Of a DNA stretch of 47,309 bases, positions 1 to 47,309 are shown in pieces; position 1 is the first letter of the stretch, and each line of letters starts with the position of its first letter. The notes below the pieces were generated by a model. The model did not search any database. It saw only the letters and a program-made list of their open reading frames with translations, and was not told the origin of the DNA. A program made the position numbers and the translations under genes. The DNA lies in the NCBI GenBank assembly GCA_002104905.1, contig MCFE01000674.1:1-47309 (forward strand), read 5' to 3'. This DNA comes from Basidiobolus meristosporus CBS 931.73 (lineage: Eukaryota > Fungi > Basidiobolomycota).

Positions 1-59
1 CCTAGACATGCCCACTATAAGAGCAGACAATGTGCCAGTTGTAGGGTAAAAATATTTAT

Positions 60-100
60 GGTTAGGGTGATAAGGGTTAGGAGGAGGAATTCTAACCCTA
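60..100. repeat. Degenerate telomere-like motifs in both orientations (GGTTAGGG...AGGGTTAG / CTAACCCT)
   Basis: GGTTAGGG at 60-67. AGGGTTAG at 73-80 is the exact reverse complement of CTAACCCT at 92-99. Confidence 0.5.
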
Positions 101-166
101 AGGGACCAGAACCAAGAATGAGAGAAAAGTAATCCAATGGGAATTTAAAGAGTATGGGAGCAGTAT

Positions 167-236
167 GGGGGATTGCATCCCCCAAACCCCCTGCTTTTTT
201 ATTCTCTAGGGGACTGCGTCCCCCAGACCCCCTGCT
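167..236 (+). repeat. Tandem pair of GC-rich hairpin units upstream of the ORF1-like gene
   Basis: GGGGGAT-TGC-ATCCCCC-AAACCCCCTGCT (167-195) and GGGGAC-TGC-GTCCCC-C-AGACCCCCTGCT (209-236). Confidence 0.75.
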
Positions 237-347
237 CTTCTAACCTTTTCCTAGCCCTTACTATAACACCTACACCCTCTCTTTTCTTCTTACCTATTTT
301 CCCACCCTCCCACCCCAACTACTCCTTTCTTCTTATTTACTACTTCC

Positions 348-1148
348 ATGTCTTTACCCAACTTTCACTCTTTACAGACTGCTTACCTTGAACAAAGAGT
401 TTCTCTTCTTGAAGCTGAAAACTCAATGTTGAAATCTCAGATCCAAATTCTTTTCAAAACTCTTTCTGAACTTCACCCAGCCCTCTCCACTTCTCTTTCA
501 GCTTCTTCCTTACCTTGCAACCCCTCAATTAGCTCTTCATCCAGTCAATCTGAAAATTCTCAGCAACCAGGAACTTCTACTACTTGTACTCAGAGCTACT
601 CCCAAGCACTTCAAGCTCATCCAAAACTTGCTGCCCTTCTATCAAGACAGTCTCCTAAGCCAGTGCACTCTAAAGCCAGAAGAAGATTCCCTGTCAGCCC
701 TGATACTCCTCCTACTGCCAACTGGGCTGTTTGCTATTTCAGAAATGCAGGATATCTCCCAATATCAGAACAAAGAAACTACCTCAAGGACTTAGGTATT
801 CATATGCCTAAGATTATTAACATTCAGTACATTGCCAGGGATCTCTTGTAAGTTATTCTTGACAAAGATATTGTTGAAGATTTTACAGAAGAAGTCAAAA
901 ATATGCTGGATTGGGAGCTCTCAGAGCATATATTCAGACATCATTTGGACATTCCACTCTTTGTGCCATTCTCTCTGGAAAAAGACCTCCTCAAAAGATT
1001 TACCAGCTTGTTGAAAAACTCTCCTTCCCTTCAAGTCACAAACTTCCTCAAGAAATACTACAGTGAACAAGCAGTCTTGCTACACTCTCCTCTAGACTTT
1101 GATATTGAGGATATTTGGGATACAGCAAAGTCCAAGTTTACCTTGTAG
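348..1148 (+). pseudogene. ORF1/gag-like protein of a putative non-LTR retroelement, interrupted by one in-frame stop
   Basis: ORFs 348-851 and 903-1148 share a frame. Past the single TAA (849-851) the frame continues open (DLL*VILDKDIVEDFTEEVKNMLDW...), about 266 codons in total. N-terminal coiled-coil (LEQRVSLLEAENSMLKSQIQIL), Ser-rich linker, then a compact domain (LKDLGIHMPKIINIQYIARDLL). The resemblance to ORF1 proteins of early-diverging fungal retroelements is recalled, not verified. Confidence 0.5.
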
Positions 1149-1202
1149 GCTTCCTGCATCTCAGATATTCATATTCAAACTTGGCTTCTTTATTTATTAT
1201 TT

Positions 1203-1333
1203 AAATAAAGATTTCACCCTTTGGTGATGATCATCCCCCCCCTAACCCTAACCCCTAACCCCCCTAACCCTTAAATACCTGTCATAAGTAAATAAAGATT
1301 TCACCGCTTGGTGACTTTCCTCCCCCCTAACCC
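1203..1333 (+). repeat. Duplicated 3'-end module: AAATAAAGATTTCACC-N4-GGTGA followed by a telomere-like C-rich tail
   Basis: Copy A 1203-1270 ends C8-TAA-C3-TAA-C4-TAA-C6-TAA-C3. Copy B 1290-1333 ends C6-TAA-C3. Both contain AATAAA and a TCACC/GGTGA stem. Confidence 0.85.
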
Positions 1334-1338
1334 AAGCA

Positions 1339-1561
1339 CGTAGAATAGGTTAAGGAAGGTCCCAAGAACATGTGTGCAAAGTTTGGGGCTGTTTGGACAA
1401 CTTTGAGAATTTTCATGTTCTGGGTACCTGGCATTTTGGTGAAAAATATTCTAAGTAAATCCCAACAAGGAATTTGGTCAGTATTCTCTAGGATTTGAAG
1501 GTGATGATCTAAGTGACTAAGTTAGGTGAATATTTAGGTGGAAATACAAATTTTTACAACA
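1339..1561 (-). repeat. 3' LTR of the copia element, missing about 127 bp of its outer end
   Basis: Matches 5630-5834 apart from an 18-bp indel and a few substitutions. The segment equivalent to 5503-5629 is absent. PPT GAGTGGGGAG (minus strand, 1562-1571) abuts TGTTGTAAAA. Confidence 0.93.
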
Positions 1562-1572
1562 CTCCCACTCAG

Positions 1573-4029
1573 CTAAATGTTCATACTGACTAGTCCTAAT
1601 TTTGACCAAAGATATTCAAACTTGTCTCTAGCTAATGGTTTGGTAAATATGTCTGCAATCATTTCATCTGTAGGACAGTAAACTAAGCTAACTAAGTTAT
1701 TCTCTATAGCTTCACGTATGAAGTGATGTCTAATATCTATGTGCTTGGTTCTAGCATGAAAAGTTGGATTTCTACCTAATTGTATACATCCTTGATTATC
1801 TTGAAATAAAGTAATAGGCATTTTTTGACATAGGCCTAAATCTGTCAAGAGTTTTCTTAACCACATTGCTTCTTTTGTAGCTTCACAGGCTGCCATATAC
1901 TCTGCCTCTGTAGTAGAAAGTGCTACGGTTGGTTGCTTTCTTGAATTACATGAAATTGCTCCTTTACAGTAAAGAAAGGTGTATCCTGTGGTGGATCTTC
2001 TGTCTTCCAAATTTCGTCCCCAATCTGCATCAGAGTATCCCACAAGATCTTGTTCTGAATCCTTATAAGTGTATCTTAAGCAAATATCAGCAGTTCCTTT
2101 TAGGTATCTAAAAATCCGCTTAACTGCTGCAATATGATCAGATCCATAGTTCTGATTATGTTGGCTGACAACTCCCACTGAATATGAGATATCTGGATGT
2201 GTTCCAAGCATGATATACATCAGACTGCCGACCATAGATTGATAAGGAAAGTCAGGGCTTTCAGATGGCACCAAGCTCTCTTGATTTGGTTCAGTTTTGA
2301 CCAAGTTAAGGTTTGTCTCCATTGGGGTAGCTGCCGGTTTACAGTCTTCCATTTTGTACTTCTTTAGTATATCTTGAATATACTTGGATTGGCTTAGGGT
2401 AATAGTCTGGGTACCTCTGTCTATGGAGAACTTAATCCCTAAGTAGTAACTAAGTTCTCCTAAATCAGACATCTTGAACTCCCTAGAAAGGCTCGATTTA
2501 GTCTCTTCCAATGTTTCTAGGTTATTGGCGGCTATAATAAGATCATCCACATATAGAGCTAATAGAACTGGATTTGCTCTATCTGGCTTATAGTATATAC
2601 TATAGTCAGCATTACTTCTTTTGAAACTCAAGGATTCCAAATAAGAATCTATCTTGCAGTTCCAGGCTCTTGGTGATTGTTTGAGACCATATAGTGACTT
2701 TTTAAGCTTGCAGACCAAATGGGGGTTATCTTGGTCAACAAACCCATCAGGCTGGTCCATATACACGTCCTCATCAAGTTCTCCATTCAAAAATGCAGTT
2801 TTTACATCCATTTGATGAATAAAAAACTTATATTTGGCTGCAATAGCCAATATTAATCTGATGGAATTAAACTTGGCTACCGGTGCAAAGGTCTCAGTAT
2901 AGTCAAGTCCTTTTGTTTGAGAGTATCCTTTGGCTACAAGTCTTGCTTTGTATCTTTCAATTGTGCCATCAGCCTTGTATTTTGTCTTGAAGACCCATCT
3001 GCATCCAATTGATTTTTGGTTGATTGGTAATTTGACTAAGTCCCAAGTTTGATTTTCCATCAGGGCCTGATATTCCTCAGTCATTGCAGATCTCCAAAAC
3101 TTTGTCTGAGGGCTATTTAGGGCCTCTTTTACAGTCTGGGGTTCATCAATATGGACTGAATAGGCATAGGCTAAGTTTGTACCCTCATTGATATAGTAAT
3201 TTGGGCTATTTCTTGTCTGATTGGATCTCCGGGCATTTGATACTGGAATGATCACTTCTGGGATATTCCTGGGCACTGATTCTGGCTGAACCACGGTTGT
3301 AGAGTCCTCTGGAGTGAAAAAATTTTCATTGTTTTGCTCTGATTCAATCTTGACAATTGGTGGACTTGAGATCAAATTTTCGTCATCATCTGATGTCATT
3401 TTTTGTGAAAATTTTGAATTTTCATCAAACAACACATCCCTGGACTTGATCAGCTTCTTTGCTTCGGTATTGTAGAGTCTGTATGCCTTACTCTCATTGC
3501 AGTAGCCCAAAAATATGCATTTTACACTTTTTGGCTCAAATTTTGACTGATTTCCGGCCAGTTTTTTGGCATATGCTGTACACCCAAATATTCTTAGATG
3601 TTCTGCACTTGGTCTGTATCCATACCATGCTTCAAATGGAGTAGAATCACGAAGTATTCTGTTATAACTCCTATTTTTAAGATATACAGCAGTGGCAACT
3701 GATTCCGCCCAAAAATCATAGGATAATTTTTGATCATGGATCATAGATCTTGCCATATCAATTATTGATCTGTTAGCTCGTTCTGCTACTCCATTTTGCT
3801 GTGGGGAGTATGGTACAATAGTCTCTTGCTGTATCCCATGAATTTTGCAGAAGTGGATGAAGAGTTTGGAGGTATATTCTCCACCATTGTCAGAGCGTAT
3901 TTTCTTGATTTTTTCACCAGTTTCTCTCTCCACCATGGCTTTAAACTCCCTGAACTTGAACAGAGCTTCTTCCTTTCTCTCCATGAAGTAGACCCATGTG
4001 TTAAGGATAAATTTTGCATAGGTCCACAC
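1573..4029 (-). CDS. copia pol C-terminal part: integrase core, reverse transcriptase, RNase H
   Basis: IRSDNGGEY and PQQNGVAERANR (integrase), QMDVKTAFLNG and LYVDDL (RT), GYSDADW and HIDIRHHFIRE (RNase H). Confidence 0.95.
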   Translation of the reverse strand: MWTYAKFILNTWVYFMERKEEALFKFREFKAMVERETGEKIKKIRSDNGGEYTSKLFIHFCKIHGIQQETIVPYSPQQNGVAERANRSIIDMARSMIHDQKLSYDFWAESVATAVYLKNRSYNRILRDSTPFEAWYGYRPSAEHLRIFGCTAYAKKLAGNQSKFEPKSVKCIFLGYCNESKAYRLYNTEAKKLIKSRDVLFDENSKFSQKMTSDDDENLISSPPIVKIESEQNNENFFTPEDSTTVVQPESVPRNIPEVIIPVSNARRSNQTRNSPNYYINEGTNLAYAYSVHIDEPQTVKEALNSPQTKFWRSAMTEEYQALMENQTWDLVKLPINQKSIGCRWVFKTKYKADGTIERYKARLVAKGYSQTKGLDYTETFAPVAKFNSIRLILAIAAKYKFFIHQMDVKTAFLNGELDEDVYMDQPDGFVDQDNPHLVCKLKKSLYGLKQSPRAWNCKIDSYLESLSFKRSNADYSIYYKPDRANPVLLALYVDDLIIAANNLETLEETKSSLSREFKMSDLGELSYYLGIKFSIDRGTQTITLSQSKYIQDILKKYKMEDCKPAATPMETNLNLVKTEPNQESLVPSESPDFPYQSMVGSLMYIMLGTHPDISYSVGVVSQHNQNYGSDHIAAVKRIFRYLKGTADICLRYTYKDSEQDLVGYSDADWGRNLEDRRSTTGYTFLYCKGAISCNSRKQPTVALSTTEAEYMAACEATKEAMWLRKLLTDLGLCQKMPITLFQDNQGCIQLGRNPTFHARTKHIDIRHHFIREAIENNLVSLVYCPTDEMIADIFTKPLARDKFEYLWSKLGLVSMNI

Positions 4030-5471
4030 AGATCTGAGTGAATTAGATCTAATTTTTTCTTAGTTTTGATTAACCCAGAGCTCTTGAATGGTTGTCTGGC
4101 TTGTTTCCCATATATGCAGGCTTCACAGTGCTCCAAAATAGCTGGGGGATCAATTTTCACTCCAGTAATTAGCTGATCTTTGATCATTTTACGCAAATAA
4201 TCAAAATTGATGTGTCCAAATCTCCTGTGCCAAAGCATTGGTGTTTCTTCATTTAAGTTACTTATATTGGCTTCCAGATATGATGGAATATAAGTCAACT
4301 TGTATAGATTCTGATCTCTGATGCCCAAAGCAATATGAGCACCATTTTGATCAGTGATCCTGCATCCAGAATTGTCAAAACTGAAACTGAGTCCTTCTGC
4401 TGTGGCCTTGCTTACAGAGAGTAGGTTCTTGGCTATTTCTGGTACATAGAGTACTTCTTTAAAGGTCAGTGTATGGCTTCCTTCACTGCTTCTAAGGTTT
4501 ACTTGGATAGTTCCTTCTCCCACTGCATCAAGTGTTCTATCGTCACCCATGAAAACCTTCTTAATTGGAATTTCTTGATATTGGGTAAAAAGTTCTTTTT
4601 GGTGTGTAAAGTGTTGAGAAGCTCCAGAGTCAATATACCACGTCTGAGAATCCTTGTTTGTGGTCATATTTAGTGCAGATATGAATAGTCTATCTTCAGT
4701 TGTTGCAGCATTTCCATATTCAGGCTTCTTTTGCTGATAATCTCTCTTTTTGAAACACCGGTCTGATGTGTGTCCTTTCCTTTTGCAGTAGTTGCAAAAT
4801 AGGTTGCTGTTGCCTTTGTAGGGTCTTGGGTACCTCCTTTGTTGGTTATCATTGCTTATTAAAGCATTTTCTTCTTCCTTCTTAATGGCGCTTGATTTTC
4901 TTAATTCTTCATCCAGGAGCCTTCCATATACGTAATTTAAGGTCAAATCTTCAGTTCTGGACTCTAGGGCTGATACAAGGCACTGAAACTCGTCTGTCAG
5001 GCTATTCAGGATGGTAACTATCACATCCTCATCAGTAGTTGGTATGCCCACAGATTCCATCTCATCTACCAGCAGGGTAATTCTGTTAATTAGATTTTTC
5101 ATTTCTTCTCCTGTCAGCATCTTTGTAGTAAAGAATTTTTGTCTCAGATACATCTTCTTGGCAGCTGAACATGACTGGTAGGTGTCTTCTAATGCTTTCC
5201 AGGCATTCTTTGCCGTTTTTGCTCTTGAGCATTGAATTAGCAATTTGTCCTTGACATTAAGGCAAATGCAGTTAAAGGCACTTTGTTCTTTCTTCTGGTA
5301 CTTTAAGGCTTCCTCTCCCACATTTTTAGGAGGGCATTCTTCTCCCATGACAATATCCCAAAGGCCTCTTTCTTGTAGCAGCATCTTCATCTTCACCTTC
5401 CACACTTGGTAGTTAGATCCATCCAACTTTTCAGCAGAGGGAAAAATTCCAGTAATAGCAGTAGTAGACAT
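3786..5471 (-). CDS. copia gag-protease-GAG-pre-integrase; frameshifted near 4000
   Basis: ATG at 5471. KLDGSNYQVWKVKMKMLLQERGLWDIV (gag), CNYCKRKGHTSDRC zinc knuckle, WYIDSGASQH protease, LWHRRFGH...CEAC, then HSDLCGP, after which the reading turns non-homologous. Confidence 0.93.
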   Translation of the reverse strand: MSTTAITGIFPSAEKLDGSNYQVWKVKMKMLLQERGLWDIVMGEECPPKNVGEEALKYQKKEQSAFNCICLNVKDKLLIQCSRAKTAKNAWKALEDTYQSCSAAKKMYLRQKFFTTKMLTGEEMKNLINRITLLVDEMESVGIPTTDEDVIVTILNSLTDEFQCLVSALESRTEDLTLNYVYGRLLDEELRKSSAIKKEEENALISNDNQQRRYPRPYKGNSNLFCNYCKRKGHTSDRCFKKRDYQQKKPEYGNAATTEDRLFISALNMTTNKDSQTWYIDSGASQHFTHQKELFTQYQEIPIKKVFMGDDRTLDAVGEGTIQVNLRSSEGSHTLTFKEVLYVPEIAKNLLSVSKATAEGLSFSFDNSGCRITDQNGAHIALGIRDQNLYKLTYIPSYLEANISNLNEETPMLWHRRFGHINFDYLRKMIKDQLITGVKIDPPAILEHCEACIYGKQARQPFKSSGLIKTKKKLDLIHSDLCGPMQNLSLTHGSTSWRERKKLCSSSGSLKPWWREKLVKKSRKYALTMVENIPPNSSSTSAKFMGYSKRLLYHTPHSKME

Positions 5472-5490
5472 TGCAGAGAGTGACAGCTTG

Positions 5491-5502
5491 GGGCTCATAA
5501 CC
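5491..5502 (-). promoter_or_regulatory. Primer-binding site complementary to the tRNAiMet anticodon arm (half-tRNA priming)
   Basis: Minus-strand GGTTATGAGCCC immediately follows the LTR end ...TTACAACA. It is complementary to GGGCUCAUAACC of fungal initiator tRNA. Confidence 0.85.
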
Positions 5503-5834
5503 TGTTGTAAGAGTCTTGGAGATATTGGAAGTGATTGGGAGAACAAGTAGATTGTGTGGTTTTCACTTAATGATTTATTGAATGTAAAAGTAGTATTTAT
5601 ACTTTTACCTGGTCTTGGCATTACAAACATGTAGAATAGGTTAAGGAAGGTCCCAAGAACATGTGTGCAAAGTTTGGGGCTGTTTGGACAACTTATCTAA
5701 TTTTCATGTTCTGGGTAAATATTCTAAGTAAATCCCGACAAGGAATTTGGTCAGTATTCTCTAGGATTTGAAGGTGATGATCTAAGTGACTAAGTTAGGT
5801 GAATATTTAGGTGGAAATACGAATTTTTACAACA
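5503..5834 (-). repeat. Complete 5' LTR of the copia element (332 bp)
   Basis: Bounded by perfect inverted termini TGTTGTAA...TTACAACA and adjacent to the PBS. Confidence 0.95.
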
Positions 5835-6848
5835 AAGGTAAAGTCACTGCACTAATATTTTCTGGTAAAGCTGCCATCTCTGCCTTACTTGACTTATAAT
5901 GATGCAATAAAACCTAGAGAGCGCTAGTAGCACACCATACCACTGAAGAATATTCACTTGGGGCTCAGGGGTTTGGTACAAGATACTAGCTGTATAAGTT
6001 GTTGTAAGTTGGTGAAAATCATTTTTTGACAAAAATAAACAAAAAATCTAACCCAAATTTGGTTAAAGTAACAAAATACATATCTTTCTTTAGAGATCCT
6101 GCCCTTTGTTCTGTCTACACAAAGGACAAGTACAGGCGAGTAGGTTTGATCTGCGAAGGCATTTCTACCACCAATTCACGCATCCGTGCCCTTCATCAAG
6201 TAATTGAATGTATACATGAAATACGATCGGCCTACAGACCAATTCAGGCGATTCCTATTCAATAGCAACGGTCAACTCCACCAGCAAGGTGAAGACAGCG
6301 AGACAAAGGGCATAGAAGTCTGGAACCCAAGACGTGGCAGGGATGTAACACGATTAGCGTTACGATCAACGCTATTGAGCAGATCACTCGCTCATCAAAC
6401 GTGCCTGGTTTCAGCTCGAAGCTATTTCGGAATAGTCCTCGTGAGATAGTGACACAGCAAGACAGTACCGTTTACCCAAAAGTCGATTTGTGAAGCTTGC
6501 ATGTACACGTCTATAAATACCTGGCCCAACTAAGGTTGGAAAATGATTGGTTTGTTGGGATTTACGAATAACAGTAGGCCATTCGCAGAAAGCTAGTCAT
6601 CGTTGAGAGTTTCCACCTTAATAAATAAGGAGCTTCCAATGGAAAAGCAACAGGAGCACTGTTGTCATTTGGCGGCAATTCGCTCTCAAGCCCACCATAG
6701 CTTCGCGCCCTTGATCCCACTGATAAGATAGCCTTGCCAATTGATATCACGTTGGGGTATTTAAGCAAGCTTCGGTTGCAGATGATTGTATTACCAGTCG
6801 TTCCTATCAAACAATCGTGATCAGCTGCTGACCCATTGTGATCTGAGT

Positions 6849-8625
6849 ATGTTACTAACACAGGAGACTAGACAGCATAGACTGCCGCCAGAGATTCTGG
6901 ATCTGGTGATTTCACATGTGTATCCAGACTCGAGCGCACTGTGGTCCTGTTGTCTGGTTAACAAGGAATGGAATAGCATAGGAAGCCCATTTATCTGGCG
7001 CAGGCCGATCTTTCACAGCAAAGACTCATACTCGGCATTTCAGCGAGCCACGCGTCTGAACCCCCAAGGTATGTCATTTCCCTAGCGGTTTGCCTCAAGG
7101 GCCAGCTCACTGACTCCCGGCCCCTCCAGTGCGGAAATACGTGCGCACGTTCGCCTTCGAAATGTACAAGCATCGAATTAACTGTGTAGCCGAGATCTGC
7201 GGGTTGGTGAGCGCATTTCCAAATTTGGAGCACATCTCCCTACCGTACATGCGGCTTCCATCCATATCAACCACTTTCTTGCGGCAATCACCGGGCAACA
7301 TGCTGTCCGGTTTGAAGAAGCTGCACTACAGACTCAACCAGCCATTGGCAAGCATGGTGCTGCACGACGTTTCCTGCGCCTTCACCAAATGCCCTAGTTT
7401 AGATGAGCTGTCGCTGGATCTTTACACAGACCTTTTTATAGTCGAGGATCTTTATGTGCACAAAGCCGAGGACTGGCAAAGCTCCGCGATCCGGTCTCTG
7501 ACAATCAAATGCGTCTACTTCTCGAGCCACATTGTGGAGGCCATCTTGGCGTATACCCCAAAGCTAGAATGTCTAAACCTTACCCTAGCCAAAGTGACTC
7601 CAACCCTTATGCAACGCTTGCTGGAAAGCTGCCCTCGCCTGACATCTCTTTCCATCGAGCTAGCCTATTCGGATAATCATAGACCCTTTGCAATCGAGGG
7701 TTTCTGTCGTAATATTGCTACCGCGTACCAAGGGCAGCTCAGACAATTGAGGTTGATATTCCACCAAAAGCCGATCATCTCAAGCATCATAACCACTCAG
7801 GTTCTGCACCACCATGGGGCTCACTTGACTACGCTAGATTTGACTGGGCTTCCGCTTACCAATGACTCTCTTGCACGTCTAGCTCAGTGCGTCTCTCCAC
7901 AGTTGGCGCATTTGAATCTGTCAAGAAGCCTAGAGGGACACACGCCACCGCTACATGCGCTGTCGACCATATTTTCAATCTGCGGCAGCAAACTGCGATC
8001 CCTACATCTGGACTGCAACAGTATGGTCAACGATTCAGTAGCCGCTCTAGTGGCAAGGTACTGCCGGGGATTGAAGACACTTACACTAAGAAAGACGAAT
8101 GTAAGTAGGATGGGGATGCACAAGATTCTGCAGGTTAATGGGTACTCGCTGAGGACTCTTCACCCACCCCAGGCTTCAGTGCTTGAAGGCATCTTCAAGG
8201 ATATCACAAATTTCTGCCCCTTCTTGACAGAGCTGGAAGCCGGTTGGTCCGGAATAGTTGAGAAGCGCCAACAGATCATAATCGTCCGACAGTTTGGTGA
8301 TTTCATGCGGCTCTGTGGTAACAATCTGGAGACCCTGGTTGTGGATGGCTGGCCAAGTATACGGCTGCTGTTGAGTGTTGTTGCCACCTATGGGCGAGAG
8401 CTGAGACAGATCACTCTAAATGATGACGAGGAGCTATCCGACCAGTTCCTGAGGGACGTGCTTGGGGGGTGCAAGAAGCTCCATCGAGTGTATATCCTAC
8501 TGTCGTTTCCGTTCAAGGCCGAAGGGTTGTCGGATGATGCACTTGTCGAAACAGCTGGACGCAATTACGAGCAGGCCTCAGAGATAGAGCGGCCTAGAAC
8601 ATATACATTTGATATGCGATGTTGA
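6849..8625 (+). CDS. F-box / leucine-rich-repeat (RNI-like) protein
   Basis: F-box motif LPPEILDLVISHV...LWSCCLVNKEW. A GT-AG intron (7069-7129) joins in frame to the LRR-rich ORF 7129-8625. Start uncertain: ATG 6849, or ATG 6782 with an intron at 6788-6863. Confidence 0.88.
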
Positions 8626-8981
8626 TATCTGTTAAAACATACGATACTCCGTGGTAATGTAATCAGTTAAGTGGTTGCAGCCCTGGAGATAGGCTGAACA
8701 GCAGTTATCATGTTCAGTGGTTAAAGTATTTATGCTTTGCAGTTAATCTTGTGGTCAACCTAGAACCAATTTTAGTGATTGCAGCCATGAAGGCCGGTAA
8801 TAAATCTCGTTGCATATGGATCACATCAGCAGTCAAATGCTGCTCTGCCCCATCAGCTAGACTCTTGCCACTAGAACGTGACAAGATCCGCATCACCATT
8901 GCAAGATCAAGACAGCGCGTGTGTGGCAGCGATTGTAGTAGAATACCTATGCTTTATTTATATGTATATATGACAACAAAT

Positions 8982-9566
8982 CTAGAATTTGGCAAACTGC
9001 TTGCTGCCTTGGGATTTCTTTTGCACCTTAAGAACATTGAAACGAACAGTTTTGGACAGGGGGCGGCATTGTCCGACAGTAACAACATCTCCGTTCTCAA
9101 CACGGAAACAGGGGGATACGTGAGCAGCGAGGTTCTTGTGGCGTTTCTCGTAACGATTGTACTTGGGGATATAATGAAGATATTCACGACGGATAATCAA
9201 GGTGTTCTTCATCTTGGTGGAGATAACGGTTCCGGAAAGGATACGTCCGCGAATACTGACATCACCGGTGAAGGGGCACTTTTTGTCGATGTAGGCACCT
9301 TCGATAGCCTCCTTGGGAGTCTTGAAGCCGAGACCGACATCCTTGTACCAGCGGAGGTTGCGGCTCTTCTTACTGCCGGCAAGCTTAGCATTCTGGAAAA
9401 TTCCGACTTGCTTCTGGAAAGCTCTTTCAACCTGAATTGAAGATGAACTTAGACGAAATTCGATTGTATCCTTGCATGCCCTTCCTGCGCTGCCTCATAT
9501 TTGGCAGCAGGATTAATGCACTTGAAGCGATAATCTCCTAGGAGCACTTACTTGTTCAGTGGACAT
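8982..9566 (-). CDS. RPS11: 40S ribosomal protein S11 (uS17)
   Basis: Exons 9566-9552 and 9431-8982 (GTAAGT...CAG intron) give 154 aa: [13 protein letters not shown]...[19 protein letters not shown]...[15 protein letters not shown]. Confidence 0.98.
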
Positions 9567-10336
9567 TCTCAAAAATGCGTGAAACTTGCTTGGGAAAAGG
9601 AAGGAACCAAGCTAATAGTGGCGGTATTTTGTTGCTCGACCACATCCGAGCCCATCCCGCCCACCTACTTGGAAAATTTCTCCAATACCCTGTGATCTTC
9701 GGATTTCGCACCGATGATTGGTGGAAACATGAAATTTTCATGAAAAAATTCCGAATGTATCTTTTTTCCTTGTTTTTTTGCACAAACAGCGCCAGATGAA
9801 GCAAATCTCCGTCGTTACACTAGCATAGGCAAGCTTTTCTGCAATTCATCCCTGATATTGCCGGGGCAACACCTAGTGCCATAGCCCTGTGTTAGATGTC
9901 AAAACACTCCAGCACTGGCTACGCGCCACGGAGGAATGATACACGCGGTTGATGAATCTACGTGCAGTTGGGCGTGACTTCGAAAGTCGAGATCACGCTA
10001 GTTGTAGCTTACTTGGCAAGTTGACAAATCCCCATTCATCAGATATCCACCTTCCAGTGTTGTGTTGAATAAGCTGTTGCTACCGAAGCAGTCACATCTT
10101 TGAGGAAATGCTATACGAAATTGAGGCTCTTGTTGCACAACCATTAGGCTCGAAGCTTATGATGTAGATTATGATGGTGCGATTGCTTAGCACATTGATT
10201 CGGGGACCACCCCAAATGAAATTCCTCCAACACCATAATCTTGATTGGCAGCTCAAGATATTGTTAGTCACTGTCAATGTAGAAATGGGCTGGTTCATAC
10301 CAACCAACGTGCCCACACCCAACATTGACCGTCAAC

Positions 10337-10987
10337 ATGCTGGAGAATAATAGTTTTTCTCCACGAGAGGTACGCTATCTCCGGATATCCAAGACACAGG
10401 TCCTCCAGATGATTCTGTACACAAAACCAGAGTACACAAGCTGGTTTAGCGACCACGTTTTCCAGGTACATCTTTCTCTCAACATTTCGAGTACGCAGCC
10501 TTAGTGACAAGGGGTTCCTTTTGGCAACATTTGTTTTTAAGTTGGTTCTAGCGGCCTTGCAGCCCTTGATTCCTAAGAAGATCTCAGACTCCAAAAGCAA
10601 AGATCCTCCCGCAGAGATCTATCGATCAGGTGAGTGCTGTTTGAATATACGGAAGAAGGCCGCCATCTAAGCCATTTTGTATTTCATTCCACAGGGGTTT
10701 TTCAGATGGCTTATACAATCGTGAACTCCACGCAACCTCGACATTATCTTCTGTTGCAAAACGCCCCCGTGAAGGTTGAGGAGGAGGAGAGTTTTGGCGC
10801 AAGAGAGAAACAGAAGGATTTCACCTACGACGGTTTCACCATCTACAAGAAGGCTCTGGTGGTTGTTGTGGAGCCTTACGATCCACATAGAACGGTCGAA
10901 GTACCAGACTTCATTACCCTGGAGCGTAAAACCCCAACAATTCGAGATTACATACCAAGCAATGATGCAGCCAATGGGGCCACTTGA
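10337..10987 (+). CDS. Conserved-looking fungal hypothetical protein (169 aa)
   Basis: Exons 10337-10465, 10542-10629 and 10695-10987 splice in frame through two GT-AG introns. Motifs VRYLRISKTQVL, SWFSDHVFQ, FQMAYTI, YDGFTIYKKALVVVVEP. Confidence 0.75.
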
Positions 10988-11228
10988 GGGGTGTTCTGTA
11001 TGTTTAGTCTGTCGCTCAAGTGTACAAATAAATTCCAATCGCGTTAGAGCGTCGTGTATTGGGCTGCATGGATCTAACGCGGGTATGCTCCACACGCGAG
11101 AAGGTTATGCGAAAGAACCAATAATAGCGACTACATTGTTCTGGCTGTGCTCGTACTGGCAAACCATGATACCTCTGGTTTATTGCTCATCTCTGAGGTG
11201 ATGACCTACACGTTTATTGTTTATACGC

Positions 11229-12503
11229 TCAATTATAGCACACAAAAACATCCCAGAGGTAGTCGAAGTCCTGCGAGTATCCGCCAAGGCTATCCAGAAT
11301 GCGGATGCCGCCGATTCTCTGCAGACCTGGCGAAAGTGGGACCAAGTCAAGCGAGAAGTCCAGAGAGCCATTGGGCGGGACATCCCCCAGATTCTTGCTT
11401 GAGTGGCCCACACTCAGCACCGAGTCCATCCTGGCTCTTTGCGTGGCCAGATGTGCCCGCATCGGTGCAGGCGTACGATTGAACATTCTGCATTGAACAC
11501 GAAACGGCTTCTCCAGGAATACATCCCGCGGTGTTTCAACCACTCGGAGCTCAATTCGCTCGGTTGGAGGAACCTTGCGCGTGAGCGGGCTGGTCTGTAG
11601 TCGGCCAGATTCACCGAGTGACGAGCGCCACATGATATCTAATTTCCCTAGTGCATTGGTGGTGCGAGAAGCCATGTCGTACAGACTCTTAGGGGTTAGC
11701 AGGTACACATATTGACGGATATCGCTGGGGGATAGGGATTCGCCAAGTCCCTCAACGCATGAAGGGTCCTCGGTACGATGGGCTGGGCTCGGTATGATTT
11801 GGTTGAGATCAGAATGGTTGAATTGTTCAGGTGGCTCGAAGCGCAACTGCTCCAGAAACATGGAGCTCGTCATGGTATTCTGCAGTTGGATCTCCAGTAG
11901 CACGCCCCCGTCGGGTCTGTTGTTCACCTTTGTTTTCACCGCCAGGGGGTTCAGTGTCTGGAACTTGTAGAACTGGCGGAAAAATTTTCTCTCCCCCGTG
12001 GGCGTGAGGTACTGAGCGGAGCAGACCAGTATGTGAATCCCAAGCTCTTTGATCTCCTGGCGGACCACGATCTCCTTGGTCTGCTTTGGGGCGAAATGCT
12101 CGAGTGGTGCAGCGGTCGTGTCGGCCAAAGGGATCCGGCTCGAAGTGGTTTGAATCTCGACCTTCACTCCCAGTTCTCTGACCGACTCGGTGTCCTCGTT
12201 GCTTAAGCATATATAACAGGCCAGGGTTTCTCCAAGGTAAAGGGTTCCCCAAGAATTTGGGAGCAGTAACGTCTCACTGAGCCCTAAATCTCGTAAATCT
12301 AGTGGAGGGCAAGTTTCTACAGAAGAATCTGTTTTGGTGTCAACCACGCGTGGATTGCCCCGGTGGAGTTGCTGTTGGACATCTGTACCATGCTCAAAGT
12401 AGATTGGTTGCAATGGAGCCGAGGTAGGCTGGGAAAGCCTCATAAGCCTCAGGCCAACGAGGTGTTTCTCGGTTTCCAAACCCTGGGTCTGTGTGGTTGT
12501 CAT
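11229..12503 (-). CDS. TRAPPC13: Trafficking protein particle complex subunit 13 homologue (intronless)
   Basis: HLVGLRLMRLSQP, LLLPNSWGTLYLGETLACYICLSN, ELGIHILVCSAQY, LGKLDIMWRSSLGESGRLQTSPL. Confidence 0.93.
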   Translation of the reverse strand: MTTTQTQGLETEKHLVGLRLMRLSQPTSAPLQPIYFEHGTDVQQQLHRGNPRVVDTKTDSSVETCPPLDLRDLGLSETLLLPNSWGTLYLGETLACYICLSNEDTESVRELGVKVEIQTTSSRIPLADTTAAPLEHFAPKQTKEIVVRQEIKELGIHILVCSAQYLTPTGERKFFRQFYKFQTLNPLAVKTKVNNRPDGGVLLEIQLQNTMTSSMFLEQLRFEPPEQFNHSDLNQIIPSPAHRTEDPSCVEGLGESLSPSDIRQYVYLLTPKSLYDMASRTTNALGKLDIMWRSSLGESGRLQTSPLTRKVPPTERIELRVVETPRDVFLEKPFRVQCRMFNRTPAPMRAHLATQRARMDSVLSVGHSSKNLGDVPPNGSLDFSLDLVPLSPGLQRIGGIRILDSLGGYSQDFDYLWDVFVCYN

Positions 12504-13096
12504 CGACGATATCTCTTAAATTAACCAGAGTGCCCTGACCATCTACTAGAGTATTTGGAGTTGTGCGGAGCGCGTATAAACCTATCAGATGAAACCTGCC
12601 TAAGCACCCAAACATGGTTCATCAGAGGCGAATTAAATCGGCAGCATCCAGATGGATGAATGTTTGTGATCTTTGGAATGAACTTTAATCACCGGATACT
12701 TGCATGACTGCTTGTACAAAAACCAGCAGAGCCATACAACCATCTTGATACGTTCGTGGTTTTGTTTGCGCCTGGAGACCCATACCATTGGGACGATCAG
12801 TAACACAGACCGTTTCACCCGATTCCGGACGACGGCAGATCAAATTCCCAACTCCCGACTGATGTTACTGTAGCGGTGCGTAGAAACGTCTCTTGTGAAG
12901 AGCAACGCCAAACACCTGACCCTTACAAAGTTTCAGTGGAGCTATGATGCTAGTCCTTTATATATCCCTTCTCTGCTGCGTCAAGCTCCATCCGTTGCTT
13001 TGGTGTTACTGGCAATTCCTCACCACCGAGCTACCTAGCTCTGTAGACAGCTGGCTTCATCCTCTTGATTATAGAAGTAGACGAATTTACGAGACC

Positions 13097-14773
13097 ATGT
13101 GCAAGATTCGGTCATTGATTCTGGTTGCGCTGCTTACCAATGGGTATGGCATCCAATACGCGTACGGAGCTCCCACAAGCCAAGCCTACAATCCAATTCT
13201 ATATAGCAAGAGGGGGTTGCTTGAGTCAGAATCAGCTTCAAGCTCTCGTTCCACCTTATTGCTCAATGAAGATGACGAGCATGAGACTAGCGATAAGTTA
13301 TTGATTCCACTATTAGAAAATACCGGCTATGTACTAGGCAGGATCCCGCTCCTAGGTGGCCTACTTGAGGGTTTGCTTCGTGGACGTATCCAGGGCGCTA
13401 AGCCTCCCAAACTCATCATCTCGTTTTCCCCCGCTGAAGCGAAACAAGTTGCAAAAGAGAGCATTCCTGAGATCGGGGCCTTCTTGAAACAGACTCTAGA
13501 TCAAAGCGCGGCCAAAAGCACCGGGGTGGAAGCCGCCAGGGCGAAGGAAGTCACAGAAAGAACAACAGCTAAAGCCAAGGAAGCGACCAGAAAGAAGGAG
13601 GCCGCCGGAGCTAAAGAACTGGCCAGAAAGGTGAAGCAAGCTAAGGAAGCCAAGGTGAGAGCAGCTACAGCAGCTAAGAAGGCAGCCAGAAAGTTGAAGG
13701 AGGCTGCCGGAGCTAAAGAACTGGCCAGAAAGGTGAAGCAAGCTAAGGAAGCCAAGGAGAGAGCAGACGCAGCAGCTAAGGAGGCAGCCAGAAAGTTGAA
13801 GGAGGCCGCCGGAGCTAAAGAACTGGCCAAAAAGGTGAAGCAAGCTAAGGAAGCCAAGAAGAGAGCAGATGCAGCAGCTAAGGAGGCAGCCAGAAAGTTG
13901 AAGGAGGCCGCCGGAGCTAAAGAACTGGCCAAAAAGGTGAAGCAAGCTAAGGAAGCCAAGGAGAGAGCAGCTACAGCAGCCAAGAAGGCAACCAGAAAGT
14001 TGAAGCAGGCCAAGGAAACAGCCAGAAAAATAAAGGAAGCCAAGGAGAGAGCAGCTACAGCAGCTAAGGAGGCAGCCAGAAAGTTGCAACAGGATAAGGA
14101 AGCAGCAAGAAAACAGAAGGAAGACAAGGAGAGAGTAGCTACAGCAGCTAAGGAAGTAAACAGGAAGATGAAGGAGGCCACAGAAAGAGCAGTAGCTGAA
14201 GCCAAAAAACTCGCCAGAAAAATGAAGGAGGGAAGTGCATCTGCGGTAGCCAAGAAGGAAGTCAGAAGGAAGAATGAAGCTATGAAACAAGCAGCAGCTG
14301 AAGCCAAAAGAGCCACCGAGATGAAGGAAGTTAAATCAAAAATTTCTGGCAAGGAGCAGAAAGTGCCCAGGGAAATGGTGACAAAACTGAGCAGTATGGC
14401 TACTAGTGTCAAAGATGCCATAAAAAAGGCAATCACTAAAACCAAGAAGGTTACCGACAAAATGGAGTCGGCCGCCAAGGCCAAGGAGAGTGCTGCAAAA
14501 GACAAAACGGCAGCTAAAAATGCGCCAATAGGGAACCCCGACAAACCAAAGGCGGATGGTTATGCCAAGAAGGCCCCCATAGTAAAAAGTGCACTATTGA
14601 GCATATTTGCCAGAGTGAAAGAAATAGATGACCAGATCAACGGGAGCGCTAGCAAAGTCAAGGCCTCCTTGGCAAAAATCAATTCTGAGGCCCGAAGGAT
14701 TGCAAGCAATAGCCCAAGCTCACCAACTGGATTCGTATCAGACGCGATTTCAAGTTTAAATTCTTTCTTCTAG
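13097..14773 (+). CDS. Predicted secreted Lys/Ala/Glu-rich repetitive coiled-coil protein (558 aa)
   Basis: ATG 13097 starts a signal-peptide-like segment (MCKIRSLILVALLTNGYGIQYAYGAP). A dibasic site follows (YSKR|GLL), then a long K/A/E repeat core. Single uninterrupted ORF. Confidence 0.8.
   Translation: MCKIRSLILVALLTNGYGIQYAYGAPTSQAYNPILYSKRGLLESESASSSRSTLLLNEDDEHETSDKLLIPLLENTGYVLGRIPLLGGLLEGLLRGRIQGAKPPKLIISFSPAEAKQVAKESIPEIGAFLKQTLDQSAAKSTGVEAARAKEVTERTTAKAKEATRKKEAAGAKELARKVKQAKEAKVRAATAAKKAARKLKEAAGAKELARKVKQAKEAKERADAAAKEAARKLKEAAGAKELAKKVKQAKEAKKRADAAAKEAARKLKEAAGAKELAKKVKQAKEAKERAATAAKKATRKLKQAKETARKIKEAKERAATAAKEAARKLQQDKEAARKQKEDKERVATAAKEVNRKMKEATERAVAEAKKLARKMKEGSASAVAKKEVRRKNEAMKQAAAEAKRATEMKEVKSKISGKEQKVPREMVTKLSSMATSVKDAIKKAITKTKKVTDKMESAAKAKESAAKDKTAAKNAPIGNPDKPKADGYAKKAPIVKSALLSIFARVKEIDDQINGSASKVKASLAKINSEARRIASNSPSSPTGFVSDAISSLNSFF
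13595..14002 (+). repeat. Four tandem 102-bp (34-aa) coding repeats, followed by degenerate shorter units
   Basis: Units start at 13595, 13697, 13799 and 13901; consensus KEAAGAKELARKVKQAKEAKERADAAAKEAARKL. Confidence 0.95.
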
Positions 14774-15917
14774 ACGTGGGTGCTGTTAGTAACTTATTGT
14801 TCATGTCACGCGCATGATGAAATAAATAATTTTAATCTTATTATCCAAATAAGTTCCCTCAAGCTATGACATATGGAATACCCATGTATGTGTAGGGATT
14901 GGTGTACTTGGCAATTGGTCCATTCCAAGGCATGGAACACACAGGGACTCCACCTCCGCATCCAACGCTATCCCATTAGGTGTGCGCCGCTGCGTTACAC
15001 AAGTTTAGCTGCCTTACCGTAGCCAAGATACTCACCCAGGGTCCAGGCAAGTTCAACTGATAACCCTCAAGGACCTTTATCAATGATAAGCACAACAGTG
15101 GTGACTCTTACGGTTGATTGGACGAATCGTCTACCAGGAAACCATTTCCACCTTCTGATTAAACTTTACGCCTTTCCAGCGACATGGACTGAGGATTCCC
15201 GCGATTAGCATTTTAGGCAGAAAGCATCCTTCAGTTTCCATGAAATTCTCATACGAAGCCTTCAGCACTTGTCATGATGTGTCGGAAATTCCAGGCATAT
15301 CCGGCGACTCTTTATTGGGGAAGCGGGAGTTCGACGCATCATCCGTAATAAATGAATTAACTTGGCTAATTGATTGCATCAGACGTCCGATTTGGCTAGT
15401 TTGTCTTTGTTCACTAACCAAGCTGGGTCATGCAAATTAAGGATCAAGGCAGATCATTAGTGGGCATTGGCGTAGATCAGCCGCGCCATTGCATCATTAC
15501 TCTAGTGCACTTGTCCGGGTGTCATAATTATTATCCGGGTGGTGGTGCCGGGTCTGCCAGTGTAGTCGCGGCAATCGTTGGGAGTATACAAACCCAAAGC
15601 ATCCGGGCGTGGCCGACATCTTGTTAATGTCGAGGATGATAAGCACTGCCCGCTGAATTTGCTGGTTAAGCGTAGGGCTGGATACAGTGGCTTCAACGCT
15701 GGCATCACGCTACGAAGTCCAGAGCAATGCCTGTGATGGGATAAATACGTCGAGTCATCAGAGTGTGTTCATGACCCCAGCGCTGAGCTACTCGGGGAGA
15801 GATTCGTTATCCTCTACTACCGTTGCGATGTGACTGGGCGCTTACATCACCTAGAATCATTTCACATATAAAGCCTCGAGATCTGCTCGTTCTGCAGCAA
15901 GTCCCCCGTTCTGTTCT

Positions 15918-16143
15918 ATGGATCCCGTTAAAACGAAACTCAAAGCCACCTCAGGCGCAATCAAGGAGAGTGTCGGCCACATCACAAGAAGTCAACGTTT
16001 GGAAGACAAAGGGGCAGCCGAACACGCCCAGGCACAGCACCAGCGAAGTTCCCACGGAAGGCAACCTACTAAACACAATGTGAGTAATAACAGTGGCTTG
16101 TTATCTGGCCAACAAAATCGCAACCCTAACACTGCAGGCATGA
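15918..16143 (+). CDS. Small CsbD-like stress protein (55 aa if spliced; 77 aa if unspliced)
   Basis: SGAIKESVGHITRSQRLEDKGAAEHAQ resembles the CsbD pattern. Candidate intron 16080-16137 (GTGAGT...CTAAC...CAG). Confidence 0.55.
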
Positions 16144-17320
16144 GCGATTAACATCCCTGAATCGGCTGTAACCCTTATTCTACAATAAACCCGCCTCCCA
16201 TCATCCACTTGGGGGTTGATATGATCATTACCACCAATCATTATAGCGATGCACCAGGAAAGCGAGCAAGCAAGATTCGAGTTCTGTTCTCTACTCGGAT
16301 CTCCACTTACAATCATTTGGCCATGTTTCCCGAGGCTCAGCCAAAACCCGCACAGTGTCCCATATTGTTTTGGCTGGGCCGATAGCCAAGATATGCGTAC
16401 TAAAGGATTATGTAGTCGGTTGCATCAAATATCCTCGTTCCGAACCGACTCTATTTGAAGTTCGAGATTGCCTCTTTAGCTCTTCTCTGTCGCTGTACGC
16501 TTCGCTCTTGGGTAGAATTTACCTTGGAGGAGACTTGGGAGTACATGTAGAGGAAGGGTCTTATCCCGTCATAAATCGACACCGTAGGCCTCTTTCAGGG
16601 TCGAAACGGATCCTTCGCAGGGTAGTTAGGGTATTTCCTAATAGCAGACTTATGAACAGGAAGGTCCATCTCGGCAGCACCTTCTCCACACACAGCTACC
16701 TAACTCCGCTATCTCTCCAAGCAAGCCGTTGCTGCTCTCAAGCATTAAGTCATATTGAGCCCAGACCCCACAGATCAGTGAACTGTGCATGCGACCCCTC
16801 AACCACTGCGAGGATAATAAAGCCAATTCTGCACATGTTTTAAGTTTCATAAGCGCCTCGTACCATATTTCAGCTAACCAAAGATCAACATTACACTCCT
16901 CAATTTCGTCCAACCGCCTACGGGAAGCCCTATCTGAAGGCTGAATACGCATACGTACTTCACGATTGTATTCGCCGGCAAAGTGTGCTAACACCGGAGG
17001 TACAAGACACGAAGTGCAATCAACACAACTTTTTCAGTACACTAATACTCAAGATCAACAGTTCATCGCCACCTTTATCAGTCATGGGGCTGCCAATCCT
17101 AAAATGAATCGGCTGTTACGTTTTACAGAATACTTTGGTCGCTGGGCAGTATTCATGCCAATGCTCGATCTCCCACGATAAATCTGGTGAGACTCGATTT
17201 CCAGATGTAGCCCCTGTATTTACTGGAGAGTGAACAATCTGTATAGCTTTTTTCCGGGATCCTGCATCTAATGGATTAGAGAATTTCGCCTTCCACAGTT
17301 TGCTGACGGTCGCTATTTAC

Positions 17321-18736
17321 ATGGCAAACAAACTATCAACCAAGCTCGAAGTCGAGGAGTTTCTAGCCTCTATCGACACGTTTCTTGTAGACTGTGATGG
17401 TAGGGAAGTCACAGCGGTTCTTATCGACAACCCGACTTGACGACGTCTTTGGTTTAGGTGTGTTATGGAAAGGTAGTGAAGTGATCGATGGCATTCGCGA
17501 GACACTCGACTACATTCGAGGCTTAGGTAGGTCTCCACGTATATTTGTACTAGGTTTCTGCTCACGACATGCTTAGGAAAGCGTATCCTATTCGTCACCA
17601 ATAATAGCATCAAATCCCGCCGGCAATACCTGTCAAAATTCAATTCCTTGGGCATCAAGTCCTCTGAGGTATACGATTGGGAAAAAAGTGCTCTTTGATG
17701 GAGGCTGCTGTTAACTGGTTGAACTTCCAAAGGAGGAGATCTTCGGCTCTTCTTATGCAACTGCATACTATCTAAAGCATATTCTGCATTTCCCCGACAA
17801 CAAGAAGGTCTATGGTGTTGGAGCAGACGGACTACGTGAGGAGCTCGAGCAAGAGGGAATCCAGGTCTGCGGTATAGGGGTAAGGCACCGAGAGTGTATA
17901 GGATTTCTTGATGTCCACCATTGATGCGAACTACTTTCTCCTTCAGGAGGATAACGAAGCGATCACCTTTGATGGCCTGAAGACCATTCAACCGGATGAC
18001 ACGGTAATGCCCATGCACAAATATAGCTGGCAGACAACCTAATCAAATGCCCTTAGATTGGTGCAGTAGTAATGGGGATGGATATCAATGTGAATTATCG
18101 AAAGTACGCCAAGGCTTTCACGTATTTGCATCACAACACTGAGTGTCATTTCATTGCAACCAACGAAGATATACTGGATCCAATCGCCGGAACCGTATTC
18201 CCAGGTACGTTTCGATGCCTCTACTCCGGCCTCAATGTTGACTAATAGGCCCTTCACAGCCGCAGGGGCATTTCTTTCTCCTCTGACAATTGCGTTAGAT
18301 CGAAAGCCGATCGTCATGGGAAAACCAGAAAAGCCGATGATTGACTGTATAGTAAAGAAGTGAGTCCCTTGCACTAGCATGCCGTGTGACATTTTCTGGA
18401 ACGCTTCTGATGTTTGCTAGGTATCATCTCGACAAGAGCAGGACCTGCATGGTTGGCGATAGGTAATTGGCGAATTACCAGTGACCTCGAGATTTGTGTC
18501 TAATAAGCTGTAATCGCTATTCAGGCTAAATACAGACATCCTCTTCGGTATCAATGGTGGTTTGAAAACCCTCCTGGTGTTGACGGGTAGGCATGATTGG
18601 TCAGAAAACCCAGAGGAAAGTGTTAACATGGAGCCCATTAGGTATTACTCAGGAATCAGAGCTAGCATCTGAGCAAGCTATCCGCCCTGATCATTATGCA
18701 GATGCGCTTAGCTCCCTCTACTACCTAACCCGTTAG
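17321..18736 (+). CDS. PHO13: HAD-IIA family phosphatase (4-nitrophenylphosphatase / Pho13-like), multi-exon
   Basis: FLVDCDG|VLW, LFVTNNS, EEIFGSSYATAYYL, FIATNED, MGKPEKPM, CMVGDR|LNTDILFG and LLVLTG motifs, spread over exons separated by about ten short GT-AG introns. Confidence 0.92.
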
Positions 18737-19433
18737 CCGCCAAGTAGACGCTCCGTGAAGAAGGAATGTTTTTTGGATCACAAATAGTCACCGGTCCTTC
18801 GCTGCCCACTATGTTGCTAGCGGCCTTCCTGGAGACAAAACAATAAAAATAGACATTTGAAGTTCTACACATCGAAGCCAGGCTTCGTCCCCTCCCTGTA
18901 TTTCTGCGGTTTGGAGGCTCGACTACGATCAGGCGAAATTTGATAAACGATTCCGATAATAGGAGTGATACTGACCAGTAGCTGAGTGTACATAGCAAAG
19001 AATACCATATCTAAGCTACCAGTACCGATTTACCCTTGACACCAAGCGAGATCTCTAACCAGAGCAACTGTGTTGTACTTCACACACAACATTCATTTTC
19101 CTCCCTAATTCCTCAATATCTTAAATCATACCGCAAGGCGCTTTATTTCAAATCGCTATGATACACTCACAACCTATTCCGTCCGCTATCGAAAATACTG
19201 AGCAGTGAAAAATCGCCCAGTTACTTCTATGCACGGCTAATGCTGCTGAGCTTAACTATACAGTGAACAATGATCAATCCAATACCACTCTCTCATGTTT
19301 TCAATGAGATAAGAGTTACGTCAAGGAAACGTAAAGGGCCACGATGATCACTGGAAAGGGCTAATTCATCTGTCAAAAGGAAAGCAATAAGCAACAGGTC
19401 TGGTGAGAAAGTGTAGACATCACGAAACGACCT

Positions 19434-19936
19434 CTAAAACATATCGTCGGATTCCTTTTTGCCAGGCTTCTCAAGTTCATCCTTATCGAATAGTTGCTTG
19501 GCACGTCTAATGTCCTCACTCATGTAAAGCAACTCCTCCACTCTGGTAAGCTTCTTCGGATCCTTACGCAGAGCGAACTTAAAGTCCTCCACTTTGACTT
19601 TTCCACGTCTATCTGCTACTTTGGCTGCTTGTAGACACTAGGGGTTTGACGAGTTTAGTAAATAAGTCAAGAACATGGGGTTGTATTGCAAAGGCAGATC
19701 GAACCATTCCCGTTATGTACTCGATCACCAGATCTTCCATGACATTGACGGTGTCGGCTGAAGGATTAGGTACATCACCAAAACCATACATGAGCAGTCG
19801 CACTACATAAAGTTAAAGAATAATATGAACTGGCATGACAAAGGAATGCCTAAGATGAACCCTCGATGCTTGTTCAAAGGATACATTCTTTTGTGAAAAG
19901 GCGCTTTTTATTTCCGGTCTTCGGCTTCAGCTCCAT
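19434..19936 (-). CDS. TAF13: TFIID subunit 13 (117 aa)
   Basis: Exons 19936-19885, 19802-19705 and 19637-19434 give KRLFTKELRLLMYGFGDVPNP...EDFKFALRKDPKKLTRVEELL. Confidence 0.95.
19803..19884 (-). other. U12-type GT-AG intron (TAF13 intron 1)
   Basis: 5' site GTATCCTTT; branch-like TTCTTTAAC about 10 nt before the AG; splicing restores KE|LRLLMYGFGD. Confidence 0.85.
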
Positions 19937-20221
19937 TTTCAATATTTCTGGATAACAAAAGACTGCTCTATTCAACTCTCAACAAAGCAATGGCATATAT
20001 ATAGTTTGAATAAATTTCCACGATTCAAAACTTTTTACCGCTGATTGATGGAGCCAGGATCAGGATCAGGATCATGATCTTGCGGAATCAGAGCATAATA
20101 GGAAGCCCAACTTGGATACTATTCCGTCAACTTATTTCAAAGCGAGCTGCATTGGATTTTCGTCTTATCCTTTCTCTTCAAGCATTATAAACGCTTTGGT
20201 TGTGTTGCTTACATCTTAATT

Positions 20222-22862
20222 ATGAATGCTGATTTAGAACAGATGTTTTTCGTGCCCTATGTACCTCCTGTTGGTGAAAAGTCGAGTCCACAATCGGAGA
20301 ACTGGCTACATGCACTGCAACTTTGGAACAATTCCCTTCGACGCTTGCTCCAAGTGACCGACCAGAAATTCCAAGAATTTCTAGCGGTTGATGAATCATT
20401 CCCCATTTTTGCCCAGACCTATCTGCGCTATCGCTCCCGGGAAATAGACTCGAGTTCAGACCCACACACTAGTGAAGCCGAGGCGGAGCTCTCCAAACGT
20501 GTATTGATGGTGTTTTTCAGGATTTCAAATGGCTCGGACTGGGCTTATATGGAGCTACTGCACCGAAGAAATATTCTGGTCGTCCCTATCCTTCTAGATT
20601 TGGCTTTGGCATACGCCGATTCAAACTCAAAAGTAACGCAATCAATCTTCGGTAAAATCTTGACCGCAGTACCTGTTCTGAAGGAGAGCTTCAAAGAGAG
20701 CATCGATTTCCTTGGGAAGTACATTAGCAAGATTAGCAATATATATCGAAACAGGACAGCTACTACGTACGACCTGGAAACTTGGAGAAAACATCTAATA
20801 GCATTGACAGATATCGTAAGAACTCTAGACAATGCTTGCAAGAGCTCGGAATTCATTGGGTCGCTGCTGAATGAGAACAAGGAGTTCATCACGCTTTTGT
20901 TTAACTTCTACGGCGAAGCCGTGTTAGCTATGCAAACCCAGCTGGCCGAAGCCGACCCCATCGAGAGCAAACCGCTCCGAACATTGCTTGTTCGTCTGAA
21001 GTATTCCATAATGTGCTTGCTTTACTCCATCCTAGATTCCTGCTTCTTCCGGCAATTCCGCGATGCCTCCGGCAACCAAGATGCGTTGGAACTCGCCATG
21101 GAGAATTGCTGCCAAACATTCATGTTCATCATGGATCTGACGAATGCCACCAAGGAAGCCGTTCCGTTCATCAACGCACCGCTACTCGTTGACACCGAAA
21201 TAGAACTTGACGTGAGCAAGGAGCTGACCAAAATCAAAGATGATATTTTCAATGGATATCCTTTACCTAACTGACTTGGGCCGATCGTTCCGAGCCTAGC
21301 TACCCACTCTCTTCATGATTTCTTAACTCTAGACAAACCGAGGATGCTCGTCTTGAATTTGTCATTACATCTTTAGGAGAGCTGAAGTCCAGATGTAGCA
21401 TTTCATACCGTACTTCAATTCTGCAAGGCAGAGAACCCGCCCCGTCCCAGCCATCTGTAAGCGATTCACGAATTTGACATTCACTCGGCATTGAACTCAA
21501 CGCGAATCCCCTTTTTCTAGGCCGAACAGAACGTCAACATATACGTTCAACGGTCGTCGTTGATCTCGCAAATCCAGGATTTATTCCCTCACCTCGGGGA
21601 TGGATTTCTTGAGGCGTGCCTTATCGAATTTAACGATGATGTTGAAAGAGTAATCATGCTACTGCTGGAGGACTCGTTACCTTCTAGCCTAAGTCAACTA
21701 GATCGATCAATGAAAAGGTATGCCACCCTTTCTCACTATCCATAGAGCCTCGTCTAAACTCGCTACATCAGATCACCGCTTGAGCCGGTCGATGCTCAAA
21801 TCGCAATTCCCGAACCGACCGCACCCTCAGGTTTGTCTCTTAACCTTTGCTTGCTTCTGGTTCCTACATGAGTAACAACCAAGTCATCCAGCTGACCTCA
21901 TCTCACAACGCCAAAATATATTCAACAACGATGAGTTTGATGTGTTTACCAGACGTGATGTCGACCTGAGCAAGGTCAGCTTTGGCAAGAAAGAGTAAGT
22001 AGTCGATCAACAACTCCTAGCGTTCAAGTCGGTTGTGGTTTTAACCCTTCCTTGTAGTCGGGGCAATGCCGACCAGATGCTAAATGACAAAGACTATGTT
22101 CAAAGCAACAAGCAATCTCTTCTCGAAACACTATTCAATGAAGACGATGACGAATATGACGATACATATGACGGGATCAACGAAGTGGGTGGCAGTTTAG
22201 ATGCTCACCTACTCGATGACTTGGACAACCAGGCAGAAGGCCAAGCTACCACAAAAAGTGTACGATACTCAGTTGAAATACGCATGTGTGATATGTTGTG
22301 TAAAGAGCAGTATATTCACTCAAACCCTATGATTTCTAGGAGGACCTTGGTACAATACATGAAGGTCTATTGGTTCAGGAAATGGCGTCTGATCCCTCTG
22401 TATTCGAGAGAAATGCCAAGGCACGTAAGTCTGCCCAACGCCAAAAGCTGAGAAATATTACCGGGATGTCGGACGAGCAAATCGAAGGGTGGTACGTCAT
22501 GCTCATGAGAAACGTAAGTCTTTTCCAGCAAAGCCACCTTCTCATGCTTCGAGAGTACTGAACCTGGTTGTCTTCACTAGGCCAAGAAAGGAAAACTAAT
22601 CGAGAAGTATGAGCTGCAAGGAAATCAAAACAGAGATGCAACAGCACAGACCCCGAGGAGTGATGAGCCTAGCTCTCGGGCGGCACATCCGCCTAAGAAT
22701 CCAAAAGCTCGTAATGGCAAGGTTGAGGACCCGTCCAAACAGCAATCCACAAATATGTCGGATCGAGATAAGGCGCGTAAGGAGAAATCCAAGGGTAAAC
22801 GAGCCAACCATAACCGGAAGGGTCAACACATGAAGAAGATGGCATTGAACAATGCGGTATAA
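20222..22862 (+). CDS. ASCC2: ASCC2 / Cue3-like CUE-domain protein, multi-exon
   Basis: CUE domain ISQIQDLFPHLGDGFLEACL...VIMLLLEDSLP, acidic EDDDEYDDTYD motif, basic C-terminus KSKGKRANHNRK. Confidence 0.9.
21256..21338 (+). other. U12-type AT-AC intron (ASCC2 intron 1)
   Basis: Starts ATATCCTTT; branch TTCTTAAC (21320-21327); ends AC at 21337-21338. The spliced frame reads DIFNG|EDARLEF. Confidence 0.85.
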
Positions 22863-23696
22863 CCATGATGAATGTATTTCAGGTGTTCCTGAGTGTAACA
22901 TTAATTAAATCACGCATAATTTAAGCCAGATCGGATGTAGTGGGATAAATCCGATGATGGGGACTTCTTTTGCTTCTTCCATAATATTTGGCCCAGAGCA
23001 GAGGACCATTTTCTAGTGGTTGAACTCTAAACATCACACTCCACCCCACCCGGAAGTTGATTGGATTAGTGCTTGGCTGAGGTAGATTACACAACGTTCT
23101 GGGCTGTCTCGCTAAAAGAGCTCGTGACTGTCTGAATTCTATTATTGTTTATCACATTCATTCAGAAATTTATAGTTCGGTTAGTTGGGGCAATTCTGGC
23201 ACTGCAACTGCATTTACACCACACACAACTCCGTCTACTTGGATAGCTTTGAGCAGCACACCCTCATCTACCAACCCAAACTCTATCGCTTCCTACTAGA
23301 AGCATGCCTTTTGCACTTGAATAGATGCTTTGTGGGGCGGCAGTATCGATTCAGGCGTTACTAAAAACTTTCTTGGATTGGAATCATTACTGTAATTCAA
23401 GACTAGTGTGTTGTACTTACTAACCGAAGTAACTGGCAGCCAGTGAGGTGACTTGATTTTCTCCTCCCTGGGAAAAAGCAACCAATTACACCTCTTGAAA
23501 AATGGCTAATGACGGATGCCCAATCGAGTGCAAAAAAATATTTCTTGATCACAATTTGGGATTGTGCATATATGCTCCTGCACACTTGGGCGACTGAGGA
23601 TTTGCTTTCTGGTGCCCATTCAATTAGACTATCCTCTACAAAAGAGGATTATACAACTTCCATACACTTTTGATATCACTTCCGGTTGCTTCAAAT

Positions 23697-25156
23697 ATGT
23701 TCACCTTGTCTCATAGGGTATTGTTAGCTCCTCGTACTGCTAGCGTGCTTAATGCTTTAAAGCGCTCATTCAGCGGGGTTTCTAGCGTTAACACGCTCAG
23801 TGGCTCTCTTGCCTCTTCGCGACCCAAACCTGTCCGGGCTCACTTTGCTGGTAAAGCGAGAAATTGGACTCAAGCTGTACAGGAGGCAGAGGTACTTGTC
23901 CAACACCAACCTACAATCAAGCTCGAGCCAAAGCAGTTGCTCGGAACCAACATCACCCAGATTTCCCCAAACATCAAAAACTTGCTGGAAACCAAAGATA
24001 GCCAGCTTTACTTGACAAGCAAGTATTATTTTGAGCAACCTGGGAAACATGTTCGCCCACTGCTAGTATTATTGATGTCCCAAGCAACTAGCCTGGCCGC
24101 TAAGGAGTCGTCGTTCAAACCTCTCGAGGCTTACGAGTCTATGGACACCAATTTAAGCGCCAATAGTGAGTCTTGGCTAAGAGCAGACAAAGGGGATTTT
24201 TATCGAAAGTCCATAAGCTCCGAGGGTTGTGTTATTCTACCTACCCAGCGTCGTCTTGCAGAGATTGCGGAGATGATACACACTGCATCCCTGGTTCACG
24301 ATGACGTGGTCGACGATTCTCCAACTCGCCGTGGCTCCGCCTCCACCAACGCTACATTTGGAAATAAGCAGGCAGTGCTCGCGGGGGACTTCATTTTGGC
24401 CCGTACTTCGATAGCTCTTGCCCGACTCAGAAATCCTGAGGTAATCGAACTTTTGGCTAAGGTCATTGAAGACCTTGTAGACGGTGAGTTCAAGCAGCTG
24501 AAGAACACCAACCAGAATAGCCATGAGAAACCGAACCTATCCACATTCGACCATTACATGGAAAAGACCTATTTGAAAACTGCCAGTCTAATCGCGAACA
24601 GTTGCAAAGCCACTGCTTTACTCGGCGGAAACACCAGTTCTGTGGCCGAACTGGCATATTCATTTGGTAGAGATCTTGGCCTAGCGTTCCAGGTAAATAT
24701 CCCCTCAAGCTCTTGAGTTCAGGCTGCAGCCACTAACATGTCCCATCTGGGAATAGCTAGTAGATGACATGCTCGACTACACCACCACTGCGGACGAGTT
24801 TGGAAAGCCCGTGGGTGCTGATTTAAAGCTTGGTCTGGCCACTGCGCCAGTTCTGTTTGCTTGGGAGGAGTTCCCTGAGCTTGGTCAATTGATCAAGCGC
24901 AAGTTCTCTCAGTCAGGGGATATTGAAAAGGTGGTGTATTTCAGCCTGTTGGATATATTACCCGTCATATCTAACCTGTATATATGTTATCAAGGCTTAC
25001 CAACTTGTGTGGCGCAGCAACGGGATCCGACAAACGCGTAAATTGGCGGAGTCTTTCTGCCAAAAAGCCATCAATGCCGTTCAACAATTGCCGCCCTCTC
25101 AAGCACAAGAGGCCTTAATCCAGTTAGCACACAAGGTGGTGACTAGAACTCATTAG
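23697..25156 (+). CDS. COQ1: Mitochondrial polyprenyl-diphosphate synthase
   Basis: Exons 23697-24692, 24757-24930 and 24995-25156. GKHVRP, VHDDVVD (FARM), KTASL and FQ|LVDDMLD (SARM); Arg/Ser-rich presequence. Confidence 0.96.
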
Positions 25157-25670
25157 ATCCAATTGCATTCATCAGTCCCATTTTCCCATTCACATTCTTG
25201 TACATTGCGCATGATCCCTGTTTGCTTGATGTGACCCTCTTGGTGGCTGTACTATACCCAACAAGAGAGCTAAATCTCTTAGAGTGATCTTTAACTTATT
25301 TTTAACTCTTACAACTGCCAAAGCAGTTGAATACGCACAGGACATGATCCCATTAAAGTTTCTCTAGAATCCAGTTACCAAGCTGTATATTCAACACTGG
25401 TCCTGTGTTGCAGATTATTGGATTCAATTGGCTGGGTGTCCACCAGCTTTATAATCCCAACTTACGGTGTAATAGCAGCGAAATACCTAAACAGACAGTC
25501 TCTACATCATGCCCAATAGCCCGGCCAGAGGTTATACGTAAGCGCTAACCACTAGACCCAGCCTTCACTCCATGGAAATTGATTCGCGGCGGGTGGAACA
25601 AATGGATGAATGAGATGACTAGATGAACTCGGGTTTATTTGGTAGTTGAGAAGTGCTTCTATGTTGTGGT

Positions 25671-26326
25671 TTAGATGAAGCCAATCTTGTTGGCAACGTC
25701 CAAGGCGTCAACGTCGGCTGTGAGACGAACATAGGCCTTCTTTTGGCCATCAGGACGGATGAGGGTGTTGATCTTGGCGGCGTCGACATCGTAAAGTCTC
25801 TTGACGGCATCGCGGATTTGACGTTTGTTGGCACGAACATCGCACAAGAAGACGAGAGTGTTGTTGTCTTCGATCTTCTTGATGGCGGTTTCGGTGTTCA
25901 ATGGGCTACGGACCACCTCGTACTGATCCATGCGGGGGGCGCTGGGGACAGATTTGCGAGGGTAACGAGGGGCACGGGCGAGGCGGAGGGTCTTGGGAAG
26001 ACGGAAGGTGGTGGAAGTACGCACTTTGCGAGTGACGCTGCCATGGGTACCCTTCAAAGCGGCCTTCTTGGCGGCGAGAGCTTTGTTCTTCTCAGAGGCG
26101 ACTAGAATTGGAATGCATGTTAATTAAGGTTCTCAGCCGATGTGTTGGTGAAAGTCAGATAGATGGATGGATAAGGAGCACTTCAATCGATTACTAATGA
26201 TGGGGAGGTGTACTGTGGGCTGTTTCGTTAGTAGGCAATGCCCGGTGGGGAGGAGGATGGAGCTGTATGCTGTGGGGAGACCGACATGGAGAGTTTGGAT
26301 GTGTTACCTTTAGCTTTGGGAGCCAT
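25671..26326 (-). CDS. RPL25: 60S ribosomal protein L25 / L23a (uL23)
   Basis: Exons 26326-26308 and 26101-25671 give 149 aa: [24 protein letters not shown]...[18 protein letters not shown]. Confidence 0.98.
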
Positions 26327-27608
26327 CTACGAATTGTACACTTCCTGGTCGTGAGTGGAAAGGAAAGAGGACATGCCACTCGAATGGGAATGCTATTTAT
26401 TTCCGGATGGCTTGGATCCATCCGCTGGACACCCTAAATCCCACCTCGATTCCATGGATTCCTAGGAAAATTTTCCTCTGCATCAGCATCATTCAATGCA
26501 GGTATAATGCCACCTTTATATGGATCAGTTCGAGTTCTGGAGACTCACCCTGAACCCATGCCCCGCCATGCGGATTCGAGTGAGGTGATCTCATCCTTCG
26601 ACTCTGGCGGACTCCAACACCCGACTTGGAGATAAGCTGCACAAACATGATTGATTCCACTTCCAATGAGCCATCAACCCACTCAGTGAGCTATTGAAAT
26701 TGCTGAGCCCAACCCGGCTACACCCTCTGTTCCCACTGGTATTCCCTTGATGTGTCATCCCGGATAAATGTCCGTCTGTAATGTGGTTAGGTAGTACTAC
26801 TATTGTCATTGGGCGTCTACGAGCCATCCTTTTCATGTGATATTGTTGGTGGATTATGGGTACTAAGCCCTGGAGGTAGCTTGGTCATTCCCTGGCCAAT
26901 CAATGCCCGCTCATCACTCTCACACTATTCAAGGGACCGTGGCAGGCACCCTAAAGAGATGGGATTTTCTCACCGGCTGTCACGAGAACATAAGGAATGT
27001 TTTGAGAACTTGGTAGGACCGAATTTGGAACCAACAACTCTAACAGGTCCACTGCCAGAGAGTGGTTTCCTAACCCTAATACTAGGTACCGGTCATACTG
27101 GTTGGGTCTCCGGATTTCAAGGGCAGCCCTCACTACAGGTCGATCAGCTAGCCCTGAACAATGTTGTCAAGGTCATCGTCCCCGCTCACAAGAAGCGCAG
27201 GAAGCGACTTCGATGACGGTGGTAGCTCATGGGAGAGAATGGGTTGGAACTCCCCTCCACCTCCCCTCCACCTCTATTCCACCCGCATCCTCGCTCTCAT
27301 GCTCATGCTCATGCTCATGTCCATCTCCATTCCACCCGCAAATTTCCGAGCATTGTCAAGATGTATCGTGGGAAAAGGTGGAAGCAGAGATCAAAAAAAG
27401 GGATGACCATGACGAGGTACTTTTACATTACAATTTGGTCCACTCATTTACTTTGAGGGCCGTCACATGGTTTTTCTTCTGATCCCCTATATGGAGAGAG
27501 TCTACCGTGGAAAATATATAAATCCCTCCTGCTCCCACTGTGGTTCCAAAGGCCATCCATACGTAATCCTCTCTACCCTTGACACTTTCCTCCCCACCAG
27601 ATTAGTCC

Positions 27609-29287
27609 ATGTCTACTGTCTACCGTGCGCTACACACTTGCGCTAGAAGCCGCACCGCCACGAATCAACTTCGATTATCATTTGTCCGCGCCTCCCCACA
27701 CTACCTGCCCGCCCTTAGCACCGGCGCCTTGGTAAGGATTCAATCAATCTTCCGGTTGCTTGAACCGTCCACTTGAGCTGCGCGCTAACCGCCCCCCCTT
27801 TCTAGCTAACTAGCCAACGTTATTCCTCTACTGGATCCCAAAAGATTTACGGCTCCGCTCTGGAGGCCACGAAAGATATCCCCAGTGGCTCCAAGCTTCT
27901 TGTCGGTGGCTTCGGACTATGCGGTATCCCTGAGAATCTAATCAAGGCCCTGCAACACCACTCACACATCAAGGATTTGACCGCTGTCTCCAACAATGCC
28001 GGAGTGGATGACTTCGGACTGGGCGTACTGTTGAAGTCACGCCAGATCAAACGCATGATGTCTTCCTACGTGGGGGAGAACGCGGAGTTCGAGCGACAGT
28101 ACCTCAACGGTGAGCTGGAGGTGGAGCTCATCCCTCAAGGAACCTTGGCCGAGCGGGTCCGAGCTGGTGGTGCCGGGGTCCCGGCTTTCTACACCGCCAC
28201 CGCGTACGGCACCCAGATCCAGCATGGTGGGGTGCCCATCAAGTATTCGAACGATGGTAAGCGCACCCCCGTTATCGTCTCCCAACCTCGCGAGGCACGG
28301 GAGTTTAACGGGGTGAACTACATCATGGAGGAAGCGATCACCGGGGATTATGCCCTTGTCAAGGCCTGGAAGGGGGATGAATTCGGGAACTTGGTCTTCA
28401 AGGGATCCGCCCGAAACTTCAACCCAGCCATGGCCCGTGCGGGTAGGATCACCATCGCCGAGGTGGAGGAGATCGTGCCGGTGGGCACGCTCAAGCCGGA
28501 CGAGATCCATCTTCCGGGGATCTACGTTCAACGGTTGGTGAAGGGGGAGAAGTACGAGAAACGCATCGAACGCCTCACCTTGAGCCAGGAGGGTGGCGGA
28601 CTCTCGAGCCCCAGCAAGGGTGGGGACAGCCACAAGAAGCGCGAGCGCATCGTGCGCAGAGCTGCCAAGGAGTTCCAAGATGGGATGTACGTGAATCTCG
28701 GGATTGGCATGCCCATGCTCGCCTCGAATTACGTGGAGCCGGGGATGACCGTGCACCTTCAGAGCGAGAATGGTATCTTGGGGCTCGGCCCATTCCCAAA
28801 ACCCGGGGAGCAGGATCCCGATCTTATCAACGCCGGCAAGGAGACCGTCACCCTTATCAAAGGGTCGTCCCTCTTTGGTAGCGACGATTCGTTCGCCATG
28901 ATCAGAGGCTCCCATGTGGACCTGACCATCTTGGGCGCCATGGAGGTCTCTTGCCAAGGAGACCTGGCCAATTGGATTATCCCAGGGAAGATGGTCAAGG
29001 GAATGGGTGGCGCTATGGATCTGGTCGCCGCCGAAAAGACCAAGGTGGTGGTTACCATGGACCATACCTCGAAATCCGGCGCCCACAAGATCCTGCCCGC
29101 TTGCAACCTCCCCTTGACCGGAGTGAACTGTGTCGACAGAATCATCACCGACCTTTGCGTGTTCGATGTTGACAAGCAGAACGGACTGATCCTGAAGGAA
29201 TTGGCCAAGGGAGTGACCGTGGACGAGATTAAGGCGAAGACAGGATGTCCATTCGAGATCGCTTCCGATCTAAAGGAGACCTATTAA
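27609..29287 (+). CDS. OXCT1: Mitochondrial succinyl-CoA:3-ketoacid CoA transferase (SCOT, fused A+B domains)
   Basis: Presequence exon 27609-27731, intron 27732-27805. [24 protein letters not shown], catalytic [15 protein letters not shown]. Confidence 0.96.
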
Positions 29288-31109
29288 CCGTGGAGGAAAG
29301 AGCCTCCCCCCCCCATCATTCACCGATTTGTCACCAACACTGATTGCAAGACCCACCCCTGTACACTAATGAAAACTGCATCTCCCCCAACAACAACTCT
29401 TACTCACGGTGTCCCCTCGGTACAGCCACACCGTTATTCCACGCCTAGAACATGTTATATCATGGGTCACTCGCTTTGAATAAACCAAACTTCCCCACCC
29501 AATACTCCAGACCAGAAACAACATCCTTACCAGGATCCCCCCCCCTCCACGATGGAGTTACCGCGTTGGATGGAACATCGCCTTCACTCCATCGCAAACT
29601 CCATGAAATTAGCTACCCTCCGGCCCGTCTTATGAAGTTCTTTGGGCTGGGAGGTGTTTGGAATGCCCACGAGGTTGTGTTGCCAACGAGCTTACGCAGA
29701 TGGGCAGGTGGGTGGGGGAGATTGTTCATTCATCTCCGAAGTGCCCACCTCTTCAGTAGGTCAGAAATCCCTGGGAATCCTGGGGGTGACGACACCAGGT
29801 TGGTCCAAATCGATCGTCGCCTACCGCGGGAAACCCCGATATCAATAGGCCGATGGGGGAATGGGTGATTTCGTGGCATCCATGGATTTCATTCGGTCAA
29901 CCATGCTCGTTGAATGGTGGATGTGAGGGGGAGGGGGCATCTGATGTATGCTGATGCTGTCAACATTGGCTCCACCTAGAACACATACTGAATTGGCGCA
30001 CCTAAAGCATGGCATGGTTGGGATAGCATGGAGTATACACTAGAGGTTGGTGAAAATCCCTCAACGCCCATCAATCCGCAAATTCTCAACGGCACCATGT
30101 ATGGAGAAAGCCACGATCTCCCAAACACCTCCCCTGTAGCAGCATCTTGATTTTTGCTTTCCGCACTTGGTGATCAGATCCATCCGACTCTTCAGCAGAG
30201 GGAAGACCCCAGTAATCGCGGTAGCCGACATCCCACGGAGTGGTTACTTGGGCCTCATAACCTGCTGTGTGTGCTCTGGAGATTTTGGAGGTGATTGGGA
30301 ATACCGGTAGATGGTGTGGGTCCCACTTCATGACTTCTGGGATACGGGAGTTTTACAAGGTGCTTGGCAAAACAAGCATGTAGAACATGCTTATGAAGCT
30401 CCCAAACACCAGAGTGTGAATTATGAGGTCCTTTGGATAGCTCTAGGAGCCCTCATATGCCAAGTACTAGCCATCTCATCAAAGCTTTTTAGTGCATCCC
30501 AACCAAGAAGCTGGGTAGGCAATCAAAATGTTTAAAAATCAGCATCGAAGTAACAAAGTTGATGCAAGTGTCTTGATGTGGTTGCAAATGCCAAAGCAAT
30601 AGAAGGTTTTTGGGATGCTTAAATGTTGGCGCAACACATTCAATCTGGTACACATGCTGGTGATGATAAAGCAATGTGAAAGGTCACTCTAAGCAAAGAA
30701 TAAACCAGAGGCCTCCACAGTTTCATTGTAGTATCAGCAGGATTCCAGGTTTCTCTGAACTTACAACAATCAATATCTCAGGTTCCAGCAATTTGGCAGA
30801 CTAGAAGACATATTTCAACAGAGGAGGCTGGGCTAATCAATGCTCATATCAAGCTTGGCATACACTACTCACCACTTTCACCAATATTTACAAATGGAAA
30901 TATGAAGGAAAAGCAGCAACAGAATGCTTGCAAAGTAGCATTGAAACACTTGCAGAATACCAGATATTTTGTAGGATCCCTGAGCAATTACTGCATTTGT
31001 AGCCACCTGGAAACCTATCAAATCAACACTACCTCTGAGGACTTCCCCCACTCAGACCTCTAGGCCATTGCATATCAACCAAACTCTTAAACTCCCAACC
31101 TCTAATTCT

Positions 31110-31294
31110 TGTTGTAAAGTCTTGGAGATATTGCAAGTGATTGGGAAAACTAGTAGTTTATGTGGCTTCACATAATGCCTCATTGAATGTAATAGTAGTG
31201 TTAATACTTAAATATAGTCTTGGCAAAACAAACACTTAGAATATGCTTAGAAAGGTGTCAAGATCATGTGTGCAAAGTTTGGGGCTGTTCAGAC
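31110..31294 (-). repeat. Partial, older LTR of the same copia family, interrupted by the next element
   Basis: TGTTGTAAAGTCTTGGAGATATTG...CATGTGTGCAAAGTTTGGGGCTG aligns to 5503-5690 and stops abruptly at a new TGTTGTAA. Confidence 0.88.
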
Positions 31295-34183
31295 TGTTGT
31301 AAGATTCTTGGAGATGTTGGAAGTGACTAGGAGGACAAGTAGATTATGTGATTTTCACTTAATGATTTATTGAGTATAAAAGTAGTATTTATACGTTGAC
31401 ATGATTTTGGCATAACAGACACACAGAACAAGTTAAGGAAGGTCCCAAGTACATGTGTGCAAAGTTTGGGGCTGTTTGGACCACTTTAAGAGTTTTCATG
31501 TTCTGGGTACATGGTATTTTGGTGAAATTATTCCAAGTAAATCCCAACAAGGAATTTGGTCAGTACTCTCTAGGATTTGAAGGTAATGATCTAAGTGGCT
31601 AAGTTAGGTGAGTATTTAGGTGGAATTCCAAATTTTTACAACACATCCACTCAGCCAAATGCTCATACTGACTGGTCCTAATTATGACTTAAGGTGTTCA
31701 AACTTGCCTCTAGCTAATGGTTTGGTAAATATGTCTGCAATCATATCATCTAAAGAACAATAAACTAAGCTAACTAAGTTATTTTCTATAGCTTCACATA
31801 TGATATGATGTCTAATATCCATGTGCTTAGTTCAAGCATGCAAAGTTGGATTTCTACCTAATTCTATACATCCTTAATTATCTTGAAATAAAGTAACAGG
31901 CATTTTTTGGCATAGGCCTAAATCTGTAAGAAGCTTTCATAACCACATTGCGTTGTAGTTGGCCACAGTGACACACACTGACAGATGTGCTCATTCCCAT
32001 ATTTTCCACTTCCCTATTTCTCTACTACACTTATTTAAGTTTTATCCCATTTGTCTTCCTTGATCACTACTATCCCATAAGCTGGCTGACTATCACACCT
32101 GCTTACCTTATTGCATAGGTTATCCCTCACTTTATATAAGATTACTAGCTGTAAGTGCTTCTATATTAGGCATGTACCCGCACCAGTACCCATGACACAT
32201 GGTCAAACCATGCCACCATCTCTATCATTTCTATACCATATATGGTATCCCTATGTTACACAGGTTTCAGAGTATTGATTCCTGATTGGTTGGATGTGCT
32301 GTGCCTCTTAGAACCTTCTGGCACCTACTTAGAATACTCTTAGCTCATTCTGATGTCATTAAGATTTCTATTGATCTCCAGAACCTTCTGGAACACCATG
32401 ATCAGTAATCACTTAGCCATTGAGAAAAGCATATAAGGGAGGCAATCCCGCAACAATAAATCATCATCCCTTTTATCAATATACCAACTTGTTGATTAGT
32501 GTGATCACTGCTACCTGCTGCTACCTGAACTTCCAGTCCCAGACCACAGGAGACTCCCAGGAAACTGTGCTGACAGCCAACTGACCTAGGAGGCACTACT
32601 TGTGAGAAATACTCAGAGTAGGTATCTTTTATTATATTTGATTCTTTCCCAAGTTTGTTCTTGTACAGGCAAAGATACTTCTCTGTCTTTGTAACTATTG
32701 ACCACAGCTGCATTCTTATCAAGTCCCTGCTGGTGGAGTTTACAGTTGATTTGACTTTGGAAGCTTCAGTACATTGTTGTCCTAGAGGACGCTGAACCCA
32801 GCACATACTTTTGTTAAGACACCAACTAAGCTGGAGATTGTAGCTCAATAGTTCTCCCTTGACAAGCTTGTGGCTTTATTCCCCATCACTTTAGTGTAAA
32901 GACAAAACCCAAGTATTCCTAGCAAGCTTTTGCCTGAGGTTATCACACCCAGTGAACATCCCACACACAAAACACTTGAGAAGTGTTGGATGTATCTCTC
33001 CCTTGGACTTAAAGTCCACCACAGCATCTTTTGTACCTTCACAGGCTGCCATATACTCTGCCTCTATGGAAAGTGCCATGGTTGGTTGCTTTCTTGAATT
33101 CCATGAAATTGCTCCTTTACAGTCAAGAAAGGTGTATCCTGTGGTGGATCTTCTGTCTTCTAGATTTTGTCCCCAATCAGCATCAGAGTATCCCACAAAA
33201 TCCTGCTCAGAATCATTACAAGTTAATCCTAAGCAGATATCTGCAGTTCCTGTTAGGTATCTAAAAATCTACTTGACTGCTGCAATATGATCAGATCCAT
33301 AGCTCTGATTATGCTAGCTGACAACTCACACTGAATATGAGATATCTGGACGTGTTCTGAGCATGATACACATCAGACTGCCAACCATAGATTCATAAGG
33401 AAAGTCAGGGCTTTCAGATGGCCCAAACTCTTTTGAGTTGGTTGAGTTTTGATCAAGCTAAGGTTTGTCTTGGTATGGGGTAGCTGCTGATTTACAGTCT
33501 TCCATTTGGTACTTCTTTACTGTATCTTGAGTATACTTGGATTGGCTTAGGGTGATAGTCTGGGTACTTCTGTCTATGGAGAACTTTATCCCCAAGTAGT
33601 AACTGAGCATTTGTAGATTGGACATTTTGAGCTTCTTAGGTAAGCTTATCTTGGCCTCTTCCAATGTTTCTTGGTTATCAATGGCTATTATGAGATCATC
33701 CATGTATAGAGCTAATAGTGCTGGTTTTGCCCTATCCAACTTATGGTAGCTGCTTTACCTAAAAGTGCTTCTTTGGAAACTCAAAGATTCCAAAGAAGAA
33801 TCTGTCTTGCAATTCCAGGCTATTAGTGATTATTTGAGACCATGTGGAGATTTTTCAAGCTTTCAGACCAAATGGGGCTATCTAGGCCATCAAGCCAACC
33901 AGGTTGGTCAATCAACATATCCTTATCAAGTTCCACAATGAGAAATGCAGCATTGACATTTATTGGATGAGTGATGAACTAATAGTTGGATACAATAGCT
34001 AACATTAGTCTGATGGGATTAGATTTGGCTACCAGTGCAGAGGCTTCAGTGTAGGCCAGTCCCTATGTTTGAGAGTGTTATTTGGCAACAAGTTTTGCTT
34101 TGCACTTTTCAACTGTACAGTTAGCCTTATATTTTGTCCTGAGCACTTTTATGCATCCAATTGATTTTTGGATGATTGGTAAT
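31295..34183 (-). mobile_element. Degenerate second copy of the copia family (3' LTR 31295-31643 plus RT/RNase H), 5' half missing
   Basis: Colinear with 1339-3035. Fragments GYSDADWGQNLEDRRSTTGYTF and LALYMDDLII, with many stops and frameshifts. Confidence 0.93.
31952..33023 (+). mobile_element. About 1.07-kb non-coding insertion in the copia RNase H region, related to the Ty3/gypsy leader
   Basis: Copia homology breaks at 31951 and resumes at about 33024. Segment 32610-32930 aligns to 44222-44535. Confidence 0.75.
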
Positions 34184-34189
34184 CTGCCA

Positions 34190-34490
34190 TAATGCCATTG
34201 CCACTCAGACCCTTCCATATGTCATTCAAACACCCTTACTTTCTTATGATTATCTCATGCTCCATCAGCTGCAACCCTCTCAAACTTATCATACCACTCA
34301 TGGGTTTTCTCTCTCTTCTCTTTGTACACCTTTAGTTTGATTGTGGTAGTCATTACCTTACTGGTGTTATTTCTGCAGTGACAGCACCAATACTGTAAGT
34401 TACTGCTGACTGCACTTAGTAGTTGGAAGAGCTTGTAGGTGAAACCAGAACCAGTTGATTCAGAATAGCTTCCAATAGAAATTAGCAAGG
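34190..34490 (-). pseudogene. Ty3/gypsy gag N-terminal relic
   Basis: Reading THEWYDKFERVAADGA*DNHKKVRVF resembles the gypsy gag pattern WLxKFERVA..NGW. Confidence 0.45.
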
Positions 34491-36849
34491 TAATAGAGAC
34501 TTATGACTCATACATAAATGTAAGTTTCCCCTACAACTTCCCTATGAAAAGTCTCAAGCTTGGAACTTATCTGATATTTAGCTGATATTCTGCCAGTATT
34601 TTGATAATATTTTGCTGATATGCAGATGGTGTTTTTGTTCAGGTTTCCAATTTTTGGACAAAGCACTGGTGAGCTAATTCTCAAATTTGGTAAAAAGGCT
34701 ATTTGGTCTAGTCTCCTCTTGAAAAATATGTATGCCTGCCTGCTCAACTACCAGTACCTGAGATACTGCAAACTCTCAGCTTTGGTAGTCAAGATGGCTT
34801 CTTCATTTGTGAGAGGTCCCTAATAATTGACTGTTGCTGTTAGGCCAGTAATTACTGCATAGCAATCTTGCATTTGTCATTTCATACTTCTTAGGGAGGC
34901 TATTTGTTTCTTTAGTACAGAGGTTTCTAGTTGATGCTGCTTTCAGTACTACAAGTCTTAATATAAAAGAGTTAAACAGGAATAGCAAGTTGAGCCATTA
35001 ATGTGTGCACTGTTACATTAACTAAGTTCTATTGACGTTCCATCAGCACCTCAAATACATTTAGCCAGCTGAAGTGCTGACCAACTGTACTTCCTAATGC
35101 AGGCAGTGGCTTGTGACTTGTTTGACACCTCATCATCACCTAATAAGTTCTGGCTGAGTATAATTATTTCCTTGTAATAAAGATTTGCATATTGATACTA
35201 CAAATTTGATAGTTAACTCTTGCATTCTTACAGGCTACGCATAAATACTAACTGATTAAAGTTAAACTGGTCTGACCTAAGCATCTAGGAGATAGAGCAA
35301 AGTACATCTGTAGAGGTGCATTGTTCTATATGCATTGCACAAATTTTAGCAAAAATTGACACAGCAGTATTATGTTGTAGCATTCTAAACTGCTTGCCAT
35401 TCAGAAAAGGTTGCTTTGAATAACACCATAGTAGAAGAGAAAACTAAACTTGTTCTGTTGGATAGTGCCACATAGTACTAGCCTGTTTATAGTGTACTGT
35501 GCAAATTCCATGAGGAATTATTTGCACATGGCTTCCTCGTCAAATCCCCTCACTCTCAGGTCATTCTTGATTCCTGTACTTGGCTTGTTGTAAATCTTTT
35601 ACTTACATCTGCTGACATCTGTTGTGTTGTATTATGATTAGTTTGGGCTTGTTTTACAATGTTGAGGCTATATATAACAATATACTAAAACTTCCAGTAT
35701 GCTAATACTAAAATAGTAGATTGGGAGTTTGATACACTGATAGAAGATAGAGCTTTCACTTTTATCCTTAATCTTAGGCTCAAAAAATACTATAGGCAGT
35801 GTTTCTCACTTGTAGAGCAGTGTTCTAACCTTCTGTTAACTATTGGGATGATTTACTTTTATAGTAACCGTTCCTTATTCAGAAGTCACCTTCCTTTGTG
35901 AGAAAATATATCCTAATATGGAAATTCCAAACTCCCCTTTAACCTAAAGAGATGTGGTGCAAAAGTCTCTAACAGGGGCTTTAGAACTGAAGGGATGTCT
36001 TTAGAATAAAGGGGCTTGTTACTATAGTCTCTAAAGTGGACTTTACACTGAAGGGGTGCCTGAAGGGGCTTTCTTAGAGTAAAGGGGTTTCTTAAGGGGG
36101 TCACTAAAAGGGTTTCTTAGAGGGGACTTTTTGAATAGAAAAGTGGTAGTTTTCTTGCTGGACTTGGATTGGACTTGTATGAGCTCTGCAGTCTCTTTAC
36201 TGATGTAGTACTAACCAAAGTCAGAATACTGAATGATGCAAGTGATGCAGGGGAAGTTAATTGTAGTGTGGAGATTCTGGAAAGAGAGGCTCACTTTTAT
36301 TTTCAGCTGGGGAAGTCATATACATGAAAATTCTCAAGGATCATAGTTTTTGGGTGATTGCACAAGCAATGCACATGATGCAAAGCTAAAATTTTGCAGT
36401 GGTACAGATCAGAAATAGGCACAGTACCTATAAGGACTTCATGTGATTTGATTGGCAGACTTGAAAGTTATACAAGATTGTAGTCTCCATAGTAATCTTA
36501 GCAATAGAGGCCTTGTATAAATGGTTATAGGGCACTTTTGATCATAACTTCTTAATTACTGCTTCAGATGAGCTGTAATTTGAAGCATGTGTTAGCTACT
36601 GAGTCTTCTGCATAACATAAGATTCTTTGGTGGATTCCTTATTAGGGTTTTGAGCTTTGTACTTCAAAGTTAGAATATATTAATTTTCATTTGCGTTACA
36701 ATCAAAAAAGCAAAATAAGAAATGAGAGCAATGTTGGTTTTGAGATATTGTAGTAATAAAATACTCCCCACTACCTCACATCTTGATGTAGACCTCATGC
36801 CACTACTTTCTACTCATATTCTTCCATATCTGTTAACTCTCTAGTGTAT

Positions 36850-37903
36850 GCAGGTCTGCCAGATTAATGTGTGGGGCCCAAATATCTGTATGAAGGCTCA
36901 TCATAGATACTTATACTCTACTGAAGTCATTTGGCAAGAACTCAAAGGATCCAACATTGTTTCTTCCAGTTCCAACAGTGTTTGTGAGCTGGGGGATGGG
37001 TATTATCTAAATTGTACTAAAGATGAGTTCAGACTTGGTATAGGGACTGTAGTAACAAATTTGGATACTAATACAGTAGTATATTGCCATCAACATTTTC
37101 TTATATGAAACATATATGAAAAATAATGTGATTATTGAGTTTTGCCTATAATATGCATGATGCATGTTGGATTACATATGATGTGGATCAGATCACATCA
37201 GTTGCAGATTTCCTATTTGATCTCAATCTAGTGAGTGAACATTGACAAAATCACCAAGTCATTTTTTGCGGATAATTTTTGCATCACAATGATGGGATAC
37301 ATGTCAGTTGATGGGGAATGAATTGTAATGCAAAGAAAATCAGCCAAGTTAAGCTGATTGTGCCAAATCAATTCAAATCACCTTTACACATTACCTACTA
37401 ATCTGAATGGTCTATTCTAATCAATTCCATGACTACCATTAGATCTTCTTTTGACATATTAGCAGAGATCTTTACCATGTATTGCAAACTATCAAACCCC
37501 AATCTACTCAAGGAGATCCCTTGTCAAGCTTCTCTGCTATTACAAGCACCATTGCTCAACATGGTTTCATCTGGGCATCCTTAACAACAAATGTCCTAGA
37601 AACTCTCATTCTCAGCCAACAGCACTGGAAAACAACCTTGCAGAAGATATGGATTACATAAAGCAAGCTGGGAACAATAGGTTCAGAAGCTCCAATAGAC
37701 TTCCATGTCCCAGAATGCTCAGCATTAGATTCCATATCAGGAGTATTTTGGATACCTTCCCAGTTGGGATTCACACACCTTCTAGAGGGCAGAGGCACTT
37801 TTATTCCAGCAAATACAAGACACAGTGTCTGAAGTTTCCAGCACTGTCTGACATGTAGAGTAACATCATATGGCCCAGTGTGCCATTTGCTAGAAGTAGG
37901 CAT
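36850..37903 (-). pseudogene. Possible CACTA/EnSpm-like transposase relic (C-terminal part)
   Basis: Weak motif fragments only (e.g. IQIFGPHTLIW); heavily stopped and CpG-depleted. Confidence 0.3.
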
Positions 37904-38593
37904 GACAAAGCACTTTGTGAAGAGAGTTATCCAGTGTTCAGTAAAGTGGAGTAATGCATGGCAGACTCAACTTATACTGGAGAGGTTTGTCAGCAATTAG
38001 GATATATTACCACTTAAAGGAACCCAAGGGAATGGTGTGCTGAGCAGGAAGCACAATATCTACATTGAGATATTTAATTGTTTCAGAGCAAGAGGAGGGC
38101 ACACATTTAGACATCCAAAGAGATTTGGCATATTGGCAGGTAAATACAGAGGAAAGTCATAAATTGGAGAAAACAGCAGAATAGGTAAAATGGTCAAGAT
38201 ACTTATAAATGTCCAATATATTCATACAGGAAGACATCCATTGAGCAGAATGTGTCTGTAGCATTATGAAGAAAAAATAAAATATAAAAAGCACTATTCT
38301 GAGTAACATTAGTAAGATTATATAAAATACTAGTAAGGGTGTCCAGCCACTGGCATCATGGAAGAAATTATACTGCCAGATAGTGCCATAGAATGCCAGA
38401 TCAATCCAGCACTGTAAGCAGGCTGGCACTATGTGGCACTATCCAAAGAAATAAGTGTAATCTATGCAGCCAAGTGAGCCCAGTACCTCATTTACTGGTG
38501 GATGGTAAGAAGTGATGGCCAGAAAGTCATGTGTTAGTGTTGAAATACAAATGAGATATATTGGAAGTGAATTGGGGAATTAAAAGAGTCACA

Positions 38594-39130
38594 TGGTTGT
38601 AAAAATTTGTAAATACATCTAAATATTAACCTAGCTTAGTCACTTAGATCTTTACCTTCAAATCCTAGGGAATACTGACCAAATTCCTTGTTGGGAGTTA
38701 CTTCAAGTAATCTCACCCAAATACCAGGTACTAAGAACATGAAAATTCTCAAAGTTGTCCAAACAGCCCCAAATTTTGCACACATGCTCTTGGACCTTCC
38801 TTGATCTGTTCTACATGTTTGTAATGCCAAGACTATGTAAAAGTATAAATACCACGTTTACATTGAGTAAATCATTGAGTGAAAACCACATAATCTACTT
38901 GTCCTCCCAAATCACTTCCAATATCTCCAAGACTCATACAACAGGTTAAGAGCCCCAAGCTGTCACTCTCTGCAATGTCTACTATTGTAATTATGGGAAT
39001 TTTTCCCTTGGCTAAAAAGCTCAATGGATTTAAACATAAAGTGTGGAAGGTGAAGATGAAGAAGCGGCTACAAGAAAGAGGCCTTCTCAGTGCTCAAGAG
39101 CAAAAATAGCAAAGAATGCCTGGAAGGCAT
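38594..39130 (+). mobile_element. Inverted copia-family 5' LTR (38594-38943), PBS and internally deleted gag start
   Basis: Reverse complement of 5834-5200. PBS GGTTAAGAGCCC at 38944-38955. Gag fragment VWKVKMKKRLQERGL, then a deletion to ...AKNAWKA. Confidence 0.92.
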
Positions 39131-39938
39131 TTGTTAGACTGCATGAGCTTCTTTAGACAGGGTATTACTGGAATATATCTGGAGTGTGAACAATACTTTC
39201 CTTAAATGGTGGTAAATTTTTGACAATTTGGACATGGTCCAATGGTGGTATTTTTGGATGTTAATGCCATGCAACTGCTAACATATGCTGGAAACAGGTC
39301 AGTCTCTGGGTCATATATTACTGGTTGCATGGCAGTTGTCCACTTGTACTATGTACATGGTAACTGGCATCCCTGGATGATTTTGGCAAGAAGTAGTAGT
39401 AGAACCTCAAATTCTCCCATTACTGATATTAGTAGAAACACGCCACTTCTCTAGCCACAACATTATATCATTCACCAGTAGATGGATTACTGGGCTCACT
39501 TGGCTCCATAAAATATCCTTGGCATTGGTATAGCTTTGCAATATTTGTTGGACTGCATCAGCTTCCTCAGACAGGGTATGACCTGAATATATCCAGAGTG
39601 TGAGCAATGTTTTCCCTCCATGGTGGTGGATTCCTGACATTTTGGACATGTTGCAATGGTAGCATTTTTGTATGTGAATGCCATGCACCTGTTGATGCAT
39701 GCTGGAATCAGGACAGTCTCTGGATCATATGTTGCCAGCTGCATGACGGTTGTTCACTTGTACCATGTACATGTTAAGTTGCATCCTGATATGATTTTGG
39801 CAAGAAGGAGTAATAAGTCCTCAAAGCCCCCATAACTGTTATTAGTGGAAACATGCCACTTCTCTAGCCACAACATTATACCAATCACCAGTAGAAGGAT
39901 ACTGGGCTCACTTGGCTCCATAAGGTATCCTTGGCATT
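39130..39938 (-). pseudogene. Two diverged tandem copies (about 413-bp period) of a CACTA-like transposase N-terminal fragment
   Basis: 39130-39526 aligns to 39544-39938. Translation PACINRCMAFTYKNATIATCPKC...YIQVIPCLRKL fits the Cys-rich C..N.CMAF...CPxC transposase motif. Confidence 0.6.
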
Positions 39939-40783
39939 TGTTTCAATGGGTGTTGTCTCATTGCATATTAGGATTTGACCAGGCTCATGCATGGTCCTAT
40001 TAGTAGGGGAGATAGGCTCACAATGCATCAGCAAGTCTTCTTTGTCAGATCTATCACTCTACATGCCATGATCAGAAGGCTGAGGTGAGCCTAAAGGCAT
40101 CACAAGCTCACCTGACTTAGTGTTTGCAAGGTTACAAAGATGACCAGGTGCCAATATAGAAGTATCAACTAGCTGGCAAGATAATGTTGGTACAGTGACA
40201 ACTGATTAATGGTTAAATATGACTTGTGTGGCAAAACACTGGCCTTGATCTTTGTAATACTTCCTATATTGTCTTTGTACTTCATGGCTGAGAGACTTAC
40301 TTCAGCAGACACATGGTCTTTTTTCTCTTCTCTTATGGTGTTGAATCAAAGTAGTCTTGTCCATGGGGCAAACAGTCTGCCCTTCAACAACATAAAACTA
40401 TTATATCACTTTTTTGTCAACACTCTTGTGAATTTACAACAGTCTTGAATTTGAGACATTTCACCTACATGAACGTACAGTTCAATGATGACCTGCAATA
40501 GTAAGCATTATAAATAAAGCTGTGGCACCACATACACACATATACGTAACACTACTTCCCATTTGGTTTGACTCACTTCCATATATATGCCACTAAAAGA
40601 TAAAGCAAGTTTGTCTAGTTCCTAACCAAGCCCCACTGCTGATGGTAGAAGAAGAATGGCTGGACAACAGACTGCTTTGACATTCAGTGTAACAAGCAGG
40701 GCTACATCCAAAAAAGTCCATCTTGATAGTGTGCCCACCAAGGGTATAATGCAGAATTCTCAGGCTCCCAGTCAAATAGGCAA

Positions 40784-42442
40784 TTGACAATCTCTGCAGA
40801 GCCACAAGCAGACAGTAGTGCTCAGGCAGATGAGACTGTAGCAAATATAGTACCCTCAATTGTAGACCAGCAAGTGGCCATCATAACATCACCACCACCC
40901 ATATTAGCAAGTAAGTTGTCAGCAAATACCAAAGCATTAATAAAGCAATTAGGTGCAGTGGCTGATAGGATAGATGCAATGGCCCAGAGAAATCAGAGAA
41001 TAGTCCAGAGACTGGATCAGCAGATAAAAGGTGCAGAGAGATCAATATTCTGGGAAAAGAAAGCAGTGTTTTTGCTGCAAAGAAGGAACTCAAATATCTA
41101 AATGTAACAGCCAAGAATTGAGTCATATCCTGATGTAACAGCAGAGGAGCACTGTATAGTCTTTGAAGCACAACAACTGTGCCCAAAGAACCAGCCCATA
41201 GAAAAACCTATCACAGCATGGGAGGGTGACAATGTGGTGTATATACCAACGCCAAAAAATCAGAAGATATTGAAGTTCTGTGAAGCCACTAAGTGCAATA
41301 ATGAAGAATGGGCTAATATTCAAGAGGTAGTCAGAAGTCTAGCACACCATCATCTTAAGGCCAGCATACCATGGGACCATCAGGAACTCAAGGCCAAGCT
41401 GAATGTGCTTGACTTGTTCCATGAGCATCATCCTGGATTCAAATGGTAAACAGATTTTGGGCCAGCATTGGTATGCTAAGAAAGTATCTTACAAATTGCA
41501 AAAACTATCAAAGACTGAACAATAAGAGTGCCATGGCTAAAAACCAGGGGCTTCCTCAAGAGCTTGTTACAGGCAGGGCCAAAAGCTCTAAGCAAGCATC
41601 AAAGAGACACCAGGTAGCTGAAAGAGTGCCATCAAGGGACAAGCAGGCAAACACAGATGCACCTGCACAACATATATCAAGGAAGAAGCATAGTACCACT
41701 CAAGAAGCACTCAGTCAAAGTAGCAGTGAATGACCTGGCAGTGATAAAAACCAGCAGCTTTCTCAGGAGCTGGTAACAACTACAGCTGAGAGCTTGAAAC
41801 AAGCAGAAACCAAACATCAGGTTGCCAGGAGAGTACCAGTAAGGGGAAAGCAGGCCAAAATAGATACATCAGAGCAGAATTTATAAAGGAGAAAATGTAG
41901 TTCATTAAAAGAAGCACTCAGACAATGTAGCAGTAAGAGACTTGGCAGCAATAAGGGAAAAGGAAGGGGAAAAAGGTCTACCCAAGCCTGAGACAGGGAA
42001 ACTTGCAAAAGAATCACAGTTCTTGCCAATGAACGCCCCAAGCCCAGCACAGACTAAACCTCATCATAGCCCAGAAGAATTATCTACAAGAACACAACTG
42101 CTTTCACATGAGTTGGAAGTACATTCAGCTGAGCTACACTCCAGCAAGGTAGATGAGTTTGCAGAAAAAGGCAATTTGTCTACCACAGCTTCCATGTTCT
42201 ACATTGTTGAAAGAGTGGAGATCCCACCTATATACAAGGCTACAACATCACAAACTCAAAAGACTATCACAATGCCTTCATTGGAATTTTCAAACAATAA
42301 TAGGCACACCAAAAGGTTGCAGCACTTCTTCAACAACAGTGCTCAAGAAAATGCATTAGAATATTGTAAGGACTTACCGCAAAGACTGGCAGATGAGGTG
42401 TTAGGCCTTGTAGTGCTGGCTGAAGACCAGGATGTGTGGTAA
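40784..42442 (+). pseudogene. Degraded DNA-transposon accessory-type ORF
   Basis: Broken frames 40784-41101, 41234-41733 and 41942-42442. Segment VRSLAHHHLKASIPWDHQ...WASIGMLRKYLTNCKNY resembles helical accessory proteins of fungal DNA transposons. Diverged internal duplication of about 205 bp (41560 vs 41766). Confidence 0.4.
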
Positions 42443-43627
42443 CCAGTGAATGAACAGTGGCATAAAGCAGTTGGGCTCCTGCCAAAGTCATGGAACCAGA
42501 GCATTACTGCAAAACTACTTATGGAGTTGGAGTTAATTGTGGAGTGTGGGGTTGGGCTTAATGTTACTGCAGGGTATAGGGACTTGTGTAGGTCAAAACA
42601 ACTTGCAATTGAGGTACAACTGAAGTTTCAACAGAAATAAATCAATTTGTATGCATTAGAAGTACAAGAAATGGTAGAGTCAAGAAGTAAAGAGTGTGAA
42701 AAAGAGGCAATAGCCAACCAATGCACACACATATAGGAGGTGACTGAGGGTCCGGGATCAGAGAGTGAACAAATTGGCAGGGAACCAATCAAATGCCACT
42801 TATATATTGCTGTGATGAGAAATTTAGACTAAGTTTTTTGTGAAATCTGGGGTGCAATTATTTTGTAACATTCTCTGCACAGTGTCCTGAGATGATCTGC
42901 GCCTCTTAGTCACAGGACTTTAAATCTATGATGGCCTTTTGATGGGATCATCACAATAATATCTCATAGAGATAGCTTTATGACAGTCTCACTTGGGTAT
43001 CTCACTTGCTGCTTTAGATGCATGGGTATAACTCACAAGTCAATGTGTGCTTCATGTATCTTTTGGGTGACTGTCACCAATAATTTGAGGTATAGCCTGC
43101 AATATTGGATATTTCATCTGTATTTTATACATGTGTAAGTTGCTGATTGGGGAATAGGCAATATTTTGGTGATATTGATGCCATCAAGCTCTTGAAATGC
43201 TGACTAGCTTGTTTGCAATATGAAAATCCCCAACAGACATCCAGTTTCCCAAGTGTTATATTATATGGGTCTAAAGCAGGCTGATTCTGACATGTTAACT
43301 GAGTTTCCCCTCTGCAATGTATTCTAGCACCCTATGCAAAGGTCTTAAGTAGTCATAGCATTTTCAGCAGTGTTGACCTACTCAGATATAATGATTCTGC
43401 ATTGTGGTTTACAAGCATAGTCTTATTCAATGCTCAGAGCCAATGCTGACTATGTGTATTTAGCAGCAAGCTTGCTTGCCTTATGACACAAACAACAGTC
43501 CCAGAGTTGTTGCATCACATACTGGTAGAGTGCTCTCAGCTATTGCAGGCATATTGTGTTTCAGTCTGTATTGCTGTTGTAGCACATGGTTTCCCACTCA
43601 TATCTAGCTGCACTATTCCACTGATAG

Positions 43628-44148
43628 TGTCATGATCACATGACAACCATGAACACCCATGCCAAGTTTCAGCTTCCTAGCTCAATTTCTAAGAGATTCC
43701 TTCTGGAACCTTCTACCACCTTCCAGAAAGTTCTTGACCATTCCAAACCATTGTTACACAATGGAACATTTCATAGAAGCTTTCCATCGTATTTTTCATA
43801 GTCCAGTACCATATATAGAAATACCAGGTCACATGACTTAGTCACATGATCAGGTGACCCAATCCATTTCCCCATCCTGTCTCAGTGCCGTGTCGTCTAT
43901 GTCATTATCCCCAGCACCATTGCTGTGCCTCACCCCACAACCCCATTAGTAGTAGCTAATATCTCTCAGCATCAGTATAGCCAAAAAGTATATATAGTCC
44001 TATCCCCCCTTAAGTATTCCTCAGTCTGATAAACACAGGTCTTGAATAAACAGCCTTGCCTTGAATCCTGCCTTGCCTTGATGGTCCACACCTAAGTCCT
44101 TTCCTGCCGTGCCTAGCTTTTCCTCCTGCCTTGTGTCTATTCATAACA
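43628..44148 (+). repeat. 5' LTR of the gypsy element (521 bp)
   Basis: TGTCATGA...TCATAACA termini, TATATATA at 43989-43996, AATAAA near 44046. The second LTR lies outside the window. Confidence 0.8.
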
Positions 44149-44150
44149 GT

Positions 44151-44161
44151 TTTATCAGACT
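44151..44161 (+). promoter_or_regulatory. Self-priming PBS
   Basis: TTTATCAGACT is the exact reverse complement of AGTCTGATAAA (44023-44033), just downstream of the LTR TATA box. Confidence 0.8.
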
Positions 44162-44554
44162 CCCCTGACTTACCTGTGGATCCCTGCCTTCTGCCCAAAG
44201 TTTGAAGAAAACTTGTAAAAGGAATACTCACCGTAAGTATCACCCATCATCTTTCCCTAGTCTTGTCCTATAAAGGCAAAGATACTTTATCTTTGTAAAA
44301 CTATTGGTCAAAGCTGCATTCACTTTATTACCCTGCTGGTGGAGTTTACAGTTGTTACAGTATTGGAAGCTTTAGTACAATACTCTATCAAAGGACGTTG
44401 AAACCAGTACCGTCTGAAGTGACGCTAACTTACTTAAGTTGGGGATTGTGGCTCAATAGTTGTATTCTTGACATACTAGTGGCTTTACAAACCCACAATC
44501 TAGTTTAGTATATTCCAGTATTCCTTGCAAGTTCATCCGCCTTCCTCTGCTACC

Positions 44555-45487
44555 ATGTCCAACCTAGAGCTGAACTTTGCCCAGCTCATGGCTGCCTTTA
44601 CCCAACTGCAGCAAGACCATGCAGACCTCAGAAACACTCTTGCTCAGTTCCAGAACCAAAGTGTCCAGCAAACTAGCCATGTCCCAGTCTACCAAGAACC
44701 CAAGTATACTCCTGCTACCAAGTTCAATGGCTCTCAGAATGAATTTCATGGCTTCATCAACATGGTGAAGAACAATCTTGCACTCCAGCCCAACCGGTAC
44801 CCCACTGACCAGGCCAAAGTTGGTTTCATCTCCAACCTGCTTACTGGTACAGCTCTCAAGTGGTTCTCCCCATTAGTGGAGACCAACTCTCCCCTCCTCA
44901 GAGACTACCAAGCTTTCCTCACTGAAATGGAGCTAACATTTGGTAACCTTGACCAAGCCAGAACTGCTGCCAACAAGATCAAGACCCTCAAGCAAGGGAA
45001 CAAACCAGCATCAGTCTATGCCTCAGAATTCCAACAACTCTCCAGTGACCTCAGCTCCTGGGGTCAAGCAGCCTTGATTAGCCAATTCCAAGATGGCCTC
45101 AATGATGAAGTTTGTGATCTGCTACTCACACTCCCAGATCCAGATACATTGGTTGAAGCTATGCACCAAGCAATCCGGTGTGATAACAGACTATTCCAGA
45201 AGAAGCAAAAGAACCGTCAAAGACACATTCCTGTTGCAGTCCCAGCCCCTCCTGCTCCCCAAGTCACTCCAGAAGATCCTATGCAGATTGATAGTGCCAA
45301 ATACAAGAAACTATCAAAGAGTGAAAAGTCCAGACGTCAACAAGCCAACCTCTGTCTATACTGTGGCCAACCAGGTCACTTTGCCAAGTCCTGCCCTAAC
45401 AAGAAGTCCAGCTTCAAGCTGATGCAGTCCTCCAGCAACCAACCTGATTCAGATCTGTTGGGAAACTCCAATGTCCAGTTGCACTGA
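44555..45487 (+). CDS. Gag (retrotransposon gag / PEG10-like, CCHC zinc knuckle)
   Basis: [12 protein letters not shown]...[52 protein letters not shown]. Confidence 0.95.
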
Positions 45488-45580
45488 CAGGCTTGCAACT
45501 GGACCCACCCATGAAAATCCAGCATATCCAAGAATCTTCCTTTGCCACAAAATCTATACAGTCCTTGAGAATGCCTGTCA
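45460..45580 (+). promoter_or_regulatory. -1 programmed ribosomal frameshift signal (G GGA AAC plus stem-loop/pseudoknot)
   Basis: Slippery heptamer in the gag frame, a 6-nt spacer, then an 11-bp perfect stem; pol is open in the -1 frame. Confidence 0.88.
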
Positions 45581-47309
45581 AAATCCAGATCCCTGACTCC
45601 AGTCCTGTCCCAGCCCTAGCCCTGATTGATTCTGGTGCTTCATCCTGTTTCATTGACCAAGCCTTTGTCCAGAAGCACTCTATTCCTGTTACCTTGGAAT
45701 CCTGTCCAGTCCATGTAGAAGTTATTGATGGAAGATCACTCTCCTCTGGTGCTGTTACCCATGAAACATGCTTACTCCAGCTGTCCAGTACTGCCCACCA
45801 AGAAAGAATTGCCTTCAACATCATCAACTCACCACACTATCTTATTGTGCTTGGAAGCTCATGGTTGAGCTACCACAATCCGAGTATTGATTGGAAATCC
45901 AAGATTCTGTCATTCACCAGATCCCACCAAGTCAACTCCATGAAATCTCCAGACCCTGATAACCGTGAAAAGACAGTTGCCAACAGTTCAACAGCCCAAG
46001 ATACCTTGCCAGCTGAAGGAGCCCCCTCAGCAACTATACCAGCCAAGTACCAAGAGTTTGCTCATGTCTTTGACAAGAAGAAAGCAGAACTCCTCCCTGA
46101 CCATCGGCCTTATGACTGCCCTATTGACCTTGAAGATGGAAAAGTCCCTCCATTTGGCCCAATATATAACCTCTCCCAGCCGGAGTTGAAAGAACTCCAA
46201 GGTTATATTCAAGAAAACCTCCAGAAGGGTTTTATTCAGCACTCCAAATCACCTGCTGGAGCCCCAATCCTCTTTGTCAAGAAGAAGGATGGCACCCTCA
46301 GAATGTGTGTGGACTACCGTGCTTTGAATAAGATCACAGTCAAGAACCGCTACCCCCTGCCCCTAATCAACACACTGTTGGATCAGCTATCTGCTGCCCA
46401 AGTCTTCACCAAGATTGACTTGAGAGGAGCTTACAATCTTGTCAGAATCAAGCCCGGTGATGAATGGAAAACTGCCTTTCGCACAAGATATGGCCACTTT
46501 GAATACAAAGTAATGCCATTTGGCCTCACCAATGCCCCTGCTGTGTTTCAACACCTCATGAATGACATATTCCGTGAATACCTTGACCATTTTGTGGTAA
46601 TCTACCTTGATGATATTCTCATATACTCCAAGAGCCAAGATGAACATGATGAACATGTCAAGAAAGTATTGAGAAAACTAGACTCTGCCGGTCTCTATGC
46701 CAAGTTAGAGAAGTGTGAATTTGACCAGAGAGAAGTGGAATTTCTTGGTTACCTCATCAGCCCTGAGGGAACAAGAATGGACCCAAAGAAAGTTGACTCA
46801 GTCCAGTCCTGAAAAACTCCAAGCTCAGTCAAGGAAGTACAATCCTTCCTGGGATTTGCCAACTTCTATCGCAGGTTCATAGCCAACTACTCCAAGATAG
46901 TCACCCTCTGACAAAGCTAACCCAGAAGAACACACCTTTTGCCTGGAATGAGGAGCAATCCACCTCATTCAACCAACTTAAGAAATCTTTCCTGAAGGCC
47001 CCCCTGCTTGCCCACCCTGACCTTGAGAAGCAATTCATAGTGGAGACTGATGCTTCTGATTTTGCCCTTGGTGCCATACTCTCCCAGTATGATGAGGACA
47101 ATGTGTTGCACCCCATTGCATTCTACTCTTGGCAGTTTTCCCCTGCAGAGATCAACTATGATATCTATGATAAGGAGTTGCTTGCCATCATTGTAGCCTT
47201 TGAGCAATGGAGACACTATCTGGACGGTGCAAAACACAAAATCAAAGTCTTCTGTGACCATAAGAACCTTGAGTACTTTGCAACTTCCAAGGTACTAAAC
47301 CAGAGACAA
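45463..47309 (+). pseudogene. Pol (aspartic protease, RT, RNase H) with a nonsense codon and a frameshift
   Basis: [45 protein letters not shown] replaces the expected Trp at 46810-46812, and a 1-nt frameshift occurs near 46903-46908. Confidence 0.95.

Follow-up and report, generated by a model that had tools for sequence, protein, structure and literature searches.

We describe here a segment of 83 nt in the genome of Basidiobolus meristosporus that is very probably a genuine U12-dependent AT-AC intron, residing in the Basidiobolus orthologue of the ASCC2/CUE3 gene. It was found in a stretch of 47,309 nt (hereafter, the window). We favour this reading because four lines of sequence evidence point to it, i.e. 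the splice signals, the restored reading frame, the homology of the sequences flanking the junction on either side, and the traces that the element seems to have left in the protein models of related fungi.

The predicted intron and the gene that carries it

The predicted intron and its signals are the following:

21256-21338, + strand: U12-type AT-AC intron, 83 nt, phase 2, defined by its donor, branch site and AC end
21256-21264, + strand: U12-type 5' splice site ATATCCTTT, read in the sequence
21320-21327, + strand: branch-site motif TTCTTAAC, differing from TCCTTAAC in one letter; A21326 is the presumed branch point
21337-21338, + strand: 3' terminal AC, placed by sequence, frame and homologue profile

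The donor lies directly 3' of the end of exon 1 (...GAT ATT TTC AAT GG). It fits the pattern [A/G]TATCCTT from intron position +1, and the sequence thus bears out the first-pass annotation, which had recognized a canonical U12 5' site at 21256. The branch-site motif deviates from TCCTTAAC at a single position, and its A falls within the expected distance of about 10-15 nt from the 3' splice site: in line with the 12-13 nt given by the same annotation, 12 nt separate the presumed branch A (21326) from the end of the intron (21338). The termini are AT (21256-21257) and AC (21337-21338), there is no polypyrimidine tract, and the spacer between the branch site and the 3' site (TCTAGACAA) is not rich in pyrimidines.

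If the exon-1 frame, which opens at 20222, is left unspliced, it continues into YPLPN* and meets a stop at 21272-21274. Excision of 21256-21338 rebuilds a Gly codon (GG/C), after which the protein continues as EDARLEF... with the frame kept; the proposed junction DIFNG/EDARLEF is indeed in frame. All combinations of GT or GC with AG, and of AT with AC or AG, that leave an open frame were listed by script. Three possible ends follow TTCTTAAC, namely a TAG ending at 21332, an AC at 21333-21334 and the AC at 21337-21338. The nearer AC was rejected, since it is out of frame and runs into a stop, the stop having been noted already from the letters alone.

The gene in which this segment lies was modelled as follows:

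20222-21255, + strand: exon 1, 344 codons plus the GG of the split Gly codon (open reading frame, match to human ASCC2)
21339-21456, + strand: exon 2, whose C completes the Gly codon and is followed by EDARLEFVITSLGELK... (frame, homologue profile from column 40)
21457-21520, + strand: intron 2, an ordinary GT-AG intron (GTAAGC...CTAG) of 64 nt
21521-21717, + strand: exon 3, CUE domain (Pfam PF02845)
21772-21830, + strand: exon 4 (frame bookkeeping)
21892-21994, + strand: exon 5 (frame bookkeeping)
22058-22259, + strand: exon 6 (frame bookkeeping)
22340-22513, + strand: exon 7 (frame bookkeeping)
22581-22862, + strand: exon 8 (frame bookkeeping)

Exons 4-8 are set apart from one another by GT-AG introns of 61-80 nt, and the range is 54-80 nt once the intron before exon 4 is included. 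The identification of the gene as ASCC2/CUE3, made in the first-pass annotation, is upheld by two of its exons. Exon 1 encodes the N-terminal helical domain of ASCC2, as shown by its match to human ASCC2 (PDB 6yxq chain B; phmmer, E 9.3e-10, query residues 8-263), and 3' of it exon 3 encodes a CUE domain (PF02845, E 5.4e-11; score 42.4 bits, cut-off 21.1), with 56-68% identity to the CUE region of homologues. The C-terminal motifs NIFNNDEFDVF and MSDEQIEGWYVM also agree with homologues. The protein is similar to human ASCC2 (6yxq_B) and yeast Cue3 in the order of its parts (an N-terminal ASCC2 domain, then a CUE domain), whereas identity is low. No exact copy of the 350-aa read-through ORF was present in the protein collection that was looked up.

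Several other features of the gene and its surroundings were recorded. The position of the GT-AG intron at 22514-22580 (+ strand, donor GTAAGT), which follows ...MLMRN, seems to be conserved: the Paraphysoderma protein P0009 and the Umbelopsis-like fragment P0042 both end in ...RNVS..., i.e. the read-through of AAC GTA AGT at the same codon. A 348-aa ORF located 3' of ASCC2 (23670-24716, + strand) carries LVHDDVVDD, a motif characteristic of polyprenyl diphosphate synthases. On the - strand, 1573-5630 is occupied by two long ORFs (818 and 614 aa) that overlap each other; they lie within an AT-richer stretch (GC about 0.39) and are possibly a retroelement.

The junction was compared with uninterrupted proteins by means of a 72-column profile, built from mutually gapless segments of six homologues (Umbelopsis nana, Calcarisporiella thermophila, Actinomortierella ambigua, Paraphysoderma sedebokerense and two more) and searched against stop-to-stop peptides of the three forward frames. 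The exon-1 fragment fills columns 5-39, with ...DDIFNG as its last residues (E 1.4e-10), and the alignment of the exon-2 frame sets in at column 40, with EDARLEF (E 4.6e-4). Columns 39 and 40 are adjacent across the junction; therefore, splicing at the AC keeps the spacing of the homologues exactly. The tail of exon 1 aligns to fungal homologues up to its final residue. Across the junction, Umbelopsis nana P0041 has FHGEDEQLEF and Calcarisporiella P0012 has FAGDEARLDY, against FNG/EDARLEF in the window. Taken alone, exon 2 resembles homologues only weakly: it gave a 17-aa match to a homologue with 41% identity, and BLASTP of exon 2 against Umbelopsis P0041, with composition statistics on, produced no alignment.

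The profile also bears on the 3' site. A U12-type intron could in principle start at the same donor and end at the AG at 21331-21332 (AT-AG, 77 nt), adding Gln-Thr to the protein; such a splice form might be the predominant one or a minor isoform. This AG is in frame and leaves no stop, and AT-AG minor introns are known elsewhere. U12 3' sites generally lie at least about 10 nt from the branch A. The AG at 21332 lies 6 nt from it and is too near, as the first-pass annotation had already objected, and the added QT would be a two-residue insertion relative to the six gaplessly aligned homologues, overlapping columns held by N-G. We consider such an AT-AG intron very unlikely, and retain the AC at 21337-21338 as the predicted 3' end.

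Frequency of the U12 signal and a second minor-type intron in TAF13

The frequency of such signals in the window was assessed with a composite pattern, consisting of RTATCCTT, a branch site that differs from TCCTTAAC at one position at most and, 10-15 nt past the branch A, the matching end dinucleotide. Two such signals are present in the window, one in the ASCC2 intron and one in a neighbouring TAF13 intron. In 300 dinucleotide shuffles the mean was 0.097 occurrences, and only one shuffle of the 300 reached two; the composite U12 signal exceeds chance. Moreover, both matches fall exactly where a reading frame needs bridging. The second one is:

19803-19884, - strand: U12-type GT-AG intron of TAF13, phase 1, with donor GTATCCTTT and branch site TTCTTTAAC

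TAF13 is oriented divergently to ASCC2/CUE3, and its intron, in which TTCTTTAAC lies 10 nt before the AG, is the second of minor type at this locus. The spliced product reads ...KKRLFTKE/L/RLLMYGFGD. Exon 2 of TAF13 begins exactly at residue 37 of the human protein (RCMMYGFGD) and matches the Pfam family TFIID-18kDa, and the end of the upstream exon (...KKRLFTKE) presumably corresponds to the human residues just before residue 37. A PDB search with the 31-aa piece encoded by exon 1, a query too short for this purpose, gave no match.

The donor word RTATCCTT alone is present 10 times in the window, against 3.4 expected, and most of these copies were rejected as intron donors. The copy at 9244 (- strand) lies within the coding sequence of a ribosomal protein (about 9100-9300, - strand; we assume it to be uS17/RPS11-like), which holds GTATCCTT by chance and so warns that the donor word by itself is not diagnostic. 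Those at 2923 (+) and 8204 (-) are antisense to long ORFs, and those at 9466, 33917, 39513, 39902 and 39925 have no matching branch site. Within 39513-39932 the + strand has two copies, 412 nt apart, of a word roughly 28 nt long, ACTTGGCTCCATAA-R-RTATCCTTGGCATT, and a related GTATCCTT site is found nearby on the - strand, at 39902. This word looks like a local repeat rather than a set of introns.

Footprints of the intron in related fungi

A representative search with exon 1 identified 39 relatives, with 20-34% identity, and nearly all of the named ones are early-diverging fungi. In eight homologue models, the residues G-Y-P-F/L stand precisely at the junction column:

P0004, Geosiphon pyriformis
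P0007, Dentiscutata heterogama
P0045, Paraglomus brasilianum
P0036, Apophysomyces ossiformis
P0002, from a Logan assembly
P0006, from a JGI metagenome
P0044, from a JGI metagenome
P0046

Right after this peptide the mutual similarity of the models is gone; they stop 0-30 residues later and have no CUE domain. Translated, GG ATATCCTT-T/N gives G-Y-P-F/L, i.e. a same-phase read-through into the U12 donor, and the window gives GYPLPN* in the same frame. Conservation of the splice signal can hence be followed in these eight models through its translated form, which points to a retained GG ATATCCTT. Apart from Paraglomus and one fragment, a word search with the alignment yielded no new sequences, and a metagenome scan with an alignment of four sequences found one locus of 1.1 kb, covering residues 27-148, off the junction.

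Another kind of distortion is visible in three models from Glomeromycota, those of Funneliformis (P0003), Ambispora (P0013) and Scutellospora (P0038). They reach the CUE domain, and around the site each of them misses its own set of conserved residues, numbering from about 4 to about 28. Deletions of this sort are what one would expect if a GT-AG intron were imposed where an AT-AC one lies. The closest protein to exon 1 in the word search, and its sole match, comes from Basidiobolus ranarum (P0001, K7432_011916; 275 aa, 74% identity). It follows the ASCC2 protein of the window for about 225 residues and then diverges into a peptide resembling a wrong reading frame of the same DNA; because of this switch, P0001 is mis-modelled and truncated, upstream of the junction. 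The warning of the first-pass annotation that predictors limited to GT-AG introns would truncate or mis-model the gene has proved apt, since truncations or deletions occur here in no fewer than 11 public models from relatives, and that of B. ranarum is garbled further upstream.

These observations bear on two further readings of the locus. According to one of them, the U12-like motifs are coincidental, and an ordinary U2-type intron is removed instead, either between the GT at 21212 and the AG at 21341-21342 (131 nt) or as a GC-AG intron. GTGAGC at 21212 is a passable donor, and its pairing with the AG at 21342 is in frame. The first-pass annotation had stated that the exon-1 ORF meets its stop with no usable GT donor near, and this holds: no GT dinucleotide occurs between 21214 and 21274, and the sole nearby one, at 21212, can be set aside. 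Its use would cost 16 residues (VSKELTKIKDDIFNGE), conserved in homologues up to the Gly; in this region Funneliformis caledonium P0003 is 63% identical over 27 aa, and the stretch aligns also to P0009, P0017, P0008, P0014, P0020 and P0012. The acceptor, ACAAACCGAG, is poor. In addition, the composite U12 signal is rare by chance, and the G-Y-P-F/L peptide of the eight relatives places a conserved ATATCCTT at this very codon. An ordinary intron is in our view even less probable than the AT-AG one. The least probable reading is that splicing is absent, in which case the gene would end at 21272-21274 (350 aa, without a CUE domain) or the locus would represent a decaying copy: the ORF does meet a stop six codons past the donor, and minor introns are often inefficiently spliced, but the same strand carries seven more exons 3' of this point, whose frames are intact, whose introns are GT-AG and whose sequence is strongly conserved (the CUE domain, E 5e-11, and the C-terminal motifs), and full-length homologues have the same architecture.

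The U12-dependent AT-AC intron at 21256-21338 thus remains the preferred interpretation. On the evidence of the G-Y-P-F/L footprints and the deleted Glomeromycota models, it appears to be old and shared, i.e. common to Basidiobolus, several Glomeromycota and at least one species of Mucorales, and its origin probably lies before the divergence of Zoopagomycota from Mucoromycota. Umbelopsis-like ORFs of 500 aa on Logan contigs cross the site uninterrupted and read into a later intron, which suggests a precise loss of the intron in that lineage. It has probably been lost in some lineages, Umbelopsis being an example.

Minor splicing in Basidiobolus and implications of the ASCC2 intron

The presence of such an intron is in accordance with what has been published on its host. 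B. meristosporus has 249 minor introns (0.554%), the highest density in fungi (PMC10639083), and possesses U11, U12 and U6atac together with a putative U4atac (PMC11347168). A search with Rfam revealed no minor snRNA genes within the 47,309 nt of the window. The view expressed in the first-pass annotation, that U12 introns are absent from Dikarya and kept in some early-diverging fungi, agrees with the report of no convincing minor introns in Dikarya (PMC10639083). In the literature the genus already ranks as the fungus richest in minor introns, and the ASCC2 element would be one example of these; our literature search found nothing linking ASCC2 with minor introns.

The ASCC2 element is of the same kind as the minor introns described in B. 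meristosporus and Rhizophagus irregularis (Larue and Roy 2023, PMC10639083; Olthof et al. 2024, PMC11347168), with which it shares the consensus signals, a small size and a phase other than zero. The catalogues of these two studies depend on annotated introns, and the models of relatives are broken at the ASCC2 site. The classic AT-AC U12 introns known from animals and plants (Hall and Padgett 1994; Tarn and Steitz 1996, both as cited in PMC10639083) have in common with it the ATATCCTT donor, the AC end, the lack of a polypyrimidine tract and a branch site that resembles TCCTTAAC and lies 10-15 nt from the 3' end. In comparison, the ASCC2 intron is much shorter (83 nt) and resides in a fungus, and its branch site has a T in place of the first C of the consensus.

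By analogy with established minor splicing, U11 and later U6atac would pair with ATATCCTTT. U12 would pair with TTCTTAAC, bulging the A at 21326, and at the mismatched position of the branch site the T opposite G could still pair as a G-U wobble. The 3' site would be chosen by distance, at the AC 12 nt past the branch A. Ligation would then rebuild the Gly codon (GG/C) and join the N-terminal ASCC2 domain to the linker and the ubiquitin-binding CUE domain.

A more far-reaching proposal is that the intron is ancient (older than the Zoopagomycota-Mucoromycota split and possibly present also in animals or plants) and that its slow or regulated removal acts as a switch. As a joint claim this is unlikely, and we put it forward only tentatively. 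In this reading, the intron precisely separates the ASCC3-binding N-terminal domain from the ubiquitin-binding CUE module. If a switch of this type did exist, retention of the intron would lead to a stop six codons in, and thus to an ASCC2 without its CUE domain or to a degraded transcript, and the capacity for ribosome quality control and alkylation repair would be tied to the activity of the minor spliceosome.

The analysis provides a corrected ASCC2 model for B. meristosporus, with 8 exons and 722 codons. Knowledge of minor splicing itself is unchanged by the ASCC2 intron. A single conserved AT-AC intron would account for the truncation or distortion of the public ASCC2 models of at least 11 relatives, mostly named early-diverging fungi, and counts of minor introns based on annotation are likely to be too low in these fungi. 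The trailing G-Y-P-F/L peptide is a simple footprint, by which unannotated minor introns may be found from protein databases alone. The ASCC2 intron may therefore serve as one more orthologous minor intron with which retention and loss can be followed across the early fungal lineages.
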